This document shows positions 1 to 64,000 of a stretch of 64,000 nucleotides of DNA, one piece after another. Within the stretch, counting starts at the first letter, position 1. Each line of letters starts with the position of its first letter. The DNA lies in NCBI GenBank assembly GCA_965227515.1, contig CBDDFZ010000001.1, forward strand, positions 1,600,001 to 1,664,000. Direction: 5' to 3'. The stretch is from Alphaproteobacteria bacterium. Lineage in GTDB: Bacteria; Pseudomonadota; Alphaproteobacteria; CALKHQ01. The position numbers were made by a program, and so were the translations under genes. The notes beneath the pieces are model-generated. The model was given only the letters and a program-made list of their open reading frames with translations, did not search any database and was not told the origin of the DNA.

Positions 1-60
1 TCGATCCTCCAGGCGATCAAGGCGGCCGGCGCGATGCAGGCCGAGCTGGAGGTGCGCTGA
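1..60 (+). CDS. flgI: Flagellar P-ring protein FlgI, C-terminal fragment (runs off the window start)
   Basis: Frame 1 reads SILQAIKAAGAMQAELEVR*, the typical FlgI C-terminus; lies directly before flgJ. Confidence 0.85.
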   Translation, partial: SILQAIKAAGAMQAELEVR

Positions 61-61
61 C

Positions 62-391
62 ATGGACAACGCGATCTTCGATCTGGTCGGCACCACCAGC
101 CCGGCGGCCCTGCGCGGCCTGCAAGCCGACAGCCCGGTGCCGACCCCGAAGCCGGGCGACGACGTGCACGAGGCGGCGGAGACCTTCGAGGCCTTCGTCC
201 TCGGCCAGTTCGTCGAGATCATGTTCCAAGGGGTGGACGACGACCCGCTGTTCGGCGGTGGCCAGGGTGCCGCGGTGTACCGGTCGCTGTTGCACCGGGA
301 GTACGCCAACCACATGGCCGCCAGCGGCGGCATCGGCATCGCCGATCAAGTTGCGGCAGAACTGCTGCGAGCACAGGAGACGAGTCAATGA
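62..391 (+). CDS. flgJ: Short rod-binding FlgJ (no muramidase domain)
   Basis: AAETFEAFVLGQFVEIM...FGGG...YRSLL...GGIGIADQV rod-binding motif; follows flgI. Confidence 0.8.
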   Translation: MDNAIFDLVGTTSPAALRGLQADSPVPTPKPGDDVHEAAETFEAFVLGQFVEIMFQGVDDDPLFGGGQGAAVYRSLLHREYANHMAASGGIGIADQVAAELLRAQETSQ

Positions 392-876
392 GCCAAGCCC
401 AGACAGCTGCCCAGCGCCAGCCAACCGCGCCCGAACCACACGCGTTGCAGCGCCAGCGCGCCCGGACCCTGATCTCGACGGCGGAACGGCTGAGCGACGT
501 TTTGTGCACCGAGGCCACGGCCCTGCGCGCCATGCGGTTTGACGACGCCGCCGAGCTCAACGTGGAGAAATCCACCCTGCTGGAGGTCTACGACCGCTGC
601 ATGAAGGATGTGGTGGCGGACGGCGGCCTGCCGGAGGTGGTGCTGGACATGGAGACCCGCAGCGCCCTGCGCCATGCCGGCGAGCGCCTGATCGACGTGA
701 CCCGCGACAGCGAGCGCACGATCAAGGCGATGCAGCAGGTGAACGAGCGCGTGCTGGCCGCGATCATCGACGCGGCGCGCGAACAGCGGGTGCAGAAAAC
801 CGGCTACGGCGCCAACGGCGTCAGCGCGGCGATGTCGGAGAACAAGGTCTCCCTGGCGCTGGACCGCAGCCTCTGA
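388..876 (+). CDS. FlgN/FlbY-like flagellar export chaperone
   Basis: Helical 162 aa protein between flgJ and flgK, ATGA overlap with flgJ, C-terminal GYG motif. Confidence 0.55.
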   Translation: MSQAQTAAQRQPTAPEPHALQRQRARTLISTAERLSDVLCTEATALRAMRFDDAAELNVEKSTLLEVYDRCMKDVVADGGLPEVVLDMETRSALRHAGERLIDVTRDSERTIKAMQQVNERVLAAIIDAAREQRVQKTGYGANGVSAAMSENKVSLALDRSL

Positions 877-948
877 CCTGCGACTTGTGACTGACTGCGC
901 GGCGGTCGGCCCCACACGGCCGCGCAAACATTTGCCCAGGAGGGAACG

Positions 949-2757
949 ATGTCATTGCAGTTGGCACTTCAATCGGCGCTGAGCGGACTGAACGTCGCGC
1001 AGGCTGGCCTGCAGGTCACGTCCAACAACATCGCCAACGTCAATACCGAGGGTTACACCAAGAAGTCGGTCGACCAGCAGTCGAATGCACTCGGCGGGCA
1101 GGGCGTCGGCGTCAAGCTGAACGCCGTCGGCCGCACGGTCGACCAGGTTCTGCTGACCCAGATTCGCGATCAGGCGGCCGTCACCGGCAAGCTGGACGTG
1201 ACGCGCCAGTTCCTGCAACTGGTCGAAAGCCAGTTCGGCCGCGTGTCCGACGACGCCTCGCTGGCCCACCGGGTCGGCGCTCTGGGCAATGCCGGCGAGG
1301 CGCTGGCAAACACGCCCGAGAGCAGCGAGCTGAGATTCTCGTTCGTCAACGAGGCCAAGCAGCTCGCGTTGCAGATCACCAACACCCACGCGCAGCTTCA
1401 GGATTCGCGGCTGAACGCCGACCGGCAGATCGAGTCCGCCGTCGGCGAGCTGAACACCCTTCTGAACGACGTCGCCAACCTGAACGTCCAGATCGCGCGG
1501 GCGATCGGCCTCAACCAGGACACCGCCGAGCTGGACGACCAGCGCGATCTGGCGCTGAAGGATATTTCCGAGCTGGTGGACATCGCCACGTTCACCCGGT
1601 CCAGCGGCGAGACGGTCATCATGACCACCAGCGGCAAGTCGCTGCTGGATGGTCCGTTCCGCAGCCTGTCGCACACCGCCGTCACCACCATGTCGTCGTC
1701 GATCTCCTACACAGCCGGCGGGTCGAGCACCGGCAACGGCACGGTCGACGGCATCTATATCGGGACTGCCGCCGTCACCTCCGACATCACCGGCGACATC
1801 TCCGGCGGCAAGCTGGGCGGGCTGATCGCCCTGCGCGACACCACGCTGCCCGCCCTGACCGCGCAGTTGGAGGAGTTCACCCAAGAGTTCCGTTACGCGA
1901 TCAACGCGCAGCACAACACCGGCACGGCGCTGCCTGCGCCCAACAGCCTGACCGGCCAGCTCACCGTTGCCGGGACCGATGCCCTGGGCACCGCGCGCAG
2001 CGGCACGTTCACCACCAGCATTCTGGATGCGAACGGCGCCGTGGTCGGCACCTGGACCAGCGCCGACCTCAGCACCTATGCCAACGTCAACGCGATGATC
2101 GCCGACTTCAACACCGCGCTCAGCCCGGCCACCGCGACGATGGCGATCAACACGGACGGCAAGCTCACAGTCACCGCCACGTCGTCCAGCAACGGCGTCG
2201 CCATCAACCAGGGCGACACGTCGGTCACGGCGGGCGGCCAGACCTATGGCGTGTCGCACTATTTCGGCCTGAACGACGTGTTCACGGTCAGCGGCGCCAC
2301 CGGCACGTCGGAATCGAGCACGCTCGCCGTGCGCGCCGACATCGTGAACGATCCGAACCTGCTGGCCCATGGCACGCTGGACGCGACCGCCACGGTGGGC
2401 GAGATCGCGCTGACCGCGGGCGACGGCTCGGCCATGACCCAGATCGCGGCGGCGTTCACGTCGACCACCACGTTCGATGCCGCGGGCGGCCAGCCGGCCA
2501 GTTCCAGCACATTCGAGACCTATGCCAGCGCCATCATCGGCTACACCGCCACCCTGGTCTCCGATGCGGACCGCGAATACACGTTCGCCGTCACCTACAG
2601 CGAGACGCTGGAGTTCCGGGCCACCAACCAATCCGGCGTCAATATCGACGAGGAACTGTCCAACATCGTGCTGCTGGAGAATGCCTACCAGGCATCGGCG
2701 CGCGTGCTGCAGGTCGCATCCGATATGCTCGAGATTCTGACCAACCTTGGCCGTTAG
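949..2757 (+). CDS. flgK: Flagellar hook-associated protein FlgK
   Basis: ALSGLNVAQAGLQVTSNNIANVNTEGY N-terminus and SGVNIDEELSN...AYQASARV C-terminus. Confidence 0.95.
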   Translation: MSLQLALQSALSGLNVAQAGLQVTSNNIANVNTEGYTKKSVDQQSNALGGQGVGVKLNAVGRTVDQVLLTQIRDQAAVTGKLDVTRQFLQLVESQFGRVSDDASLAHRVGALGNAGEALANTPESSELRFSFVNEAKQLALQITNTHAQLQDSRLNADRQIESAVGELNTLLNDVANLNVQIARAIGLNQDTAELDDQRDLALKDISELVDIATFTRSSGETVIMTTSGKSLLDGPFRSLSHTAVTTMSSSISYTAGGSSTGNGTVDGIYIGTAAVTSDITGDISGGKLGGLIALRDTTLPALTAQLEEFTQEFRYAINAQHNTGTALPAPNSLTGQLTVAGTDALGTARSGTFTTSILDANGAVVGTWTSADLSTYANVNAMIADFNTALSPATATMAINTDGKLTVTATSSSNGVAINQGDTSVTAGGQTYGVSHYFGLNDVFTVSGATGTSESSTLAVRADIVNDPNLLAHGTLDATATVGEIALTAGDGSAMTQIAAAFTSTTTFDAAGGQPASSSTFETYASAIIGYTATLVSDADREYTFAVTYSETLEFRATNQSGVNIDEELSNIVLLENAYQASARVLQVASDMLEILTNLGR

Positions 2758-2814
2758 AGCTCGATGACGTCCTCTGCCCCCCGTTCGACGGCATAAATCA
2801 AAAGGATTCGACCC

Positions 2815-3762
2815 ATGGTCGCCAGCCGTATCAGTACCTACGCCACGTCCCAGGCCAGCATCAGCCGCATGCTGGAAACCCGCCTGGAAGTGTTCCGGAA
2901 GCAGGAGCAGATCGCGTCCGGCAAGATCACACAGGAATATTCCGGCATCGCGTCGGAGACCCGGCGTCTGGTGTCGCTGGAGACCCAGTTCGCGCGGTCG
3001 GAGAAGTTCCAGAGCAACATCACCATCGTGCAACAGCGCGTCGAGTTGATGAACAACTCGGTCACGCAGATCTCCGACGCGGCCCGCGACCTGCGCAGCC
3101 TGCTGAGCTCGTCGGCCGCCGCCGACAAGGACAATTTCGAGATCGCGCTCGGCGTGCCGACCCAGGCGGCCAACGCGCGCGACTTCATCGTCGACCTGCT
3201 GAACGAGCGCGACGGCACCCGCTATCTGTTTGCCGGCGGACGCACCGACCAGCGGCCGGTCGACCTGAACAACGGCACCTACACCGCGCCGACCCCGCCG
3301 CCGTTCCCGGCCGCCGCCAACACCGACTACTACAGCGGCGGCAGCCAGGTCGCGAGTGTGCGCGCGGACGAGAACTTCACGGTGTCCTACGGCATCAACG
3401 CCGACAACCCGGCGTTCGAGAAGGTGATCCGCGCGTTCGACACCATCGCCAACCTGACGCTCTCCGACCCGCCGACGGCGGCAGAGCAGCAGGTGGCCAC
3501 AGATGCCCGCGACCTGCTGAACACGGCGATCGAGGAACTGCAGGCGCTGGAGAACAATCTGGCGGTCGACGCGCTCAGCCTGGCCAAGGCGCAGGAGCAG
3601 CACGACGTGTTCCAGCAGCGCGCGGAGGCGACCATCGCCGATATCGAGAACGTGGACACCGCCCAGGCCGTCGCCGAGCTGAACGCCGCCCAGCTTCAGT
3701 TGGAGGCGTCCTACACCACGCTGTCGCGGATCCAGAACCTCAGCCTGTTGAAGTTCTTGTAG
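2815..3762 (+). CDS. flgL: Flagellar hook-associated protein 3 FlgL
   Basis: QEQIASGK, RYLFAGGRTD, LEASY...LSLLKFL; follows flgK. Confidence 0.9.
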   Translation: MVASRISTYATSQASISRMLETRLEVFRKQEQIASGKITQEYSGIASETRRLVSLETQFARSEKFQSNITIVQQRVELMNNSVTQISDAARDLRSLLSSSAAADKDNFEIALGVPTQAANARDFIVDLLNERDGTRYLFAGGRTDQRPVDLNNGTYTAPTPPPFPAAANTDYYSGGSQVASVRADENFTVSYGINADNPAFEKVIRAFDTIANLTLSDPPTAAEQQVATDARDLLNTAIEELQALENNLAVDALSLAKAQEQHDVFQQRAEATIADIENVDTAQAVAELNAAQLQLEASYTTLSRIQNLSLLKFL

Positions 3763-3785
3763 GCGTTGCTGATTGCCAATACGTC

Positions 3786-3817
3786 GTAGCCCGGGTGGAG
3801 CGTAGCGCAACCCGGGG
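3786..3817 (+). repeat. GTAG-family REP upstream of RAYT
   Basis: GTAG-CCCGGGTGGAGCGTAGCGCAACCCGGG hairpin. Confidence 0.9.
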
Positions 3818-3853
3818 ATATTCTTCGGTCAGCTGGCTGGCTATCCTCGGTGG

Positions 3854-4381
3854 ATGGTTCGGTATCGCAGAAACCTCGTTCCCGGTGGCTCCTACTTTTT
3901 CACCGTGACCTTGCGGGACCGTCGGTCGAGCATTCTTGTCGACCAGATTGGCGCATTGCGAGATGCGTTCAGGGTTACGCGCGTCGCGCAACCATTCTCG
4001 GTCGACGCCATCGTTGTGTTGCCGGATCACATTCACACGGTGTGGACGCTTCCTGGAGGTGATGCCGATTACGCTGGGCGTTGGCGCCGTATCAAGGGCC
4101 GGTTCACATCACGGATAAAATCTCAGGAGGGGCAACTCGTGCCAAATGAACGGGGTGAGCATGCCCTCTGGCAGAGTCGGTTCTGGGAACACACAATTCG
4201 TGACGAGGACGACATGGAGAAGCACGTCGCCTACATCCACCACAATCCGGTGAAACACGGGCTGGTTCGACGCCCGTGCGACTGGCCGTATTCATCCTTT
4301 CATCACTACGTTCGCATGGGACATTTGCCGGCAGATTGGGCAACGGCGCCAGAGGGCCTGTCCGAGAGATTTGGCGAATAG
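3854..4381 (+). CDS. REP-associated tyrosine transposase (RAYT, Y1 HUH family)
   Basis: YRR...GGSYFFTV, VVLPDHIHTVW (HUH), LWQSRFWEHTIRDE, YIHHNPVKHGL, WPYSSF; flanked by inverted REPs. Confidence 0.95.
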   Translation: MVRYRRNLVPGGSYFFTVTLRDRRSSILVDQIGALRDAFRVTRVAQPFSVDAIVVLPDHIHTVWTLPGGDADYAGRWRRIKGRFTSRIKSQEGQLVPNERGEHALWQSRFWEHTIRDEDDMEKHVAYIHHNPVKHGLVRRPCDWPYSSFHHYVRMGHLPADWATAPEGLSERFGE

Positions 4382-4397
4382 CGGCTGGACGGGAATG

Positions 4398-4429
4398 CCC
4401 CGGGTTTCGTTTCACTTCACCCGGGCTAC
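4398..4429 (-). repeat. GTAG-family REP downstream of RAYT (inverted)
   Basis: CCCCGGGTTTCGTTTCACTTCACCCGGGCTAC. Confidence 0.9.
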
Positions 4430-4451
4430 GGTGCCGTGCCGTCGCATCCCC

Positions 4452-5561
4452 CTACCGCACCAGGTGCATGCGGTAGCGGATCATGAAGTCGGCGCCGGCC
4501 AGGCACATCACGATGGTCGCCTGGATCAGGCCGACAAGCGCCGTCGGCAAATTGTAGAACACCTGCAGCGACTGGCCGCCGACATAAAGCCCGCCAAACA
4601 GGAACGCGACCACCAGCACCAGCACCGGGTTGTTGCGGGCCAGGAACGCGATGACGATGCCGGAAAAGCCGTAGCCCGCCGCCATCGACGGGGTGAGGCG
4701 GAACTCCTGCGCCGCCGCCATCGCATAGCCGGCCAGCCCCGATAGCGCTCCCGAGGCCAGTACCGCGCCGAACACCACCAACGTCACCGGCACGCCGACC
4801 GCCAGCGACATGCGCGGGTTGGCGCCGACGAAGCGCATGTAGCGGCCGAAGCGGCTGGCGCTCATCAGCCACCAGATCACCAGTGTCGCCACCAGGGCGA
4901 CGATCAGGCCCGCGTCCACCCGCTGCCAGCCGAGCAGGGGCAGGCGCTCGAAGTCCTGGTACTGGGCGGTGCGCGGGAATTGCGCCGTCGGGTCCTGCCA
5001 GGCGCCGTAGACCAGGTGCTCCACGAACCTGAGCGCGACGTAGTTCAACAGCAGCGTGGTGATGATCTCGTTGACGCCGAGCCTGAGCTTCAGAAACGCC
5101 GGCACCACGGTCCACAAGGCACCGCCAATGATCGCGCCTGCCGCCATCAGCACGATGCGATAGGACGGGTCGCCGATGCCGTAGACGGTGAAGAACGTCG
5201 CCCCGATGACGCCGAAGAAGAACTGGCCCTCGATGCCGATGTTCCAGAACTGGACCCGGAAAGCGATGGCCGCCGACAGGCCGACCAGGGTCAGCGGGCC
5301 GGTCTCCACCAGCACGTTGCTGAGGCCGGCGGCGTCGAAGAAGGTGTAGCCGATGAACTCGTCGAACACGCCGCCGGGCGCCACGCCGGCGAGTGCCAGG
5401 ATGGCGAGCGAGATGCCGAGCCCGACCGCGATCGAGAGCGCGATCAAGAGCGCATGGTGCCAGAACGGCAAGCGTTGGCGCACCTCCAGCCGCAGACGGC
5501 GGCGCAGGCGCGGCTGGACCGTTGAGGATGCGGTGGGGGAGGGGCCGGCGGTCTCAGCCAT
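4452..5561 (-). CDS. ABC permease, BMP/nucleoside-type
   Basis: FWNIGIEGQ, GVNEIITTLLLNY, GYGFSGIVIAFLA motifs. Confidence 0.9.
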   Translation of the reverse strand: MAETAGPSPTASSTVQPRLRRRLRLEVRQRLPFWHHALLIALSIAVGLGISLAILALAGVAPGGVFDEFIGYTFFDAAGLSNVLVETGPLTLVGLSAAIAFRVQFWNIGIEGQFFFGVIGATFFTVYGIGDPSYRIVLMAAGAIIGGALWTVVPAFLKLRLGVNEIITTLLLNYVALRFVEHLVYGAWQDPTAQFPRTAQYQDFERLPLLGWQRVDAGLIVALVATLVIWWLMSASRFGRYMRFVGANPRMSLAVGVPVTLVVFGAVLASGALSGLAGYAMAAAQEFRLTPSMAAGYGFSGIVIAFLARNNPVLVLVVAFLFGGLYVGGQSLQVFYNLPTALVGLIQATIVMCLAGADFMIRYRMHLVR

Positions 5562-7050
5562 GGTCCACCATCAGTGCGCCGATGGCGTGGCGGTCCGCCG
5601 GCTGCTCGAACTCGCCGACGATGCGCCCGCGGGTCATCACGCCGATGCGGTCGGCCAGGTTCAGCACCTCGTCCAGATCCTCGCTGATCACCAGCACCGC
5701 GGCCCCGCCGTCGCGGGCGCGGCGCAAATGGTCGTGGATGGCGGTGCAGGCGCGCACGTCCAACCCACGGGTCGGCGAGTGGGCGACGATCACCCGCGCG
5801 CCCTCGTTCAGCTCGCGCGCCAGCACCAGCTTCTGGGCATTGCCGCCGGAGAGCAGGCCGGCCTTGATGGTCGGGCGCGCGCCCTGGATGTCGAAACCGG
5901 CGATGGCGGCCTCGGTGTCCGCCGTCATCGGCCGCCCACGGGTCCAGGCGATGTTGCCATAGCGGCCGCGCCGCATGCCGCCGACCGCGTAGTTTTCCCG
6001 AATGGTCAAATCGTTGGCGAGGCCGTCGCTCGACCGGTCGGCCGGCACGCTGACCAGCCCCAAGCGCCGCCGGCGGCGCGGGTCGGCGGCGGTCACGGCG
6101 GCGCGGTCGATGCGGATGTCGCCGGCGCGCGCCCGGCGGATGCCGGTCAGCGCCTCGGCCAGCTCGGTCTGTCCGTTGCCGCCGACACCGGCGACGGCAT
6201 AGATCTCGCCGGCACGCACGTTCAGGCTGAGCCCGTCGACAGTGACCGCGCCGTCGTCGCGGGCGACCTGCAGCCCCTCGACATCGAACAATACCTCGCC
6301 GATGGCGGTGGCCGCCTCGCGCTGGTCGGCCGGGCTGTCGCCGACCATCATCCGGGTCAGGTCGGCCGGGGTCAGGTCGCGCGCGCCCGCCGTCGCCACC
6401 GTGCGCCCGGCCCGCATCACCGTGACCTTGTCAGCGTATTTCGGCGCCTCGCGCAGCTTGTGGGTGATCAGCACCACCGCCCGGCCCTCGTCGGCCAACC
6501 CGCGCATGGTGGCGAGCAATCGGTCGGCCTCCTCGTCGGTCAAAACGGCGGTCGGCTCGTCCAGGATCAGGATGCGCGCGCCGGAGACCAGCACCTTCAC
6601 GATCTCCGCGCGCTGCTGCTCGGCGACGGAGATTTCGGAGACCTGCCGGTCGGGGTCGATATCGAAACGCAGCGCGTCGCTGAGGCGGGCGATCTCCGCC
6701 TTCACGTGGCGCAGGCCCTGGCGCCAGGAGCGCTGCGGGTTGGCCAGCATGATGTTCTCGGCCACGGTGAACGGGCCGACCAGCTTGAAGTGCTGGTGGA
6801 CCATGCCGATGCCCGCGTCCTTGGCCGCGTTGGGGCCGGAGAACGAGACCGGCGTGCCGTCGAGCCGCATGGTGCCCTCGTCGGGCGCGTAGAGGCCGCT
6901 CGCCACCGACATCAGCGACGACTTGCCGGCGCCGTTCTCGCCCAGTAACGCGTGAACCTCGCCCCAGGCGAGGTGGAAGCTGGCGTCATCCAGGATTCGG
7001 CGACCCTCGAACGCTTTCACGATGCCATCGAGGGCGAGTGCGGAGGTCAT
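5554..7050 (-). CDS. ABC ATP-binding protein (tandem, sugar/nucleoside type)
   Basis: GENGAGKS Walker A, ILILDEPT, LSGGNAQK; start placed at ATG 7050. Confidence 0.92.
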   Translation of the reverse strand: MTSALALDGIVKAFEGRRILDDASFHLAWGEVHALLGENGAGKSSLMSVASGLYAPDEGTMRLDGTPVSFSGPNAAKDAGIGMVHQHFKLVGPFTVAENIMLANPQRSWRQGLRHVKAEIARLSDALRFDIDPDRQVSEISVAEQQRAEIVKVLVSGARILILDEPTAVLTDEEADRLLATMRGLADEGRAVVLITHKLREAPKYADKVTVMRAGRTVATAGARDLTPADLTRMMVGDSPADQREAATAIGEVLFDVEGLQVARDDGAVTVDGLSLNVRAGEIYAVAGVGGNGQTELAEALTGIRRARAGDIRIDRAAVTAADPRRRRRLGLVSVPADRSSDGLANDLTIRENYAVGGMRRGRYGNIAWTRGRPMTADTEAAIAGFDIQGARPTIKAGLLSGGNAQKLVLARELNEGARVIVAHSPTRGLDVRACTAIHDHLRRARDGGAAVLVISEDLDEVLNLADRIGVMTRGRIVGEFEQPADRHAIGALMVDHG

Positions 7051-7136
7051 TCGGTGTTTCCACTCGCCGTCATGGGTGGACTTTGTCGGTCTTTGCCATC
7101 GAGACGTATATGTCCGCAACGAGTGCGTTCATTTCA

Positions 7137-7364
7137 CCTCTCCCCGCCGCGGAGCGGTGTGGGAGAGGAAGGGGCCCAGCCGCAGGCTGGGAAGGTGAGG
7201 GGCACGGCGCGACCGGTCGCAATCCGACGATGCCGAGGGCAAGGAAGTGACATTCTTGACCGCAAGACTGTGAAGACGCATCCAATGGAGCCGTGCCCTC
7301 ACCCTCCCGCAAACCTGCGGTTCGCGGGCCCCTCCCTCTCCCGCGCGTGCCGCTGGGAGAGGGG
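7137..7364. repeat. CCCTCACCC/CCTCTCCC-type inverted palindromic element
   Basis: CCTCTCCC...GGGAGAGG...GGGAAGGTGAGGGG mirrored by CCCTCACCCTCCC...CCTCTCCC...GGGAGAGGG; a partial copy lies near 18740. Confidence 0.7.
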
Positions 7365-7425
7365 AAACGCAGCCCTCGGCACAAGGCCGAGGGCGTCAGG
7401 TATTTCTCGAAGGCGCAGTCAGCAC

Positions 7426-8544
7426 CTATTCCAGGCTGCCGATCACGCCGTCGACGAGGTAGTCCATGCCCCACAGCGCGCCGTCGTCGGGGAACGCGCC
7501 TGCCGCGACCACTTCCTCGCCGGCCTGGTTCATGATCGGGCCGTCGAACACGTGCATCTCGCCGTTCACGATCTTCTCGCGCTCGGCCATCACCATGTCG
7601 ACCACGTCCTGCGGCACGGCGTCATTGCAGCACGCGATGTCGGTGCCGCCGTCGGCGATGCCCAGGAACGCGCCGTAGGGCGCGGTCTCCCAACCGCCGG
7701 CGACGATTTTCTCGATCTCCGGCGTCAGGTAGCGGTCCCACACCCAAGCCGACGAGCACAGGGTCGCTTCCGGCGCGAACTCGCTCATGTCGCGGTGGTG
7801 GCCGGTGCCGTAGACGCCGTTCTCCTGCGCCACGACCTGCGGGGTCGGCGTGTCGACATGCTGGCCGACGACGTCGATGCCCTGCTCGATCAGCGCCTGG
7901 GTCGCTGCGCGCTCCTGCACCGGGTCATACCAGGAGCCAGTGTAGACCACGGTGACGGTGGCGTCCGGGTTCACCTTGCGGGCGCCGAGCAGATAGGCGT
8001 TGACGGTCCAGGTGACCAGGCCCAGCGGGTAGGCGGCCACGAAGCCCAGCTTGTTGGTCTCGGTCATCGCGCCGGCGACCATGCCGCACAGATACTGGCT
8101 CTCATAGGTGCGGCCGTAGAACGACTGCAGGTTCGGCCCGTTGGTGGTGCCGGCGGGGTTCAGGAACGCGACCTCCGGATATTCCTCGCTCAGCTCCAGG
8201 AAGGCGTCGGAATAGCCGAACGCGCTGCCCAGGATGATGTTGGTGCCGCGCTGGATGTAGCGCTCGACCACCGGGCGGATGTCGGACGCGACTTCCGGCA
8301 CCTTCTCGGTGAACGGAATCTCGATGCCCAGCGCCTCTTCCATGCGCACCCTGGCTTCCTCCAGCGCCTGCACCCAGCCGCCGTCGTCGCGCACATTGAA
8401 ATAGACCCAGGCAACCTGCGGATCGCCCTCCAGGGTGAAGCCTTGCGCGCTCGCCGTGGTGGCCGCCGCGCCGATGGCCAATGCCGCCCCCAGCGTGGCC
8501 CCCAGCGCTGCCCCAACTGCCTTTACGCCGAATCTCGTCTGCAT
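7426..8544 (-). CDS. BMP-family ABC substrate-binding protein
   Basis: Signal peptide; DDGGW, GSAFGY, NAYLLGAR..NPDA, GSWYDP, QHVDT. Confidence 0.92.
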   Translation of the reverse strand: MQTRFGVKAVGAALGATLGAALAIGAAATTASAQGFTLEGDPQVAWVYFNVRDDGGWVQALEEARVRMEEALGIEIPFTEKVPEVASDIRPVVERYIQRGTNIILGSAFGYSDAFLELSEEYPEVAFLNPAGTTNGPNLQSFYGRTYESQYLCGMVAGAMTETNKLGFVAAYPLGLVTWTVNAYLLGARKVNPDATVTVVYTGSWYDPVQERAATQALIEQGIDVVGQHVDTPTPQVVAQENGVYGTGHHRDMSEFAPEATLCSSAWVWDRYLTPEIEKIVAGGWETAPYGAFLGIADGGTDIACCNDAVPQDVVDMVMAEREKIVNGEMHVFDGPIMNQAGEEVVAAGAFPDDGALWGMDYLVDGVIGSLE

Positions 8545-8626
8545 CCCCGTTCTCCCTCTCGCTCGCGGTACGGTCAACGCATCCAGACCCAGGATGCGTT
8601 TGACACGCCCGCCTGGACCCCCATAC

Positions 8627-8642
8627 TGCAAAATCCCTGCCA
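8627..8642 (-). promoter_or_regulatory. Putative sigma54 (-24/-12) promoter of the BMP ABC operon
   Basis: Minus strand TGGCAG-GGATT-TTGCA, about 80 bp upstream of the ATG. Confidence 0.65.
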
Positions 8643-8643
8643 G

Positions 8644-8660
8644 TATCCGGTATCTGGATA
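8644..8660. promoter_or_regulatory. Palindromic operator candidate (IclR?)
   Basis: TATCCG-N5-TGGATA between divergent genes; similar box at 12714-12730. Confidence 0.45.
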
Positions 8661-8754
8661 CGGCATTCGGATTGCGAGTATGGAAGCGAGCCGGCGCCCA
8701 TGTCAATTGGCGCCAATCGGCCCGCCAAAGCCAGGGATCGAGGACGGGCGCCAG

Positions 8755-9576
8755 ATGGGTGATGCGGCTAAGAACGGCCCGGGGGTCGGCGGTGCGGAGA
8801 GCCCGACCACGCTGAAGGGCGTGCACCGGGCGCTGCAGGTCATCGAGTACATCGCCGAGCATCCGGGGCGGGCGAGCGAACTGGCGGAGGGGTTGGGCAT
8901 CTCCTGGGCGACCATGCACCGCACCTTGTCGGCGCTGGAGAAGACCGGGTTCCTGGAGCGCGACACGGAGAGCAACCGCTACCACATCGGCCCGCGTATG
9001 TGGTTCATCGGCTCCACCTACCTGGCCCGCCACCCGGTGCTGCAAGTGGCGCACCCCTATCTCTCGGAACTGGCCATGCGCTGCGACGGCTCGGTGCAAC
9101 TGGTCGAGCGGCTGGGCCGGCAGGCGGTGACGCTCTATGCCCACACCGCCTCCGGCGAGGTGATCACCAAGTCGACCTATGGCCACCACTTCCCGCTGCA
9201 CTGCGGCTCAAAAGGGCAGGCATTGCTGGCGTTCGAGGCACCGGCTTTCGTCGAGGACTACCTCAACGGCCCGCTGGAGACCCTGACCGCCGAGACGATC
9301 ACCGACCCCAATGAGCTGCGCGACCGGCTGGCCGACATCCGCACCGCCGGCTTCGCGGTGACCGCGGGCGACGTGCAGCCCTTCACCGGATCGCTGTCGG
9401 CGCCGGTGTTCGACCGGTCCGGCAAGGTGGTGGCGGCGGTGTGCATCATCGTGCGCCGCGCGGTGCTGGAGGACGAGAAGCAGGCGGCCGAGTTGCAGGA
9501 CCGGGTCCAGAACGCCGCACAGTCGACCTCGATCGCGCTCGGCTGGGCCCCGCGCCCGGTAACGAGGGCGGGGTAG
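8755..9576 (+). CDS. IclR-family transcriptional regulator
   Basis: RALQVIEY..HTH (ATMHRTLSALE), PLHCGSKGQALLA, SAPVFDRSG. Confidence 0.93.
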   Translation: MGDAAKNGPGVGGAESPTTLKGVHRALQVIEYIAEHPGRASELAEGLGISWATMHRTLSALEKTGFLERDTESNRYHIGPRMWFIGSTYLARHPVLQVAHPYLSELAMRCDGSVQLVERLGRQAVTLYAHTASGEVITKSTYGHHFPLHCGSKGQALLAFEAPAFVEDYLNGPLETLTAETITDPNELRDRLADIRTAGFAVTAGDVQPFTGSLSAPVFDRSGKVVAAVCIIVRRAVLEDEKQAAELQDRVQNAAQSTSIALGWAPRPVTRAG

Positions 9577-9598
9577 AGGGACGCCCGTCCCCTCCCGT

Positions 9599-9697
9599 TG
9601 TCATCCTCGGCCGGAGCGAATGCGGAGTGCCGGGGATCCATTTCACGGATCGCGCGATAACCGGAATGGACCCTCGGCCTGACGGCCAAGGGTGACA
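9599..9697. repeat. GTCAT...TGAC palindromic repeat, family A
   Basis: TGTCATCCTCGGCC...GGATCCATT / AATGGACCCTCGG...GGGTGACA. Confidence 0.75.
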
Positions 9698-9718
9698 ATA
9701 TTGAATTTGCCTGGATCG

Positions 9719-10287
9719 CCGCGCCCCGTAACGAGGGCGGGGTAGCCCAACACCCGGTCGTCATGCCCGCACTTGTTGCGGGCATCCACGTCTTGGCAAC
9801 GGTCGATGAAAGTCGTGGATGGTCGGGACAAGCCCGACCATGACGTGTTTGGGGGTGTGGCCGTCCCTACGTCTTCCGCTCGGTGTAAGACCCCTGCTTA
9901 TGAAAGAATCGTAGCCCGGGTGGAACGAAGTGGAACCCGGGGACATCGAACTGCCGGCGGCCGAACCCGGGTTTCGCTACGCTCCACCCGGGCTACGCAT
10001 TGCGCTGGGCCCCGCGCCCGGTAACGAGGGCGGGGTAGTCGAACACACGGTCGTCATGCCCGCACTTGTTGCGCGCATCCACGTCTTGGCAACGGTCGAT
10101 GAAAGTCGTGGATGGTCGGGACAAGCCCGACCATGACGTGTTTGGGGGTGTGGCCGTCCCTACGTCTTCCGCTCGGTGTAAGACCCCTGCTTATGAAAGA
10201 ATCGTAGCCCGGGTGGAACGAAGTGGAACCCGGGGACATCGAACTGCGGGCGGCCGAACCCGGGTTTCGCTACGCTCCACCCAGGCT
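9719..10287. repeat. 293-bp tandem duplication made of gene-tail copies, a CGTC hairpin and a GTAG REP doublet
   Basis: Near-identical units offset by 293 bp: hairpins 9759-9845 and 10052-10138; REP doublets 9911-9996 and 10204-10287. Confidence 0.92.
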
Positions 10288-10560
10288 TCTGTAACGGGCC
10301 ATTGTTGGTCAATCCCTTTTTCGTCGTCCCGGCGCCTGGGTCATGCTTCTGTACGGGGTCGGCGCACGGCCGCCACCAAGATGGATATGCGAGGATCGGT
10401 CGGTCCAATCTACGGAAGCGTGCTCTCGTGCGAGGCGACATCCTGGATGGCGGCCTGACCTGATCCATCGTCCCGGCGCGGGACGGCGCTTGACGGGCCG
10501 GTGTCTGCGCCCGCCGAAGCTCGTGTGCTGGTTCTCCCTATGCGGCGGTCGTCTTTGCCA
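10288..10560 (-). ncRNA. Putative bridge/seek RNA region of IS110 copy 1
   Basis: Contains segments matching the circle junction (10346-10353, 10378-10384) and the REP target (10410-10415, 10440-10450); exact transcript ends unknown. Confidence 0.65.
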
Positions 10561-11598
10561 TTAGGCCGCTGCCATCGCCGGGCGCACCGGTCCGGCATGG
10601 TTGAACGCGGTGCCGTCAACCCACATCCGGTGCATGATCACGGCCAGCCGGCGCGCCAGCGCGACCTTCGCCTTCCTCATGCCGGCTCGCCTGGCCAGCT
10701 TCATCGCCCAGCTCTTCAACCACCCGCCCTTGATCGGCCGGGTCAGGATTACGTGCGCCGCCTCGTAAAGCGCTGCACGCACGTCCGCATCGCCCACCTT
10801 CGAGATCCGCCCCGTCATCTCGCTCTCGCCCGACTGGCGCTTGGTCGGCGTCAGGCCGAAGTGCGCCCCCACCAGGCGCGACGAGGCAAACCGCCCGGGG
10901 TCGTCCACTCCCGACAAGTAGGTCAGTCCGACAATGCTCCCCACGCCCGGCACCGTCATCAGCAGGCGAGCGCGATCGTCCGCCTGCGATGCCGCTCGGA
11001 CCTGCCGGTCCAGCGCCGTGAACGATAGCAACAGGCCATCGCGTGCCGACAGCAGCGCCCCCGCCTCCAGTACCGGATGCCCCGCCACAAGCTCCGAAAT
11101 ACGTGTCGAAAAGCTGCGCCTGGTGGTGTGCCCTACCTTCAGCCCGAAGTTCCGCAGCTGACCACGAAGGTGCATCTCAAGATCGTGCAGCTTCGCGCGG
11201 AGCTGGTCGCGACCCTTCAAAAGGGCCCGCATCTCCTGGGCCGCCAAAGACTTGCAGTGAACCGGACGAAACCAGCCCACACGCATCAGCTGAGCAATCC
11301 CGCGTGCGTCCGAGCGGTCCGACTTCACCGGCATCGTCGAAAGGGCCCGCGCAACATGACGCGTCTCCAGCAACTCAACCGAAAGACCGCCCTCGCTACA
11401 TCCCCGCACAAGCCATTGCGACAACGGCCCCGCCTCAAGACCAATCCGCTCAACCGAAATCCCCAAAGACCCAAACCACAACAACAAACCCGCCGGCGTG
11501 CTCGCAATACGAGCCTCGCAGACAATCCCGCCCGCGCCGTCAACAACGCACACCGATGACCATTCCAAAGAAACGTCAATCCCGGCATAGTAGTTCAT
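10561..11598 (-). CDS. IS110-family DEDD recombinase/transposase
   Basis: AGIDVS, IGLEAG, KSDRSDA (DEDD), PGVG, RQSGE serine motif, VALARRLAVI; 2-aa deletion relative to copy 2. Confidence 0.96.
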   Translation of the reverse strand: MNYYAGIDVSLEWSSVCVVDGAGGIVCEARIASTPAGLLLWFGSLGISVERIGLEAGPLSQWLVRGCSEGGLSVELLETRHVARALSTMPVKSDRSDARGIAQLMRVGWFRPVHCKSLAAQEMRALLKGRDQLRAKLHDLEMHLRGQLRNFGLKVGHTTRRSFSTRISELVAGHPVLEAGALLSARDGLLLSFTALDRQVRAASQADDRARLLMTVPGVGSIVGLTYLSGVDDPGRFASSRLVGAHFGLTPTKRQSGESEMTGRISKVGDADVRAALYEAAHVILTRPIKGGWLKSWAMKLARRAGMRKAKVALARRLAVIMHRMWVDGTAFNHAGPVRPAMAAA

Positions 11599-11768
11599 GG
11601 TCGTCTCTCCTCGATGTCTTGGAGCGGCAAACCCGACTCCGTGTATGACACCGACATCTTGAGGGACGACCACTCATGCACGCCACCAAACAAGGGCCGT
11701 TAGCCCATCTACGCATCGCGCTGGATCGCCGCGCCCGGTGACGAGGGCGGGGTAGCCAAACACCCGGT

Positions 11769-11891
11769 CGTCATTGCGAGGAGCGCGGCACGCGCGACGC
11801 GGCAATCCAGAGGGACATTAGGCACGTGCACCGCAATCGCCTGGATCGCCCATCGGTTTTTGGGGCCGCCATTTGGCGGCTCGCGATGACG
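11769..11891. repeat. CGTC-tagged palindromic repeat, family C
   Basis: CGTCATTGCGAG...GCAATCCAG / CTGGATCGCC...CTCGCGATGACG; related copy at 17053-17165. Confidence 0.8.
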
Positions 11892-11899
11892 GCAAGAGT

Positions 11900-12685
11900 C
11901 TACGTCTTCCGCTCGGTGTACGACCCCTGCAGGTTCTGGAACATCTCCACCAGCGCGTCGACGGCGGCGTCGATCATGACCTTGCCGGACTCCGCGGTCG
12001 CGTGCTTCGGCGCACCGAAGATCGACGCATGGTTGGTGGTCGGGTTGGGCCGGCGCTGATAGGTGCGCACCGGCTCCACCGGTGCCACCAGGTCCCAGCC
12101 GACCAGCGGCGCGTGCACGCCCTCCAGCCGGTCCATGTGCACCAGCTCCGGCCGCGTCGCGAGCTGGAACGAGGTCTCGAACTCGCCGCCATGGCCCATG
12201 CCGCCGACCTCCGACTTGCGTGCGGCATGGATGGCAGCGGCCCCCGGCTCCCAGTAGCTGACGGCGGAGACCTTGAACTCGTAACGCTCGTCCAGATCGT
12301 CGACCAGCCGGCGCGCCACCGCATCGTTCGAGGTGCCGTTGGGCCGGTTGCCGTTGAGGATGATCAGGTGCTTGAAGCCCTGCTTGATCAGCGCGCTGCC
12401 AACCTCGTAGACCAGTTCCTGGTAGGTCGGGATCGACAGCGAGATGGTGCCCATGAAGTGCTCGAAGGTCTTTGAGATGCCATAGGCAATGGGCGGCGCC
12501 ACCACCGCGCCGATCCGCTCCGCCACCCGCAGCGCCATGTATTCGGCCTGGTGGGTGTCGGTGTCGACCGGCATGTGCGGGCCGTGCGCCTCGGTCGCGC
12601 CGGTGGGCAGGATGACGGCCCGCCCCTCGGCGACGACCTCCGCCACTTCGTCATAGGTCATGGTCGAAAGGGCAACGTTCATCAT
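11900..12685 (-). CDS. Creatininase/amidohydrolase family protein
   Basis: LPTGATEAHGPHMPVDTD, GHGGEFETS motifs. Confidence 0.9.
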   Translation of the reverse strand: MMNVALSTMTYDEVAEVVAEGRAVILPTGATEAHGPHMPVDTDTHQAEYMALRVAERIGAVVAPPIAYGISKTFEHFMGTISLSIPTYQELVYEVGSALIKQGFKHLIILNGNRPNGTSNDAVARRLVDDLDERYEFKVSAVSYWEPGAAAIHAARKSEVGGMGHGGEFETSFQLATRPELVHMDRLEGVHAPLVGWDLVAPVEPVRTYQRRPNPTTNHASIFGAPKHATAESGKVMIDAAVDALVEMFQNLQGSYTERKT

Positions 12686-12802
12686 TGTCTCCCGCGCGCA
12701 CATCGGCTTGTGTTGTCCGTCTGCCGGATATTATGCTCGGATAGCGGACATCGACAACTGTCCGCATATCCACCCGTCACCACCCGCCGAGAGTGCCGCC
12801 CA

Positions 12803-13447
12803 TTGCCCCACGTCAGCCAAGCCTTCACGGTCGACCAGCCGATTGCCGCGGTGTGGGACTATTTTCAGGACGTGCCGGCCGTGGTGACCTGCATGCCGGG
12901 GCTGGAGCTGACCGGCCAGACCGGCGAGGACAGCTACACCGGGCGGGTGAAGATCAAGCTGGGGCCGATCACCGCCGCATTCGACGGCGAGGCGACGTTC
13001 ACCGACCGCAATCCCGATACGCGCACGTGCGCGCTGACCGCCAAGGGCATCGACAAGAAGGGCGGCAACCGGGCCCAGGCCAAGGTTGAGTACGCGATGA
13101 GCGAGCCGGCGCCAGGCCGGACCGAAGTGTCGCTGGAGGGCGACATCACGCTGACCGGCGCGCTGGCGCAGATGGGGCGCGGCGGCATCATCAACGACGT
13201 GGCGGCGCAGCTGACCGAGCAGTTCGCGACCGCGCTCAGGGCCAAGCTCGCGAGCGCGGCGCCGGCATCTCAGGCGGCACCTCAGGCGGCACCTCAGGCG
13301 GCACCCGCGCCTGCTTCGTCGGCACAGGCTGCATCGCCACAACCCTCGCCCTCGCCGTCGCCTGAGGCAGCAGGCGAGATCCGCGCCGGCAGTTTGATCT
13401 GGAAGGTGATCTGGCACCGGCTGACCGGTTGGTTGCGCCGGTCCTGA
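12803..13447 (+). CDS. CoxG/SRPBCC family protein
   Basis: VVTCMPGLEL, VKIKLGPI, GALAQMGRG, Ala/Pro linker and hydrophobic C-terminal tail; TTG start inferred. Confidence 0.85.
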   Translation: MPHVSQAFTVDQPIAAVWDYFQDVPAVVTCMPGLELTGQTGEDSYTGRVKIKLGPITAAFDGEATFTDRNPDTRTCALTAKGIDKKGGNRAQAKVEYAMSEPAPGRTEVSLEGDITLTGALAQMGRGGIINDVAAQLTEQFATALRAKLASAAPASQAAPQAAPQAAPAPASSAQAASPQPSPSPSPEAAGEIRAGSLIWKVIWHRLTGWLRRS

Positions 13448-13575
13448 GTAATTGCGGGTAGCGGCGGACGCCTGCTCACAACCAGCCCGATTAATTTGCA
13501 GGCACTGCCTGCCAATTGGGCGGTGCGTTCGAACGGACTACGGAATCGCACGGCCTCCGCCATCGCTGCAATGCG

Positions 13576-13591
13576 TGGCATGCCAATTGCT
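13576..13591 (+). promoter_or_regulatory. Putative sigma54 promoter of the PotABCD-type operon
   Basis: TGGCAT-GCCAA-TTGCT about 40 bp upstream of the start. Confidence 0.7.
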
Positions 13592-13629
13592 GAAATGCCC
13601 CCGATGGATGGTCCATCGGGGGAGTGCGC

Positions 13630-14631
13630 ATGGCTGCCGTTGAGCTGATTGCAGTCACCAAGGCCTATGGTACCGCGGTCGCGGTCGACAACATCGACCT
13701 GAAGATCGAGGACGGGTCCTATTGCTGTCTGCTGGGCCCCAGCGGCTGCGGCAAGACCTCGACCCTGCGGATGATCGCGGGCCACGAGACCATCACCAGC
13801 GGCGACATCCTGATCGGCGACACCCAGGTCAACGGCCTGCCGCCGGCCAAGCGCCCGGCGTCGATGATGTTCCAGAACTACGCGCTGTTCCCGCACCTGA
13901 GCTCGGTCGACAATGTCGCGTTCAGCCTGCGCATGTCCGGCGTCGACAAGGCGGAACGGCGCACCAAGGCGGCCGAGATGCTGGAGCGGCTGCATATGTC
14001 GGCCTATGCCGATCGCAAGCCGGGCCAGCTTTCCGGCGGCCAGCAACAGCGCGTGGCGCTGGCCCGCGCCCTGATCACCAACCCGCAGGTGCTGCTGCTC
14101 GACGAGCCGCTGTCGGCGCTGGACCCGTTCCTGCGCATCGCCATGCGCGCCGAATTGAAGCGCCTGCAGCTCGACCTCGGCCTCACGTTCATCCACGTCA
14201 CCCACAGCCAGGACGAGGCGATGGCGCTGGCCGACCAGATGGTGGTGATGAACGACGCCAAGATCGTGCAGGAAGGCCCGCCGATCGCCGTCTTCAACCA
14301 GCCGAAGTCACGCTTCATCGCGCAGTTCATGGGCGGCCACAACGTGCTGCCGGGCGACCTGCTGGGCGTCGACACCCCGCTGGGCGCGCTGCGCAGCGAC
14401 CGCATCGTCATCGACGGCAACGGGTCGGCGACAGGGGGAAGCGGCGTGCCGGCGACCGTACGGCTGATCGAGTATCTCGGCGCCCAGGTGCAGGTGCACC
14501 TGGTCGGCCCTTCTGACTCCGAAATCGACGTCCATCTGAGCGATGTCGCGTTCGCCGAGCGCGACCTGGCGCCCGGCAGCGCGGTGACCCTGTCGTGGCA
14601 GCCGGCCGACGTCCACCCGCTGCCGAACTGA
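13630..14631 (+). CDS. ABC ATP-binding protein, PotA-like
   Basis: GPSGCGKTS, FQNYALFPH, LSGGQQQRVALARA, TOBE tail. Confidence 0.93.
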   Translation: MAAVELIAVTKAYGTAVAVDNIDLKIEDGSYCCLLGPSGCGKTSTLRMIAGHETITSGDILIGDTQVNGLPPAKRPASMMFQNYALFPHLSSVDNVAFSLRMSGVDKAERRTKAAEMLERLHMSAYADRKPGQLSGGQQQRVALARALITNPQVLLLDEPLSALDPFLRIAMRAELKRLQLDLGLTFIHVTHSQDEAMALADQMVVMNDAKIVQEGPPIAVFNQPKSRFIAQFMGGHNVLPGDLLGVDTPLGALRSDRIVIDGNGSATGGSGVPATVRLIEYLGAQVQVHLVGPSDSEIDVHLSDVAFAERDLAPGSAVTLSWQPADVHPLPN

Positions 14632-14686
14632 CCAAACTCACACAACGACCCCAACAACAACGGCCCCAACAACAACGGAGAGGGAC

Positions 14687-16009
14687 ATGACCGACAAGAC
14701 GAAGCTCAACGCCAAGACCACGAAGCCGCGCAAGAAGAGCGCGAAAGCGGGCATCACCCGGCGCCAGGCGCTGAGCGGGGTTGCCGCCGCGGGTGCGGCG
14801 GCTGCCGCCAGCACGGTGAAGGCGCCCTACGTGCACGCGCAGGAGCCCATCGTCATCCGCTACGCCGGCACCGGCGTGAACGCCTTCCGCGAGATTTCCG
14901 AGAAGGTGATGGAGGATCTGGGCATCGAGCTTCAGTACACCACGCTGACGTCCGACGACGTGGTGACCCGCGCGGTGACCCAGCCGACGTCGTTCGACCT
15001 GCTCGACAGCGAATACTGGATGCTGAAGAAGATCGTGCCGTCGGGGAATTTGCGCGGCATGGACGTGACCCGGGTCGACCAGTACGAGAACATCGTGCCG
15101 ATCTTCACCAAGGGCGAGCTGCCCGACGGCACGGTGACCGCGCGCCAGGGCACGGCGCCGATCGAGGTCAGCTACCTGACCGGCGGCGAGAGCACCGAGT
15201 TCTCCGAATCGCCGACCGATTTCATGACCCTGATCCCGACGGTCTACAACGCCGACACCCTGGGCATCCGCCCCGACCTGATCGACCGCCCGATCACCAG
15301 TTGGGCCGACCTGATGGACCCGGCCTTCGCCGGCAAGGCGTCGATCCTGAACATCCCCTCCATCGGCATCATGGACGCCGCCATGGTCTGCGAGGCGATG
15401 GGCGAGGTGGAGTACGAAGACAAGGGCAACATGACCCAGGAGCAGATCGACGCCACCATCGCGGTGATGATCGAGGCCAAGAACGCCGGCCAGTTCCGCG
15501 CCCTGTGGAAGGAGTTCAACGAGTCCGTCAACCTGATGGCTTCGGGCGAGGTGGTGATCCAGTCGATGTGGTCGCCGGCCGTCACCAAGGTGCGGCAGAT
15601 GGGCATTCCGTGCGTCTACCAGCCGCTGCAGGAAGGGTATCGCGCCTGGGCGGCAGGGCTCGGCATTCCGACCCATGTCGAGGGCCGGCTGCTGGATGCC
15701 TGCTACGAGTTCATCAACTGGTACCTCTCCGGCTGGGCCGGCGCGTTCCTCAACCGCCAGGGCTACTACACCGCCGTGCTGGGCACCGCCCAGGCACAGA
15801 TGGAAGGTTGGGAGTGGGACTACTGGATGGAAGGCGCCCCGGCGGCCGAGGCCGTGGTCAGCCCGACCGGCGACCAGATCGCGGAGGCCGGCGAGGTCCG
15901 CGACGGCGGCTCGTTCTGGGACCGCATGGGCGCGGTCTCGGTGTGGAACACCGTGATGGACGAGGACCGCTACATGGTTCGCAAGTGGAACGAGTTCGTC
16001 GCCGCTTAG
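14687..16009 (+). CDS. Tat-exported ABC substrate-binding protein, PotD/PotF-like
   Basis: ITRRQAL twin-arginine signal; YNADTLGIRPD, QSMWSPAV. Confidence 0.88.
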   Translation: MTDKTKLNAKTTKPRKKSAKAGITRRQALSGVAAAGAAAAASTVKAPYVHAQEPIVIRYAGTGVNAFREISEKVMEDLGIELQYTTLTSDDVVTRAVTQPTSFDLLDSEYWMLKKIVPSGNLRGMDVTRVDQYENIVPIFTKGELPDGTVTARQGTAPIEVSYLTGGESTEFSESPTDFMTLIPTVYNADTLGIRPDLIDRPITSWADLMDPAFAGKASILNIPSIGIMDAAMVCEAMGEVEYEDKGNMTQEQIDATIAVMIEAKNAGQFRALWKEFNESVNLMASGEVVIQSMWSPAVTKVRQMGIPCVYQPLQEGYRAWAAGLGIPTHVEGRLLDACYEFINWYLSGWAGAFLNRQGYYTAVLGTAQAQMEGWEWDYWMEGAPAAEAVVSPTGDQIAEAGEVRDGGSFWDRMGAVSVWNTVMDEDRYMVRKWNEFVAA

Positions 16010-16018
16010 CACAGCGCC

Positions 16019-16074
16019 GTAGCCTGGGTGGAGCGGGGCGGAACCCGGGTTCCACTTCGTTTCACCCGGGCTAC
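16019..16074. repeat. GTAG REP doublet with overlapping arms
   Basis: GTAGCCTGGGTGG...AACCCGGGTT...CACCCGGGCTAC. Confidence 0.88.
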
Positions 16075-16100
16075 GGGACCACTGGATTTCTCTTGAACGC

Positions 16101-17024
16101 ATGACCGCCGCGAACGACATCGCCAACGCCACACCTGCCGCCGGAAGGCTCGTTGGCAGCCAGATGCGGCGTGGCTATGCGTGGCTGGTCGCCTACATCC
16201 AGGCGATGCCGCTGATCGCGGTGTTCCTGGTCTTCTTCTGCCTGCCGATGTTCGTGGTGCTGGTGGTCTCGTTCTTCGACTACCAGACCTACGACATCCT
16301 GATCCCCGACTTCGTGACCTTCAACTACACCGACGTGTTCAGCGCGTCGGTCACCTGGCAGACATATTGGATCACGCTCAAGTTCTGCCTCATCGCCTGG
16401 GTGCTGACCCTGCTGCTGGGCTTCACCATCGCCTATTACCTGGCGTTCTACGTCGGCAGCCTGAAGTGGCAGATCGTGCTGTTCCTGATCTGCACGATCC
16501 CGTTCTGGACCTCCAACGTCATCCGCTCGATCTCGTGGATCCCGCTGCTGGGCCGCAATGGGCTGGTGAACGACGTGCTGCTGGGCCTGGGCGTGGTGGA
16601 GGAGCGGCAGGAATGGCTGCTCTATTCCGAGTTCTCCGTCGTTCTCGGCTACATCCACCTCTACACGCTGTTCATGATCGTGCCGATCTTCAACTCGATG
16701 ATGCGCATCGACAAGTCGCTGATCGAGGCGGCGGCCGATGCCGGCGCCAGCGAGTGGAAGACGATCTGGCACGTGGTGATCCCGCTCTGCAAGCCGGGCA
16801 TCGCCATCGGCACCATCTTCGTGGTCGCCATCGTGATGGGCGACTTCGTGACCGTGAACGTGCTTGGCGGCGGCCAGGTCGCCTCGGTCGGCAAGACCAT
16901 CTTCGCCGAGCTCGGCTACTTGCAATACCCGCCCGCCGCCGCCAACGCGGTGGCGCTGATGGCGATCGTGATCCTGATGATCGTCGGCCTGCTGCGCGTG
17001 GTCGACATCCGCCGGGAGCTGTGA
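16101..17024 (+). CDS. ABC permease, PotB-like
   Basis: IPFWTSNVIR, SLIEAAADAGA EAA loop. Confidence 0.92.
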   Translation: MTAANDIANATPAAGRLVGSQMRRGYAWLVAYIQAMPLIAVFLVFFCLPMFVVLVVSFFDYQTYDILIPDFVTFNYTDVFSASVTWQTYWITLKFCLIAWVLTLLLGFTIAYYLAFYVGSLKWQIVLFLICTIPFWTSNVIRSISWIPLLGRNGLVNDVLLGLGVVEERQEWLLYSEFSVVLGYIHLYTLFMIVPIFNSMMRIDKSLIEAAADAGASEWKTIWHVVIPLCKPGIAIGTIFVVAIVMGDFVTVNVLGGGQVASVGKTIFAELGYLQYPPAAANAVALMAIVILMIVGLLRVVDIRREL

Positions 17025-17052
17025 CGGTGGCGGACAAAGGCAAGAAACACGC

Positions 17053-17165
17053 CGTCATCGCGAGCCCGCAACAGCGGGCGCGGCGATCCAGGCGAATACC
17101 GTGGCGGCGGAGGGTTTGCTCTGGATTGCCGCGTCGCGCCATAACAGGCGCTCCTCGCAATGACG
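17053..17165. repeat. CGTC-tagged palindromic repeat, family C
   Basis: CGTCATCGCGAG...CTCGCAATGACG. Confidence 0.8.
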
Positions 17166-17178
17166 AGGAGTGCTGACC

Positions 17179-18006
17179 ATGCTCCGCACTGTCCATCGCC
17201 GCACCTTCATTTGCCTCAGCGTCCTGTTCGGCGTGTTCGTGCTGTTCCTCTACGGGCCGACGCTGATCATCACGCTCTTGAGCTTCCAGGGGCCGGACGG
17301 CGGTCTCACCTTCCCGATGAACGGGTTTTCGACCCACTGGTTCGCCGAGTTGTTCCGCCCGCAATCCATCGGCGACATCGGCGGCAGCTTCCAGCGCTCG
17401 ATGTACCTGGGCCTGATCGTCATGGTGCTGACGGTGGTGATCTCGTTCCTGGCCGGGCTCGCCTTCCGGCGCCGGTTCAGGGGCTCCACGTTCGTGTTCT
17501 ATGTGGTGGTCGCCAGCCTGATCATGCCGTCCATCGTGGTCTCGCTCGGCATCGGCTCGCTGTTCGAGCTGTTCGGCATCGAGCGGTTCTGGTGGAACGC
17601 CGGCATCGGCGCGCACCTGACATGGACGCTGCCGTTCGGCCTGTTGATCATGTTCGCCGTGTTCAACCGCTTCAACCCGTCCTACGAGGAGGCGGCGCGC
17701 GACCTCGGCGCCACCGGCTGGCAGACCGTCCGCCACGTGGTGCTGCCGATCGTGGCGCCCAGCCTGATCGGCGTCGGCCTGTTCGGCTTCACCCTCAGCT
17801 ACGACGAACTGCCCCGCTCGTCCCAGGTGATGGGCGCGCTGAACACGCTGCCGAAGGAATTGCAGGCGATGCAGACCAACGCCACCACGCCGGTGATCTA
17901 CGCGCTGGGCACGGTGACCACGGCGGTCTCGTTCCTGGTCATCGGCACCGCGTTGACCACGCTCAGCATCATGCGCCGGCGCCAGGCCAAGCGGATCGGC
18001 AAGTGA
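17179..18006 (+). CDS. ABC permease, PotC-like
   Basis: YEEAARDLGA EAA loop, FTLSYDE. Confidence 0.92.
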   Translation: MLRTVHRRTFICLSVLFGVFVLFLYGPTLIITLLSFQGPDGGLTFPMNGFSTHWFAELFRPQSIGDIGGSFQRSMYLGLIVMVLTVVISFLAGLAFRRRFRGSTFVFYVVVASLIMPSIVVSLGIGSLFELFGIERFWWNAGIGAHLTWTLPFGLLIMFAVFNRFNPSYEEAARDLGATGWQTVRHVVLPIVAPSLIGVGLFGFTLSYDELPRSSQVMGALNTLPKELQAMQTNATTPVIYALGTVTTAVSFLVIGTALTTLSIMRRRQAKRIGK

Positions 18007-18734
18007 AGCTGCTGGTCGTCAACCCGAACACCACCGCCTCGATGACCGAGAAGATCGGCGCCGCGGCCCGGTCGGTCGCCGCGCCCGGCACCGAGATCGT
18101 GGCGCGCAATCCTGAGTTCGGCCCGGTCAGCATCGAGGGCTATTACGACGAGGTGTTCTGCGTACCCGGCCTGATCGAAGAGGTGCGGCGCGGCGTGGCG
18201 GAGGGGTGCGACGCCACCGTCGTGGCCTGCTTCGACGATCCCGGTATCGATGCCGCGCGCACGGTCTCGCCCGGCCCGCTGATCGGCATCTGCGAGGCGG
18301 CGCTGAAGACCGCCAGCCTGCTCGCCGAGCGCTTCACGGTCGTGACCACGCTGTCGATCGCCATTCCGCCGATGCGCCGGCTGGCGCAGCGCTATGGCGT
18401 GTCCGACAGTTGCGTCATCCGCGCCGCCGAGATTCCGGTACTGGCGTTGGAGGACGACGCATCGGATGCCGGGCAGCACATCCGCGCCGAGATCAGGGCC
18501 GCCGTCGACGAGGACGGTGCCCAGGCCATCGTGCTCGGTTGCGCCGGCATGGCCGACCTGACCGCGCGGCTGACCGAGGAGTTCGGCGTGCCGGTGATCG
18601 ATGGCGTCGCCGCCGCGGTGAAGCTGCTGGAGGGGCTGCTGGCCCTGGGTCTCAAGCCGGCGCGTCTCGGCGCGGGCGCCCCGCCGCTCGCCAAGCCCTA
18701 CACCGGGCGTTTCGCCGACTTCGCACCGGAGTAG
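18003..18734 (+). CDS. Hydantoin/allantoin racemase (Asp/Glu racemase family)
   Basis: VVNPNTTASMT, VACFDDPG, IVLGCAGM, VPVIDGV; GTG start overlaps the permease stop. Confidence 0.92.
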   Translation: MKLLVVNPNTTASMTEKIGAAARSVAAPGTEIVARNPEFGPVSIEGYYDEVFCVPGLIEEVRRGVAEGCDATVVACFDDPGIDAARTVSPGPLIGICEAALKTASLLAERFTVVTTLSIAIPPMRRLAQRYGVSDSCVIRAAEIPVLALEDDASDAGQHIRAEIRAAVDEDGAQAIVLGCAGMADLTARLTEEFGVPVIDGVAAAVKLLEGLLALGLKPARLGAGAPPLAKPYTGRFADFAPE

Positions 18735-18822
18735 ATTTCCCCCTCACCCTCCCAGCGTCGCGCTGCGTTCTTCCCATTCCCACTGGCGGCTACTGGATTC
18801 ACGCATCTAATCACTAAACAAT

Positions 18823-19001
18823 TGACATCCTCGGGCTTGTCCCGAGGATCCATTTATGTCCAAAATATCAATAGCTTGATAAGATTTTCTTTGTCAGTGG
18901 CGGGCGGTCTGCGGACTCTGAACTGCGCAGGCGTCGTGCTCACAGGCTCGTCTCATGCCCTTGCCCACAAATTGATCCTCGCCACAAGGGCGAGGACGAC
19001 A
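18823..19001. repeat. Degenerate family A palindromic repeat
   Basis: TGACATCCTCGGGCTTGTCCCGAGGATCCAT...GATCCTCGCCACAAGGGCGAGGACGACA; same hairpin as the IS481 target. Confidence 0.65.
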
Positions 19002-19030
19002 ATTCTTGCTTGGGGGGAAGAACGAGACCC

Positions 19031-19801
19031 TCAGTACTCGCACTCTTCCAGGGTCGCGCCGACGGTCATCGGCCGGTTGGCGTCATGGAAGCAGCCGTTG
19101 ATCCAGCGGCCCTCGAACACCTCGCCGTCGGCCTGGGTGAAGGTGCCGTAGCCGTGGGCCTGGTTGTTCAGCCACTTGCCGTCGTAGCTATCGCCGTTGG
19201 TCCACTCCATCAGGCCGAAGCCCGTGCGTTCGCCCTCGGCCCAATCGCCCTCGTAGCGGTCGCCGGACCCCCAGACCATGACGCCGCGGCCGGTGCGGTA
19301 GCCGTCGACCCAATCGCCCTCGAACCGCGCGCCGTCGGGCCAGGTGTAGACACCGACCCCGTTCTGCATGTCATCGGCCCAGTCGCCGGCATACTGGCTG
19401 CCGTCGGGCCAGGTGTAGGTGCCGAATCCATGCAGCAGGTCGTCGACAAAGCCGCCGACATAGACGTGGTCGTCATGCCAGACATAGGTGCCTTCGCCAT
19501 GCAGCCGGCTGTTGACCATCGGACCGGTATAGACGTCCTCCACGAACGTCGCGTCGGCGGTGCTGCGATAGCGCCATGTCAGCTCGCCGGTGCCATACGT
19601 CCGGCCGAACAGGCACGGGCCCGACCATGTCACCGTTTCCTCCGGCTGCGGGGCGGCGTTCCAGACGCTGCACGCGGGGTCGTTGGCAAGCGCCTGCCAG
19701 AATGGCTCCGGGTCGCCTCCATCCTGTGCGCCGGCGCCGCCGGTAACCAGCACCGCCGGAGCCAATGCGGCCGCAAGAGCCATGCCGCGGATAAAGCGCA
19801 T
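19031..19801 (-). CDS. Secreted MORN-repeat protein
   Basis: Signal peptide; repeated YxGxWxxxxxxGxGxYxWxDG units. Confidence 0.9.
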   Translation of the reverse strand: MRFIRGMALAAALAPAVLVTGGAGAQDGGDPEPFWQALANDPACSVWNAAPQPEETVTWSGPCLFGRTYGTGELTWRYRSTADATFVEDVYTGPMVNSRLHGEGTYVWHDDHVYVGGFVDDLLHGFGTYTWPDGSQYAGDWADDMQNGVGVYTWPDGARFEGDWVDGYRTGRGVMVWGSGDRYEGDWAEGERTGFGLMEWTNGDSYDGKWLNNQAHGYGTFTQADGEVFEGRWINGCFHDANRPMTVGATLEECEY

Positions 19802-19875
19802 ACCTGCCTGTCCTTTCGCGTATCGGGTGGCCGAGTATCGGGTGGCCGCGTATCGGATGGTCAACTGGCGGACGA

Positions 19876-20997
19876 TCAGAACGGAAAGCCGTCGTTGGCC
19901 GCTTCCAGGTCGCTTTCCAGCCGATAGACCGTCTTGGTGCCGAAGCCCCTGATCTCATGATCGCCCAGATCGGTGAATCGGAACTCGTTGGCGATCTTGT
20001 CGTGGCACTCGTCACTGACCAGGATTTCCATTGGCCCGCAAAGCGGCTCCAGCCGCGCCGCCAGGTTCATGCCCGGCCCGAACACGTCGTAGACGTATTT
20101 CTGCACCCCGACCACCGATCCGATGACCGGGCCGGAGTTGATGCCGATGCGGCAGTTCCACTCGAACTCGGAGTTGCTGTTGCGCCGTTTCAGGTAGCGC
20201 ACGAACCTGAGCGCCACCCGCGCAATATTGCGGGCATGGTCGGGGTTCGGGTCGGGCAGGCCGGACACCGCGACATAGGCATCGCCAATGGTCTTCAGCC
20301 GGTCGCAGCCGAACTGCTCGACGATGCGGTCGAACGACGTGAAGATGTCGTTCAACTCGGCGATCAGCTTTGTCGGCTCGTGGCTGATCGACATCTGGGT
20401 GAAGCCGACGAAATCCAGCATCAGGATCGAGGCGTCGTCATAGCGTTGCGGCGTGGTGACGCCGAACTGCTTCCACTCCTCATAGACCTGCTGCGGCATT
20501 ATGTTCAGCAGCAGCTTCTCGACCCGTTCCTTCTCCTTCTTCAGGTCCCGGTTCTGCCGCTCGATCATCTTCGAATAGGACTCGATCATGTACTCGAGTT
20601 CCTTGATCTTCGAGACGTTCTGGCACTGCAGCATCAGGTTGCCGTCGCTGTCGCCCTCTGCGGTGCCAATTTCGATCGCCAATGCCAGCGTGCGCCGTTT
20701 CGGCTTGGCTTCGACGTCGAACTTGGCGCGGCCGATCTCGCTCAACAGCATCTTGGTCTTGGCCGGGTCGAAGTTCGGCACGATCTCGGCGAGCGTGGCG
20801 TCGCCCTCCTGCATCGCGGGAAACCACGTCGCGAAGGTCGCGTTGTGCATGATGATGCGGAACGTTTCCGGGTCCACGACCGCCAGTCCCACGCCCACCG
20901 AATCCAGCAGCAGGGTGCGGAAGCGGTCCATGTTCATGGACAGCATGGCGGGCTCGGCCGACACTACGGCGTCCGATCCATCATTCCGAGATGACAA
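19876..20997 (-). CDS. Class III adenylate cyclase with PAS-like N-terminus and signalling helix (start may be 20946)
   Basis: EKLLLNIMP, MLDFVGFT, LKTIGDAY, YDVFG..MNLAARLE. Confidence 0.92.
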   Translation of the reverse strand: MSSRNDGSDAVVSAEPAMLSMNMDRFRTLLLDSVGVGLAVVDPETFRIIMHNATFATWFPAMQEGDATLAEIVPNFDPAKTKMLLSEIGRAKFDVEAKPKRRTLALAIEIGTAEGDSDGNLMLQCQNVSKIKELEYMIESYSKMIERQNRDLKKEKERVEKLLLNIMPQQVYEEWKQFGVTTPQRYDDASILMLDFVGFTQMSISHEPTKLIAELNDIFTSFDRIVEQFGCDRLKTIGDAYVAVSGLPDPNPDHARNIARVALRFVRYLKRRNSNSEFEWNCRIGINSGPVIGSVVGVQKYVYDVFGPGMNLAARLEPLCGPMEILVSDECHDKIANEFRFTDLGDHEIRGFGTKTVYRLESDLEAANDGFPF

Positions 20998-21340
20998 CTG
21001 GCGCGCGGGCTTCGATCTCGCCCATGATGATGTCGATGTCCGCCGGCTGGACGTCGAACTCGAACAGGGTCTCGCGCAACAGCTTTGCCATTTCGTCGAA
21101 TGCTTCCCGATCGATGTTGTGCGATGCGTGGACCCGCCGCAGCGCCTCGTTGGAATAGCTGGCCGGCCCGCCCATCACCGAGGCGATGAACTTGGTCTGA
21201 TGGTCGATCAGGTTCTTCAGGTCAATATCGTCAAAAAAAGGGCCGATGATGTCGGAATCGACAGCCTTGTCATAAAACGCCATCACGACCTTGCTGATGG
21301 TGGCGAACCCGCCATAGCGTTCGAACATGGATCCCGACAT
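20981..21340 (-). CDS. Group I truncated haemoglobin
   Basis: FERYGG, FYDK, PFF, HQTKF..VMGGP..Y, proximal His in RRVH. Confidence 0.92.
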   Translation of the reverse strand: MSGSMFERYGGFATISKVVMAFYDKAVDSDIIGPFFDDIDLKNLIDHQTKFIASVMGGPASYSNEALRRVHASHNIDREAFDEMAKLLRETLFEFDVQPADIDIIMGEIEARAPVVISE

Positions 21341-21466
21341 CGCGCTCTCCCCCAGAATGCCGAATCGTCGACAGCGCCCGGCGGAGTGCCGAACGCTTGG
21401 AGCCGCCAGCCAAAGCCACGGCGCAGCCTGCGCCCAGCTTCGGTTCGACCCCAGGCAGGAACGCGA

Positions 21467-22786
21467 CTATAGCAGGGCAGCGGCCTCGCGATAACCGACC
21501 CGGTGCTGCGGATCGGCAAATCCGGCGGCCGCGGCGTCGTTGACCACGATGGCGGCGATGTCGCGGCGATTCTCCTGCCGCGCGGCGTCGGCCAGCAGTT
21601 GGAAGAAGATGTCGCGCTGGGCGTAGCTGCCGCCGATCTGCTTCAGGAGACGGCGCGCCGGCATCAATGCCTCGATCACGCCGGCGAAGTCGCCCTTGCG
21701 GTGGGCGATGGCCGCCTCGGCCGCCGGGATGGCCGCGGCCCGGGTGCGCGCGCCGAGCGGGCCGGTGTCGCTGGCGGCGAACGCGCGCATGGCCGCCAGC
21801 AGCGCCTCGGCCTGGTCGTATCGGCCGGCGGCCGCCAGGATCATGGCGTAGTGGGCGCTGGTGAACGGGCTCGACGGATCGTCCAGCCGTGGCTCGACCA
21901 GGTCGGCCATCTCGGTCCACCGGTCGCCGACGTCGACACCTTGCAGCTCCAGGCGCTTCAGCATCGAGGCGCCGTTCTGCATGTCGATGAACAGGTCGGG
22001 GATCGCCTGCAGCAGGGGCAGGTCGCGGTTGCGGACCCACTCGTCGTAGATCGACAGCACGGCGTCGAACTCGCGGCGCTCCAGGTGGAACAGACAGCGG
22101 TGCCACCACAGGTGCAGCTTCATCTGGTTGGTGTCGGCCCAGTTGTCCTTCAGCCCGTCCAGCCAGGCGATGCCCTCGTCGTGGCGGCCCTGCATGATCA
22201 TCACGTGGGCCGCGGCATGGGTGCCCCAGGCATCGGTCGGGTCGCGCTCCACGCCTTCGCGGGCCAGCCGCTCGGCGGTCTCGTACTCGTGCACCTCCTC
22301 CATGTCGAAGGCGCGGCACGACAGGTGGACGCCATAGTCGGGCACCGACCCGTCCCACGACTTGCCGGCCCTGGTGGAGATGCTGGCCGACCATTCCATC
22401 TCGCCGAGCCAGAACAGCTCGTTCTGGGCCATCCGCTGGGCGAACAGGTCGCGTGGATTGTCCGCCAGCACCTGCTCCATGTGCGCCACGAACTCAGTCA
22501 GCGCGCCGCGATACGCGGCGTCCAGGCCGGCGAGATAATGCTGTTCGCGGACTGTCAGCCGCGACGCTTGCGGGCGTGCGGCGTCCAGCGCCTCGGCGAT
22601 CTTCGGTCGGAAGCCGGTATTGCGGCCGCCGTGCAGCAGCAGGCCGAGCACGATGTGGCCGAGGGCGAACTCGGGGTCTGCGTCGAGCGCCGCCTTCACC
22701 TTGGGCAGCGTGTCGACGCGCCAATACACATAGCTGCGCATGGCATCCGACAGCTGGCCGGCGGCGGCTGCGTTGTCGGTGGTCAT
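21467..22786 (-). CDS. TTC38-like tetratricopeptide repeat protein
   Basis: DAWGTHAAAHV, HLWWHRCLFHL, IGGSYAQRDIF. Confidence 0.85.
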   Translation of the reverse strand: MTTDNAAAAGQLSDAMRSYVYWRVDTLPKVKAALDADPEFALGHIVLGLLLHGGRNTGFRPKIAEALDAARPQASRLTVREQHYLAGLDAAYRGALTEFVAHMEQVLADNPRDLFAQRMAQNELFWLGEMEWSASISTRAGKSWDGSVPDYGVHLSCRAFDMEEVHEYETAERLAREGVERDPTDAWGTHAAAHVMIMQGRHDEGIAWLDGLKDNWADTNQMKLHLWWHRCLFHLERREFDAVLSIYDEWVRNRDLPLLQAIPDLFIDMQNGASMLKRLELQGVDVGDRWTEMADLVEPRLDDPSSPFTSAHYAMILAAAGRYDQAEALLAAMRAFAASDTGPLGARTRAAAIPAAEAAIAHRKGDFAGVIEALMPARRLLKQIGGSYAQRDIFFQLLADAARQENRRDIAAIVVNDAAAAGFADPQHRVGYREAAALL

Positions 22787-22894
22787 CGCGTGACCGCGAA
22801 TATCTTCCTGCATGGGCCCCGATCCGTTTCCTCGTCTGTTTTGACGAACACTAGGACAGCGGGACAGGCGCCGCATCGCGCCGAACGCCGCAGG

Positions 22895-23089
22895 TCAACC
22901 CTGCTCTTGATCTCTTGATCGCTCGCGCTCCCGACTTGAGCCAAACCGCGCGAACGTCGCCTTTAGCTCTTCATCGGTCACAAACCGGCCGGCCTGCGCA
23001 TCTGCCAGACCCTTCTCGATGGCCTCACCGAACTGCTGTTTTTGCAGCCGGCGGAGTGCGGCAACCGAGGCGGTGGTCGTCCGATCCAC
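22895..23089 (-). CDS. Small antitoxin-like protein or remnant
   Basis: EAIEKGLADAQAGRFV..EE resembles the C-terminus of CopG/RelB-like antitoxins. Confidence 0.45.
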   Translation of the reverse strand: MDRTTTASVAALRRLQKQQFGEAIEKGLADAQAGRFVTDEELKATFARFGSSRERERSRDQEQG

Positions 23090-23092
23090 AAC

Positions 23093-24097
23093 TTAGCGCC
23101 TCGCGGTGCGCAGCCGGTCGATGAAGATGGCGGCGATGATGACGCAGCCGAGCACGATCATCTGCACGTTGCCGTCCAGCTCCACCAGGTTCATGCCGTT
23201 CGACAGCGTGGTGATGAACAGCGCGCCGATGATGACGGCGGGCACGCCGCCGATGCCGCCGCGCAGGCTGACCCCGCCGACCACCGCCGCGGCAATGCTC
23301 TCCAGCGTCAGGTTGCCGCCCAGGTTCGGCTCGCCGGAGCCGGTGCGCCCGGTCAGCATCATCGCGCCGACGGCGGCCAGGATGGAGCAGATGATGTAGG
23401 CGTAGATCAGGTAGCGCCGCGACGGCAGCCCGGCGATCCTGGACGCGCGCGGGTTACTGCCGAGCAGATAGAACGAGCGCCCGATCACCGTGCGGGTCAG
23501 GCCCAAATGGATCAGGATCAGCACCACCACGGTGATGATGATCGGGATCGGTATGCCCAGCAGGGTGCCGGAATAGATGATGCCGGAGAACTCGCGCGGC
23601 ACGTCGAACACCGGCCGGCCGCCGGAAATGGTGCTGGCGATGCCGTAGCAGATGTTCCAGCTCGCCAGGGTCGCCATGAACGGGTTGACCCTGAGCACGG
23701 CGACCGCGAAGCCGTTGAACAGCCCGACCAGGATGCCGAAGAAGATGCCGGCGGGAAGCGCAAGCACGATGCCGAGCCAGACCTGCGGATCCTCGCGCAG
23801 CGCGAACTCGACCATGATCAGCGAGGTCAGCACACTGACCGACGACACGCAACTGCCCAGCGACAGGTCGAAGCCGCGGGTCAGGATCACCACCATCTGG
23901 GCGGCCGCGAACACCGCCAGATAGGACGCCTGCTGCAAGATGTTCAGCAGATTGTCGCCTGACAGGATGGTCGGCTGATAGGCCGAGAAGCCGAGCAGCA
24001 TCACCACCAGCAGGATCGGCATCAGCGCCTGCATGATGTAGCGCTGGGTGGCGGCGGCGCGCTCCGCCGCGGTCAGGGGTGCTGCGGCGTCACTCAC
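23093..24097 (-). CDS. Sugar-type ABC permease (RbsC-like)
   Basis: GFDLSLG, PFMATL, LESIAAAVVGGVSL.GG. Confidence 0.92.
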   Translation of the reverse strand: MSDAAAPLTAAERAAATQRYIMQALMPILLVVMLLGFSAYQPTILSGDNLLNILQQASYLAVFAAAQMVVILTRGFDLSLGSCVSSVSVLTSLIMVEFALREDPQVWLGIVLALPAGIFFGILVGLFNGFAVAVLRVNPFMATLASWNICYGIASTISGGRPVFDVPREFSGIIYSGTLLGIPIPIIITVVVLILIHLGLTRTVIGRSFYLLGSNPRASRIAGLPSRRYLIYAYIICSILAAVGAMMLTGRTGSGEPNLGGNLTLESIAAAVVGGVSLRGGIGGVPAVIIGALFITTLSNGMNLVELDGNVQMIVLGCVIIAAIFIDRLRTARR

Positions 24098-25115
24098 GGA
24101 CCTGCCTCCGCCGGCTGAATTCCTCCAACGCCACCGCGGCGACCACGATGATGCCGATGACGATCGGCTGCAGGCGCGAATCCACTCGCATCAGGTTCAT
24201 CGCGTTGGTCAGGATGATCAGGAACAGCGCGCCCAGCGCCACCAGTTCCACCCGGCCGATGCCGCCGCGCAGGCTGACCCCGGCGATCACCGCCGCGGCA
24301 ATGGACTGCAGCATGAAGATGTTGCCGCCAATGGAGGTCTGGCCCGACCCGATGCGCGCCGTCATCACCACGCCGGCCACCGCGGCCAGCGTGCCGCAGA
24401 TGGTGTAGGTCAGCACCAGGTAGGACTTGGTGGGCACGCCGGAGACGACGGCCGCCTGCAGGTTGCCGCCGATGGCGTAGATGTAGCGGCCAAGGGTGGT
24501 GAACCGCTGGATCGCCCAGACCGCGATCAGGATGGCGACCGCAACGTAGAGCGAGATCGGCAGGCCGAGCCAGCTTCCGCGCCCGAACTCGTCGACGAAA
24601 CTCTCCGGCATGCCATAGACGGGTATGCCCTGGGTCAGCAGCAGGCCGAGCCCGGTGGCGATGGACAGCGTGCCCAGGGTCACCATGAAGGGCGATATGC
24701 GCAGGAACGCCACGCACATGCCGTTGACCAGCCCGATGGCGGTGCCGCTGCCGGCGCCGGCGAGCACGCCGACGAAGATCGCCACCCCCTCAGAGCCCTC
24801 GCCCTCGGCATAGAGATCGGCCATCACGGTCGAGGTGACGGTGCTGGCGAGCGCCATCACCGCGCCGACCGAGAGGTCGAAGCCGCCGACGATCAGCACC
24901 AGCATCTGGCCGGCGGCCACCGTCGCCAGGTCGGTGGTGTTGCGGAGCACGTTGAAGATGTTGCGCTCGGCATAGAAATTCGGCTCGAACAGCGCCATCA
25001 GCGCGAGCACGATCAACAGCAGCAGCGGCAACAGGCCGACCGACACCATGACCCGCAGCGCCTGCTCCGAGTTGAGGCCGCCGTGCGGGCCGCCCGTGGT
25101 GGAATAGGAACTCAT
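24090..25115 (-). CDS. Sugar-type ABC permease (RbsC-like)
   Basis: GGFDLSVG, GRYIYAIGGN, SIAAAVIAGVSL. Confidence 0.92.
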   Translation of the reverse strand: MSSYSTTGGPHGGLNSEQALRVMVSVGLLPLLLLIVLALMALFEPNFYAERNIFNVLRNTTDLATVAAGQMLVLIVGGFDLSVGAVMALASTVTSTVMADLYAEGEGSEGVAIFVGVLAGAGSGTAIGLVNGMCVAFLRISPFMVTLGTLSIATGLGLLLTQGIPVYGMPESFVDEFGRGSWLGLPISLYVAVAILIAVWAIQRFTTLGRYIYAIGGNLQAAVVSGVPTKSYLVLTYTICGTLAAVAGVVMTARIGSGQTSIGGNIFMLQSIAAAVIAGVSLRGGIGRVELVALGALFLIILTNAMNLMRVDSRLQPIVIGIIVVAAVALEEFSRRRQVRE

Positions 25116-26752
25116 GCGGCCTGCCCCGACGGCTGGGTGCCGTCCTGCTCATGGAAGAACGACGACAGCACCGCCTCCTCGGTCATGTTCTCGCCGGTCA
25201 GCTCCGTCACCATGTGGGCGCGGTGCATGACGTAGAGCCGGTTGGACAGGTTCAGCACCTCCGGCAGCTCCGATGAGACCAGCACGATGGTGGCGCCGGT
25301 GTCGACCAGCGCCTTCATCAACTCGTAGACCTCGATCTTGGCGCCGACGTCGATGCCGACGGTGGGCTCGTCGAACAGGAAGATGCGGGTCTCGCGGGTC
25401 AGCCCGCGCGCCAGCATCACCTTCTGCCGGTTGCCGCCGCTCAGGTTGCCGACCACGCGCTCGATGTTGGGCGGGGAAAGCTTCAGGCGGTTGACGATGT
25501 CCTTGATGATCGACTTCTCGCCGCGCCGGTCGATGATGCGCATGCGCGCGAACTGCGCCATGTCCAGGGCCGCCATCGACGCGTTCTCGCGCACCGGGCG
25601 CTCCAGCGCCAGGCCCTCGACCACGCGGTCGGACGGGAAATAACAGACGCCGTTCTTCAGCGAGCCGGTGGGCGAGGGGTGGTGCACCGGCTTGCCGTCG
25701 ATCAGGATCTCGCCCTCGGCGATCGGCTCCAGGCCATAGATGGCGCGGATCAGCTCCGACTTGCCGCAGCCGACCAGCCCGGCCACGCCGGTGATCTCGC
25801 CGGCGCGCGCCACCATGTTCACGTCGACCACGGTGCCGTCGGCCAGCGTCAGGTCGCGCACTTCCAGCGTGGTCTCGCCGGGCTTGTGGTCGACCTGCGG
25901 GAACAGCACGTCGATCTTGCGGCCGGTCATCAGCTCGACGAGGCGGCCTTCGTCAACGTCGGCGGCATCGACGGTGGCGATGTGGCGGCCGTCGCGCAGC
26001 ACGGTGATGCGGTCGGCGATGCGCTTGATCTCCGCCATCCGGTGGGACACGTAGATGATGCCGACGCCGTCTGATTTCAGCCGCTCGATCAGGTCGAACA
26101 GCTTGTATGTCTCGTTCTCGGTCAGCGAGGCGGTGGGCTCGTCCAGGATCAGCAGTTTCACCTCGGCCAGCATGGCCTTGGCGATTTCCACCATCTGCTG
26201 GTGCGCGCGCGACAGCTCGCCGACCTTCTTGCGCGAGTTCAGGTCGAAGCCGAGCGCGGTGATGATTTCGGCGGCGCGCTCGCGCATGGCGCCCTTGCGC
26301 AGGAACCCGAAGCTGCGGATTTCGCGGCCCAGGAACAGGTTCTCCGCCACCGTCAGGTGCGGCACCAGCGAGAACTCCTGGAACACCGGGCTGATGCCCA
26401 TCAACCGCGCCTGGTGCGGCGTCAGGTGGCTGACCGGCTTGCCCTGATAGTCGAACGTCCCTTCGTCGGGGCCGAACGTCCCGGCGATCACGTTGATCAG
26501 GGTCGACTTGCCGGCGCCGTTCTCGCCGAACAGCACATGCACCTCGCCCTTCTTCAGTTCGAAGTCCACGCCGTCCAGGGCAAGCACACCGGGGAAGCGC
26601 TTGGAGATGCCGCGCATCGAAAGCAGCACGTCGCCGGTTCCCCCCGGCGAGGCCCGGTCGGGCCCACCAGACGGACCCCCGGACGCGGCGGGCGCCGGTC
26701 CGGGGGTGGCTTGCGTGTCTGCTTTCGTGTCGGCGGGTGCGGTTGCGTTCAC
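25112..26752 (-). CDS. Sugar-type ABC ATP-binding protein (RbsA-like)
   Basis: GENGAGKST, DEPTASL, LSGGNRQKV. Confidence 0.93.
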   Translation of the reverse strand: MNATAPADTKADTQATPGPAPAASGGPSGGPDRASPGGTGDVLLSMRGISKRFPGVLALDGVDFELKKGEVHVLFGENGAGKSTLINVIAGTFGPDEGTFDYQGKPVSHLTPHQARLMGISPVFQEFSLVPHLTVAENLFLGREIRSFGFLRKGAMRERAAEIITALGFDLNSRKKVGELSRAHQQMVEIAKAMLAEVKLLILDEPTASLTENETYKLFDLIERLKSDGVGIIYVSHRMAEIKRIADRITVLRDGRHIATVDAADVDEGRLVELMTGRKIDVLFPQVDHKPGETTLEVRDLTLADGTVVDVNMVARAGEITGVAGLVGCGKSELIRAIYGLEPIAEGEILIDGKPVHHPSPTGSLKNGVCYFPSDRVVEGLALERPVRENASMAALDMAQFARMRIIDRRGEKSIIKDIVNRLKLSPPNIERVVGNLSGGNRQKVMLARGLTRETRIFLFDEPTVGIDVGAKIEVYELMKALVDTGATIVLVSSELPEVLNLSNRLYVMHRAHMVTELTGENMTEEAVLSSFFHEQDGTQPSGQAA

Positions 26753-26788
26753 CTCACCCCCATTTTGGTCAGACCTAAGGGAGAGCCC

Positions 26789-27853
26789 TTATTCGGCGGT
26801 GACCGAATACACCGGGTCCCAGTCGGCCGGTGCCAGCACCAGGCCCATGTTGATCTGGTCGGCGTTGCCCGACGCGATCATGTCCGGGATCGGCTTCACG
26901 AACGGCATCACCTCTTCGCCTTCCAGCGCGCGGACGGCCATGTCGATGGCGACCTTGCCTTCCAGCACCGGATACTGCGTGGCGAAGCCCAGGATCTCGC
27001 CGGCGTTCATCGCATCCAGCATGGCCTGGTTCTCATAGGACGACATGATCAGGATGTCGCCGGTGGCGCCGATCTCGGCGACCGCGCCGATGGCGGCCTC
27101 TGCCGTGGGCGCGGTGCCCCAGATCACGTTCATGGTCGGATAGGCCTGCAGCGCGTCCTGAATCAGGCTGAGCTGCACACCGACACCGCTATCACCGAAC
27201 ATCTCGTCCAGAATCGCGACGTCGGAGCCTTCGAGCCCGCGCTGGAATCCCTCGTAGAAGCTTTCGGCCCAGCCGGAGCCCGCCGGGCCCGGGAACGCCA
27301 CCGCTTCGGCGCTGTCACCGTCCAGGTACTCGAGCAGGTAGTTGGCCGTCTGCTCGCCCATGGTGTCGAACTCGACGTACATCTTGGCGGTGGTCTGCGC
27401 ATCGGCAACCGGATTGACGGTCGCGATCACCGGCTTGCCGGCGGCGATGCCTTCCTCGAACTTCTGCGCCAGGCCGGCCTCGGAGATCGGGCCGACGATG
27501 ATGGCGTCGAAGTCGGAGGCCATGCAGTCATCGAACTGGGAGAGCTGACGCGGCAGGTTCTCGTAACCGCCGGCCTCGTACAGCGTCATGTTGACGCCCT
27601 GGCGCTCGGCCTCGGTGACGATGCCGTAGGCGACGGCCACCCAGAAGCTGTCTTTCATGTGCGGGAACAGGACGCACAGGTTCCACGGCTGTGAAGCGCC
27701 TTCCAGCGGCGAATAGGTCGTCTCGACGTTTTCGCCGGAGCTTGCGTCGTACACCGCCACGGGCCACCAATCCTCTGCGGTGGCCGGCCCAGCGATCGCG
27801 AACGCTGCACCCGCGAGCAAGGCGGCCCGCAAATGGGTGGTAACTGCAGACAT
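26789..27853 (-). CDS. TorT-like periplasmic binding protein
   Basis: WNLCVLFPHMKDSFW, EAGGY.NL..Q, FPGP.GSGW are characteristic of the TorT family. Confidence 0.8.
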   Translation of the reverse strand: MSAVTTHLRAALLAGAAFAIAGPATAEDWWPVAVYDASSGENVETTYSPLEGASQPWNLCVLFPHMKDSFWVAVAYGIVTEAERQGVNMTLYEAGGYENLPRQLSQFDDCMASDFDAIIVGPISEAGLAQKFEEGIAAGKPVIATVNPVADAQTTAKMYVEFDTMGEQTANYLLEYLDGDSAEAVAFPGPAGSGWAESFYEGFQRGLEGSDVAILDEMFGDSGVGVQLSLIQDALQAYPTMNVIWGTAPTAEAAIGAVAEIGATGDILIMSSYENQAMLDAMNAGEILGFATQYPVLEGKVAIDMAVRALEGEEVMPFVKPIPDMIASGNADQINMGLVLAPADWDPVYSVTAE

Positions 27854-27945
27854 CTTTCAGTCCCCCTAGACTTGGTTGCACATTGAAAAGCCATGTGAGC
27901 ACATCTCAGCACCCACGTACAGAGGCTCAGCGTCGCGCTTCGCAC

Positions 27946-27961
27946 AGCAAGGTATGTGCCA
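27946..27961 (-). promoter_or_regulatory. Sigma54 promoter of the TorT-like ABC operon
   Basis: Minus strand TGGCAC-ATACC-TTGCT, a full consensus match. Confidence 0.75.
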
Positions 27962-28193
27962 TGCGGTTCGCGCGTGCGGTGCAGCAATGGCGGCGGGGAA
28001 GGGGCGCGCACGCGCCGATTAATCGCGGTCGTTGCGCATCGCGGCATCGTTTGCACGATCCGCAGGCAGCGGCTGGGCGCGGCCCAATCGCACCATGCGG
28101 CGGGCATGGTGTGGGATCGTGCGCGCCGATCGGCTATTCCTGGGTGAGCCCGGCAATTCGGCCAAGGGGGCGACCGAACAAGTGGGGGGAACG

Positions 28194-29123
28194 ATGATCT
28201 GCTGGACCGCATTGCGGCGCGCTCTGCTGGCGACGGCGCTGTTGGCGCCCGGTGCCGCCGGTGCCCAGGATGCCGACATGGCGGTGGGCGAGGTCGTTCA
28301 GGACTGCCCGCGCTGCCCGCCGATGGTGGCGATACCGGGCGGCGACTTCATGATGGGCTCGCCGCGTGGCGAGCCGGGGTCGAGCGGTCGCGAACAGCCC
28401 CAGCACCGGGTGACCGTGCCGTCGTTCATGCTGGCCATCCACGAGGTGACGCGCGCGCAGTTCCGCACCTTCGTCGCGGCCACCGGCCACGTGTCGGAGT
28501 CCTGCCAGGTCTACGACGGCAACCAAGTGTCCGTAGAGCGCGATCTGAACTGGGAAAATCCCGGCTTCGTGCAAGAGGACGACGAGCCGGTCGTTTGCAT
28601 CGGCGGCGCGGCGGCCCAGGCCTATGTCGACTGGCTGGCGTCAGAGACCGGCATCGCCTTCCGGCTGCCCAGCGAGGCGGAGTGGGAATACGCGGCGCGT
28701 GCCGGCACCGAGACCATGCGCTACTGGGGCGACCTCGCCGACGAGGGCTGTGCGTTCGAGAACATGGCCGACGAGGCGGCCGCGGTGGGGTTGGACTGGA
28801 ACCGCACCGTCGGCTGCAACGATGGCTTTGCCCACACCGCGCCGCCCGGGTCGTTCGCGCCGAACCCATTCGGTCTGTACGACATGCTGGGCAATGTGTC
28901 GGAATTGACCACGGATTGCTGGAACAACAACTACATCGTGCTGCCGCCGACCGACGGCAGTGCCTGGGACAGCGGCGAGTGCGGCTCGCGGCCGGCGCGC
29001 GGCGGCAATTGGGGGTCCGACGACCGCAATTTCCGCGCCGCCTACCGCGTCAGCATCTCCTTTGCGGGCAATGGGTCGAGCGCGGTCGGATTTCGCATCG
29101 CGCGCGACATTGCGCCGGAGTAG
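28194..29123 (+). CDS. Secreted FGE-sulfatase (SUMF1) domain protein
   Basis: FMMGS, RLPSEAEWEYAARAG, NPFGLYDMLGNV, GFRIAR. Confidence 0.92.
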   Translation: MICWTALRRALLATALLAPGAAGAQDADMAVGEVVQDCPRCPPMVAIPGGDFMMGSPRGEPGSSGREQPQHRVTVPSFMLAIHEVTRAQFRTFVAATGHVSESCQVYDGNQVSVERDLNWENPGFVQEDDEPVVCIGGAAAQAYVDWLASETGIAFRLPSEAEWEYAARAGTETMRYWGDLADEGCAFENMADEAAAVGLDWNRTVGCNDGFAHTAPPGSFAPNPFGLYDMLGNVSELTTDCWNNNYIVLPPTDGSAWDSGECGSRPARGGNWGSDDRNFRAAYRVSISFAGNGSSAVGFRIARDIAPE

Positions 29124-29159
29124 CCGAGCGTCGCGAGCGCGTGGTGCGCTCGCGGCCGT

Positions 29160-31232
29160 TCAGGCTGCCTTGCGTTCGGTCTCGGCCGCTGCCTCGGCAT
29201 CTGCCGCCGCTTCGGTCGAGGCCAGGCTGTGCTGGAGCTTCGCGCGGGTATCTTCGTCGATGTCGAACTCGATGGCGCGGGATAACTCGGTTGCACGGAC
29301 CACGCGGCCGGCGAACTCGCCCAGCGCACTGATCCTGAGCTTGATGGCATTGCCCTTCTGGATGCCCTCGACCGCTTCGATCTCCGCGCCGCCGGCGGAC
29401 ACATCGTTCAGCCGGCATTCCCGCCATTGGCCATTCACAAATACCTCGGTCGGCGAGCAGATCTGCACGCGCTTGTACTTGCGGCGGTTGCCGGCCCGCG
29501 ATTCGCGCAGGATGGTGGTGATCTGCGCCTGAAGCGCCGCGACAGACTCGTTGACCTCACTGGCGTTGCCGCGAACCTGATCCGCCAGATTGCCGGAGTC
29601 CTTGGTCGCGGTGGTCACTTCGTTGATGCCGCTGGAAACATCGTTGGTGCCGCCGGCTGCTTCTGCGGCGCTGCGTGCGATTTCCTGGGTCGCTGTCGTC
29701 TGCTGCTTCACCGCACCGGCGATGTTGCTGGTGATCTCGCTGACCTCGCCGACCGTACTGCCGATCTGCTGGATCGCCGTCACCACCGCGCCCGTGGCGT
29801 TCTGGATGGCGTCGATCTGCCGGTCGATCTGTTCGGTGGCCTTGCCGGTCTGATTGGCCAGGCTCTTCACCTCCGATGCGACGACGGCAAAGCCCTTGCC
29901 CGCGTTGCCGGCGCGCGCTGCCTCGATGGTCGCGTTCAGGGCCAGCAGGTTGGTCTGCTCGGCGATGTCGTTGATCAGGGTGACGATAGCTTCGATCTCT
30001 TTCGCCGCTTCGTTCAGGCTGCTCACCATCTCGCCGGAGCGGGTGGCTTCCTGCACGGCGCTCTCCGTGATCGTCGTTGAGCGGTCGACCTGCCGGCTGA
30101 TCTCGGCAATGCTGCTGGACATTTCCTCAGCCGCGCTGGCCACGGTCTGCACGTTGGAGTTGGTTATCTCCGCCGCGGACGTCACCGACGCGCTGACCGC
30201 GCTGGCGTTCTGGGCAGAGGCGTTCATCTCGTCGGCCAGGCCCTGCATGTCGCCGGCCTTTTCCTGAATGATGCCGACGGCGACGCGGACTTGCTGGTCC
30301 AGCGCATCGGACAGGGCCAGCATCTCGCGACGCACTTTTTCGCTTGCCTCGGCTTCGCGGGCTTTTTCGGCGCCTTGCATCTCTTTCAGGCGAATCATCG
30401 AACCCCGCAGGCGTTCGATGGCCCCGCCGATCTTGCCAATCTCGTCGCGAGACTGGACGTGGCACGACACCGTGGTGTCGCCATCGGCCAAGCCGTCGAT
30501 GGCGGCCACCGAGCGAAGCAATGGCCGGATCATCATTTCCGCCATGAAGATACCGATGCCGACCGCCGCGATTACGCCCACGGCCAATGCGGCCCAGAGC
30601 ACGATTTCGGCGGTTTCCTCGTGGGCTTTGGCGGTGGCCGCTGCGGTGGCGGAGTGTTCGCGCAGGTCGTGCAACAGGCCGCTCAGCATGACGTCGAGAT
30701 TGTCGGCATGCGCTTCCAGTTCGATGGCCATCTGGCGCGCCTCGCCGAACGAGCCGGCCCGCATGGCCTCGAACAGCCTGGCCGCCTCGTCGTTGAACGC
30801 CGCGTGTTCGGTTTCCAGGGTCGCAAGGGCGTCGCGGACCACGACGAATTCCGATCGTGCCTCGGCATCGCCGTCGCGCTGCAATATCTCCTCTGCAAAG
30901 GCGCGCCCGGCGGCAAATTCCTCGTCAACCTTGGCGGCCAACGCATCGAATGCCGAGACGGTGGCGTCGAAGTGCTCGGCCGCGGCCGGGTCGGAACCCA
31001 TCTGCTCGCCGAACCGCAATGCGCGTTCCATCTGCACCGTTTGCTCAAGCTGGTGGACGGTGATCTCGGTGACCACGCCGGTCATCGGAATGTTCTCTTC
31101 CGAAATCTGGTTCAACTCTCCACCGATGCTGCCGATTTGAAATTGCGCGTAAAGGCTGATGGCCAGCAACAGTAGAACGCCGAACGCGACCTGGAACATG
31201 GTCTTGGTGCGGATGGAAAGATTCTTGTACAT
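29160..31232 (-). CDS. Methyl-accepting chemotaxis protein with C-terminal PilZ domain
   Basis: Two TM segments, HAMP, IAEQTNLLALNATIEAARAG; C-terminal RRKYKR and DVSAGG. Confidence 0.92.
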   Translation of the reverse strand: MYKNLSIRTKTMFQVAFGVLLLLAISLYAQFQIGSIGGELNQISEENIPMTGVVTEITVHQLEQTVQMERALRFGEQMGSDPAAAEHFDATVSAFDALAAKVDEEFAAGRAFAEEILQRDGDAEARSEFVVVRDALATLETEHAAFNDEAARLFEAMRAGSFGEARQMAIELEAHADNLDVMLSGLLHDLREHSATAAATAKAHEETAEIVLWAALAVGVIAAVGIGIFMAEMMIRPLLRSVAAIDGLADGDTTVSCHVQSRDEIGKIGGAIERLRGSMIRLKEMQGAEKAREAEASEKVRREMLALSDALDQQVRVAVGIIQEKAGDMQGLADEMNASAQNASAVSASVTSAAEITNSNVQTVASAAEEMSSSIAEISRQVDRSTTITESAVQEATRSGEMVSSLNEAAKEIEAIVTLINDIAEQTNLLALNATIEAARAGNAGKGFAVVASEVKSLANQTGKATEQIDRQIDAIQNATGAVVTAIQQIGSTVGEVSEITSNIAGAVKQQTTATQEIARSAAEAAGGTNDVSSGINEVTTATKDSGNLADQVRGNASEVNESVAALQAQITTILRESRAGNRRKYKRVQICSPTEVFVNGQWRECRLNDVSAGGAEIEAVEGIQKGNAIKLRISALGEFAGRVVRATELSRAIEFDIDEDTRAKLQHSLASTEAAADAEAAAETERKAA

Positions 31233-31452
31233 TGCAATACTTACCCCGTCCTGAGTAGCATCTCGTACCCGTTCGATGTGACGCCAGCAGCGTTTCAACA
31301 AGACTTGCCGTGGGCAGTATTGATAATGTTGCCCCAAACCCTGGTCGAAAACACGCTGCCCTGCCTAGTTTGGCGGCAACACTCGAACCTGGTCGGCCGT
31401 CGTCTCGAAATCGCCCCGTGGGATCACAAGTATGTCGATGTAACAAAGGCGG

Positions 31453-31468
31453 GTTATGCGACGGTTAA
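31453..31468 (-). promoter_or_regulatory. CtrA-like box upstream of the MCP
   Basis: Minus strand TTAA-N7-ATAAC. Confidence 0.4.
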
Positions 31469-31738
31469 TGGCTGGGAATTAGTTGGATGATCGGTCATAG
31501 ATCGGCCGTTCTTGGGTAAAATGGCCCAGGACATTGAACTGTTCTACAAACAGTAGTTGCATGAGTGCGGGTGTGGCGATCGGTCGGCTGCCGCGCCGGC
31601 ACCCCGCCATCACGTTTTGGTGGCCGGCGGGGTGAGTTTCCAAGCCCGATGTAATATGGTCAGCCGCGAAACGCCTTCCCCTGGCCGTCCCGGCGGGTGC
31701 GTGGGCCGTGGGGAATACGCAACAGGGAGTGCCGGTCA

Positions 31739-32989
31739 ATGAACTTTCACAGGGATGTGGTCGCGCGGGCGGCGGCCGCCTTCGCGTTGCCTTGGCTCGC
31801 GTCGGCGTCGGCATTTGCCGCCGAGCCCAGCACCAAGGGTATCTTCGACCGGCTGCAGGGTGGCGAGCCCTTCACCCTGATGATCGAACGCCCGGGCAGC
31901 ATCGTCGACATCACCTCGCTGGCGATCCTCGAGGACGGCCGGACCTGGATCTGCGGCTATGTCGAGGACCTGGGCGGCAGTTTCGCGGAGGGCTATCTGG
32001 CACTGCTCGATCAGGACGGTGCCATCGAAATGGAGAAGACCTATTCGCTGGGCGACACGCTGACTCATTTCTGGTGGGTGGCGGACCGCGCCGGTGGGGG
32101 AGTCGCGGTGGCCGCGGTGCTCGAGCAGTTCACCGAGGCGACCAGCGGCGCCGTGGCGCTGATCGATGACGCGGGCCGGGTCGAGCACTCCGTGGGCCTC
32201 GCCGACCTGGGTTACGACTACGGCGAGATCATCCATGTCGCGATGGCGCCCGACGGCGGTATGGTGATTACCGGCGCCGCGGCGAACCACACGGGCGCGA
32301 TGAATATTCTGGTCAGCCGGCTGAACCCGGACCGCACCCAAGCCTGGAGCGAGATCGTGTCGGCCCGCGCCGACTATCTGGATATCTGGGGGTACCAATC
32401 GGTGGTCCTGCACGATGGCGGCGTCGTGTCGCTGGGCAATGCCGCCGACGACACGTTGCAGAACGTGGGCTTGGTGACCCGGTTCGACGCCGCCGGCAAC
32501 ATGGTGTGGCAGCAGTGGGCCGACGGGCAGGCCAACTACACCCACAAGCAGGCCGCGTACGTCTACGCCAACTGGCTCGCGGTGCTGGAAGGCGGCGATA
32601 TCGCCTATGTGCTGACCGAATATGACCGGGCAGACTTTGTGGTCGCCGCGCGCGTCGTGCGGGTGGCGCCGGACGGCCGCATCGTGTTCCAGACCGAATT
32701 GCGTGTCGGCGGAGAGGCCAACCCGATCACCGTGGCCGGGGCCGCAAATGGCGACATCCTGATCGCCGGCGACCTGTTGAGCCCGCAGCGGCCGTTCGTC
32801 AGCCGCGTGGACGGCGACGGGCGCCTGCTGTGGTCCACGGAGCTCGACATCGGGCTGGATGCCTATGCGTGGGCGATCGAGGAGGCCGAGGACGGCTCGA
32901 TCGTCGTTGTCGGCGGGCAGTACGGCGACGCCAGCGGATCGGCGGGGTGGGTCGCCCGGCTGACGGCCGACGGCGAGGCGGACATTTGA
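31739..32989 (+). CDS. Secreted beta-propeller-like hypothetical protein
   Basis: Signal peptide; repeated DGG.V.G and D..G...W blades. Confidence 0.65.
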   Translation: MNFHRDVVARAAAAFALPWLASASAFAAEPSTKGIFDRLQGGEPFTLMIERPGSIVDITSLAILEDGRTWICGYVEDLGGSFAEGYLALLDQDGAIEMEKTYSLGDTLTHFWWVADRAGGGVAVAAVLEQFTEATSGAVALIDDAGRVEHSVGLADLGYDYGEIIHVAMAPDGGMVITGAAANHTGAMNILVSRLNPDRTQAWSEIVSARADYLDIWGYQSVVLHDGGVVSLGNAADDTLQNVGLVTRFDAAGNMVWQQWADGQANYTHKQAAYVYANWLAVLEGGDIAYVLTEYDRADFVVAARVVRVAPDGRIVFQTELRVGGEANPITVAGAANGDILIAGDLLSPQRPFVSRVDGDGRLLWSTELDIGLDAYAWAIEEAEDGSIVVVGGQYGDASGSAGWVARLTADGEADI

Positions 32990-33012
32990 CAGGCTGTTAA
33001 GGCAGCGCGCGC

Positions 33013-34044
33013 TCAGCCGAAGGCGATCAGGGTCTTCATGGCCTGAGAGCGGTCGTTGGCGGTGGCGAAGGCGTTTTCCGCATCGGCCAGCGGCACGGTG
33101 TGGGAGATCAGCGGACGGACATCGATCAGCCCGGCGCGCATGAACTCGACCGCCAGCGGGAACTCCGCGTGAAAGCGGAATGAGCCCCTGACGCTCAGTT
33201 CCTTGGCGGTGACCAGGCCCATCGGCACCGTCATGTCGCCACCCAGTCCCAATTGCACCACGATGCCGCGCGGCCGCACTACGGCGAGGCCCGCGGTCAG
33301 TGCGGCGACCGCGCCGGAGCATTCGTAGAACACGTCGAACTGGCCCTTGTCGGCCCGCCACTCGGCCAGCCCGTCGGGGTCGCCGGCCATGTCGACGGTG
33401 CGGTCTGCGCCGGCCTTCTCGGCATAGGTGAGCGCATTGGCGGCAACGTCGGTGGCCACGATCTCGGCCGCGCCGGCGCGGCGCGCGGCCATGATGCACA
33501 GGCAGCCGATGGGCCCGCACCCGGCGACGAGGACCTTCTTGCCCAGCAGATCCCCGGCCTGCCGGGTCGCATGCAGCGCGACCGCCAGCGGCTCGCCCAT
33601 CGCGGCCTCGCCGTCGCTGAGGCCATCGGCCGGGATGCACTGCGACGCCTCGACCACCAGCAGCTCGCGAAAGGCGCCCTGCACATGCGGGAACGGCATC
33701 GCCGAGCCGTAGAACTTCATGTCCAGGCAATGATTTGGCGCGCCCTCCAGGCAGTAGCGGCAGGTGCCGCAGGGTCGCGACGGATGGATCGCCACCAGGT
33801 CGCCGCGGGCGAGCCCGGCGACGCCCTCGCCGAGGGCTTCGACACGGCCGGAGACCTCGTGGCCCAGCACCATCGGCTCCTTCAGCACGATCTGCCCGAT
33901 GCCGCCGTGATTGTAATAGTGCAGGTCTGACCCGCAGATGCCGCCGGCCGCCACCCGCACCAGAACCTGGCCCGGCCCGGCGCGCGGCGTCTCGTGCTCC
34001 TCGATCCTGAGGTCCTTGGCCCGGTGAATGACGATCGCGCGCAT
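33013..34044 (-). CDS. idnD: L-idonate 5-dehydrogenase-like Zn-dependent dehydrogenase
   Basis: GGICGSDLHYY, GHE, FYGSAMPFPHVQGAF, GSFRFHAEF. Confidence 0.85.
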   Translation of the reverse strand: MRAIVIHRAKDLRIEEHETPRAGPGQVLVRVAAGGICGSDLHYYNHGGIGQIVLKEPMVLGHEVSGRVEALGEGVAGLARGDLVAIHPSRPCGTCRYCLEGAPNHCLDMKFYGSAMPFPHVQGAFRELLVVEASQCIPADGLSDGEAAMGEPLAVALHATRQAGDLLGKKVLVAGCGPIGCLCIMAARRAGAAEIVATDVAANALTYAEKAGADRTVDMAGDPDGLAEWRADKGQFDVFYECSGAVAALTAGLAVVRPRGIVVQLGLGGDMTVPMGLVTAKELSVRGSFRFHAEFPLAVEFMRAGLIDVRPLISHTVPLADAENAFATANDRSQAMKTLIAFG

Positions 34045-34101
34045 GGTATCGGCCGCCTGTGCTGAAAAAAGCCTGGTTCGTAACCGCATTTGCGCCCGCG
34101 C

Positions 34102-34117
34102 TTAACGTCTCGTCAAC
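34102..34117 (+). promoter_or_regulatory. CtrA-like box upstream of the flagellin-like gene
   Basis: TTAA-N7-TCAAC. Confidence 0.4.
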
Positions 34118-34171
34118 CCAATGGGGCGCATGTTGAATGCGGCGCAAAGGGCGCCCGGAGCTAGGCTTTTC

Positions 34172-35239
34172 ATGATCGGTGTCTTCTTTAACGGAGTCAC
34201 GTTTTCTGATCTGACGCGCAGCCTGACGGCCAATTCCAAGGCCCAGGCGTTTTTGCGCGCGCAGAGCTTTGCCCCGAATACCGACCAGCAGGACAAGTTG
34301 GCCGAGCAGGAGCGGATCGCCCTGTCCAAGTCGAGCCGTCTGCGCGAGCGCTCCGAGGATCTGATCCGCAAGAAGATCGGCATCCAGAATGCCGCCGACG
34401 ACCTGGACTCCACGGTCAGGAAGGCGCAGGAAATACGGATCAAGCTGGGCGACATGCGCGACCTGGCCTATTCCGCCAAGAACGCCGACCCCGACGCCAA
34501 GGCGCTGCTGGCCAGCGAATTCGACAACATGATCGACGAGGTCGCCGACCTGGCCGACGATGGCGGCTCGGTTGGCCGAAACCTGATCGGCGACGTGTTC
34601 CGCACCAGTTGGCTGACCGATACCATCTCCTACTACACCACCCAGTCCGAGGGTAGCCGGCGGACGGTCCAGGGCCAGTATCTCGGGTCCGACTACCGGA
34701 TCGATCTGGCCAACGGCAACCAGTGGGTTCCCGACCTCAAGGGCACCACCTTGAGCGAGTATTCGCTCTATCCCGACGACATCGAACGCGATGTCGGCCT
34801 GGGCGACATCGCGGTGCAGAGTTTCGACCGCGACACCGGCGCCATCTCGTTCTCGGTCGAGGGGTCGGAGACGGTGAGCGGCACGCTGGAGCGTGGCGGT
34901 GTCGGCGTGCTGCACTCCTGGCTCTACGGCAATTTCCAGGACGACGCGTCGATCGATACCGCGATCGAGGACCTGGACGCTGCCATCACGAAGGTCGATC
35001 TGGCGACGCTGGAGTTCAAGTCGAACGAAGTCATCGCGCGTGGCCGGGCGCGGGCGGCGGATCGCAATATCGAGAACCTGAACGACGAGGCGCTGCAACT
35101 GGAGCTGGACGCCAGCGGCGCCCGTATCGAAATCCAGCTCGCCGAGCGGGTGCGCAACTCCATCGTCAATCAGCAAATCAACGGCGTCGTCAGCGGCCCC
35201 TACGCCGCCAACCTGCTGTCGTCCCTGTTCGATCTGTAG
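34172..35239 (+). CDS. Divergent flagellin-like hypothetical protein
   Basis: LGDMRDLAYSAKN...EFDNMIDEV...NLIG and AIEDLDAAITKV resemble flagellin D1 helices around a central beta-rich insert. Confidence 0.5.
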   Translation: MIGVFFNGVTFSDLTRSLTANSKAQAFLRAQSFAPNTDQQDKLAEQERIALSKSSRLRERSEDLIRKKIGIQNAADDLDSTVRKAQEIRIKLGDMRDLAYSAKNADPDAKALLASEFDNMIDEVADLADDGGSVGRNLIGDVFRTSWLTDTISYYTTQSEGSRRTVQGQYLGSDYRIDLANGNQWVPDLKGTTLSEYSLYPDDIERDVGLGDIAVQSFDRDTGAISFSVEGSETVSGTLERGGVGVLHSWLYGNFQDDASIDTAIEDLDAAITKVDLATLEFKSNEVIARGRARAADRNIENLNDEALQLELDASGARIEIQLAERVRNSIVNQQINGVVSGPYAANLLSSLFDL

Positions 35240-35503
35240 CCGCATCGCGGGCCCTGCGGCCCGTCGGGCTTGTTTCCAGCGCTTATCCGAGTCACCATTC
35301 GACCTGGGGGAAGGTTCCGAAAAACGGGACGCTTCGCGAATGTGTGCGTGCAGGGGGAATGCCGGCGGGATCGCACCTGCCGGGATCTGCTGAAAATTCG
35401 TTGACCGAAACCTCTTGTTGCCTGCGTGCTTTGGCATGCAGCGGCAGGCCGCGTTTCGGTATCGGTTGCGCGGGCGCATTGGCACAACTGCAGGAGGCCT
35501 GCC

Positions 35504-36247
35504 ATGTCGCTGATGGAGTCGTTCGCCAACAAGGTGGGCTCGGCACTTGCCGGACCCGTGCAGCGCTCGGCCGGCAAATATGGCGGGCATTGCACGTTTG
35601 CGTTTACCCAGTGCCGCCCGCCGGTCTCGTCGTTGATCGCATTGGACCCCGGAACGTCCGGCGGCATTTGCGAGGCGCTGTCGGCACACTGGATCGTCTA
35701 CCACGCCAGGCAGGATTCGCTGTGGAACTGGATCATCGGCAACGGCAACATCAACCTGGCCCGGATCCATCAACACGTGATGCCGCTGCAAAGGCAGGGA
35801 ATCCTGAGCGACGACCAGGACGCGGTGACCGAAGCCTGGCTGCGCCAGCAGGGGATCAGGCGGATCCAGGGCAATATGGTGATGAACCCGTCCCGGACCT
35901 TCGGCGATACGTTCGTGCAATTCCGGGGCACGGCGGGTGCCGCGATGCAGGAGGGGACCACCAGCTTCTTCAACCGGGATGCGTTGGCCAGGGCGATCCT
36001 GCTGGACACCACGGGCGGCGCGGGCAGCTATAAGAAGCTGGGACTGTTCGGCAAGGCCGGCGAGCATGCCATGGCGCTGTGGGTGGCTCAGGACGTCGTC
36101 TTTTTCGACCCGAATTTCGGTGAGTTCTGGTTCGCGGACCGTGCCAAGTTCTTCAACTGGTTCACCAAGAGCTTCTGGCACCGGTCGCTCTACAGCGTCG
36201 GTCTGAGCGGCCGCTACGAACTGCTGCCCTACGCCAAGGCGATCTGA
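35504..36247 (+). CDS. YopT/AvrPphB-type cysteine protease (peptidase C58)
   Basis: GICEALSAHW (Cys), EHAMA (His), FFDPNFGEF (Asp); GGAGG RBS. Confidence 0.85.
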   Translation: MSLMESFANKVGSALAGPVQRSAGKYGGHCTFAFTQCRPPVSSLIALDPGTSGGICEALSAHWIVYHARQDSLWNWIIGNGNINLARIHQHVMPLQRQGILSDDQDAVTEAWLRQQGIRRIQGNMVMNPSRTFGDTFVQFRGTAGAAMQEGTTSFFNRDALARAILLDTTGGAGSYKKLGLFGKAGEHAMALWVAQDVVFFDPNFGEFWFADRAKFFNWFTKSFWHRSLYSVGLSGRYELLPYAKAI

Positions 36248-36281
36248 CGGAACCTCGTCGCGCGGTTCTGGGCTGGGTTAC

Positions 36282-36986
36282 TCAGGCGATCCCGAACAGC
36301 GCGGGCAGGCCTTCCAGGCTGTCCAGTATGGCCACCGGGGTGCCGGGCAGCCGCTCAGGCGCCTGGCCGAAGCGGTTGATCCACACCACCCGGAAGCCGA
36401 AGTGCGCGGCGCCGCACACGTCCCACGCGTTGGACGACATGAAGCAGATGCGCTCCGGCGCTGTGCCCAGCGCATCGACCGCCAGCTGGTAGACCCGCCG
36501 GTCGGGCTTGTAGACGCCGAGGTCCTGCACCGACAGCACCGCCGTCATCTCGCCGGCGATGCCCGCGTTCCCAACCGCGGACGCCAGCATCTTCGGCGCA
36601 CCGTTGGACAGGATTCCGCACTTCAGGCCGGCGCCGGTCAGCCGCTTCAGGGTCGATGGCACCTCCAGATAGGCGTCGAGCTGCAGGTAGAGGTCCATCA
36701 GCCGCTGGCGCAGCGCCGGATCGGCGATGCCCAGGGTTTCCAGCCCATAGTCCAGCGCGTCGCCGGTCACCTGCCAGAAGTCGACATACTCGCCCATCAG
36801 CGAGCGCAACCACGTGTACTGGAGCTGCTTGTCGCGCCAGATCTGCGCCAAGGGGGCCGCGTTGTCGCCCAGCGCGCCACGCTCCCGCGCCGCCGCGGCG
36901 GCCACGTCGAACAAGGTGCCGTAGGCGTCGAACATGCAGGCGTCGATGGCCGCGGTCGACAATCCATGCTCGCCGGGTGCTGACAC
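36282..36986 (-). CDS. Haloacid dehalogenase type II
   Basis: FDAYGTLFD, WRDKQLQYTW, ILSNG, YKP, SSNAWD. Confidence 0.93.
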   Translation of the reverse strand: MSAPGEHGLSTAAIDACMFDAYGTLFDVAAAAARERGALGDNAAPLAQIWRDKQLQYTWLRSLMGEYVDFWQVTGDALDYGLETLGIADPALRQRLMDLYLQLDAYLEVPSTLKRLTGAGLKCGILSNGAPKMLASAVGNAGIAGEMTAVLSVQDLGVYKPDRRVYQLAVDALGTAPERICFMSSNAWDVCGAAHFGFRVVWINRFGQAPERLPGTPVAILDSLEGLPALFGIA

Positions 36987-37101
36987 GGGCGCGCTCCTTT
37001 GCTTGGTGGGGGAAATCGCGCAGCGACATTGACCGTGCGCGCGCGATTGTGCAAGAGCATGGCCCGCGCACGCTGCCGGTCAGTCCACTTGGGAAACCCC
37101 C

Positions 37102-38373
37102 GTGAGCCCCTTCGATATCGCCGCTATCCTGGTCGTGCTGGCCGCCCTGTTCGGCCTCGCCAACTACCATTTCCTGAAGCTGCCCACCACCATCGGCCTG
37201 GTGGTGATCGCGCTCGCCGCATCCCTGGTGGTGCTGGCCATCGACCAGATCTTCACTTTCGGGGCGAGCGAGGAAATGACCGCGCTGCTGGCCGAGGTGG
37301 ATTTCTACGACGCGCTGATGAACGGCATGCTGGGGTTCCTGCTGTTCGCCGGCGCGCTGCACGTCGACCTTTCGCAACTGGCCGCGCAGAAGCTGGTGAT
37401 CGCGCTGATGGCGACGATTGGCGTGCTGCTGTCGACCGCCATCGTCGGTACCGGCTTCTGGCTGATGACCGATGTGGCGATCCTGACCGCGCTGGTGTTC
37501 GGCGCCATCGTCAGCCCGACCGATCCGGTGGCGGTGCTCGGCCTTCTGAAGACGGTGAAGGTGCCGCACAGCCTGGAGACCAAGATCGCCGGCGAGAGCC
37601 TGTTCAACGACGGCGTCGGCGTGGTGCTGTTCCTGATCCTGACGGCGATTGCCTTCACCGCTACCTCGGGTGCGCATGGCGACGAGGAGATCGATGCCAT
37701 GGCGGTTGTCGAGCTCTTCGTGTGGGAGGTCGGCGGCGGCGTGGTGATCGGCGGCGTCGCCGGTTACATCACCTATCGCGCGCTCAAGCGGGTCGACGAA
37801 TACAATCTGGAAGTCATCATGACGCTGGCGCTGGTGATGGGCGTCTATTCGCTGTGCCATGCGTTGCATGTCTCCGGGCCGATCGCGGTGGTGGTGGCGG
37901 GCCTGTTCATCGGCAACGCGGGCATGAAGTTCGGCATGTCGCAGAAGACCCGCGAGCACGTGCAGACCTTCTGGCACCTGATCGACGAGTTGCTGAACGC
38001 GGTGCTGTTCCTGCTGATCGGGCTGGAGGTGTTCGCGATTCCGTTCTCGTCCGATGCGGCCTGGGTAGCGGCACTCTGTATTCCGCTGGTGCTGCTGGCG
38101 CGCTTCTGCGCGGTCTCGGGACCGATCAGCTTGTTGAAGCTGATGGGACGGCGGTTCACGCCGGGCGCGATCCCGGTGCTGACCTGGGGCGGGCTGCGCG
38201 GCGGCATCTCGGTGGCCCTGGTGCTGTCGCTGCCGGCGGGACCTGACAAGCCGCTGCTGATGACCGCCTGTTACGCGGTGGTGCTGTTCTCCATCATCGT
38301 GCAGGGCCTCACCATCAAGCGTGTCATCACCCGCTGCGTGCCGCAGAACACCGGCGACAGGCACCCCTATTGA
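37102..38373 (+). CDS. Na+/H+ antiporter, CPA1 (NhaP-like)
   Basis: SPTDPVAV, GESLFNDG, WGGLRG. Confidence 0.93.
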   Translation: MSPFDIAAILVVLAALFGLANYHFLKLPTTIGLVVIALAASLVVLAIDQIFTFGASEEMTALLAEVDFYDALMNGMLGFLLFAGALHVDLSQLAAQKLVIALMATIGVLLSTAIVGTGFWLMTDVAILTALVFGAIVSPTDPVAVLGLLKTVKVPHSLETKIAGESLFNDGVGVVLFLILTAIAFTATSGAHGDEEIDAMAVVELFVWEVGGGVVIGGVAGYITYRALKRVDEYNLEVIMTLALVMGVYSLCHALHVSGPIAVVVAGLFIGNAGMKFGMSQKTREHVQTFWHLIDELLNAVLFLLIGLEVFAIPFSSDAAWVAALCIPLVLLARFCAVSGPISLLKLMGRRFTPGAIPVLTWGGLRGGISVALVLSLPAGPDKPLLMTACYAVVLFSIIVQGLTIKRVITRCVPQNTGDRHPY

Positions 38374-40040
38374 GCCCGGGCGCCGCACCCGTCTCCGTCT
38401 CCGTCGACCAGGGTCGCGGTATCTGGACCGTCGCCCTGCTCGCGATCCTGGTGCTGACGCTGGTCCGATGGGTGGTGCTCGCATTCTCGCCGATGGACCT
38501 CTACGGCGACGAAGCCCAGTATTGGACCTGGGCGCAGACCTTCGACTTCGGCTACTTCACCAAGCCGCCGCTGATCGCCTGGATCATCGCTGCGACGACC
38601 TGGGTGTTCGGCGACGGCCCGTTCGGTGTGCGCGCCGCCGCGCCGTTGTTCCATGGGGTGACGGCCGTTGTCGTCGGCCTGATCGGGCGACAGCTTTTCG
38701 ACCGGCGGATCGGCGCCTGGGCGGCACTGACCTATGCGCTGATCCCCGGTGTGTCGCTGTCGTCGTCGCTGATCTCCACCGATGTGCCGTTGCTGCTGTG
38801 CTGGGCGGTGGCGCTGTATGCGCTGATCCGGCTCGTCGCCACCCGCGGCTTCGGCTGGGCGGTTCTGTGCGGCGTCGCCATCGGCGTCGGCCTGATGGCG
38901 AAGTACGCCATGAGCTACTTCGTCATGTGCATGGCGCTCTATGCCGTGTTCACGCCCGGCCGGCGCTGGCTGCTGGCAAGCTGGCAGACCCTGGTGGCGG
39001 CGCTGTGCGCCATCGTCCTGTTCGCGCCCAATGTGATCTGGAACTTCGCCAATGGCTGGGCGACGGTGGGACACACCGCCGAGAACGCCAATTGGGGCAA
39101 TGCCGGCATTCATGTCGGCAAGGCGCTGGAGTTCGTCGGCGCGCAGTTCGGGGTGTTCGGGCCGATCCTGGCGGCGGTGCTGATCGTCATCGTCTGGGGC
39201 TGGGCACAGCGCCGCGATGGCGCGCCGATGGACCCGGGTGTGCGCATGATGCTGCTGTTCTCGGTGCCGGTGCTGGTGCTGATCACGGTGCAGGCCCTGG
39301 TCAGCCGCGCCCACGCCAACTGGGCGGCAACCGCCTATGTCGCGGCCAGCGTGGCGGTGGCCGCGATCCTGGTCCAGGCGGCCCAGGTCCGACGCCGCCG
39401 GCCCGATCACGGCGACCATCAGGGCCGCCGGGGCGGGGACCTCAAATATGTCGCCTCGCCGCGCCCGCTGGCCATGTTCGCCGCCCGGTTGCTGCCGATT
39501 TCGACCGGCTTGCATGTGCTGATCGCGGCCGGCCTCTATGCCGCGCTGGTCTGGCCGTCCTTTGCCGGCTGGCTGGGCGCGCGCGATCCCACCGCGCGCA
39601 TCCAGGGCTGGTCGATCCTGAGCGCCGCCGTGTTCGGCCGGGCGGAGTCCGACGGGCGCGCGTTGATCGTCACCGACGACCGCATGCTGCTGGCGACCCT
39701 GATCTATTACGGGCGCGACACCGGGTTGGCATTCGCCGCGCTGGAGGATGGCGATGGCGTCCCCGGCAATCACTACGAGATGACCATGCCGTTCCAGGCC
39801 GGCGATCCGCGCCCGGCGCTGTGGGTCAGTCTCTACCCCGCGACCAGCCCGTTGACGCCGTGGTACGGCGAGGTGGGTCAGGCGTCGCCGATCGCGATCC
39901 CGATTAACGACACGCTCACCCGCCGGGTCTATTTGCTGAGCCTGGGGCCGCCGCTGCCGCCAGCGGATCAGGATGATGCGGACAACGCGGATGAAGGGTC
40001 GCCCCAACAATCGCCTGAATCGGGCGCGACAAGCGATTGA
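38370..40040 (+). CDS. ArnT-like polyprenyl-phosphate glycosyltransferase
   Basis: DEAQYW.W, GYFTKPPL, GLMAKY; many TM segments. Confidence 0.88.
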   Translation: MSPGAAPVSVSVDQGRGIWTVALLAILVLTLVRWVVLAFSPMDLYGDEAQYWTWAQTFDFGYFTKPPLIAWIIAATTWVFGDGPFGVRAAAPLFHGVTAVVVGLIGRQLFDRRIGAWAALTYALIPGVSLSSSLISTDVPLLLCWAVALYALIRLVATRGFGWAVLCGVAIGVGLMAKYAMSYFVMCMALYAVFTPGRRWLLASWQTLVAALCAIVLFAPNVIWNFANGWATVGHTAENANWGNAGIHVGKALEFVGAQFGVFGPILAAVLIVIVWGWAQRRDGAPMDPGVRMMLLFSVPVLVLITVQALVSRAHANWAATAYVAASVAVAAILVQAAQVRRRRPDHGDHQGRRGGDLKYVASPRPLAMFAARLLPISTGLHVLIAAGLYAALVWPSFAGWLGARDPTARIQGWSILSAAVFGRAESDGRALIVTDDRMLLATLIYYGRDTGLAFAALEDGDGVPGNHYEMTMPFQAGDPRPALWVSLYPATSPLTPWYGEVGQASPIAIPINDTLTRRVYLLSLGPPLPPADQDDADNADEGSPQQSPESGATSD

Positions 40041-40100
40041 GTCGTACGCGCGCCTGGCTCACAGTCCGCGCGCGCGGGATTGCGCTTGGGAGGGATCTTC

Positions 40101-40649
40101 ATGAAATCGCTGTTTGGAACCGTTGTCCTGGTGCTTGCCTGCGCCACCGCTGCGCACGCGCAGGACGACGACATCTATGACGATCTCGACGTGTTCGCGG
40201 TCGCCTTCCTGAACGACCTGCAGCCGATCTCGATCTCCCAGGGGGTCGAGTACTGCGGCTATTTCGGGCTGGACGCCAACGGCAACATCGCCGCGACCCA
40301 GCCGCACCGCGGGTTGCCCGATAGCTGTTTCCCGGCGTGGCCGAACCATCTGGAGTTGCTGGCCTCTTACCACACCCATGGGTCCTACACGATGGATGCC
40401 GACATCGAGGTGCCGTCGGTCGAAGATCTTTGGGGTGACATGGAAGAGGAGGTCGACGGTTATGTCGCAACCCCGGGCGGGCGCGTCTGGCTGAACCTGT
40501 TCGACGAGCGGATCACCTTCCAGCTTTGCGGGCGCAACTGCATTGCCGCCGATCCCAATTTCCGGCCCTGCCAGGCGTTCCTGCCGTTAGAGGAATACAC
40601 TCTGCAGGGTTTGCAGGCACGGGCCGCCAACGACCCCGGTTATTGCTAG
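40101..40649 (+). CDS. Secreted DUF4329-like protein
   Basis: Signal peptide; EYCGY, ASYHTHG, PS.ED, GYVATPGGR. Confidence 0.75.
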   Translation: MKSLFGTVVLVLACATAAHAQDDDIYDDLDVFAVAFLNDLQPISISQGVEYCGYFGLDANGNIAATQPHRGLPDSCFPAWPNHLELLASYHTHGSYTMDADIEVPSVEDLWGDMEEEVDGYVATPGGRVWLNLFDERITFQLCGRNCIAADPNFRPCQAFLPLEEYTLQGLQARAANDPGYC

Positions 40650-40654
40650 TTGGA

Positions 40655-42928
40655 CTACTGCTGTGCGTATGCGGACCCGTCGATCTCGCCCTGTGAGGCC
40701 ATCGCGACGGCGCTGAGCACGTCCTCGTCCGACAGCAGCTCGGGCAGGGCGACACCGTCCGGCGCGCCGGGGCCGTAAACGGCATTGAACGGGATGCCGT
40801 AGCGCCCGAAGCTCGCCAGATAGTCGGCAATGGCCGGGTCGGGGTTGGTCCAGTCCGCGCGCATCGCCACGATGTCGCGGCTGCCGATCAGGGCGGCGAC
40901 AGGCCCGCGATCCATCACCGTCTTCTTGTTGTAGAGGCAGGTCAGGCACCAGTCGGCGGTGACGTCGACGAACACGGTATGCCCGTCGGCGACCAGGGCC
41001 GCGATCTGCGCCTGGTCGAACGTCGCCCATGCCGGATCGCCGGCCGGGCGGTCGGCCTGGGAGGACTGAGGCGCCAGCACCGGCACCAGCAGGGTGGCAA
41101 GCGCCAGCACCAGGGCGGCCGCGGTGGCGTTGCGGGCGAGCCGGGCGGCAGGGACATAGCGTCGCGCCAGATAGACGACAGCGATCAGCAGCACCAGGGC
41201 TGCGATGCCGAGCGTGGTTTCCCAGCCGACCTGGCCGGCCAGCACCGTCAGCAACCAGATCGCGGTCGCGACCAGGGCGAGACCCATGATCCGGCGCACC
41301 CACACCATCCAGGCGCCGGGCTTGGGCAGCTTGGTCGCCAGCGCCGGGAACAGTGCGATCAGGATGTAGGGCAGCGCGAGCCCGACCCCCATGGCGGCGA
41401 AGATCAAAAAGATCTCCATCGCGCCGCGCGCCAGCGCGAAACCGAGCGCGGTGCCGACGAACGGCGCGCTGCACGGGGTCGCCAGCAAGGTGGCGAACGC
41501 GCCGGTCAGGAAGTGGCTGCTCAGCTTCGGGCGCTTGTTCGGGTCGGGCGGCCCGTCGTTGCCCGCGCTCGCCGCGAGGTTGGCGACCCGGCCGGGCAGG
41601 TTGAATTCGAACAGCCCCAGCATGTTGTAGGCGAACACCGCCACGATCAGCAGCATGGCGACCAGGAACAGCGGCTGCTGGAACTGGATGCCCCAGCCGA
41701 CCGCGACCCCGGCCGACTTCAGCGCCACCGCGCCGGCGGCCAGCACCAGGAACGAGAACACGATGCCGGCGGCCGAGGCCGAGAAGCCGAGCCGGACGTG
41801 GCCGCGCGCGCCGCCGCCGTACTTGATCACCGACAGCACTTTCAGCGAGAGGACCGGCAGCACGCAGGGCATCAGGTTCAGGATCAGGCCGCCCAACAGG
41901 GCAACCGCCATCATGGTCAGCAGCACGTCGAACCCTACCGGGGCCGCCTGTCCGGCCACTCCGGTCTCTGCGGCCGTGCGGTCGGGACCGGTGGAGCCGC
42001 CGGCCGGATCGCCTTCCGCGACCTCGCCGGGCACGTAGCGCGCCGGCACCAGCATCTGCTCCATCGCGCGGCCGTCGTCGACCACGGTCAGCGTCAGCTC
42101 GCTGTCCCGCAGCGCGTCGATGCTGGCGCCCCAGGACGAGATATCGGCGGTCATCACCGCCGACAGGCCGTCAGCGGCCACGTCCGCCTGCGGCTGGTCG
42201 AACACGAACTCCGGCGGCGCCTCGAAGAACAGGTCGGGCGCGGTGATCGGCGCATCGGAGCGGAAGGCGACGGAGATCGCACCGGCCTCGCCATCGCCGG
42301 TGATGATCACGTCCTCGAGGTAAAGGCCGACAGCGTCCGGCCCGCCGGGCACCGTGGCGCGGAACTGGTCGATCTGGTGGGCAAAGGGCGTGCCGCTGCC
42401 GCCGCCGGCGGGCAGTGTCAGGCTGATCTCCGCGCTGTCGGGAATGCAGATCTCGGCACAGATCAGGAAGTTGACCGAGGTTTGGACCACCACCGGCAGC
42501 GTCGGGTCGGCCGCCGTCACCTGCAACGGGAAGATGACGTGGTCGGAATAGGCGAGCGTGGTGAAGCCGAGCAGCTCATAGCGGGTCGGCAGCGGCCATT
42601 GCATCTCGATCGCGGCGACGTTCTGGGATTGGCTCCAGTCGACCACCGGCGGCAGGCCGGCATCGCCGGGCGAGCGCCAGTAGATGTGCCATTCCGGCTC
42701 CAGCGCGAATTCCAGGCCGAGCGTGGCGCCGCCGCCCTCGCCCAGCGCGTCGGTGGCGGAGAGCAGGCGCAACTCGGCATGCTGGGTCCACGCGGACTCA
42801 GACGACAGCGCCGCTGCCGGCACCGCGCCCGATACCAGCGCAATCAGCCCCATCAGCAACGCGGCGATGGCCGCGCCAAACGATCCTCGATCCCGCATCG
42901 CCTGCATCAATCGTAGTTGATCCGCCAC
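40655..42928 (-). CDS. DsbD/ScsB-family protein-disulfide reductase
   Basis: WHIYWRSPGDAG, CAEICIP, NLMPCVLP, TPCSAP, WCLTC thioredoxin motif. Confidence 0.92.
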   Translation of the reverse strand: MADQLRLMQAMRDRGSFGAAIAALLMGLIALVSGAVPAAALSSESAWTQHAELRLLSATDALGEGGGATLGLEFALEPEWHIYWRSPGDAGLPPVVDWSQSQNVAAIEMQWPLPTRYELLGFTTLAYSDHVIFPLQVTAADPTLPVVVQTSVNFLICAEICIPDSAEISLTLPAGGGSGTPFAHQIDQFRATVPGGPDAVGLYLEDVIITGDGEAGAISVAFRSDAPITAPDLFFEAPPEFVFDQPQADVAADGLSAVMTADISSWGASIDALRDSELTLTVVDDGRAMEQMLVPARYVPGEVAEGDPAGGSTGPDRTAAETGVAGQAAPVGFDVLLTMMAVALLGGLILNLMPCVLPVLSLKVLSVIKYGGGARGHVRLGFSASAAGIVFSFLVLAAGAVALKSAGVAVGWGIQFQQPLFLVAMLLIVAVFAYNMLGLFEFNLPGRVANLAASAGNDGPPDPNKRPKLSSHFLTGAFATLLATPCSAPFVGTALGFALARGAMEIFLIFAAMGVGLALPYILIALFPALATKLPKPGAWMVWVRRIMGLALVATAIWLLTVLAGQVGWETTLGIAALVLLIAVVYLARRYVPAARLARNATAAALVLALATLLVPVLAPQSSQADRPAGDPAWATFDQAQIAALVADGHTVFVDVTADWCLTCLYNKKTVMDRGPVAALIGSRDIVAMRADWTNPDPAIADYLASFGRYGIPFNAVYGPGAPDGVALPELLSDEDVLSAVAMASQGEIDGSAYAQQ

Positions 42929-43075
42929 AAATCCGCCCTAAGGTTTGGCTGAATATAGTGACCATTCCGTGGCTGCACCGTCACTTTGTCGTGCGGCCGA
43001 GATGATCGCGCGCGATCGCGCCGCCGGCAGCAGGTGCCCTTGCGTTACGCGCGCGCCACAGCATAATTGAGGACC

Positions 43076-43666
43076 ATGAAGATCGTCGGTAGCGAAATCG
43101 ACCTCAGTGCGAACGACAGCCTCGCCGGCCAGTTGCTGGTCGCGATGCCGCAGATGACCGATCCGCGTTTCGACAAGACCGTCATCTACATGTGCGCGCA
43201 CGACGAGGAAGGCGCCATGGGGCTGGTGCTGAACAAGCTCGTCGACAGCCTGACCTTCTCCGACATGCTGTCCCAGTTGAAGATCGAGAACGGGCCGTGC
43301 GCCTGCGACGTCGACGTGCACTTCGGCGGCCCGGTCGAATCCGGGCGCGGTTTCGTGCTGCACACCGACGACTACCAGCGCGACGGCACCATGTTCGTGA
43401 TCAACGGCATCGCGCTGACCGCGACCATCGACGTCTTGAAGTCGATCAGCCAGGGCGACGGGCCGCGCCGCTCCATGCTGGCGCTGGGCTATGCCGGCTG
43501 GGGGCCTGGGCAGCTCGAGAGCGAGATCCAGTCCAACGGATGGCTGCACGTGGCGCCCGACGAGTCGCTGATCTTCGACCGCAGCCACGATGCGAAGTGG
43601 AACCAGGCGATCGCCAAGCTCGGCATCGACCCCGGCCTGTTCGCGGGCCACGCCGGCCGCGCCTGA
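43076..43666 (+). CDS. YqgE/AlgH (UPF0301) protein
   Basis: LLVAMP, GGPV..RGFVLH, LGYAGWGPGQLE. Confidence 0.93.
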   Translation: MKIVGSEIDLSANDSLAGQLLVAMPQMTDPRFDKTVIYMCAHDEEGAMGLVLNKLVDSLTFSDMLSQLKIENGPCACDVDVHFGGPVESGRGFVLHTDDYQRDGTMFVINGIALTATIDVLKSISQGDGPRRSMLALGYAGWGPGQLESEIQSNGWLHVAPDESLIFDRSHDAKWNQAIAKLGIDPGLFAGHAGRA

Positions 43667-43696
43667 GCCTCGACGGCGGCCTTTTCCAAACCGGAC

Positions 43697-44386
43697 ATGC
43701 AGCACATCGGGATCGTCGGTTGCTCCGCCGAGGGCGCGGCGCTGTGCTTTCGCACGATTTGCGCCGAAAGCGCGCCGTTGCTGGGGCCGCACGCCCATCC
43801 GGAAGTCTCGATGCATACGCCGCCGTTGATTGACTATGTCGCATGCCTGGAGCGCGGCGACTGGCCGGGCGTCGCCGACCTGATGGCCGCTTCCGCCGAC
43901 AAGCTGGCCGCGATCGGGGCAGATTTCCTGATCTGCCCGGACAACACCATTCATGCAGCGATGCCGCTGGTTGCGCCGCGCACGTCGTTGCCGTGGCTGC
44001 ACATTGCGGAAGTCGTCGTCGATGCCGCACTGGCGCAAGGCTTTCGGCGGCTCGGCCTGCTCGGCACGCGCTGGCTGGTCGACAGCGAGGTCTACCCGGA
44101 CAAGGCCGAGTCGAAGGGGCTGCTGATCGTGCGGCCGACGCCGGGCGAAAGGGATGCGATCAATCGCATCATCATGGATGAACTGACCTATGCCGATATC
44201 AGGCCGGCGTCGCGCGCCGTCTTTCAGCAGGTGATCGAACGGCTGAAGGCGGACGAGGGGTGCGATGCCGTGGTGCTGGGCTGCACCGAGATCCCGCTGA
44301 TCATAAACGACGGCAATTCGGCCCTGCCGACGCTGGATTCCACGCGCCTGCTGGCCCGCGCTGCCATCCAGCGTGCCATCGGCTAG
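43697..44386 (+). CDS. Aspartate/amino-acid racemase
   Basis: CPDNTIH, GLLGT, VLGCTEIP. Confidence 0.9.
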   Translation: MQHIGIVGCSAEGAALCFRTICAESAPLLGPHAHPEVSMHTPPLIDYVACLERGDWPGVADLMAASADKLAAIGADFLICPDNTIHAAMPLVAPRTSLPWLHIAEVVVDAALAQGFRRLGLLGTRWLVDSEVYPDKAESKGLLIVRPTPGERDAINRIIMDELTYADIRPASRAVFQQVIERLKADEGCDAVVLGCTEIPLIINDGNSALPTLDSTRLLARAAIQRAIG

Positions 44387-45558
44387 AGGGAGGCGACGGC
44401 CTCCACCAGTTGGGCCACCTCGTCCTCGGTGTTGTAGTAGTGGACGGAGGCTCGAACCATGCGGTCGAGGCCGCGCGCGCTCATGTCGAGGTAGGTTGAG
44501 CCCAGGTCGGTGACCGAGGTGTTGATGTGCCTGGCCCGCAACCCCTTGGACACGTCGTCGGCGACCATGCCCTCGACGGTGAAGGTGACCAGGGCGCACT
44601 TCTCGGCGCCGCGGTCGTGCACCGCCACCCCCGGCAGGTCGGCCAGTTGCGAGCGCATTGAGGCCGCCAGCGCCTGCACCCGCGCCTTGATCGCCTCCAG
44701 CCCCCAGTCCATCGCGTAGCGCGCGGCGGTGCCGAGCGCGATCTGGCCGGCGACATTGCGCTCCCAGTTCTCGAACCGCTGCGCGGTGTCGGCCAGGCGG
44801 TAGCTGTCCGGCCCGGTCCAGTCGGCCGACTTCAGGTCGATCATCGGCGGATGCACCTGGCCGATCAGGTCGCGCCGCATCCACAGGAAGCCGGTGCCGC
44901 GCGGCCCGCGCAGGAACTTGCGCCCGGTCGCGGTCAGCGCGTCGCAGCCGATGGCCGCCACGTCGATGGGCATCTGGCCGACCGACTGGCAGGCATCCAG
45001 CAGGTAGGTTACGCCGTGGGCGCGCGCCACCCGGCCGATCTCGGCGGCCGGATTGACCAGCCCGCCATTGGTCGGCACGTGGGTGATGGCGATCAGCTTC
45101 ACCCGGTCGTCGATCATGTCGGCCAGCGCCTGCGGGTCGGTCTGGCCGTGCCCGTCGTCGGGCGCCACCATCACCTCGATGCCGGTGCTGCGCGCCCGCT
45201 GCAGGAACGCCAGGTAGTTGGAGGCATATTCCGCCTGACCGGTGACGATGCGGTCGCCGGGTTTCAGGTCCAGGCCGTAGAACGCCATGTCCCACGCCCG
45301 GGTCGCATTCTCGATGAAGGCGATCTCGTCGGGCTGGCCGCCGACCAGCGCGGCGATGGCGGCATAGAAGTCGGCAATCTCGTCGGCCGCATCGGCGGTC
45401 GCCTCGTAGGCGCCGATCGTCATCTCCTGCCTCAGGTGCCGGTCCATCGCGTCGAACACCGGTTGCGGCATCAGGCCGGCGCCGGCGTTGTTCAGGTGGT
45501 TGACCTCTGCGCATCCGGGCGTCTCCGCGCGTGCCCGGCCAATGTCGATTTCGGTCAT
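44383..45558 (-). CDS. Class V PLP aminotransferase (cysteine desulfurase/EgtE-like)
   Basis: HLNNAGAG, LDACQSVG, TGRKFLRGP.G, RASVHYYN. Confidence 0.9.
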   Translation of the reverse strand: MTEIDIGRARAETPGCAEVNHLNNAGAGLMPQPVFDAMDRHLRQEMTIGAYEATADAADEIADFYAAIAALVGGQPDEIAFIENATRAWDMAFYGLDLKPGDRIVTGQAEYASNYLAFLQRARSTGIEVMVAPDDGHGQTDPQALADMIDDRVKLIAITHVPTNGGLVNPAAEIGRVARAHGVTYLLDACQSVGQMPIDVAAIGCDALTATGRKFLRGPRGTGFLWMRRDLIGQVHPPMIDLKSADWTGPDSYRLADTAQRFENWERNVAGQIALGTAARYAMDWGLEAIKARVQALAASMRSQLADLPGVAVHDRGAEKCALVTFTVEGMVADDVSKGLRARHINTSVTDLGSTYLDMSARGLDRMVRASVHYYNTEDEVAQLVEAVASL

Positions 45559-45663
45559 GAATTTCGCCCCAATTGCGGTGTCTGGAGAGCGCTGATCTGT
45601 GGTGCGCCGGTGCGCGCGGGCGTAGAATGGCCGACGCGCGAGCGCGGTATCATGGGGTGTGTG

Positions 45664-46197
45664 ATGCCAAAGGCAACACTTCGGTTCATTGCAACGGCGA
45701 TCCTGTCCTTGGGTTTGGCCGTGGGGATGGCGTGCGCGGCGCCGCTGGCGGCGTTGGCGCTGGTCGGCGGCACGCCGAAGAACGATGCGGTGCCGGCGCA
45801 GGCCCTGAGTGCCCCGGACCTGGTCGCGGCACTGCCGCGGTTCTGGCACGGCACCTTCCTGTGGCAGAACGGTGCCGCGTACTTCGTCGAAATGGAGCTG
45901 GTGAAGGTGAACGTGCGCGCCGACGGGCAGCTCTCCTTCAATGCAGAGACGGTCTGGCATCCCGAGGGCACCCAGGCACGCATGAGCGGCAGCATCGACC
46001 CGCGCACGCTGGAGGTGCGGATATGGGAGATCCCGGCCGACGACAGCGCCGACGACTTCGTCAGCGACGGGCAGTATCTCGGCCGGTTTTCCGGCGACCT
46101 GTGGGACCTGCAGGCACGCTGGACCACCAGCGGCAGCGGCGAGACGGGAAGCCTGGTGCTGGTCGCCGACCCGCGCCCCTATCAGCAAATGAACTGA
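45664..46197 (+). CDS. Secreted hypothetical protein
   Basis: Hydrophobic N-terminus, coding-like GC3, beta-rich mature part. Confidence 0.65.
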   Translation: MPKATLRFIATAILSLGLAVGMACAAPLAALALVGGTPKNDAVPAQALSAPDLVAALPRFWHGTFLWQNGAAYFVEMELVKVNVRADGQLSFNAETVWHPEGTQARMSGSIDPRTLEVRIWEIPADDSADDFVSDGQYLGRFSGDLWDLQARWTTSGSGETGSLVLVADPRPYQQMN

Positions 46198-46424
46198 TAG
46201 GATTCTAACACTGGACAATTCGCCCGGGGGCCAATGTTTCCAACGCACTAGACTTGCCGCGCCCGGACCTTTAGCGTTCGGTTGGGAACAGACGGCGGGC
46301 CCAGGCAGGGCGGCCGTTATGGAATACTCAGTCGCCACATTTGGCCAGCGCGAATACTGTGCAGACGTCGTGCCCGCATGGAATTGCGAGGCACGTTCGC
46401 GCCAGCGCCGGTGGCGGTCGGGTG

Positions 46425-47039
46425 ATGGTCGTGCGACTGGGGGACGGCGCGATTGTGTGTGGCATGGGGTTGAGTTGCCGGGCGGCGTTGTCGCTGTTGG
46501 CCAGTTGTGTCGTCGCCTGGGTGTCGGCGGTCGGGCTGGCCGTCGCCGACTGGCGCTATGACGCCTACGACACCGATGGCCTGCGCTGGCACGTGCTGAC
46601 GCTGACCGACAGCGGCTACCAGCTTGCGTTCTTCTGCCACGGGCCCGGCGACACCATCAAACTGGAGCTGCAATCGCCGGAGCCGATCTACCTGCCGACG
46701 GCGGTTGAGGGCGGCGGGCCGGGCAGCGAGGGCCAGGCGCGGCGGCTGGCCGGGCAGGCGGTGATCGCCGGTCCGGCCGAGGTGGCGTTCAAGGTCGATG
46801 GCCTGTCCCGCTACGATGTCTCGTTCTACTTCGTCGAATTCTATCGCTTGCTGGCACGCGACGACCGTGCCCACAGCCTGGCGGACTTCATGGACCACGT
46901 CGCGTCCGCCCAGACCATGACGCTTGCCGTGTCCAACGGCGATGCGAACGGCGTGGGCGGTGCGGCCGATGTGGCGACGTTTTCACTGGCGCCGGCAGCC
47001 AGCGCGTTCGCCCGGTTGAACAGCGTCTGCGGGAACTGA
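46425..47039 (+). CDS. Secreted hypothetical protein (start uncertain)
   Basis: Signal-like segment before ADWRY; C-terminal Cys. Confidence 0.55.
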   Translation: MVVRLGDGAIVCGMGLSCRAALSLLASCVVAWVSAVGLAVADWRYDAYDTDGLRWHVLTLTDSGYQLAFFCHGPGDTIKLELQSPEPIYLPTAVEGGGPGSEGQARRLAGQAVIAGPAEVAFKVDGLSRYDVSFYFVEFYRLLARDDRAHSLADFMDHVASAQTMTLAVSNGDANGVGGAADVATFSLAPAASAFARLNSVCGN

Positions 47040-47054
47040 CCGGCTGGATCAGGA

Positions 47055-48665
47055 TTAGCCCTCGGCCGCCACGAACTGGCGCGCCTGGTTGACCGAGCGC
47101 AGCACGTGCTTGCGCTTCAGCGGGCTGTTGTAGAAGCGGTTGACCGCAGCCAGAACCTCCGCCGCCCACGGTGCGTCGGGCGTGGCGGCCAGCTCGTCGC
47201 GCACGGCCCATAGCAGCTTCATGTGGTGGGCGGCGGCCAGATAGTCGAACTGGCCGTGGTCCAGCATCCTTTCGGCGTGCCGGGCGATGAAGGCGCCGGC
47301 GTCGCCGACCCGCCATGCGGAGGCGTCGTAGTTGGCGTCGACGAAGGGCGCGTTGCGGCCGACGAAACAGGCGATCTGCAACAGCCCCGGCGCCCACAGC
47401 GCGGCATCCTCGCTGGCCAGGTGGCGCACTGCGTTGGCGAAGGTCAGCGCGTGGGTGAAATCGAGCCAGGTGACGTTGCGCGACACCGGCTGGTCGACCG
47501 CACTCTGCCGGTCGAGGTCGAAATGCACCATCTGCCACGCGGCCGCGTGCACCAGTACGTCGAACAGGGCGGCGGGGTCGCCCGACCCGGCAGCCGTCAT
47601 GTCCAGCGCCTGTTTGATGCCCGCACCGACAAGGTCGGTCATCGCCGGCACATCCGTGCCGGTCCCGTCCCAGTTGGCCAGCGCCGTCGCATAGTGCCGG
47701 AACTCAGGGATCAGGTCCTCGCGCGACGCGTTGATCAGCATGCGCACCAGCGCCAGCGTCAGTGGCTCGGCGCTGTCCGGCCCCAGGTGGTCGACGGCCT
47801 GCCCGACCTTCAGCACGTAGATCGCGGCATGGCCGAAGTCGCAATAGTGCGCCAGGGCCGCCCGCGCCAGCGCCGGCCGGATGTCGGCATAGGTCAGGCC
47901 GGCGGCAAGGGCACTGCGCACTTGGGCGACGGCGGCGGCTTCGTCCTCGTTCTCGATGGCGGCGACCAGCAGGTCGGGCGCGAAGTCGGCACGGTCGGTG
48001 GGGTAGGGATAGGCGGGCTGGCGCAGCGTGTCCCACGACAGATAGCCGATGGCTTCCAGCGCCGGGGCCATGCGCAGCGGATCGTCCGCGCTCATGCCGG
48101 CGCGCATGTCGAGCCAGTCGGCCGCCACCGCCACGGCATGGGTGGCGCCGTATTCGAACCGGTCGTGGCTCCAGTCGACGGCCGCGCGCACTGCGTCCAG
48201 CGCGGTGTCGGCCTCGGGACCGCCGGCCGCTTCCAGGCGCGCCATCTCGCGGGCCATGCGCGTGTAGTCGTTGCGGTCGAACGCCTGGCGCAGGCTCGCC
48301 ATGGCGGCGGCGCGCCGTTCGCTGGCCGGCGGGTCGACAATTTCGATCCTGATCTCGCCGTCGATTATTTGGACCGGATAGGTGCGAACCCGCTCGCCGT
48401 CCAACAGGTTGGCGCCTGTCGCGAGGTCGAACTTCCAATTGTGCCAGTTGCAGGTCAGCGCGCAGGCGGGCGTGTCGCTGTCGTTGGCGGCGTACGTCCC
48501 GACCGAGCCTTCGATCAGCGGATAGCCCTCGTGCGGGCAGCGGTTATTGCAGGCGTAGACGGTGCCGTCGTGCAGGAACAGCGCAATCTGGCGCCCGTCC
48601 GCCTTCACCAGCTTGCGGCCCTTGGCTTCCAGGTCGTTCAGTGCGCCCGCGTTGATCACGCTCAT
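47055..48665 (-). CDS. Rieske [2Fe-2S] protein with large helical C-terminal domain
   Basis: CPH...CNWH Rieske motif. Confidence 0.85.
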   Translation of the reverse strand: MSVINAGALNDLEAKGRKLVKADGRQIALFLHDGTVYACNNRCPHEGYPLIEGSVGTYAANDSDTPACALTCNWHNWKFDLATGANLLDGERVRTYPVQIIDGEIRIEIVDPPASERRAAAMASLRQAFDRNDYTRMAREMARLEAAGGPEADTALDAVRAAVDWSHDRFEYGATHAVAVAADWLDMRAGMSADDPLRMAPALEAIGYLSWDTLRQPAYPYPTDRADFAPDLLVAAIENEDEAAAVAQVRSALAAGLTYADIRPALARAALAHYCDFGHAAIYVLKVGQAVDHLGPDSAEPLTLALVRMLINASREDLIPEFRHYATALANWDGTGTDVPAMTDLVGAGIKQALDMTAAGSGDPAALFDVLVHAAAWQMVHFDLDRQSAVDQPVSRNVTWLDFTHALTFANAVRHLASEDAALWAPGLLQIACFVGRNAPFVDANYDASAWRVGDAGAFIARHAERMLDHGQFDYLAAAHHMKLLWAVRDELAATPDAPWAAEVLAAVNRFYNSPLKRKHVLRSVNQARQFVAAEG

Positions 48666-48673
48666 CGTCGCCT

Positions 48674-48747
48674 CACTTAGGAAAGAATTATCTTTCATAA
48701 CTATGCGCCGACGGCTTGATATAGGCAAGATAAATCTTTACTAAGTG
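48674..48747. promoter_or_regulatory. Paired inverted operator boxes between divergent genes
   Basis: CACTTAGGAAAGAATTATCTT (48674-48694) matches the reverse complement of 48727-48747 at 19/21. Confidence 0.75.
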
Positions 48748-48751
48748 CGTC

Positions 48752-49408
48752 ATGCCCGATGACATCAGCCAAGGCCATGGCGCCACCCGCCGCGCGGTGC
48801 TCGACCTTCTGAAGACCGAGGGGCCGATGCCGGCCCGCGCCCTGGCGACGTCGCTGGGCCTGAGCGCCATGGCGGTGCGCCTGCACCTGCATGCCCTGCG
48901 CGACCAGGGGTTGATCGAGCCCGGCGAGGAACGGCGCGGCAGCGGCCGCCCGGCGCAGCTCTGGCAACTGACCGGCCAGGCGGCCCGCGTGTTCCCCGAT
49001 GCCCATGCCGACCTGTCGCTGAGCCTGCTCGATGCCATGAAGCAGGCGTTCGGCGAGGAGGGTCTGGACCGCATAGTCGCCCGCCGCGCCGAGCAGCAGA
49101 TCGAAGCCTATCGGGCCGCCATCGGCGACGGTGCGACGCTGGCCGAGAAGGTGGAGCGGCTGGCCGAGGTGCGCGCGGCGGAGGGCTATATGGCCGTCGT
49201 CTCGCGCGACGACGCCGGCGAGTTGCTGCTGGTGGAGCGCCACTGCCCGATCTGCAGTGCGGCGCGCGCATGCTCCGGGCTGTGCCGGTCCGAGCTGGAG
49301 GTGTTCCGGGCGGTGCTCGGCGCGGGCGTCGAGGTCAAGCGCACCGACCACATCATCTCCGGCGACCAGCGCTGCGCCTACCGGGTGCGGGCGGTCGGCG
49401 AAGCGTGA
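48752..49408 (+). CDS. SufR-like HTH metalloregulator
   Basis: AMAVRLHL..L, GRP, ERHCPIC...LC.SE...RC. Confidence 0.85.
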   Translation: MPDDISQGHGATRRAVLDLLKTEGPMPARALATSLGLSAMAVRLHLHALRDQGLIEPGEERRGSGRPAQLWQLTGQAARVFPDAHADLSLSLLDAMKQAFGEEGLDRIVARRAEQQIEAYRAAIGDGATLAEKVERLAEVRAAEGYMAVVSRDDAGELLLVERHCPICSAARACSGLCRSELEVFRAVLGAGVEVKRTDHIISGDQRCAYRVRAVGEA

Positions 49409-49418
49409 TCGTTATCTT

Positions 49419-49502
49419 GTAGCCCGGGTGAAACGAAGTGCAACCCGGGGAACTTCCCACGGCAGCAATGCCCCGGGTTTCGCTCCGCTCCACCCGGGCT
49501 AC
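49419..49502. repeat. GTAG REP doublet (REPIN)
   Basis: GTAGCCCGGGTGAAACG...CTCCACCCGGGCTAC. Confidence 0.9.
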
Positions 49503-49526
49503 GGAACGCGCAATGACGGTATGCAG

Positions 49527-50207
49527 TTACACCTGTGGCGGCTGCGGCGGCGTGGCGAGGTGGTCGCGCTTGATCCACACCCGCGCGCCATCGGGGCCGG
49601 CGGTCGCCGTGGTATGCGCACCCTTGGGCAGGCGCAGCCATGACTGCGGCGCGAAATCCTCGCCGCCCTCGCTGAAGCCGCCGTTCAGTACCAGCACCTC
49701 CATGCCACCGGGCGCGTCGGGCGCTACCTCTACGCCGGCATCCCACTGCTCCAGCGAAACCCGCTCCGCGCCGTCGGCGAATAGCGGCAGCGCGGCGACG
49801 CCGGGCCGTGCCGGGTCGGCGGCGAAGTCCATGTCGGCGGTGTGGAGGCGCACCGGCGTGCGGTCGGCCAGGTCGAACTGCCACAGCTTGACGAAGATGG
49901 TGCAGCCGGGGGCGGACCCCGGCGTGTGCGAGGACTGCGGCGGGTTGCGCACATAGGCCCCCGGCGGGAAGTCGCCGTGCTCGTCCTGGAACACGCCGTC
50001 CAGCACCAGGAACTCCTCGCCCCCGGTGTGCACGTGTGGGGAGAAGTGGCTGCCCGGCGCATAGCGCACGATAGAGGTGGCGCGGGCCACCTCGTCGCCC
50101 AGCCGGTCGAGCATGCGGCGGTCGACGCCCGGCATCGGCGATGCCTGCCACGGCATTTCCGCCGCGTGGACCGCGACGCGGCGCGAGAAATCGGCGTTCA
50201 GCTCCAT
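49527..50207 (-). CDS. ChrR-like cupin protein
   Basis: RATSIVRYAPGS.F..H.H.GGEE, FVKLWQF. Confidence 0.9.
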   Translation of the reverse strand: MELNADFSRRVAVHAAEMPWQASPMPGVDRRMLDRLGDEVARATSIVRYAPGSHFSPHVHTGGEEFLVLDGVFQDEHGDFPPGAYVRNPPQSSHTPGSAPGCTIFVKLWQFDLADRTPVRLHTADMDFAADPARPGVAALPLFADGAERVSLEQWDAGVEVAPDAPGGMEVLVLNGGFSEGGEDFAPQSWLRLPKGAHTTATAGPDGARVWIKRDHLATPPQPPQV

Positions 50208-50453
50208 GGTGGTCCCTTCCACGGTTTCGACCGTCGATTGAACTGCATCTTGCGGCGTGCCGGTCAAGCCGGCCGGCGCCGGGGCGGAGTCATTGTGCCG
50301 CCAGGGCAGAGTCAGTGTGGCGCCAGATTCGTTGTCATTATGCGGCACGGTTGCTAAGCAGGCACCGGCCGCGCTGCGATGCGGCTCCCATCGTCCCTCC
50401 GCAACAACGATGCCGAACGCCGCGTGACCGCACCGCCGCCTGTCCCCGTGTCC

Positions 50454-51074
50454 ATGACCCGCGCGTCCACGACCTGGTTGCAACGCCTGCGCGGGCGCAT
50501 CTGGGCGCGCATCTACAACTGGCACTGGATCGACGGCCACCGGGCGGCCCGCTCGTCGCAGCTCTACGGGTCGCATTTCGGCCTGCTGATGGACGTGTTC
50601 GCGATCCGTGGCGTGGTCAACCTGCGCGGCGACAACACCGGCACCGAGTGGTACGACGCCGAGCAGCGCGCGTGTGCGGCGCGCGGCATTGTCATCGCTG
50701 ATGTGCCGGTATCGTCGAAGCGGCTGCCGACCCGCGAGACCCTGATCGGCGTGCTGGATGCGATGGACGCCGCACCCGAGCCGCTGGTGATGAAATGCTC
50801 CGGCGGCGCCGACCGGGCGGGATTTGCCGGCGGCGTCTATTTGCTGAACCGCTACGGCCGTGCCGGCATGGCCGGCGCGCGCCGGCAGATGGGCTTCTGG
50901 CCGTTCCGCCACGTGCCGAAGAAGAACCAGCGCTGGATCCGTTCGTTCTTCGATTTCGTCGAGGCCGACATCGACGGTCGCTCGCTCCGGGACTGGATCG
51001 CCGGGCACTACACCGACGCGCGCTTCGCCGACTTCCTGCGTGCGCGCGGCCAGGGCGACTACTGGGCGCACTGA
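50454..51074 (+). CDS. Tyrosine/dual-specificity phosphatase-like protein
   Basis: VVNLRG, CSGGADRAG (CX5R). Confidence 0.8.
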   Translation: MTRASTTWLQRLRGRIWARIYNWHWIDGHRAARSSQLYGSHFGLLMDVFAIRGVVNLRGDNTGTEWYDAEQRACAARGIVIADVPVSSKRLPTRETLIGVLDAMDAAPEPLVMKCSGGADRAGFAGGVYLLNRYGRAGMAGARRQMGFWPFRHVPKKNQRWIRSFFDFVEADIDGRSLRDWIAGHYTDARFADFLRARGQGDYWAH

Positions 51075-51222
51075 TTTGGCTCACGCTGAAGTCTGCGCCA
51101 GCCCTCTCCCCCGCCCGACCGCCCACGACAGTATGCTTGCTGGGAGGTCGGGTGCCAAAAGGGAGCGCGGACGCGCGACCGCATGAAAACGAGTAAGGGC
51201 CGGTGCCGAATGGACTAATAGT

Positions 51223-51270
51223 CCTGAACCATTGCCGGCCTGGACCATTGCCCGCCTGAACCATTGCCCG
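51223..51270. repeat. 16-bp tandem repeat x3 upstream of glnT
   Basis: CCTG(A/G)ACCATTGCC(C/G)G three times. Confidence 0.8.
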
Positions 51271-51334
51271 GGCCGGCCTTTCGCCGCTATGACACTTCCC
51301 TGAGGGAATTTCTGCTTATCGAGGGGAAACACAC

Positions 51335-52642
51335 ATGGCGATCGACCTGGCAAAGAAGGCGGCCGACAACGACATCCGCTACTTCCTGATCAGCTTCACC
51401 GATCTGTTCGGGGTGCAGCGGTCCAAGCTGGTGCCGGCCGCGGCCATCGCCGGCATGCAGGAGGCGGGTGCAGGCTTTGCCGGGTTCGCGACCAACCTGG
51501 ACATGACGCCGGCCGATCCCGACATGCTGGCGGTGCCGGACCCCGACAGCCTGATCCAATTGCCGTGGCAGCCCACCATCGGCTGGCTTGCCGGCGACCT
51601 GGTGATGGCCGGCCAGCCGGTGGAACAGGCGCCGCGCGTGGTGCTGAAGAACGCAATCAAGGCCGCCGCCGACCAGGGCTATGTCATGAAGACCGGCGTG
51701 GAGGCCGAGTTCTTCCTGATCATGCCGGATGGCGAGGCGATCTCCGACCCCCGCGATACCCAGGCCAAGCCCTGCTACGACCAGAGCTGCCTGATGCGCC
51801 GCTACGAGACCATCTCCGGCCTGTGCGACGCCATGCAGACCCTGGGCTGGGGCCCGTATCAGAACGACCACGAGGACGGCAACGGCCAGTTCGAGATGAA
51901 CTGGGACTATGACGACGCGCTGGTCACCGCCGACCGCCATGCGTTCTTCAAGTTCATGGTCAAGACGCTGGCCGAGCAGCAGGGCCTGCGCGCCACCTTC
52001 ATGCCGAAGCCGTTCGCGCACCTCACCGGCAATGGCTGCCACGCCCACGTCTCGGTGTGGGACAAGAAGGGCAAGAAGAACCTGTTCGAGGACAAGAAGG
52101 GCGAGCTTGGCCTGTCGGCGCTGGCCTACAACTTCCTGGGCGGCGTCATCAAGCACGCCGACGCGCTGGCCGCCATCACCAACCCGACGGTCAACTCCTA
52201 CAAGCGCATCAACGCGCCTGTTACCACCTCGGGCGCCACGTGGTCGCCGAACACGGTCACCTACACCGGCAACAACCGCACCCACATGGTGCGCATTCCC
52301 GATCCGGGCCGGTTCGAGGTGCGGCTCGCCGACGGTGCCGCGAACCCCTATCTGCTGCAGGCCGGCTTGCTGGTCGCCGGGCTGGACGGCATCGCCAATT
52401 CCACCGACCCCGGCAAGCGGCTGGACATCAACATGTACGCCGAGGGCCACAAGGTGCGCGGCGCCAAGAAGCTGCCGCTCAACCTCTCCGACGCGCTGGA
52501 CGCGTTCGCCAAGAACAAGGTGCTGCGCGCCGGCCTGGGTGCGGAGGTGTGCGACGCCTACATCAAGCTGCGCCGCGCGGAGTGGGACGACTATCTGCGC
52601 CACTTCTCGAAGTGGGAACGCGACAACGCGATCGATTGCTAG
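51335..52642 (+). CDS. glnT: Type III glutamine synthetase-like enzyme (GlnT / gamma-glutamylmethylamide synthetase GmaS)
   Basis: YFLISFTDLFG, GAGFAGFA, KPCYDQ, YQNDHED.NGQFEMN, SGATWSP. Confidence 0.88.
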   Translation: MAIDLAKKAADNDIRYFLISFTDLFGVQRSKLVPAAAIAGMQEAGAGFAGFATNLDMTPADPDMLAVPDPDSLIQLPWQPTIGWLAGDLVMAGQPVEQAPRVVLKNAIKAAADQGYVMKTGVEAEFFLIMPDGEAISDPRDTQAKPCYDQSCLMRRYETISGLCDAMQTLGWGPYQNDHEDGNGQFEMNWDYDDALVTADRHAFFKFMVKTLAEQQGLRATFMPKPFAHLTGNGCHAHVSVWDKKGKKNLFEDKKGELGLSALAYNFLGGVIKHADALAAITNPTVNSYKRINAPVTTSGATWSPNTVTYTGNNRTHMVRIPDPGRFEVRLADGAANPYLLQAGLLVAGLDGIANSTDPGKRLDINMYAEGHKVRGAKKLPLNLSDALDAFAKNKVLRAGLGAEVCDAYIKLRRAEWDDYLRHFSKWERDNAIDC

Positions 52643-52672
52643 GTCAGCGAATTTCGGGTCCGGCGGAGACTC

Positions 52673-54178
52673 ATGCTGGCAAAGTGGACCAAACACCGGC
52701 GAGCGAGTGCCGGGCTCGTTGTTCTGACCGCCATTTGCGTCAGCGTGCTTTTCGCAGTTTCGCCACCGGGTGTGGACGCTCAGGAGAGCTGTGACTCCCA
52801 CCCGGATGCCTGCGCATTTCTGGCAGACGCAGAGGCTTTACTCGCTGAGCTGCACAACGCGAGCGACTTATCGGAGCCGTTCGAAGCGTTCGTGTACGCC
52901 CGCGCGCTGGCGTCATTTGGAATAGCGCAGGCGCGCCTCGGCTTGCCCGATGACGCAACAGGTACACTTCGATCCTCCGTCGAGATCTTGGACGCGTTAC
53001 CTGATGGTGATGAGCACGGTCTGTTCAATGACTGGCTTCGAGCAGAAGTTGCCTTATGGCATGCCCGGCTGGGCAATCTGTCGGTTACAAGAGATCTGAT
53101 CGATTTGATCGAGGTGCCTGCTGTTCAGATAATCCTGCTGAGCAATCTCGCGACTGATGACGCAGTGGCCATGCCGCGTTCCGAGAAGGCCACGCTCCTG
53201 GAAATCGCCAAGAACACCTATTTGGAGCAAACCACCACAACTATTGGAATAATCGCAACCTACGGTCTGCGGGATCTGCTGGCGGCATTGATAGACAGTA
53301 ACGATCGCGACGGTATCGTTGCCATCTTCGCGAATTTATCGGAGGCAGACTATCCGGTTTCATCGCTAACGGGCATGCAGCTCTCGTCGGCCAGTGCACC
53401 CATGCTGGCTCTCGGGGTGCGAAGCATGACCGAGAGAATGATTGCGCAGGGCATGCTAGAGGAAGCCGAGCGATTTGCGGACCTCCCACTCGCGCCCGAG
53501 GAAAGAGCTTTGGAGCTCGCCGGGATCGCTTTTGGACTGCGGGAGGCGGGGCAGGACCAGTACGAGCCATATTTGGCTAGGGCCAAAGAAACGGTTGAAA
53601 GCTCGTACAGCGATCACAACACGCGAGGGCTTGTGCTTGTTGGCTATATGCTCCATCGGATGGGGCGGCTGGATCAGGCAGCGGATTACCTCTCGCTCGC
53701 TGGGGAGGCTGCGCTAGCTGCTTATCCCAACAGCTACCTCGACGGGCACTGGTTTCGTGAACTGATGCTGGTTCTGATCGAAACGGGACGAAGTGACCTC
53801 GCTTCCCAGATTCTCGATCACGTTGTCGATCAGGTGCTGGAATTGGAAGCGGAGCACATCAGGGACAAATCCCTGTCGCTTCTGGTCGCCTATCAGGCAC
53901 ACGCCGGCCAGTTCGAGGCGGCCCGAGCGACGATATTCGAGATGGAGATTGGCTCTGCGCGCTCTGGTGCATTCGCAATGGTTGCGGTTGCGCAAGTTCT
54001 TGCTGGCGATGTGCAGTCGGCTCGACGATCCTTTCAGGAGGCAGCGAATAATGCCCGCCTGGAGCCCGGAAACTACGGATCGGAGTTCGCTTCGATGTCG
54101 TTTCAATCCGTGATCTACGGGTTGGCAACCGCTGCCATCGTCATTGGCGATGGCGCGTCAGTGGATGTTCCGCGGTGA
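52673..54178 (+). CDS. Secreted helical-repeat (TPR-like) hypothetical protein with atypical codon usage
   Basis: 501-aa ORF, signal peptide, Ala/Leu-rich helical repeats, visibly more A/T third positions. Confidence 0.65.
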   Translation: MLAKWTKHRRASAGLVVLTAICVSVLFAVSPPGVDAQESCDSHPDACAFLADAEALLAELHNASDLSEPFEAFVYARALASFGIAQARLGLPDDATGTLRSSVEILDALPDGDEHGLFNDWLRAEVALWHARLGNLSVTRDLIDLIEVPAVQIILLSNLATDDAVAMPRSEKATLLEIAKNTYLEQTTTTIGIIATYGLRDLLAALIDSNDRDGIVAIFANLSEADYPVSSLTGMQLSSASAPMLALGVRSMTERMIAQGMLEEAERFADLPLAPEERALELAGIAFGLREAGQDQYEPYLARAKETVESSYSDHNTRGLVLVGYMLHRMGRLDQAADYLSLAGEAALAAYPNSYLDGHWFRELMLVLIETGRSDLASQILDHVVDQVLELEAEHIRDKSLSLLVAYQAHAGQFEAARATIFEMEIGSARSGAFAMVAVAQVLAGDVQSARRSFQEAANNARLEPGNYGSEFASMSFQSVIYGLATAAIVIGDGASVDVPR

Positions 54179-54238
54179 GGTCCTGCCTGCTAGCAAGAAC
54201 CCCAGAACGACTTTTCCAACAGGGAGAAACAGGCACGC

Positions 54239-55075
54239 ATGCCTTCCTTTGAACGCTCAACGCTGGTCGCCAAATTCCAGCAGATGGTCCGCGACGGCCA
54301 GCCGATCATCGGCGGCGGCGCCGGCACCGGACTCTCCGCCAAGTGCGAGGAGGCCGGCGGCATCGACCTCATCGTCATCTACAATTCCGGGCGTTACCGC
54401 ATGGCCGGGCGCGGCTCGCTGGCCGGCATGATGGCCTATGGCAACGCCAACGACATCGTGGTCGAGATGGCGCGCGAGGTGCTGCCGGTCGTCAACTCGA
54501 CACCGGTGCTGGCCGGCGTCAACGGCACCGACCCGTTCTGCCTGTTCGACGATTTCCTGCCGCGGCTGAAGGCGATGGGCTTCGCCGGCGTGCAGAACTT
54601 CCCCACCGTCGGGCTGATCGACGGCCAGTTCCGCGCCAATCTGGAAGAGACCGGCATGGGCTACGGGCCGGAAGTGGAGATGATCGCGAAGGCGCACGGG
54701 CTGGACATGCTGACCACGCCCTACGTGTTCAACACGGACGAGGCGCGGCTGATGACCGAGGCCGGGGCCGACATCATCGTCGCCCACATGGGGCTGACGA
54801 CGGGCGGGGCCATCGGCGCGGAGACCGCGCTGACGCTGGACGACTGCGTGCCGGTGATCAACGACATCATCGCCGCGGCGCGCGAGGTGCGCGACGACGT
54901 GATCGTGCTCTGCCACGGCGGGCCGATCGCGATGCCGGACGATGCCGCCCATATCCTCAGCCACTGTCCCGGCTGCCACGGCTTCTACGGCGCCAGCAGC
55001 ATGGAGCGGCTGCCGACAGAGACCGCGCTGATCGAGCAGACGAAGCGGTTCAAGGCACTCACCCGCGGCGAGTGA
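54239..55075 (+). CDS. Phosphoenolpyruvate hydrolase-like TIM-barrel protein
   Basis: [37 protein letters not shown]. Confidence 0.9.
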
Positions 55076-55087
55076 GATCGGTGCCCT

Positions 55088-55175
55088 GTAGCCCGGATGG
55101 AGTGGAGCGCAATCCGGGTTTCGTTGTGACAACAACATCGATTGCCCCGGATTACGCTGGCGCTTCATCCGGGCT
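55088..55175. repeat. GTAG REP doublet interrupted at its end by IS110 copy 2
   Basis: GTAGCCCGGATGG...CATCCGGGCT, with the final AC displaced to 56596. Confidence 0.9.
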
Positions 55176-55439
55176 TCTGTAACGGGCCATTGTTGGTCAA
55201 TCCCTTTTTCGTCGTCCCGGCGCCTGGGTCATGCTTCTGTACGGGGTCGGCGCAGGGCCGCCGCCAAGATGGATATGCGAGGATCGGTCGGTCCAATCTA
55301 CGGAAGCGTGCTCTCATGCGAGGCGACATCCCGGATGGCGGCCTGACCTGATCCATCGTCCCGGCGCGGGACGGCGCTCGACGGGCCGGTGTCGGTGCCC
55401 GTCGAAGCTCGTGTGTCGGTTCTCCTTATGCCGCGGCCA
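55176..55439 (-). ncRNA. Putative bridge/seek RNA region of IS110 copy 2
   Basis: Conserved with copy 1; target-like segments at 55298-55303 and 55328-55338. Confidence 0.65.
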
Positions 55440-56483
55440 TCATGCTGTCGCCATCGCCGGGCGCACCGGTCCGGCATGGTTGAACGGTGTGCCGTCAACC
55501 CACATCCGGTGCATGATCACGGCGAGCCGGCGCGCCAGCGCGACCTTCGCCTTCCTCATGCCGGCTCGCCTGGCCAGCTTCATCGCCCAGCTCTTCAGCC
55601 AGCCGCCCTCGATCGGCCGGGTCAGAACCACGTGCGCCGCCTCATAGAGGGCCGAGCGCACATCGGCGTCCCCCACCTTCGAGATCCGCCCCGTCATCTC
55701 GCTCTCGCCCGACTGGCGCTTGGTCGGCGTCAGGCCGAAGTGCGCACCCACCAGGCGCGACGAGGCAAACCGCCCGGGGTCGTCCACTCCCGACAAGTAG
55801 GTCAGTCCGACAATGCTCCCCACGCCCGGCACCGTCATCAGCAGGCGAGCGCGATCGTCCGCCTGCGATGCCGCTCGGACCTGCCGGTCCAGCGCCGTGA
55901 ACGATAGCAACAGGCCATCGCGTGCCGACAGCAGCGCCCCCGCCACCGCCTCCAGTACCGGATGCCCCGCCACAAGCTCCGAAATACGTGTCGAAAAGCT
56001 GCGCCTGGTGGTGTGCCCTACCTTCAGCCCGAAGTTCCGCAGCTGACCACGAAGGTGCATCTCAAGATCGTGCAGCTTCGCGCGGAGCTGGTCGCGACCC
56101 TTCAAAAGGGCCCGCATCTCCTGGGCCGCCAAAGACTTGCAGTGAACCGGACGAAACCAGCCCACACGCATCAGCTGAGCAATCCCGCGTGCGTCCGAGC
56201 GGTCCGACTTCACCGGCATCGTCGAAAGCGCTCGCGCAACATGACGCGTCTCCAGCAACTCAACCGAAAGACCGCCCTCGCTACATCCCCGCACAAGCCA
56301 TTGCGACAACGGCCCCGCCTCAAGACCAATCCGCTCAACCGAAATCCCCAAAGACCCAAACCACAACAACAAACCCGCCGGCGTGCTCGCAATACGAGCC
56401 TCGCAGACAATCCCGCCCGCGCCGTCAACAACGCATACCGATGACCATTCCAAAGAAACGTCAATCCCGGCATAGTAGTTCAT
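55440..56483 (-). CDS. IS110-family DEDD recombinase/transposase
   Basis: Same DEDD and QSG motifs as copy 1; intact 347 aa. Confidence 0.96.
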   Translation of the reverse strand: MNYYAGIDVSLEWSSVCVVDGAGGIVCEARIASTPAGLLLWFGSLGISVERIGLEAGPLSQWLVRGCSEGGLSVELLETRHVARALSTMPVKSDRSDARGIAQLMRVGWFRPVHCKSLAAQEMRALLKGRDQLRAKLHDLEMHLRGQLRNFGLKVGHTTRRSFSTRISELVAGHPVLEAVAGALLSARDGLLLSFTALDRQVRAASQADDRARLLMTVPGVGSIVGLTYLSGVDDPGRFASSRLVGAHFGLTPTKRQSGESEMTGRISKVGDADVRSALYEAAHVVLTRPIEGGWLKSWAMKLARRAGMRKAKVALARRLAVIMHRMWVDGTPFNHAGPVRPAMATA

Positions 56484-56649
56484 GGTCGTCTCTCCTCGAT
56501 GTCTTGGAGCGGCAAACCCGACTCCGTGTATGACACCGACATCTTGAGGGACGACCACTCATGCACGCCACCAAACAAGGGCCGTTAGCCCATCTACGGG
56601 TCCGTGGCATCGCGCCCGCCGACGCACGAGTACGAGGGAAGCAACAGCA

Positions 56650-57096
56650 ATGACCAAGGTCTACATCAGCAACGTGATCGATCTGCCGGTCGACAAGGTT
56701 TGGGCGCTGGCCCGTGATTTCAACGGCCACGACAGGTGGCACCCGATCATTGCCGAGAGCCACGTCGAGGGCGGAAAGCCGAGCGACCAGGTCGGTTGCG
56801 TGCGCAACTTCAAGCTCGCCGACGGCACGCCCTTGCGCGAGCAGCTGCTGTCGTTCAGCGACCGCGAGCACAGCTTCACTTACAACATCCTGGAATCGCC
56901 GCTGCCGCTGGAGAACTACGTCGCGACGTTCCGTTGCACGGCCGTGACCGAGGGCGACCGCACATTCGTTGAGTGGATGGCGGAGTTCGACACCGCGGCC
57001 GAGAACGAGGCGACCCTGGTCGAGCAGGTCGGCCGCAACACCTTCGCCGCCGGTATCGTCGCACTCGCCGAGGCCCTGGGCGCGAAGGTGGGGTAA
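56650..57096 (+). CDS. SRPBCC/polyketide cyclase-like protein
   Basis: VWALARDFNG...WHP, VGCVRNF.L.DG..LREQL. Confidence 0.88.
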   Translation: MTKVYISNVIDLPVDKVWALARDFNGHDRWHPIIAESHVEGGKPSDQVGCVRNFKLADGTPLREQLLSFSDREHSFTYNILESPLPLENYVATFRCTAVTEGDRTFVEWMAEFDTAAENEATLVEQVGRNTFAAGIVALAEALGAKVG

Positions 57097-57168
57097 CGGC
57101 GGGGTGGCCCCAGCCAATTCAGAACACCGCCGACCGCCACAAAACACAATCGTCATCCTCGGGCCTGT

Positions 57169-58437
57169 TGTATGGCCCGGGGACATGGTTGACAGTTGTT
57201 CGGAGACATAGCTGACACATTGATGGTTGGTTTTTTCTCATATTGTAAGGTCGATGTCAGCGATCTGGGTTGCGCCGAAGAAGATGCTGTAGCGTCCGTC
57301 GTTGCCGCGCGGCCTGATGGCGAGACGCTCGCCGGCGAAGGCGCGTGGCACGGGCCAGAGCCTTCCCTTGAAGCTGACGTAGAACTTGGTTGCCCCGACC
57401 TTGCGGACGATGTCGTCGGGTCCGTATTCGGGCTCGGGTAGGGTGTCGGGCATGGGTCGTGTCGAGGGCCGGTAGCGACTGGCCGGCACGTTCATGTCCA
57501 AGGCCTGGTGCGGCCGCTCGGAGTTGTAGACCGGGCGCCATTCATCGAAGGCCTGTTGCACCTGGGCGAGATCGCGCATGCGTCGCAGCGCGAACACCTC
57601 GGCGTCCAGGGTACGGTGGAAGCGCTCGTTCTTGCCGCGTCCTTGCGGGTGATATGGGCGGGCGTGGATGACCTCGACGCCGAGCTTCAAGAGCCACACC
57701 CTGAGTGGGGTCCACTGCCCCGGCACCCCGCCGCCCCAGGGCGAGCCGTTGTCGAGGTAGAACGCATCGGGCAGGCCGTAGAGCCGGAACGTGCGCGCCA
57801 GCAGCTGCTTGACCGTGGCCGTGCGCTCGTTGTCGCCTGCGTGCAGGCACAACGAGAAGCGCGAGTGATCGTCCAGCACCGTGAGCGGGTGGCACCACAG
57901 GCCGCGGTCGACCTGCACCCGTCCCTTGAAGTCCATCTGCCACAACTGGTTCGGCGCCGGCCGCTCGAAGCGCGTGTAGGCGTGGCCTGTCTGGCGTCGC
58001 GGCGGCACCCGCTCGTGGCGCTGCAAGATCGCATGAACGGTCGATGCCGAAGGCGGGGCGATCCCGTCGCGTTCGAGGCAGCGGGCGATCTTGCGCGCGC
58101 CCCAGGCCGGATGCGCATCGCGCACCGCCAGCACAGCCGCCTCGATCCGCGCCTCCGTGCGGCGCGGGCTGTGGCGCGGCCGACGCGAGCGATCCGCCAA
58201 CCCTTCCCCCGCACAGCCCGCCCGACGCAGCCATTTGTGCCCGGTCTGGCGGCTGATCCCGAACCGCGCTCACGTTCGCGCCATCCAGAGAGGCAAGCAT
58301 CACAAACTCACGCCGTTGATCCACGATCGACACCTCTTGCCAAGGCATGGCCGACTCCAAAATCGGAAGCCAACCACACCAATAAGAGTGTCAACCATGT
58401 CCCCGAACGCCTGTAAGCTATCTCCCCGGGCCGAACA
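57169..58437 (-). mobile_element. IS481-family insertion sequence inside a family A palindrome
   Basis: TGT...ACA ends with inverted repeat TGT(AT/TC)GGCCCGGGGA; flanks CCTGT/CTTGT form an imperfect 5-bp duplication. Confidence 0.9.
57238..58348 (-). pseudogene. IS481 transposase, frameshifted near the N-terminus
   Basis: MPWQEVS...GANVSA continues in another frame as RFGISRQTGHKW; core WQMDFKG, DNGSPW, GKNERFHRT. Confidence 0.85.
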
Positions 58438-58558
58438 CTTGTCCCGAGGATCCATGGCAGGCATCGCGCGAAGCTCGAAATGGATCCTCGGCACCTCGCC
58501 CAACTGAAGGGTTGGGCTCCGGCCAAGGATGACAAGAGAGGGGAGCGGCACCGCCGCC

Positions 58559-59632
58559 CTACACCTTGTGCACCTGTCCGTCGGCGTCGCTGACGAAGCA
58601 GAGGTCCAGCACCTTCTGCAGGTTGGCGGTGTGGCGGAAACTCGGCTCGCCATTGATGCCGCTGCGCACCGCGTCGACGAACCAGTCATAGGTCAGCGGC
58701 ACCACCGGGCATTCCACCTCGCGCCAGGTCTGGGTGTGGATGTCCTCGCCCAGGCAGGCGCGCAGGGCCGAGACCTCGCTCTCGAAGGTGATCTCCAGCC
58801 CGCCCATGGTGCCGAACACCGAGATCTGCTTGGCGTTGGCGTAGCCGGTGGCGAACCGGCTGGCATGCACGGCGGCCAGCGCGCCGTTGTCCATTTCAAG
58901 CGACATCATGAAGCTGTCGTTGACGTCCAGCTCGTAGTCGTCGATGCGGTTGTTCGGCGCTTTCGGAAACGTCTTCAGGCGGCAGTGCACCGACACCGGC
59001 CGGACGCCGGCGACGTGCATGGCGCTGTCCAGGATGTGGATGCCGATGTCGCCGAGCACGCCCTTGGATCCGTGACGGCCGGACAGGCGCCACAGCCAGC
59101 GCGGCTCGGTGCGCCAGTCGCCCCACTGGTTGCCGACCAGCCAGCTCTGCAGATAGGCCGCCTCGATGTGGCGCACCTCGCCGATGGCGCCTGACGCCAC
59201 CATCGCCTGCGCCTTGGCGATCTGCGGCAGCGCGCGGTAGCGCAGGTTGACCATGTTGACCAGGCCGCGGCTCTCCATCGCCTCGGTCATCTCCAGCGCG
59301 TCTTCGTAGGTCTCGGCCAGCGGCTTCTCGCAGAACACCGGCTTGCCGGCCTCGGCCAGCTTCAGCGTGGTCGATTTGTGCACCGGGTCGGGCGTGGCGT
59401 TGGCCACGGCATCGAATTCGCCCCAGGCGATCGCCTCGTCCAGGTCGTGGAAGGCATGGGCGATGCCATGCTTGGCGTTGAACGTGGCCAGCGTTTCCGC
59501 CTGGACGTCGACACCGGCGACGACGGTGGCGTGCGGGTTCTGGTTGAAGACCTGCGCGTGGCGGTTGGCCATGTGGCCGGTGCCCAGCACCAGGATGCGC
59601 ACCGGCTCTCCGGCGGCCGGCCTGGGGTTCAT
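58559..59632 (-). CDS. Gfo/Idh/MocA oxidoreductase (ThuB-like)
   Basis: LGTG.MA, CEKPLA, GDIGIH; overlaps thuA. Confidence 0.9.
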
Positions 59633-60414
59633 CGATAACCCTCTTCACCGGCGGCGTGCAGCTTGAGGCCCTTTTCGGTCAGCGGCTCCAGCGCCTGCTC
59701 GGTCGGCACGTTCGGGGCCGCCTCGATGTCGGTCCACGCGGTGGCGGGGTTGTAGGCCCAGCGGACCGCGTTGCGCAGCACCTGCTGGATCTGCGCATCG
59801 TGATAGATCGGATAGGTCTCGTGGCCGGGGCTGAAATAGAACACGCGCCCGCCGCCGCGCTGCCAGGTCATGCCGGAGCGGAAGACCTCGCCGCCCTCGT
59901 ACCAGGAGACGAACACGGTCTCCATCGGCTCCGGCACGTTGAACGGCTCGCCATACATCTCGGTGTTGGCGATCTCCAGCCGCTCGCCGATGCCCTGCAC
60001 TATGGGGTGGTTGCGGTTGATCACCCACGCCCGCTCGCGCTCGCCCGCCTCGCGCCATTTCAGCGAGCAGGGGCTGCCCATCAGGGTCTTGAAGATCTTC
60101 GAGAAGTGGCCGGAGTGCAGCACGATCAGGCCCATGCCCTGCCACACCCGGCGCCGCACCCGCTCGACCACCGCGTCGTCCACGGCGCCATGCGCCTTGT
60201 GGCCCCACCAAAGTAGCACGTCGATGTCGGCCAGCCGCGCCTCGTTCAGCCCGTGCTCCGGCTCCTGCAAGGTGGCGGTGCCGGCGGCGATGCCGCTGTC
60301 CTGCGCCAGGGCCGCGGCGATGCAGCCGTGGATGCCGTCGGGGTAGATCGCGGCGACGTCGGCGTTTTCCTGTTCGTGGACGTTCTCGTTCCAGACGACG
60401 GCACGGATGGCCAT
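59629..60414 (-). CDS. thuA: Trehalose utilisation protein ThuA
   Basis: [38 protein letters not shown]. Confidence 0.93.
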
Positions 60415-60494
60415 GGCGGTTCACCTTTTCGGTTTGCAGCCGCGGGCGGCCCGGTGCGGCGCGCGAGGCTGCTAATTGGCGGCAGTCAAATGGG

Positions 60495-61925
60495 CTAAAT
60501 TGTGCGGTGTGTCGCCGGGCCTTCCCGCATCGCAAACCCAAGCGGCCGGCAGATGATCCAGATGGCCAGCAACACGATGGCGGGTATTGCCATATTGAAC
60601 TCGACCACACAATGGGTTGCCAGTTGCGCCAGCACGGCCAACGCCACGACATGGCCGTCGCGGCTGCCTGGTGGGCTGGCGCGCAGGCTACGAACGATCG
60701 CCACTGCCAGCATCGCCACCATGGCCAGGAACGCGACCAGTGCCACGATGCCGGCCTCCATGGCGATTTCCAGGTAGTCGCTGTGGGCGAAACGAAAGAT
60801 GCGACCGATGCCCTCCGGCCGATAGGCATGGAACGCCTCTTCGAACCCGCCGAACCCGACGCCGAGCCACAAATGGTCGCGAATGGCATCCAGCACCGGG
60901 CCGTAGATCTCCCAGCGCCCGCTTTCCAGTCCCTCGGTTTCGAAGCGCGCGAAGAACACGCCGTAGCCGAGCAGCGCAATGGCGCCGACGATGGCGAACC
61001 CTGTGCCGAGCGCGACCCAACGCCGTTTCGCGCTGGCGTGGCCGTCGCCCCTTGATCCCAGCGTCAGCAGCGCGAAGACGACCACGCCGACCGCGATACT
61101 GCCGAGCGCGGCGCGCGACTGCGCCAGCGCGATGCAGACGATCAAGAGCCCGATGGCGGCCAGCAGCATGAACCGATAGCCGTCCAGATTGTCGGCCAGG
61201 GTCAGCAGCCGGGTTCGCCAGGTCGGCCGTCGGCGGGAGATTGGCGCACGGGGCGCATTGGCGATGCTGCGGGTGAACTCCCCCAGCACCGCGAACAGCA
61301 GGATGCCGAAGAAGGCGCCGGCATGGTTGCGGTTGAAGAAGAACCCGGTCAGGTCCTGGTGCACCCAGTTTTCCAGCCACAACACCTGGCCGGGCAGGGC
61401 GAAATGCCAGACCAGCGCCAGCGTTGCGTGGACCAGGGCGGCGAATACCAGCGCGCGGGTGATCATGCGTGTGGCGCGCCGGCTCATCGCCACCCGAATG
61501 CAGACCAGCGCCCAGGCGCCATAGGCGGCAAACCCGATAGCGCGCGCGAAGGTCTTGTCCGGTTGCACCGAGATGTAGCCGTCAGACCCGCCGCCGATGG
61601 TCGCCAGCAGGTCCCAGGCCTCGTGGCGCAGCGGGCTTGCGCCGATATTCACGGTCTGCACGAAGAAGAAAGTCAGCAGCAGCGTGAACAGCGTCGCGGG
61701 TAGCCAGAACCGGGCCAGTATCGCCGTGGCGACGCTGTCGCGCGACACCACGCCTGCCGCCAGCAGCGGCGCCGAGGCTGTCAGCGTCACCGCGTTGACG
61801 ACACCACGGGCCCATTCCGGATAGGCGCCAAGGGCCGCCGGCGCCAGCACGACGACCGCGATGACCAGGACGCCGAGCAGCCTGATGCGGCCCGGCACAT
61901 GAATGTCGCTGGCGGCTTGGCTCAC
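60495..61925 (-). CDS. O-antigen ligase family protein
   Basis: F.NRNH, SRAA, G.GFGGF, AHSDYLE...EAG. Confidence 0.88.
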   Translation of the reverse strand: MSQAASDIHVPGRIRLLGVLVIAVVVLAPAALGAYPEWARGVVNAVTLTASAPLLAAGVVSRDSVATAILARFWLPATLFTLLLTFFFVQTVNIGASPLRHEAWDLLATIGGGSDGYISVQPDKTFARAIGFAAYGAWALVCIRVAMSRRATRMITRALVFAALVHATLALVWHFALPGQVLWLENWVHQDLTGFFFNRNHAGAFFGILLFAVLGEFTRSIANAPRAPISRRRPTWRTRLLTLADNLDGYRFMLLAAIGLLIVCIALAQSRAALGSIAVGVVVFALLTLGSRGDGHASAKRRWVALGTGFAIVGAIALLGYGVFFARFETEGLESGRWEIYGPVLDAIRDHLWLGVGFGGFEEAFHAYRPEGIGRIFRFAHSDYLEIAMEAGIVALVAFLAMVAMLAVAIVRSLRASPPGSRDGHVVALAVLAQLATHCVVEFNMAIPAIVLLAIWIICRPLGFAMREGPATHRTI

Positions 61926-62303
61926 TGTGGCGGTTCCTGCCTATGCCCGTTCCGCAGGGGGATGCGGTGTGGTGTGACCAATAGTCGGATCGTTGCGGGC
62001 GATCAAATACGGCATGGGCCGGACCGGCTGGCGGACCGCATTTCGATGTCACAGTGACGTGAAGCCTGGACCCTTTGGCGCGTGCAAGCGGGCTTTAAAG
62101 CGGCGCATTCCTGGGTCTTTCCGCCCTTCAAGAAATATTTGGCGTGCGCCATCGGTCGTCCGCAAAGCAATGTTCAAAATTACTGATAATAATTCCTGGA
62201 ACCGATGCAAGTCATTGTCGTTGGGCTGGCAGCGATTTGGAAGTCGTCGCGGACGACACCCAGCGCAGTGTTACGGCTCATTCATGAAGAAAGAGGCACG
62301 ACA

Positions 62304-63068
62304 ATGATGTTCCCGCATACCGCTTGCATCCGTTCCATCGCCCTGGCCACGACCATGATGGTTGGTGCGGCCGGCATTTCCGGCCTGGCGCAAGCCCAGG
62401 ACGAGAACCAGGACGAGCCCGGCGCCCAGGCCGGCGAGGACCAGCCCGGCACGGTGCAGAACGAGGCTGAGGTTAACGACAACGAGGAAACCTCGCGCGA
62501 CGACGATACCACCGCGCAACAGGAAGACATGGTGGAGTTGGACGTCACGATCGACATCGACGGCACGGTGACCGAGGATGGCGCCATTATCATCGGCGGC
62601 GCGCCGATGTATCCGGACCGCACCATCGTGGTCAACGCGTCGACCGCCGAAAACCTCTCTACCCTGGTCAGCGCCGTTCAGGCGGCGGAACTGGAGGCCA
62701 CGCTGGAGAGCGAGGGGCCGTTCACCGTCTTCGCGCCGACCAACGACGCCTTCGCCATGGTGCCGGAGGATGACCTGAATGCGCTGATGGAGCCCGACAT
62801 GCAGGCCCAACTGGCCCATGTCCTGACCTATCACGTGGTGTCCGGCAACTACACCGCCGCCGACCTGATGGCGCGGGCCCAGGCGACCGACGGCTCGGCG
62901 GAACTGGATACCGTTTCGGGCGATACCCTGACGCTCAGCCTCAACGCCGAGGGCGAGTTGGTCGTCAGCGACGAGATGGGCAATGCGGCCGTGGTGCAGA
63001 ACGCCGACGTCACCCAGTCCAACGGTGTCGTCCATGTGGTCGACCATGTGCTGATGCCGCAGATGTAG
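62304..63068 (+). CDS. Secreted fasciclin (FAS1) domain protein
   Basis: Signal peptide; GPFTVFAPTNDAF, LTYHVV, SNGVVHVVDHVL. Confidence 0.93.
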   Translation: MMFPHTACIRSIALATTMMVGAAGISGLAQAQDENQDEPGAQAGEDQPGTVQNEAEVNDNEETSRDDDTTAQQEDMVELDVTIDIDGTVTEDGAIIIGGAPMYPDRTIVVNASTAENLSTLVSAVQAAELEATLESEGPFTVFAPTNDAFAMVPEDDLNALMEPDMQAQLAHVLTYHVVSGNYTAADLMARAQATDGSAELDTVSGDTLTLSLNAEGELVVSDEMGNAAVVQNADVTQSNGVVHVVDHVLMPQM

Positions 63069-63109
63069 CGGTGTCGCGGCCGGCCGGTCAGGGCGGCCGA
63101 TCGGGCGCG

Positions 63110-63134
63110 GGGCGGCTCCTTTCCGGGGCCGCCC
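63110..63134. terminator. Hairpin between convergent genes
   Basis: GGGCGGCTCC-TTTCC-GGGGCCGCCC, no clear U tract. Confidence 0.4.
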
Positions 63135-63152
63135 TACGCATGTGTGCCAGCG

Positions 63153-63608
63153 TCAGCGGCGCGACGCGAAGAAGCCTTTCAACATCTCGGCGCAGGCTGT
63201 CTCGTGGACGCCGCCGATGACCTCGGGCCGGTGATGGCAGGTTGGCTGGTCGAACACACGCGCGCCATGGTCGACACCGCCGCCCTTCGGATCGTAAGCG
63301 CCGAACACCAGCGTCCCCAGCCGCGCCAGCGAGATCGCCTGGGCGCACATGGCGCACGGCTCCAGCGTCACCACCAGCGCGCAGGTTGCCAGATGCTTGT
63401 CGCCGACGAATTGCGCCGCCGCGCGGATCGCCAGCATCTCGGCATGGGCGGTCGGGTCGCGGTCGCGTTCCACCCGGTTGCCGGCGGTGGCGACGATGGC
63501 ATGGGACGCGATATCGACGATCACCGCGCCGACGGGCACGTCGCCGGCCGCGCCGGCGGCCCGCGCGGCCTCCAGCGCCCGGTTCATGGTCGGTTGCCAA
63601 TCTGTCAT
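63153..63608 (-). CDS. tadA: tRNA adenosine deaminase TadA
   Basis: VPVGAVIV, DPTAHAEM, TLEPCAMC, FGAYDPKGG. Confidence 0.9.
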   Translation of the reverse strand: MTDWQPTMNRALEAARAAGAAGDVPVGAVIVDIASHAIVATAGNRVERDRDPTAHAEMLAIRAAAQFVGDKHLATCALVVTLEPCAMCAQAISLARLGTLVFGAYDPKGGGVDHGARVFDQPTCHHRPEVIGGVHETACAEMLKGFFASRR

Positions 63609-63770
63609 CGCCGCCCGCGCCTTGTGGGCGCCATTTCATCGGTCACAATTGCTTGGCCCATAGCGGGGCGGTATCGCACGACGGCGCGATAGATGCTATG
63701 CGCCACCTGACGCCGCCGCGGCGTCCGCCAGATTCGGAAACCACCGCGGCCGCGCATGAGGAGAGCAGTC

Positions 63771-64000
63771 ATGAAGTTCGGTCTCGGCCATTTTCGCCGG
63801 CAAACGCTGGCCTCGGTCTCCGCGTTGGTGGCCGCCGGTGCGCTGTCGACCGCGTGCCAGTCGTCGGAGCCCTCCTCCCAGCCGACGATCAGCGAGGGGA
63901 GCGTGCCGGTGACGTCAGGCGATGAGGCGGCACCCGCCGTCCAGACGCTCAGCTTCGAGGAGTGGCTTGCCCAGTTCCAGGCCCAGGCGCTCAACCGCGG
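63771..64000 (+). CDS. Lipoprotein, probable lytic murein transglycosylase (N-terminal part, runs off the window end)
   Basis: RBS and ATG; LSTAC lipobox; SFEEWLAQF...AL resembles the MltB-family N-terminus. Confidence 0.6.
   Translation, partial: MKFGLGHFRRQTLASVSALVAAGALSTACQSSEPSSQPTISEGSVPVTSGDEAAPAVQTLSFEEWLAQFQAQALNR

Follow-up and report, generated by a model that had tools for sequence, protein, structure and literature searches.

The spacer between an IclR-family regulator gene and a convergent creatininase-family gene holds an array in which the ends of both genes recur, and sequence comparison has confirmed these tails as true local duplicates. The array clearly exemplifies a type of repeat cluster that has been described before; it is not a new mechanism. 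The explanation that we favour, with a little better than even confidence, is a tandem REPIN cluster as in Pseudomonas fluorescens SBW25, built on a very short spacer between convergent genes. Because that spacer is very short, the copied flank holds both gene ends.

The features below are numbered by position in the 64,000-nt stretch of DNA that was analysed (the window).

3786..3816 (+), GTAG-REP unit left of the RAYT, same family as the array doublets
3854..4381 (+), RAYT (REP-associated tyrosine transposase), 175 aa; NCBIfam NF047646, 189.1 bits (cut-off 80); Pfam Y1_Tnp
4399..4429 (-), GTAG-REP unit right of the RAYT, inverted, same family as the array doublets
8755..9576 (+), IclR-family regulator gene; Pfam IclR_C (1.2e-33) and HTH_IclR; start uncertain (8680 or 8755)
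9542-9576 (+), T1, the live IclR tail (3' end of the gene)
9577..9710, hairpin A, CGTC-type, two-armed, low-copy subfamily; a palindrome with 8 genome blastn matches, to its right half only
9711..9745 (+), T2, relic IclR tail; 26/27 against the gene, 8 further nt common to T4 only
9746..9866, element B1 (leader 9746-9757, core 9758-9846, trailer 9847-9866); 189 genome blastn matches
9867..9897 (-), R1, relic creatininase tail; 30/31, the single difference a synonymous third position
9898..9910, AT-rich 13-nt filler between R1 and the REP doublet, recurring at 10191-10203
9911..9996, REP doublet D1 (REPIN); units 9911-9941 (+) and 9966-9996 (-)
10004..10038 (+), T3, relic IclR tail; 35/35 against T1, left flank T4-like (11/12)
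10039..10159, element B2, in-situ copy of B1; the two 98.3% alike, next best copy 95.4%
10160..10190 (-), R2, relic creatininase tail; 30/31 against the gene, identical to R1 (31/31)
10204..10287, REP doublet D2; right arm interrupted by IS110, the CTAC end resuming at ~11709-11712
10288..11708 (-), IS110-family insertion sequence; transposase 10564-11673; Pfam DEDD_Tnp_IS110 and Transposase_20; NCBIfam NF033542, 228.8 bits
11721..11755 (+), T4, relic IclR tail; 26/27 against the gene
11756..11899, element C, CGTC-type, two-armed, another subfamily; 81 blastn matches, leader the same as that of B1
11900-11930 (-), R3, the live creatininase tail (last 31 nt of the gene)
11900..12703 (-), creatininase-family gene; Pfam Creatininase (1.2e-58); orthologues up to 76% identity

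Duplicated gene ends

The IclR 27-mer at 9550-9576 is found again at 9719-9745 (1 mismatch), 10012-10038 (0) and 11729-11755 (1), for a total of 4 in the window where 100 shuffles yielded none; the 31-nt creatininase tail has 3 matches, again with none in 100 shuffles. By genome-wide blastn (4 IclR-tail and 3 creatininase-tail matches) both tails are confined to this 2.3-kb spacer of a 5.5-Mb genome. Blastn and shuffles bear out what an earlier note on this DNA had reported, that the IclR tail recurs, with a 35/35 copy at 10004-10038, and that the creatininase tail recurs at 9867-9897 and 10160-10190 (30/31 each). The order of modules it gave, from the live IclR tail and hairpin A through two blocks of tail, B, reverse tail and doublet to the last tail, C and the live creatininase end, is also correct.

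The C-terminus of the IclR gene (...ALGW...) agrees with that of its relatives, and the IclR tail has dyad symmetry, with two inverted arms of 8-10 nt around an 8-nt centre. T2 (from 9711) and T4 (from 11721) are 33/35 alike, including 9711-9718, 8 nt that do not match the gene. The three differences between the tails and the live genes all fall at synonymous third positions (chance ~0.04 if mutations are random).

Both coding strands end in GTAG, which the earlier note had taken for the RAYT tag. The endings are as described, and the coincidence is weak: GTAG ends are common in the genome (611 of 3935 predicted ORF ends), so that two out of two has a chance of ~0.024. The tails were rejected as canonical GTAG REPs, the tag lying 3' of the tail's hairpin on the GTAG-reading strand, which is the wrong side relative to the consensus. 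A REP-supplied stop codon was likewise rejected as an explanation at the array (the pattern is present at 5 of 3935 ORF ends, about one of them a real REP); the stop of both genes is not REP-derived.

Rfam returned only sub-threshold miRNA-hairpin look-alikes (22-31 bits against gathering scores of 94-95). A promoter and terminator scan gave 0 promoter-like and 3 terminator-like signals, the latter all within or at the ends of IS110 and compared with a shuffled expectation of 1.9. In the best explanation of the sequence the spare tails are inert relics.

REP doublets, CGTC-type elements and IS110

D1 is an inverted repeat with 32-nt arms (9910-9941 and 9966-9997) that are 88% complementary, and the array doublets consist of two inverted REPs able to form a hairpin, that is, REPINs. 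Their family comprises 136 units in 80 clusters genome-wide, 55 of the clusters being inverted doublets, and the tag is that of the GTAG superfamily (G in 135 units, T in 117, A in 132 and G in 134). The RAYT lies ~5.5 kb upstream of the array in the same window, and its flanking REPs are those of the array, as for the cognate RAYT of a tandem REPIN cluster. The reading of the doublets as GTAG REPs with a RAYT close by is supported.

Hairpins A, B and C form one superfamily with a common TCGTCAT end and a shared architecture, and the leader belongs to the family. The TCGTCAT end has 62, 30 and 38 copies in the three subfamilies, and 67 two-armed elements were found, compared here with the CGTC-REP definition as given in the abstract of PMC3733652. 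What had been described as four palindrome families comes down to one GTAG-tagged REPIN plus a putatively CGTC-tagged element with two arms, present as three subfamilies. Before the stop codon, B has a right flank of 20 nt and C one of 8 nt; the two have nothing in common, which makes an exchange of B for C conjectural.

All 20 full-length IS110 copies in this genome occupy a single insertion point within the CTAC end of a REP, flanked by CT on either side, in the manner of REP-targeting IS110 elements. IS110 was considered as a cause of the duplications and set aside; two of the three duplicated REP loci have it, with a chance of ~14% by rough estimate.

A tandem unit copied in place

Positions 9719-9994 and 10012-10287 are a tandem pair with a 293-nt period and 97% identity over 276 nt. 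Each unit runs from tail through B element, reverse tail and filler to REP doublet. A REPIN is thus repeated with its flanks in the order long, REPIN, short (~200 nt before, 2-8 nt after), which is the arrangement of a tandem cluster. The doublet lies 13 nt from the reverse tail at its GTAG end and 2-8 nt from the first IclR-derived base at its CTAC end, placing it on a novel joint with the creatininase tail on one side and the IclR tail on the other.

D1 and D2 are 97.9% identical over 97 nt and at most 90.8% identical to any other copy; they also have the same 13-nt filler, for which blastn found no donor in the genome, and the same 31-nt tail boundary. Since filler, boundaries and identity are shared in this way, the alignments point to one arrival and one copy: D2 is an in-situ copy of D1, not a second arrival. 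This contradicts the earlier view that doublets arrived successively.

Of 284 aligned positions, 13 differ between the two units, 10 of these lying in the 47 nt of tail and leader and 3 in the other 237, and two haplotypes of tail and leader alternate along the array. The copies are shown by this comparison to have exchanged sequence after copying. T3 equals T1 while T2 resembles T4, and no single history fits both without added gene conversion. Because the tails are mosaic, the array is not the clean record of successive events that it had been taken for.

Flank duplication across the genome

In a flank test of the 80 REP clusters, 2 exceeded all controls and 1 was marginal, leaving at least 77 with no duplicated flank by that test; a k-mer scan added 1 more locus, so flank duplication is present at no more than 4 of 80. 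A second tandem unit, at C1:4016.4-4018.4 kb, has a period of ~313 nt, an IS110 and a CTAC end at most 9 nt from the joint. Among the CGTC elements, 65 of 67 lack duplicated flanks and the only 2 with them are at the array. The duplications seen range from 27 to ~190 nt, unlike a transposon target-site duplication, whose length is roughly constant. A scan of 3935 predicted ORF ends gave no general excess of gene-tail copies (15 scoring at least 20 downstream against 10 in upstream control windows), and the downstream matches are, by inspection, mostly tandem paralogues or internal repeats. One weak gene-tail match, at C1:2111112, was put down to chance. In another part of the genome, a protoglobin gene lies between duplicated copies, ~90 nt long, of an FtsH gene end.

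The earlier note had coupled the arrival of REPs to block duplication and called for a genome scan for other such loci; the scan yields a few, and the coupling is not general. In its full form, that proposal has the RAYT duplicate the whole intergenic block, as a very long target-site duplication, each time a doublet arrives. A doublet at each joint of reverse tail and tail, the RAYT 5.5 kb away and the second locus with a tandem unit ending at a REP doublet would all fit. We nevertheless regard it as improbable, given that D1 and D2 point to a single arrival and that duplications are missing from nearly all REP clusters of the genome. RAYT models build on Y1 chemistry of the IS200/IS605 type, which is not known to duplicate its target. 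No target duplication is reported in the available text of PMC3116915.

Four direct-repeat tails bracketing discrete modules, the dyad symmetry of the IclR tail and the bracketed protoglobin gene could also be read as att-like accretion, in which the IclR tail is a recombination site and tail-bearing small circles integrate serially, each leaving a tail copy. This has a slim chance of being right. The modules contain the creatininase tail and so are locus-derived, no tail copy elsewhere in the genome could serve as a donor site, and the first appearance of the second reverse tail is left unexplained. No integrase or recombinase was present among 11 neighbouring ORFs scanned within ~10 kb (a GC3-filtered, non-exhaustive list), the sole mobile-element enzymes near the array being the RAYT and the IS110 transposase. 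By these scans the array has neither the recombinase beside the element nor the att copy on a donor that mark an integrative element.

Relatives, strains and assembly

Among 43 creatininase loci of relatives, 13 have an IclR match and 11 of these are convergent. The stop codons overlap by 4 nt in 5 of the 11, are separated by 4-41 nt in another 5 and by 283 nt in 1; in 10 of 11 distant relatives, then, they overlap or have no more than 41 nt between them. The gene pair is absent from the 40 nearest genomes available for comparison, with no orthologous locus among them, and the best matches in genome and metagenome collections have 76-77% protein identity. The order of events is accordingly inferred from one genome, with comparison loci from distant relatives only.

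Four public runs were compared, as short contigs that break at repeats, and no single contig spans the array; relatives' contigs end at 9549-9565. Contigs of run X3, from the same strain, have 0 differences at 8900-9571, 10111-10282 and 11686-12600. In run X1 (~97% identical) the creatininase end is followed on one contig by another 115 nt, 36 of them from a B left arm. This is a weak hint, and suggests B beside the live creatininase end as an older state.

The breaking of short-read contigs at every repeat, with none spanning the array, is what a collapsed or expanded repeat would also give. Such an assembly artefact is unlikely, to the point of being barely credible, because the 13 differences between the units, over 284 positions, form a structured pattern and the same-strain contigs match without a difference over three junction-bearing stretches; the genome, moreover, was assembled in 2 contigs.

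X1, which seems to have B where the present genome has C, bears on a further alternative, that DNA of a related strain with another element at the same spot (B against C) and another leader recombined unequally and stacked two versions of the spacer. The alternating haplotypes and the exclusively synonymous tail differences speak for such mixing of alleles. We think it unlikely as the explanation, since alone it does not put a REPIN at the joint, three substitutions are a small sample, and the support from X1 is one short contig with its middle not covered.

Model for the history of the array

We return to the tandem REPIN cluster on a very short spacer, for which we infer a history of at least three steps. 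In the first, a tandem duplication would have taken in everything from ~35-45 nt within the IclR gene up to 31 nt within the creatininase gene, leaving a REPIN plus 13 nt of foreign filler exactly at the new joint. Most likely, a fork that had stalled or been nicked would have gone through a single replication restart or template switch, copying the REPIN into the joint. In the second step, unequal crossing-over or gene conversion between short repeats would have produced the second unit and the mosaic tails. In the third, CGTC-type elements may have been added or exchanged (A; B against C), one of which would have brought a 27-nt duplication of the tail. IS110 entered one REP after the unit had been copied.

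Since the doublet sits on a novel joint between gene ends, the sequence is suggestive of a linked event that joined the first duplication and the REPIN. If insertion is uniform over the ~318 nt of neutral DNA that a two-block array offers, chance alone would put a REPIN no more than 15 nt from the joint in ~5% of cases. The tails are single-locus, whereas elements B and C have 81-189 genome copies. The spare tails would survive because, with no free spacer, tolerated rearrangements must leave one intact end per gene.

More tentatively, and on present evidence rather doubtfully, REPINs, and perhaps CGTC hairpins too, may generally enter by a replication-coupled route, a fork restarting upstream and leaving the element on the joint of a duplication of 27 to ~190 nt. 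Such events would be rare in general and the sole survivors where genes abut, as they regenerate both ends. If this route is true, the gene-end relics are a readable footprint of the "second mechanism" of REPIN clusters.

The array bears on how REPs and REPINs move and on how ordered tandem clusters form. What was copied as flank here is coding sequence whose polarity and ancestral state are known, so the breakpoints are readable at single-base level: 31 nt into the creatininase gene and ~35-45 nt into the IclR gene, with REPIN and 13-nt filler on the joint. The array offers a concrete substrate for asking whether RAYT nicking or hairpin-stalled forks create duplications, and it demonstrates selection on abutting gene ends filtering which rearrangements persist. 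It also cautions against taking short "orphan" gene-end copies in REP-rich spacers, which are relics, for hidden exons or regulatory tails.

Relation to known systems

In Salmonella, recombination between two distant REPs already in place gives rise to REP-mediated tandem duplications of the chromosome that are kilobases long, and the BIMEs of E. coli are arrays of alternating REPs. The locus described here has in common with these the REPs at duplication joins and the REP arrays; unlike the Salmonella duplications, its unit is 293 nt and its first joint needs no second REP. The insert resembles the REP-targeting IS110 elements IS621 and ISPpu9, as they are described in the available sources, in its DEDD/IS110 transposase and fixed REP target, a likeness that accounts only for the 1.4-kb insert and not for the tail duplications.

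The GTAG and CGTC REP superfamilies (Di Nocera et al. 2013, PMC3733652), so far as the available text describes them, share with the array the GTAG at the 5' end of the doublet stem-loops, the CGTC-containing end of A, B and C, and a location between convergent genes near stop codons. GTAG REPs often supply a TAG stop, according to that text; here the gene's own TAG ends both genes, and about one clear REP-supplied stop was seen in 3935 ORF ends. Words beginning with "duplicat" have 0 occurrences in the text available.

The closest counterpart is SBW25 (Bertels & Rainey 2011, PMC3116915), where the accessible text describes 16 tandem REPIN clusters "including the flanking sequences", with a unit of long 5' flank, REPIN and short 3' flank. 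The earlier note had known no named mechanism for such an array; the kind has been described, and its formation is called a "second mechanism" in that text, which leaves the mechanism open. Compared with the account given there, the array here differs in its host, an alphaproteobacterium by its best relatives, and in its REP sequence. Only here are the last codons and stops of two convergent genes copied, together with another mobile hairpin element, and only here does the REPIN lie on a joint that was impossible before the duplication. Common to both systems, on the same account, are near-identical tandem REPINs with flank, the long-short flank order, a RAYT flanked by the same REP, and the rarity of the arrangement, which is seen at a minority of loci (16 clusters in SBW25, no more than 4 of 80 in this genome).

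Repeated gene ends between two convergent genes

The spacer between the two convergent genes (9542-11930, 2.3 kb) carries repeated copies of both gene ends. The live genes and tails, with the relic copies, are as follows.

Genes and gene tails at the array locus
IclR-family regulator gene, plus strand, ends at 9576 (Pfam IclR_C, 1.2e-33)
9542-9576, live IclR tail (T1)
9711-9745, relic IclR tail (T2)
9867-9897, relic creatininase tail (R1)
10004-10038, relic IclR tail (T3)
10160-10190, relic creatininase tail (R2)
11721-11755, relic IclR tail (T4)
11900-11930, live creatininase tail (R3)
Creatininase-family gene, minus strand, ends at 11900 (Pfam Creatininase, 1.2e-58)

All the tail repeats claimed from the sequence alone were recovered. 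The IclR tail 27-mer has four copies in the window at no more than one mismatch and the creatininase 31-mer has three, against no matches to either in 100 shuffles. When each part of the array was searched by blastn against the whole 5.5-Mb genome, both tails were confined to this locus (4 + 3 hits). The segments 9719-9994 and 10012-10287 are tandem copies, 97% identical, at a period of 293 nt. Relic and live tails differ by three substitutions, all at synonymous third positions. Either the live copy changing under selection or another allele contributing sequence would fit this pattern, three sites being too few to say more. The relic tails gave no sign of function, an Rfam search returning no family matches, and no promoter-like or terminator-like sites were found in the array outside IS110.

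The remaining components belong to dispersed families.

Dispersed families represented in the array (blastn hits in the genome unless stated)
Hairpin A, 8
Hairpin B, 189
Hairpin C, 81
REP doublet, 117
IS110, 24 matches (20 of them full-length copies)

Hairpins A, B and C are built alike, with two arms, each a stem-loop behind a TCGTCAT end, and are preceded by a CA-rich leader (12-20 nt) that is weakly conserved. Because this leader precedes all three, the 12 nt just downstream of the TAG in the relic tails are the element's own sequence. Judged by description rather than by family alignments, A, B and C fit the CGTC-tagged superfamily of Di Nocera et al. (PMC3733652), the available text of which contains no word beginning with "duplicat". 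The doublets (REPINs) are GTAG-tagged REP pairs; a fuzzy genome search found 136 units in 80 clusters, including 55 inverted doublets, with the tag nearly invariant. An ORF at 3854-4381 (175 aa) lies between two inverted REPs of this family and matches the NCBIfam model for REP-associated tyrosine transposases (RAYT) with 189 bits (cut-off 80). This RAYT and the IS110 transposase are the only mobile-element enzymes near the array; no integrase or recombinase was found among 11 neighbouring ORFs scanned within ~10 kb. The 1.4-kb insert is an IS110-family element, and all 20 full-length copies in the genome occupy one position in the REP CTAC end, a behaviour known for this family from the accounts available. 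A second copy in the window (55176-56590, 96% identical) has inserted into a sister-subfamily REP (…CCATCCGGGCT). A second Y1-transposase gene (G000:C1:2017088-2017375, on one of the genome's two contigs) lacks REPs and is flanked by ~19-nt terminal inverted repeats, whose sequence recurs next to a mosaic of repeats at C2:440150.

Both gene ends read GTAG, which had been taken as the RAYT tag. The same four bases close 611 of the 3935 predicted ORF ends, and in the IclR tail GTAG lies 3' of its hairpin, unlike in a canonical GTAG-REP unit. We treat its presence at both gene ends as coincidence (chance ~0.024). TAG terminates 1493 of the 3935 ORFs (38%, with a crude GC3 filter), a high share for a genome of 67% G+C that may in part reflect false ORFs.

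The ancestral state of the spacer

The IclR-creatininase pair is absent from the family's three other genomes. More widely, 13 of 43 loci with a creatininase 59-76% identical have an IclR hit. Eleven convergent loci were analysed; L062 (IclR on the same strand) and L069 (IclR 2.6 kb away) were left out. The stops overlap by 4 nt at five of the 11, are separated by 4-41 nt at another five, and at the last are 283 nt apart with a hairpin element between them. Since the genes abut or lie no more than 41 nt apart in 10 of 11 loci, an abutting pair is the likely ancestral state. The present spacer of 2323 nt is added material. In a contig from a public sequencing run of a ~97% identical relative, the live creatininase end is joined to 115 further nt that include the left arm of B, a weak hint of an older state of the locus.

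REP arrival and duplication of the target

The earlier note proposed that arrival of a REP doublet is coupled to duplication of its target. For all 80 REP clusters, the 300 nt on either side were compared, with 299 mismatched pairs as controls. At the array locus the flanks share a word of 129 nt, the longest of all. Next is a word of 52 nt at G000:C2:439850, which lies within a C element; one other cluster shares 15 nt and all the rest 12 nt or less, the control maximum being 14 nt. One further REP locus (G000:C1:4016.4-4018.4 kb) came from a k-mer scan for local repeats unique to their locus. In this region (4016400-4018450) a ~313-nt unit of an A-type hairpin element and a REP doublet is duplicated in tandem; IS110 lies in the first doublet, and 21 nt of the element's leader are missing from the first copy. 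When the flanks of 67 two-armed CGTC elements were compared in the same way, repeats turned up only at the two elements of the array locus. Among the last 60 nt of the 3935 predicted ORF ends, 15 have downstream copies scoring at least 20, versus 10 in upstream controls; on inspection the scan's matches contain only three orphan tails (the array locus, G000:C2:1039942 and an FtsH-type gene). The flank tests and the ORF-end scan therefore indicate that duplication is a rare outcome and not a property of REP insertion. As a general rule the proposed coupling fails: it would apply to few of the 80 clusters.

A second orphan tail lies on the minus strand of G000:C2:1039850-1039970. There a 35-nt insert is flanked by two copies of a 48-nt sequence made up of 30 coding nucleotides, the stop codon and the start of a B-type element; a full B element comes next. 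An FtsH-type gene (Peptidase_M41) at G000:C1:1337640-1338640 (L191, 640-1640) has its last ~90 nt repeated 893 nt downstream. Between the two copies lie a 17-nt tandem run and, on the reverse strand, a protoglobin gene (PF11563); the live gene now stops earlier than a reading of the relic would. At L191 a long duplication of a gene end thus encloses an insertion the size of a gene, and no REP takes part. A dense mosaic at G000:C2:439500-440150 holds three tandem copies of a 43-nt hairpin unit together with a REP doublet, a C element and a chimera whose left half is C and whose right half is B; its two C left halves are near-identical and lie 294 nt apart.

Order of the copies

The array had also been taken as a log of successive REP arrivals. 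Within it, the two copies of B are 98.3% identical (best other copy in the genome 95.4%), the two doublets 97.9% (best other copy 90.8%), and R1 and R2 match at 31/31. Both units have the identical 13-nt filler and tail boundary. Since the members of each pair are mutually closest and share filler and boundary, the second doublet arose by copying of the first in situ. Of 13 differences between the units, 10 fall within the tail and leader (together 47 nt) and three within the remaining 237 nt. T3 equals T1 at 35/35 and has a T4-like left flank (11/12), and T2 and T4 are alike at 33/35, including 8 nt foreign to the IclR gene. Mosaic tails of this kind would result from gene conversion or unequal crossing-over between copies, and for that reason the order of the copies is unreadable as a time series. 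We found no single history that covers every feature of the array with fewer than one conversion step.

A REPIN on the joint

The observation behind the earlier note is confirmed, and its interpretation is supported in part: what survives is the place of the REPIN. The doublet occupies the joint between creatininase interior and IclR interior. Such a joint cannot predate a duplication. It has 13 nt of AT-rich filler on one side of the doublet and 2-8 nt on the other. Random entry of a REPIN into a finished two-block duplication would be expected to land this near the joint about 1 time in 20 (an estimate for ~318 nt of neutral DNA). The doublet at the second tandem locus likewise has its CTAC end within 9 nt of the joint. 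We propose that the first step may have been one fork-restart or template-switch event that placed the REPIN on the joint. With no free spacer, an event severing a gene from its last codons would be tolerated only if the full end were regenerated, and the duplicated tails may be the price of regenerating the gene ends.

The earlier note knew no named mechanism for such an array. In the text available, Bertels & Rainey already describe this kind of cluster in SBW25 (16 ordered clusters "including the flanking sequences"), and ascribe it to a second mechanism that they leave unidentified (PMC3116915). The literature searched gave no account of relic gene ends within REPIN clusters; the Figure S7 supplement of that paper may hold comparable cases. 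The SBW25 unit consists of a long flank, a REPIN and a short flank. Because the unit of the array has the same design, we file it with the SBW25-type tandem REPIN clusters, of which it is an unusually legible example.

Follow-up and report, generated by a model that had tools for sequence, protein, structure and literature searches.

An IS1111-type insertion sequence and its termini

The window, the 64,000-nucleotide stretch of alphaproteobacterial DNA analysed here, carries on its minus strand a 1423-bp insertion sequence of the IS110 family, IS1111 group (copy 1), and a second copy of the same element (copy 2). Their features are collected in Table 1. Pfam profiles PF01548 (E = 9.4e-13; 48.7 bits against a cut-off of 29) and PF02371 (E = 1.1e-19; 71.1 bits against a cut-off of 21.3) matched the transposase in both window copies, giving it both the N-terminal DEDD/RuvC-like domain and the C-terminal IS116/IS110/IS902 domain expected of the IS110 family. 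The protein is 345–347 aa long across the copies and carries GLTPTKRQSG, in agreement with the 330–350 aa and the GL-P----S(t)G motif described for IS1111 transposases (PMC11187229). Its C-terminal domain could be aligned to the IS621 (E = 8e-10) and ISCro4 transposase chains, with GLTPTKRQSG placed on their GLTPRRYESG at high posterior probability. For the N-terminal part (GIDVS, EA, D..DAR), only ISCro4 gave an alignment, a weak one of 4.5 bits, and none was obtained for IS621. The reading frame is intact in all 20 full copies in the genome.

The ends of the element are also of the IS1111 type. Subterminal inverted repeats of 18 nt, 78% complementary, are set in from the termini, IS1111 repeats being 7–17 bp or more and likewise subterminal. 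The 3′ non-coding stretch (275 nt) is longer than the 5′ one (110 nt), and thus the longer one lies downstream of the transposase, as in the IS1111 group. With a slash at each junction, all 20 copies read GTAG/ATGGGC...ACAGAAG/CC. None has a target duplication beyond a shared dinucleotide, AG (CT on the other strand), found at both junctions. Of 36 homologue junctions, 34 likewise end in AG, the exceptions being two loci (L052 and L053) whose end assignments are doubtful. The element therefore has the IS110 hallmarks of lacking terminal inverted repeats and target duplication while sharing a core dinucleotide between donor and target. Together these data support an IS110-family, IS1111-type element whose downstream region has the features expected of a bridge (seek) RNA.

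The nearest relatives found share 63–71% protein identity. A search for near-identical DNA in plasmids gave no match, and the element was not found in the 40 relatives searched by DNA. One weak 41-nt match was seen among them, in genome G036.

Table 1. Coordinates in the window of the two element copies, the proposed RNA and its guides, and the flanking targets.
Feature	Position	Strand	Remarks
Copy 1, IS1111-type element, A-guide sub-lineage	10286–11708	-	1423 bp; ends set by aligning copy 2 and 18 further copies of the genome
Transposase gene, DEDD / IS110 family	10561–11598	-	345 aa plus stop; PF01548 and PF02371
Left subterminal inverted repeat	11685–11702	.	6 nt in from left terminus; inverted pair I5
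Right subterminal inverted repeat	10292–10309	.	6 nt in from right terminus; inverted pair I5
Left-flank target of copy 1, GCGTAG	11709–11714	-	core AG (CT on + strand) at 11709–11710
Right-flank target of copy 1, CCTGGGTGG	10277–10285	-	first arm of REP-like palindrome
Candidate bridge/seek RNA core	10326–10486	-	covariance model R1 (cmsearch), 130.5 bits, E = 6e-31
Outer stem P1, 5′ strand	10472–10483	-	pairs with 10328–10339; RNAalifold helix 1; compensatory changes at all 10 pairs
Outer stem P1, 3′ strand	10328–10339	-	RNAalifold helix 1
Closing stem P2 of target-binding loop, 5′ strand	10451–10466	-	pairs with 10393–10407; helix 2; compensatory changes at 11/12 pairs
Closing stem P2, 3′ strand	10393–10407	-	helix 2
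Putative 5′ target guide, CCAUCCAGG	10442–10450	-	pairs with transposase-sense right flank CCTGGGTGG, one U·G wobble; variable base 10444
Putative apical hairpin in target-binding loop	10422–10436	-	between the target guides; predicted from sequence
Putative 3′ target guide, CCGUAG	10410–10415	-	identical to transposase-sense left flank plus core (xCGTAG)
Putative 5′ donor guide, CCAUCUU	10378–10384	-	identical to CT-frame circle junction CCAT-CT-T
Hairpin P3 between donor guides	10357–10374	-	helix 3; compensatory changes at all 5 pairs; 99.2% of cells paired
Putative 3′ donor guide, UACAGAAG	10346–10353	-	identical to right terminus including core; direct repeat D5
TTGACC, -35-like hexamer, tentative junction promoter	10307–10312	-	27 nt from right terminus
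Copy 2, G-guide sub-lineage	55174–56593	-	1420 bp
Copy 2, transposase gene	55440–56483		
Copy 2, candidate RNA core	55214–55374		
Copy 2, putative 5′ target guide, CCAUCCGGG	55330–55338		variable base 55332

A conserved RNA structure with four proposed guide segments

The covariance model R1 matched 63 of 75 homologous loci (37–71% protein identity), every time in transposase sense and just 3′ of the gene. Copy 1 was among the seed sequences and its own match follows by construction; independent support comes from the 46 matched loci outside the seed. RNAalifold on 19 sequences gave three helices in which 92.5% of cells are paired, with a covariation score of 0.46 compared with 0.22 in shuffled alignments, a value reached by none of 500 shuffles. 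In the 53 distinct sequences matched by the R1 search (alignment A4), compensatory changes occurred at 26 of 27 base pairs. Paired cells amounted to 94.4%, versus 30–52% when the partners were slid by 1–3 columns. The frequent G·U pairs, such as 43 of 53 at columns 42/105, fit only the transposase-sense strand. The stem closing the target loop, already proposed in the sequence-only reading, was recovered as consensus helix 2 (10466–10451 with 10407–10393). Inside it, the apical hairpin is missing from the RNAalifold prediction because its length varies; a hairpin can be read off the alignment at the equivalent place in homologues, and its loop base at 10428 is C or U according to sub-lineage.

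Folding of the single sequence was less informative. Its energy was not significant for the full region (z = -0.72) and reached z = -2.41 for a shorter stretch. The minimum-energy fold, which pairs a target guide with a donor guide, was rejected since it contradicts the comparative structure supported by covariation. Rfam 15 (4227 families; E up to 10; 10100–11900) gave no relevant match to any family, which says little; permissive matches over the same interval were microRNA-like, at chance level and on the REP palindrome, and were discarded. The structure model is well supported for this IS1111 branch, in at least 63 homologous loci, and Rfam holds no family for it.

The predicted RNA carries four guide-like segments. 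Their minus-strand positions, first given by the sequence-only reading, all proved correct: CCATCTT at 10384–10378, CCGTAG at 10415–10410, TACAGAAG at 10353–10346, and, for the segment differing between the copies, CCATCCAGGAT at 10450–10440 in copy 1 and CCATCCGGGAT at 55338–55328 in copy 2. TACAGAAG repeats, in direct orientation, the right terminus (10293–10286). The two donor guides match the circle junction on both strands, over 7 and 8 nt. The flanks of the two copies were also as first described: on the transposase-sense strand, copy 1 lies between GCGTAG and CCTGGGTGG, and copy 2 between CCGTAG and CCCGGATGA. The targets in the source genome are REP-like palindromes. Downstream of the 5′ target guide the RNA reads AU instead of CU, leaving the first core base unpaired. 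This mismatch at the core C had been raised as a caveat at the outset; it is real and is common to the nearest homologues, L006 and L009.

In copy 1 alone, the guide matches barely exceed chance: 96 of 2000 dinucleotide shuffles of the non-coding region reached the same summed exact-match length, as might be expected if the matches and their two-copy covariation were accidents of G+C-rich, repeat-rich DNA. The observation becomes convincing only with comparative data, from 20 genomic copies and 75 homologous loci. All four matches at once, in contrast, occurred in none of the 2000 shuffles; the structure and the guide covariation hold across the family, and the association between guide and site extends to 20 copies (see below). 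Coincidence is therefore extremely improbable as an explanation.

We examined whether guides follow flanks in 28 homologous loci and the 20 genomic copies, which together contain 20 distinct guide pairs. Element ends had been found for 36 of 49 loci examined and guide-window anchors for 28 of these 36; eight loci (L007, L035, L037, L039, L040, L048, L052 and L053) were left out of the run counts. Guides were taken from anchor-based windows. Column-by-column agreement between alignment A2 and the flanks was rejected except at the donor-guide columns, because the signal was drowned out by conserved columns and because the guides are offset by 1–2 nt from one clade to another. For the 48 cognate pairs, the longest Watson–Crick run joining the right flank to the 5′ guide window had a median length of 8. 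For the 912 non-cognate pairs the median was 4, and a run of 8 was reached by only 1.1% of them. With wobble allowed, a run of at least 7 was present in 23 of the 28 homologous loci, the other five being L005, L024, L026, L030 and L050. In two loci of one assembled genome (L002 and L003), the guide reads U and C and the flank A and G, respectively. Among the loci left out of the counts and read by eye, the L035 guide matches its own flank and that of L007 does not.

The 3′ target guide gave a smaller difference, with a cognate median of 5 versus 3 in non-cognate pairs, 13% of which reach 5. The segment is short, and beyond GTAG it pairs only loosely. All 20 copies have left flanks ending in GTAG, 15 of them in CGTAG and only 4 in CCGTAG. 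In homologues such as L014, L024, L030 and L006 the segment changes with the flank. The donor guides follow the element's own termini: alignment columns 156 and 157 in the 3′ donor guide track positions 7 and 8 of the right end in all 19 sequences, and the 5′ donor guide tracks left-end variants in L005, L018 and L050 and does so incompletely in L004 and L035. All four segments thus covary with the flank or the terminus, at least in part of the homologues. These comparisons argue strongly for the 5′ target guide and less strongly for the 3′ target guide, whose longer matches are variable.

Guide-like segments could in principle be functionless REP-like sequence in the non-coding region, with the protein itself recognizing the REP hairpin. 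Insertion here is indeed into REP-like palindromes, recognition is aided by a stem-loop of the target in the published account of ISPpu10, and an unrelated match to the target is present in the outer stem. This match, ACCCAGGC at about 10343–10336, is not part of the proposed guide and is with 8 nt the longest exact match to the left target. We rejected it as an additional target guide: it is unchanged in G-guide copies, does not follow the target in homologues, and covaries with its stem partner and not with the target. Against recognition by protein alone, matching guides occupy the same place in the structure of homologues whose targets are quite different and in some cases are not palindrome arms (for example GGAGCGCGC in L014, L015 and L017, AAAGTAATG in L018 and CAAACCTT in L035). 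Moreover, the proteins of the two sub-lineages described below consistently differ only at the extreme C-terminal tail, and the link of guide A or G to target T or C obeys base-pairing rules, wobble included. We consider recognition of the hairpin by protein very unlikely. The bridge-RNA reading is preferred: with the conserved structure, the strand logic published for such RNAs and guides that vary with flank or terminus, the region probably specifies the bridge (seek) RNA of an IS110-family insertion sequence of the IS1111 group, at a probability of roughly 0.88.

Guide variants and insertion sites in the source genome

The 20 full copies fall into two sub-lineages split at guide base 10444, which is A or G; within this genome only this one guide position varies. 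All 7 A-guide copies sit in CCTGG sites. CCCGG sites hold 11 of the 13 G-guide copies; the other 2 are in CCTGG sites, which allow a G·T wobble. The covariation first noticed between two copies therefore extends to 20 independent insertions (CCTGG in 7/7 A-guide versus 2/13 G-guide copies; Fisher's exact test, p = 4.6e-4), and collecting genomic and homologous copies, as the sequence-only reading had proposed, does reveal a correlation of guide and flank in the 20 copies and the 28 homologous loci. The candidate sites form a countable pool of about 144 in four classes. G-guide elements occupy 9 of 30 perfect ATCCGGG sites, only 2 of 67 ACCCGGG sites and 2 of 43 ACCCAGG sites. Site occupancy follows pairing quality.

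These data, together with the anatomy, the conserved structure and the covariation of guides with flanks and termini, suggest the following model. In transposase sense, the RNA would fold as a three-way junction of an outer stem, a target-binding arm and a multiloop. The arm would present the 9-nt 5′ guide and the 6-nt 3′ guide in an internal loop, and the multiloop would hold the two donor guides with a short hairpin between them. In the core-CT orientation (window + strand), the target would be CCA(C/T)CC(A/G)GG-CT-ACG and the donor, the circle junction, ...GCCCAT-CT-TCTGTA.... In both pairs, the top-strand sequence is found in the 5′ guide, whose partner would thus be the bottom strand; the 3′ guide complements the top strand and would pair with it, core included. 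Loaded with this RNA, the DEDD recombinase would recombine the excised circle with the target at the CT core, on the edge of a REP-like palindrome. A guide A would pair with T and direct the element to CCTGG sites; a guide G would pair with C at CCCGG sites and could wobble with T, and insertion sites would differ accordingly. RNA production, binding by the recombinase and the chemistry would resemble those described for ISEc11, ISPa11 and ISKpn4 (PMC11187229) and for IS621 (PMC11208160). Relatives yield processed RNAs of 80–100 nt. Under the guide reading, among CCACCCAGG, CCATCCAGG, CCATCCGGG and CCACCCGGG, each followed by CTACG, the G guide would favour CCATCCGGG about ten-fold, the A guide would use only the two AGG targets, and swapping the base would swap the preference.

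Transcription might start at the circle junction. A TTGAC-type hexamer, a 16–18-nt spacer and a -10-like hexamer span the junction in 30 of 33 elements examined. The -10-like hexamer is GAAG/AT, the slash marking the junction, in 27 elements and a variant in L039, L040 and L043, and only 3 of its 6 positions fit the consensus. The linear element, in turn, yielded no promoter-like site.

The two sub-lineages have identical termini and donor guides, and elements nevertheless tend to sit in the sites of their own guide, a hint that action in cis is preferred. Both sub-lineages hold copies that are 100% identical to each other, which suggests that both were recently active. One tentative possibility, to which we give less than an even chance, is that guide variants stay linked to their own copies, the RNA acting mainly on the circle that encodes it, such that one guide mutation can found a sub-lineage colonizing another REP class. 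The linkage would perhaps be provided by a circle-junction promoter that transcribes transposase and RNA together. If so, the occupancies would represent natural in vivo pairing rules: use of a site would fall about ten-fold from a perfect match to a single wobble, and an A·C mismatch would be excluded.

The agreement of own guide and own site could instead be a matter of history, the guide being real and the sub-lineages having been active at different times, having arrived separately or having exchanged 3′ ends after insertion. This alternative bears only on the cis preference and leaves the bridge-RNA reading untouched. The 27 fixed differences between the sub-lineages all lie at alignment column 1106 or beyond, within the last ~320 nt, upstream differences not being fixed; this suggests mosaicism. 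Trans action has been shown experimentally for ISPpu10 (bioRxiv 10.64898/2026.03.19.712850), a trans assay is described for IS1111-type elements (PMC11187229), and action in trans could account for L007 and for both G-guide copies at CCTGG. On the other hand, the identical copies in both sub-lineages argue for recent activity of both. With identical termini and donor guides, free mixing should have put some A-guide copies into CCCGG sites, yet none of the 7 is found at these sites, with which the G guide alone can pair. We give history alone somewhat short of even odds. For the cis reading itself, no counterpart was found in the bridge-RNA literature searched.

Relation to known bridge and seek RNA systems

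RNA-guided recombination by IS110 and IS1111 elements, and natural guide variants that agree with target motifs, were published in 2024 (PMC11208160; PMC11187229). The claim that the element is a naturally reprogrammed RNA-guided recombinase thus appears largely right; the reprogramming amounts to one base and the principle was already in print. The closest resemblance is to the IS1111 seekRNA elements ISEc11, ISPa11, ISKpn4 and ISPst6 (Siddiquee et al. 2024, PMC11187229). As described there, they share with the present element a DEDD transposase of about 330–350 aa with GL-P----S(t)G, subterminal inverted repeats, a long non-coding region downstream of the gene, and one RNA segment per target strand with matches that overlap where insertion occurs; REP sequences are targets of ISPa11 too. 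Element and target are different here, a distinction drawn from the published descriptions and not from sequences.

IS621, of the IS110 group, uses a bridge RNA with four guides in two pairs and a CT core (Durrant et al. 2024, PMC11208160; structures 8wt6 and others). According to that account, its 5′ guides address the bottom strand (8–9 nt) and its 3′ guides the top strand (4–7 nt), the core takes part in the pairings, and natural guide variants agree with natural target motifs, all as proposed here. By the same account, the RNA lies 5′ of the IS621 gene and its donor guides in an internal loop, whereas here the RNA lies 3′, the target is oriented the other way round with respect to the gene and the donor guides are predicted in a multiloop, the placement given for IS1111 orthologues. 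Unlike in IS621, the 5′ target guide here does not cover the core C, and the N-terminal domain aligns only weakly to that of IS621.

ISPpu10 and ISPpu9 of Pseudomonas putida (bioRxiv 10.64898/2026.03.19.712850; PMC12288879) also insert into REP sequences. In their descriptions, wobble is tolerated between the left target guide and the target and the -35 of a junction promoter lies in the right end, as for the putative promoter here. U·G and G·T wobbles at the guide–target interface are reported for both ISPpu10 and IS621 (bioRxiv 10.64898/2026.03.19.712850). The RNA of ISPpu10 is placed in the left end and all its insertions at identical copies of one target, in contrast to the present element, and the ISPpu10 and ISPpu9 descriptions mention no pair of guide variants using two REP classes.

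The element adds no new principle and is a member of a published kind. It offers a clean natural experiment, with 20 intact copies in one genome and two guide variants one base apart. Possible uses are the in vivo calibration of mismatch and wobble for an IS1111-type guide, a test of cis preference under natural expression, and the annotation of bridge RNAs of this branch in alphaproteobacterial genomes. The co-residence of two such variants sets it apart from ISEc11, ISPa11, ISKpn4 and ISPst6 as these are described (PMC11187229).

The element and its insertions

Copy 1, the first of the two IS1111-type elements in the window, is a mobile element of 1423 bp; its transposase has matches to the two Pfam domains of the IS110 family. 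In the C-terminal domain the protein can be aligned, GLTP....SG motif included, with the IS621 and ISCro4 transposases of solved structure. Non-coding sequence amounts to 110 nt 5' and 275 nt 3' of the gene, and an imperfect inverted repeat of 18 nt begins 6 nt inside each terminus. A coordinate check on the minus strand found every segment named in the sequence-only reading in its place.

Coordinates of features in the window
Feature	Position	Strand	Remarks
Copy 1	10286-11708	minus
Transposase gene	10561-11598	minus	sole gene of copy 1; 345 aa
Copy 2	55174-56593	minus	95% identity to copy 1
Outer stem	10483-10472 with 10339-10328		RNAalifold
Closing stem of target-binding loop	10466-10451 with 10407-10393		RNAalifold
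Hairpin between donor guides	10374-10357		RNAalifold
Local hairpin GUCCC...GGGAC	10468-10484 versus 10328-10339
Sub-lineage difference	10444		5' target guide (A or G)
Sub-lineage difference	10428		hairpin loop
Sub-lineage differences	10375, 10367		in and beside donor hairpin
293-bp unit	9719-10287		1.9 repeats, 97% matches
Empty site GCGTAG-CCCGGGTGG	9984-9998	minus	inside 293-bp repeat
ORF	11900-12703
Last 31 nt of the ORF, again	10160-10190
Last 31 nt of the ORF, by 293-bp period	near 9867-9897

Twenty full copies, along with one that has an internal deletion, are present in the 5.5-Mb, two-contig genome. The transposase frame is open in all 20 full copies (345-347 aa), and because their left flanks are all different, they represent separate insertions. 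On the transposase-sense strand every one of the 20 reads GTAG-ATGGGC...ACAGAAG-CC(C/T)GG(A/G)TG, with hyphens at the element ends. AG (CT on the other strand) is found at both element junctions in 20/20 copies and behaves like the core dinucleotide of the family. To the right, the insertions adjoin a REP-like palindrome, whose first arm forms the flank.

The deleted copy (C1:998357-999190 of the same genome, outside the window) lacks about 600 bp between GGACCG microhomologies, a stretch that contains the two target guides and the gene's 3' half; it has a mutated right terminus (TTATAGAAG) and a CCTGGGTGG insertion site. Six further PF02371 matches in the genome (for example C1:85805, C1:2520810, C1:3321533, C2:1183768, C1:1351017 and C1:1792881) comprise a second IS110-family element, present four times, and two singletons. 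Copy 1 adjoins the 293-bp repeat at its right end, and the end of the nearby ORF recurs in that repeat; copy 1 therefore lies in a duplicated REP-bearing module.

Guide variation and site choice

Taken by itself, copy 1 has guide matches that are not convincing. Its non-coding region was equalled in summed exact-match length by 96 of 2000 dinucleotide shuffles, none of which gave all four matches at once. The single-sequence fold was uninformative, with the target guide paired to the donor guide and the whole region no better than shuffles, and no Rfam family matched the region. The bridge-RNA case rests on comparison between copies and homologues.

Over the final ~320 nt the genomic copies fall into two groups, separated by 27 fixed differences, and the predicted RNA region differs between these sub-lineages at only four positions. 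Guide variation within the genome is confined to position 10444, with the A guide (CCAUCCAGG) in 7 copies and the G guide (CCAUCCGGG) in 13. CCTGG sites harbour all seven A-guide copies as well as two of the 13 G-guide copies, for which a G-T wobble is possible there; the remaining 11 G-guide copies are in CCCGG sites. The covariation of guide and flank that had been claimed from two copies holds over 20 insertions (p = 4.6e-4, Fisher's exact test of guide base against site class in the 20 full copies). The deleted copy, its guide lost, has A-lineage markers and a CCTGG site.

Empty candidate sites were counted on both strands as A(C/T)CC(A/G)GG-CT-AC and pooled with the occupied ones.

Candidate target sites and the copies that occupy them
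Site class	Empty	Pool	A guide	G guide
ACCCGGG	65	67	0	2
ACCCAGG	35	43	6	2
ATCCGGG	21	30	0	9
ATCCAGG	3	4	1	0

G-guide occupancy was 9/30 at perfect matches, 2/67 at single-wobble ACCCGGG and 2/43 at double-wobble ACCCAGG sites. A-guide copies occupied 1/4 perfect sites, 6/43 single-wobble sites and 0/97 sites needing an A-C mismatch. The occupancy pattern is as predicted by base pairing. The commonest candidate class, CCACCCGGG-CTAC (65 empty), is not matched perfectly by either guide variant of the genome and is occupied only twice. Four G-guide copies (C1:807746, C1:1595887, C1:2043151 and C2:1238439) are alike beyond the REP on the right side (ending ...gaggtgaaggt) and have unrelated left flanks; the REP there may be part of another repeated unit.

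When one genome per species was scanned, 75 homologous loci of 37-71% identity were identified, the majority in alphaproteobacterial genomes and metagenome bins. Element ends were found via the subterminal repeat in 36 of the 49 loci looked at, and the left flank ended in AG in 34 of these; the two that differ, L052 and L053, have doubtful end assignments. Guide windows were anchored in 28 of the 36, which together with the 20 own copies gave 20 distinct guide pairs. In this set the 5' target guide segment is complementary to the right flank adjoining the core, with a median Watson-Crick run of 8 nt in 48 cognate pairs versus 4 nt in 912 non-cognate pairs, 1.1% of which reached 8. With wobble allowed, a run of at least 7 was present in 23 of the 28 homologous loci and was not reached in L005, L024, L026, L030 and L050. 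The homologue targets are very diverse (e.g., AATCCGCC, CATGCGGG, GGAGCGCGC, AAAGTAATG, CATGTCCG, TTCCGTCC), and therefore the guide signal is not tied to one REP. Tracking of the flank by a guide base, as noticed between copies 1 and 2, was seen again in L002 and L003 of one assembled genome, where guide U or C goes with flank A or G; the G-T wobble of the two exceptional G-guide copies also recurs in L008 and L018. L007 is a counter-example: its guide fails to match its own flank, and the guide of its sister L004 does match a site of that kind. Trans-guided insertion, or alteration of the guide after insertion, could account for L007. Both loci come from one metagenome bin; the L007 5' guide (CAUCAUGCU) differs, and its site (AGCGGTTT) is of the same kind as that of L004.

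The 3' target guide tracks the left flank over 11 nt in L014/L015, 8 in L030 and 7 in L024, and is weaker overall than the 5' guide (median 5 cognate versus 3 non-cognate). The 3' donor guide tracks two variable right-terminus positions in 19/19 aligned sequences, and the 5' donor guide tracks left-end variants in L005, L018 and L050 and, imperfectly, in L004 and L035. In L014 the whole RNA region is present twice in tandem (L014:2297-2461 and 2550-2714), and the element measures 1666 bp versus 1413 bp in the sister copies L015 and L017.

Predicted RNA structure

RNAalifold on 19 sequences returned three helices, among them the closing stem already proposed for the target pair. Pair counts in these seed sequences were higher than in any of the shuffles or slid controls. 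With a covariance model built on the same 19 sequences, matches were obtained in 63 of the 75 loci, including 46 outside the seed; all matches in homologous loci lay directly 3' of the gene in transposase sense, and within the window both copies were matched and nothing else. Across 53 distinct matches, compensatory changes occurred at 26 of 27 pairs and 94.4% of cells were paired versus 30-52% in slid controls, in an alignment that is fitted to the model and hence biased toward structure but with which the seed-only counts agree in direction. Many pairs are G-U, which would be A-C on the opposite strand, fitting an RNA read in transposase sense. The target guides face each other across an internal loop bounded by the closing stem and an apical hairpin, and the donor guides are located in the multiloop. 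The local GUCCC...GGGAC hairpin is kept in nearly all homologues and cannot form together with the covarying outer stem; it may represent another fold of the longer transcript.

Possible cis preference and published systems

Termini and donor guides are identical between the two sub-lineages, and therefore either RNA should direct either circle. Among the 20 full copies, no A-guide copy was found in a site pairable by the G guide only. Pairs of 100% identity are present within both sub-lineages, which suggests that both were recently active. We tentatively propose, at somewhat less than even odds, that the RNA works mostly on its own encoding copy. The same observations would also follow from separate activity periods or from exchange of 3' ends among copies, and trans action has been experimentally shown in relatives (bioRxiv 10.64898/2026.03.19.712850). 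Cis preference could have its mechanism in a candidate junction promoter, from which the circle would co-transcribe gene and RNA. A conserved TTGAC-type hexamer 27 nt from the right end and, after a spacer of 16-18 nt, a -10-like hexamer that arises only across the circle junction (GAAG-AT in 27 elements, a variant in L039, L040 and L043) form an arrangement present in 30 of 33 elements. The junction -10 is poor, with bases that are under constraint as donor sequence too.

In the IS621 bridge RNA, 8-9 nt of the 5' guide pair with the bottom strand and 4-7 nt of the 3' guide with the top strand, and the core dinucleotide is included (PMC11208160). The element here follows the same scheme, with predicted target pairing of 9 and 6 nt and donor pairing of 7 and 8 nt when the plus strand of the window is taken as top. 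It differs from IS621 in RNA position, in target orientation relative to the gene and in having AU rather than CU after the 5' target guide; this AU is common to the nearest homologues L006 and L009, and CU is found in other clades. For 93% of IS1111 elements a bridge RNA is predicted in the right end, in many of them with donor-binding nucleotides in a multiloop (PMC11208160). For four IS1111-type elements, an RNA derived from the downstream region has been shown to co-purify with the transposase; it is needed for transposition, is reprogrammable and has one match per target strand (Siddiquee et al., PMC11187229). Wobble is reported to be tolerated at the guide-target interface in ISPpu10 and IS621 (bioRxiv 10.64898/2026.03.19.712850). 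Because its features agree with these published descriptions, the element is a new individual member of an already published kind.

Follow-up and report, generated by a model that had tools for sequence, protein, structure and literature searches.

An IS1111-type insertion sequence with a predicted guide RNA occupies the GTAG head of RAYT-type REPs in an alphaproteobacterial genome

The IS1111 subgroup of insertion sequences is far less studied than IS621. In E. coli, the natural target of IS621 is described as ATCAGGC-CT-AC, located at the CTAC terminus of REPs (PMC11208160), in agreement with an earlier sequence-only reading of the DNA studied here, which had cited IS621 as targeting E. coli REPs with a CT core. 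Fixed insertion into REPs has also been described for other elements. All six PAO1 copies of ISPa11 (P. aeruginosa), treated as an IS1111-family example (PMC11187229), lie at one fixed REP position, between bases 6 and 7 of the REP, without conventional duplication (PMC1525189; PMC11187229), and all four copies of the IS110-family element ISRm19 in Sinorhizobium meliloti 1021 lie inside REPs (PMC1525189, Table 2); both elements were compared with the present one by description alone. For ISPpu9 and ISPpu10 (P. putida KT2440, IS110 family), every copy is described as residing in a REP, at a constant insertion point separating bases 9 and 10 of the P. putida REP, and as accompanied by a 2-bp repeat; regulation by a 5'-UTR structure of the transposase mRNA is reported for ISPpu9 (PMC8450116), and the REP stem-loop is reported as an extra determinant for ISPpu10 (10.64898/2026.03.19.712850). 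ISEc11 and ISKpn4, which are IS1111 elements with seekRNAs, are described as having a downstream non-coding region, sub-terminal repeats with 7-bp and 3-bp extensions, and natural retargeting via guide segments, all of which are likenesses to the present element (PMC11187229); ISEc11 and ISXne4 are described with different target sequences.

Given that ISPa11 and ISRm19 were reported in REPs in 2006 (PMC1525189), the novelty that the sequence-only reading had implied for REP targeting by an IS1111-type element in an alphaproteobacterium was overstated. The REP-targeting behaviour is already known, the locus presents nothing new in kind, and the known mechanisms of such systems are unchanged. 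Among the literature matches listed, none combines RAYT, IS110 and bridge RNA, and in the available text of those that combine RAYT and IS110, again among the matches listed, the tag is not discussed. The value of the locus is as a clean natural case, in many copies, of an IS1111-type bridge RNA or seekRNA system, in which four guide segments and handshake positions are legible and supported by covariation.

The window (the whole stretch of 64,000 nt that was analysed) contains two copies of the IS, both with the transposase gene on the minus strand and 95% identical over an aligned 1.6 kb: copy A at 10288-11710 (1423 bp, sublineage 2; transposase gene 10561-11598) and copy B at 55176-56595 (1420 bp including one core dinucleotide, sublineage 1), the latter delimited by identity to other copies and by its junctions. 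The transposase gene of copy B (55440-56483, minus strand) encodes 347 aa with DEDD_Tnp_IS110 and Transposase_20 domains, with matches to the Pfam models PF01548 (48.6 bits; cut-off 29) and PF02371 (72.8 bits; cut-off 21.3) and to the NCBIfam model NF033542, "IS110 family RNA-guided transposase" (234.8 bits; cut-off 140). Matches in the PDB were to the transposases of ISCro4 (PDB 9t56) and IS621, with the motifs GIDVS, LEA, K.D..DAR and SG aligned; the candidate catalytic residues are D8, E55, D94, D97 and S258 (hand-counted positions), and the score of the N-terminal stretch by itself is weak. The alignment with the IS621 protein is weak (E 8e-11) and lies mainly in the C-terminal domain. In searches of plasmid proteins the matches were named only "IS110 family transposase", and the best of those from plasmids of the alphaproteobacterial genus Sinorhizobium were 62-64% identical and bore no IS name. 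Most named relatives were labelled Alphaproteobacteria or carried genus names that we take to be alphaproteobacterial, with a few labelled Burkholderiales, Acidobacteriaceae or Parafilimonas.

In the transposase sense, 110 nt of non-coding sequence lie upstream of the gene (56484-56593) and 264 nt downstream (55176-55439). A sub-terminal inverted repeat of 18 nt (78% complementary) has its right-end arm at 55180-55197 (plus strand) and its partner at 56570-56587; in copy B its distance to the IS end is 4 nt on the right and 6 nt (plus core) on the left. Relatives have a 10-bp perfect sub-terminal repeat and, if AG is counted on the left, extensions of 7 bp (ATGGG plus AG) on the left and 3 bp (AGA) on the right (hand count); repeats of ~10-18 bp here contrast with 2-3 bp in IS621. 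The left end also contains a 5'-UTR hairpin (56483-56557, minus strand), in which a segment further upstream pairs with the region of the ribosome-binding site and ATG; its arms, 56483-56494 and 56546-56557, are 100% complementary in the relative L025. The claim of an IS110-family transposase is borne out by the profile matches, and that of IS1111-type architecture by the long 3' non-coding region and the sub-terminal inverted repeats. Together with the DEDD and Transposase_20 domains, these features assign the element, as judged from its sequence, to the IS1111 type of the IS110 family.

On the plus strand, the boundaries of both copies read ...CC[A/G]GG-CT|IS...CAT-CT|ACG, with CT at each side and any other duplication absent, so that the positions, flanking CT dinucleotides and shared orientation noted in the sequence-only reading were all confirmed. 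At copy B, the left core CT (55174-55175, plus strand; AG in the transposase sense) adjoins the REP stem, and the right core CT is followed by AC (56594-56597, plus strand) and with the left flank restores CTAC, i.e., GTAG on the minus strand, as read from the junctions and from an empty paralogue. The body of the interrupted REP, which is of the CCCGGATG type (55145-55173, minus strand), abuts the IS end that bears the non-coding RNA. The other REP of the doublet is intact, has its own GTAG head and lies at 55088-55118 (plus strand). Copy A lies in a CCTGGGTG-type REP. A natural empty site is provided by the unoccupied REP doublet at 9911-9998 (plus strand), a paralogue of the copy-A site within a ~293-bp tandem duplication, which reads ...CCACCCGGG-CT-ACGCATTGCG...; there CT occurs once, at 9993-9994, and CCCGGG stands in place of the CCCAGG of the occupied site.

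Mapping of the IS across the genome placed 21 of 21 occurrences (20 full copies and one internally deleted, partial copy) at the identical REP dinucleotide in one orientation, and none (0/21) outside REPs or at a variable position within them. In the transposase sense the pattern is NNCGT-AG|IS|AG-CCYGGRTGG, within the GTAG head of the REP; the AG/CT core is present at both junctions of all 20 full copies, and a conventional target duplication is absent. Chance is excluded. All 21 copies share one position and orientation relative to the REP, and their outer flanks (the non-REP side) are unrelated. The transposase ORF is intact in all 20 full copies, those of sublineage 1 being 98.4-100% identical, and copy B is 99-100% identical to 12 other copies. 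Read depth in run X1 was ~259 on the IS and ~21 on unique flanks, and in runs X2 and X7, from other organisms, the end of the IS that bears the non-coding RNA again runs on into a REP arm. A joint skipping the IS and a circle junction were not seen in the assembled contigs of four runs, in which rare forms are not visible. We consider it very probable that this is an active IS110-family, IS1111-type IS, present in 20 intact copies, whose insertion is an RNA-guided, site-specific recombination event at the AG (CT in the complementary strand) that closes the GTAG head of RAYT-type REPs.

The REPs are GTAG-headed palindromes that flank RAYT genes, as expected from the earlier assignment to the RAYT type. 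Besides the 21 occupied sites, 114 GTAGCCYGGRTG sites without the IS are present in the 5.52-Mb genome, among which the empty doublets previously noted at window positions 9911, 16019 and 49419 were found; an inverted partner tag lies within 170 nt of 81/114 empty and 19/21 occupied sites. The genome encodes two RAYTs (REP-associated tyrosine transposases), and REPs of a type particular to each gene lie on either side of it. The RAYT gene in the window (3854-4381, plus strand; NF047646, 189 bits, cut-off 80) has inverted, GTAG-headed REPs of the CCCGGGTG type at 3786-3817 and 4398-4429, and the second, outside the window (C1:1381153-1381548; 169 bits), is flanked by CCCGGATG-type REPs. The gene at 3854, which the sequence-only reading had taken as the matching RAYT, is therefore a RAYT with GTAG-headed REPs, but of the CCCGGGTG type, whereas copy B lies in the CCCGGATG type of the second RAYT. 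Likewise, the proposal that insertion destroys the GTAG tag holds in that the REP hairpin is now preceded by GAAG, but GTAG itself persists at the other junction, detached from the hairpin. As insertion splits the hairpin from GTAG, the REP has probably ceased to be a substrate of RAYT, whose action there the IS would thereby block. The locus illustrates layered selfish elements, with RAYT maintaining REPs and an RNA-guided IS inhabiting them.

The 264-nt 3' non-coding region is predicted to encode a conserved structured RNA of ~150 nt (55220-55367, minus strand) closed by an outer stem (55360-55367 with 55220-55227); its guides would correspond to the REP stem, to the left flank with the core, and to both IS ends. 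The internal loop would present first a 9-nt target guide, CCAUCCGGG (55330-55338, minus strand), complementary to the REP stem CCCGGATGG beside the core and equivalent to the IS621 LTG if CT is read as the core; its counterpart in copy A is CCAUCCAGG at 10442-10450. A second, 3' target guide would follow, UUCCGU plus AG (55296-55305, minus strand; guide proper 55298-55305), which is RTG-like and in the sense of the left flank and core (..CGU-AG). After it comes AU, which matches the dinucleotide that opens the IS left end, in a handshake-like position (a concept taken from PMC11208158). A second region of the RNA would carry guides for the element's own joined ends: a putative 5' donor guide CCAUCU (55267-55272, minus strand), complementary to the core and the start of the left end (AG-ATGG), and a putative 3' donor guide UACAGA plus AG (55232-55241, minus strand), in the sense of the right end and core, followed by CA, which is handshake-like and matches the REP at one of two bases. 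In the element, CCAUCU matches AG-ATGG and UACAGAAG matches TACAGA-AG. Whereas the published seekRNA description, in the text available, covers target matches only, the present element thus also shows donor-matching segments.

In an alignment of 15 sequences with 28 pairs, 92.1% of cells pair, and sliding the 3' partners lowers this to 33-49%. Changes on both sides were seen in 16 of the 28 pairs (reached in 1/500 shuffles), and the covariation score was 0.431 against 0.195 (0/500 shuffles). When single sequences of the 3' region were folded by minimum free energy, the result did not stand out (z = -1.4 and -2.0), so the structure rests on the comparative alignment. A scan of 55000-56700 against Rfam, at E up to 1, found no family match. 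Transcription of the RNA, its ends and its strand would be those expected by homology with published IS1111 seekRNAs.

Guides and targets covary both in this genome and across relatives. Among 27 elements, target guide 1 is complementary to its own right flank without a mismatch over 7 or more consecutive nt in 18, compared with 7/606 cross-family pairings, and target guide 2 has a contiguous identity of at least 5 nt to its own left flank and core in 16, compared with 34/604; the run of target guide 1 is shorter than 7 in the other nine (L032, L036, L039, L047, L054, L055, L061, L077 and copy A). Guides were scored by the register-free longest run, as fixed alignment columns mis-register some families by 1-2 nt. 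Donor guides vary with the IS ends in three families (GGCAU/ATGCC, AGAGAAG/TTAGAGA-AG and AGCGAAG/TTAGCGA-AG). The 27 elements were picked by self-written end motifs, which favours conserved donors, and include several copies per genome. Of the two core bases, target guide 1 covers a single one, with AU at the place where pairing would need CU. Target guide 2 matches little past CGUAG, which is also the REP consensus; its contribution is consequently inseparable from REP conservation in this genome. Overall, the covariation argues for the RNA-guided choice of target that the sequence-only reading had proposed.

IS621 and the present element share the CT of the CTAC (GTAG) REP end, the 2-bp core on both sides, the DEDD/Ser recombinase, and the abutment of the ncRNA-bearing end on the REP stem. 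They differ in that the RNA of IS621 comes from the left end, upstream of the gene, whereas that of the present element lies downstream of it, in the right end; the core in the transposase sense is AG, and the guide order is reversed relative to IS621. On the RNA strand, the guide for the right flank (55330-55338) lies 5' of that for the left flank and core (55298-55305), as in the IS1111 group. With CT taken as the core, the arrangement would nevertheless reproduce the IS621 layout, with an LTG 5', an RTG 3', guides that take in the core, and handshake positions of 2 nt; it would differ solely in that the element is reversed relative to the RNA-target geometry, which is the published guide order of IS1111 seekRNAs. 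By analogy with the family, an element composed of a 110-nt left end, the 347-aa recombinase gene and a 264-nt right end would be excised as a circle joined RE-AG-LE, with a promoter formed at the junction (TTGAC is conserved ~19 nt from the right end), the RNA would be transcribed with or after the transposase mRNA, and strand exchange would occur at the core.

Pairing may not act alone. RNA-DNA pairing could select the sequence while the REP stem-loop serves as a further structural determinant read by the recombinase, an addition to the main explanation that we regard as possible but doubtful. A preprint on ISPpu10 describes a target-encoded stem-loop that gates insertion (10.64898/2026.03.19.712850); here the guide spans one arm of a hairpin-forming palindrome in 21/21 cases, and the lineages of relatives often target palindromic repeats. 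However, some relatives lie in flanks with no obvious palindrome (e.g., L039, L047 and L064), and the single-base covariation described below is accounted for by pairing alone. Recognition by protein alone, with the transposase reading the REP sequence or hairpin and the 3' region having another role such as regulation or termination, is very improbable. It corresponds to the view of REP-targeting IS before 2024 (PMC1525189), but the 9-nt loop segment shifts with the target in 8 of 10 grouped lineages although transposase identity remains at 42-68%, a single guide base follows the REP variant within this genome, and the matched NCBIfam model is itself named for an RNA-guided transposase. Least credible of all is that the REP-like flanks are part of the element, or that the copies multiplied through segmental duplication or homologous recombination and not as independent insertions: one occupied site does lie within the ~293-bp tandem duplication and several left flanks have a common composite REP-spacer-REP unit, but the adjoining REPs differ in sequence and type, the non-REP-side flanks are unrelated in 21/21 copies, identical sites without the IS number 114, and the duplicated paralogue is empty, with one CT.

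RNA-guided insertion into REPs, the explanation preferred here, extends to differences between the copies. The two sublineages differ by one guide base (CCAUCCGGG vs CCAUCCAGG). Copies with G at this position face C in 11 targets and T in 2, and copies with A face C in none and T in 7 (Fisher p = 4.6e-4). Sublineage 1 occupies CCCGGATG in 9 of 13 copies, where CCCGGATG accounts for 27/135 sites (binomial tail 1.7e-4), and a G:U or G:T wobble is needed in 4/13 copies of sublineage 1 and 6/7 of sublineage 2. With a single guide difference and target preferences to match, the two sublineages amount to a natural specificity experiment on tolerated mismatches and wobbles. We lean somewhat towards a reading in which the IS has split into sublineages that differ by one guide base, each residing in the REP variant with which its guide pairs, the variants deriving from two RAYT-REP systems in one cell; the GTAG tag in the AG-core clade may anchor the core and the short 3' guide, such that a change of the 9-nt guide alone would let the element switch REP families. 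If this is true, retargeting of an RNA-guided transposon is being observed underway, with natural data on wobble tolerance.

Another genome (G001, completeness not given), in which a RAYT was not found, has the guide AAUCCGCC in the site GGCGGATT and AACCCGCC in GGCGGGTT, as well as an IS, 75% identical, with the guide UCAUGCGGG in CCCGCATGA. Both of its GTAG-headed target 12-mers are repeated, with 11 sites each compared with 0 and 1 for control patterns. The GTAG-headed stems occupied by related elements are CCCGGATG, CCTGGGTG, GGCGGRTT and CCCGCATG.

The two IS copies in the window, at 10288-11710 (copy A) and 55176-56595 (copy B), share 95% identity over the aligned stretch and have the same plus-strand borders, ...CC[A/G]GG-CT|IS...CAT-CT|ACG. 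Removal of the IS together with one CT restores ...GG-CT-AC(G), where CTAC, GTAG on the reverse strand, ends a REP (a GTAG-headed repeated palindrome). The REP doublet that holds copy A is part of a ~293-bp tandem duplication (9900-10290); the sister doublet (9911-9998) is empty, with a single CT at 9993-9994, and provides a natural control for the copy A site. The sequence-only reading had placed both copies at the same CT of the REP tag with no other target duplication, and this observation was confirmed: CT stands on both sides of each element. Genome-wide (two contigs, 5.52 Mb), the search identified 20 full IS copies and one that is internally deleted. All 21 interrupt the identical dinucleotide in the same orientation to the REP, with unrelated flanks on the non-REP side, and none lies outside a REP or at a variable position within one. 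The genome contains 114 further, unoccupied GTAGCCYGGRTG sites, including the empty REPs reported at 9911, 16019, and 49419; an inverted partner REP tag is present within 170 nt at 19/21 occupied sites vs 81/114 empty sites. The deleted copy (G000:C1:998355-999179) is missing roughly positions 121-701.

The transposase ORF (55440-56483, minus strand, 347 aa) is the sole long ORF that matches any transposase family; its product contains DEDD_Tnp_IS110 and Transposase_20 domains, and scores 235 bits (cut-off 140) against NCBIfam NF033542 (“IS110 family RNA-guided transposase”). Relatives with solved structures are the transposases of ISCro4 and IS621, with which the GIDVS, LEA, K.D..DAR, and SG motifs align. 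The ORF is intact in 20/20 copies (345-347 aa), which comprise sublineage 1 (13 copies, including copy B; 98.4-100% identity), sublineage 2 (six copies, including copy A; 96.9-99.9%), and one more copy with 89-92% identity to both. Read in the transposase sense, the IS has a 110-nt left end and 264 nt of sequence 3' of the stop codon. An imperfect 18-nt inverted repeat is sub-terminal, set back from each IS tip by a few bases. A downstream non-coding region and sub-terminal inverted repeats define the IS1111 group (PMC11187229, PMC11208160); these features place the element in this group, as the sequence-only reading had proposed. A hairpin in the left-end 5'-UTR (56483-56557, minus strand), in which the ribosome-binding-site/ATG region pairs with an upstream segment, is conserved (12 nt, 92% in the window copy vs 100% in relative L025:1123-1201), and probably puts a brake on transposase translation; the ISPpu9 transposase is reported to be regulated via the 5'-UTR structure of its own mRNA (PMC8450116).

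The 3' region was compared across 75 loci with transposase relatives (37-69% identity), mostly from alphaproteobacterial genomes or MAGs by label or name (a few carry other labels; some genomes we take to be alphaproteobacterial from their names). Self-written end-motif regexes recognised a left and a right end at 26/75 loci; L023 was left out, its right end being a false match. Together with copies A and B, the other 25 loci made up a set of 27 elements in ~10 lineages, several of them with multiple copies in the same genome. The 3' regions of these elements align well, and RNAalifold on 15 of them (one to three per lineage) returned a 28-pair structure. Across these pairs and sequences, 92.1% of cells are paired, vs 33-49% after sliding the 3' partners by 1-3 columns; both-side changes occur in 16 of the 28 pairs (reached by 1/500 shuffles), and the covariation score is 0.431 vs 0.195 in shuffles (reached by 0/500). 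Single-sequence folding of the 3' region alone was not distinctive, and no Rfam family matches the IS RNA region. Two domains lie within an outer stem (55360-55367 paired to 55220-55227), and the predicted RNA would be an IS1111-type bridge RNA, fully readable from sequence. At L036:2505-2760, the right end is directly followed by a second, solo 3' ncRNA module with its own right end, which recalls the extra ssr9 copies named for ISPpu9 (PMC12288879). At L099 (~2940-2970; second genome, G001), the terminus of the right end is duplicated over a short stretch, giving two successive ...CCCGTTAC..AAG ends.

The first RNA domain contains a loop, closed by a 12-pair stem, that carries both parts of the target guide: the 5' side (55330-55338, CCAUCCGGG) is reverse-complementary to the core-adjacent REP stem, and the 3' side (55298-55305, UUCCGU-AG) has the same sense as the left flank plus core (AG in the transposase sense). 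In 18/27 elements, at least 7 consecutive nt of the 5' segment are exactly complementary to the element's own right flank, vs 7/606 cross-lineage pairings, and these runs mostly begin at the core-adjacent base; shorter runs were found for L032, L036, L039, L047, L054, L055, L061, L077, and copy A, where the run is broken by a G:U wobble. The 3' segment matches its own left flank plus core over at least 5 contiguous nt in 16/27 elements (34/604 comparison pairings). In the second domain, the 5' donor guide (55267-55272, CCAUCU) is complementary to the core and the first bases of the left end, and the 3' donor guide (55234-55241, UACAGA-AG) has the sequence of the right end followed by the core; both covary with the IS ends in three lineages. 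Read in the transposase sense, the guides come in reverse order, which agrees with the published IS1111 seekRNAs (PMC11187229). The two bases 3' of each 3' guide behave like the handshake guides described for IS621 (PMC11208158). From alignments read by eye, the AU after the 3' target guide equals the first two left-end bases in every sequence, and the dinucleotide that follows the 3' donor guide equals the first two target bases in L028, L047, L052, L064, and L077; in the window element this dinucleotide matches by one base only.

Within the genome of the window, CCAUCCGGG is the guide of the 13 sublineage-1 copies, and the other seven copies have CCAUCCAGG, with A at one base that is G in the sublineage-1 guide (A-guide). 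The sublineage-1 copies occupy CCCGGATG (nine), CCCGGGTG (two), and CCTGGGTG (two), and the A-guide copies occupy CCTGGGTG (six) and CCTGGATG (one), the sole perfect match for the A-guide. Guide base and target base are associated across the 20 copies (Fisher p = 4.6e-4), and CCCGGATG accounts for 9/13 sublineage-1 insertions vs 27/135 of sites (binomial tail 1.7e-4). The duplicated doublets at 9900-10290 differ at the base that discriminates both guide variants: the occupied copy-A site has CCTGGGTGG, and the empty paralogue has CCCGGGTGG, which would mismatch the A-guide. G001 follows the same pattern, with guide AAUCCGCC in target GGCGGATT (L025/L098) and, with one mismatch, in GGCAGATT (L099), guide AACCCGCC in GGCGGGTT (L027/L100), and, for an IS with 75% identity, guide UCAUGCGGG in CCCGCATGA (L102). 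The copy in the perfectly matching REP type (G000:C1:694776-696204) is the diverged, third-sublineage one (89-92% identical), with an intact ORF.

The RAYT (REP-associated tyrosine transposase) at 3854-4381 was confirmed (NF047646, 189 bits), with inverted CCCGGGTG...AACCCGGG REPs on both sides. It had been regarded as the match to the occupied REPs; however, the REP type in which copy B and most of sublineage 1 lie, CCCGGATG...AATCCGGG, flanks a second RAYT outside the window (G000:C1:1381153-1381548, 169 bits). Thus, with two RAYTs that each have their own REP type, the genome runs two RAYT–REP systems; mixed doublets of both types are common. The claim that insertion destroys the GTAG tag holds for the hairpin, which is now preceded by ...ACAGA-AG (GAAG), but a GTAG persists at the left junction, apart from the hairpin. 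Since RAYT cleavage depends on the tag, insertion would prevent RAYT action on that REP. A third, weak Y1-transposase-like match outside the window (G000:C1:2017028-2017432, 61 bits, below cut-off) has a ~20-bp segment upstream and downstream (direct) and again downstream (inverted); an IS200-like element and a TIR-associated Y1 transposase are both candidates for it.

The record of IS110-family elements that target REPs reportedly begins with IS621 and the work of Choi et al. in 2003. In E. coli REPs, IS621 inserts at ATCAGGC-CT-AC, into the CTAC tag at the CT that is also used here (PMC11208160), in line with the CT core that the sequence-only reading gave for IS621. In the survey of Tobes and Pareja, all copies of ISPa11 (6/6), ISPpu9 (7/7), ISPpu10 (7/7), and ISRm19 of S. 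meliloti (4/4) were in REPs (PMC1525189). ISPa11 is an IS1111-family element with a characterised seekRNA, and ISEc11 and ISXne4 are described as naturally retargeted through changes in their guides (PMC11187229); for ISPpu10, the REP stem-loop is reported to have a structural role (bioRxiv 10.64898/2026.03.19.712850). Among the literature matches listed, none explicitly links RAYT, IS110, and bridge RNA. Close relatives of the element may already be covered in supplements of bridge-RNA/seekRNA papers, which give the target logos of ISfinder entries. The kind of system is already known, and this element is an unnamed new member; apart from the RAYT match and the tag, the earlier interpretation was right in substance. 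What the element adds is the single-base split of guide and REP variant inside one genome, together with its fully readable, predicted IS1111-type bridge RNA. Near-identical IS sequence (query window 54900-56900) also occurs in sequencing runs X2-X20, labelled as several other organisms and as biofloc, algae, seawater, and aquatic metagenomes, which suggests recent spread of the IS among related aquatic bacteria.
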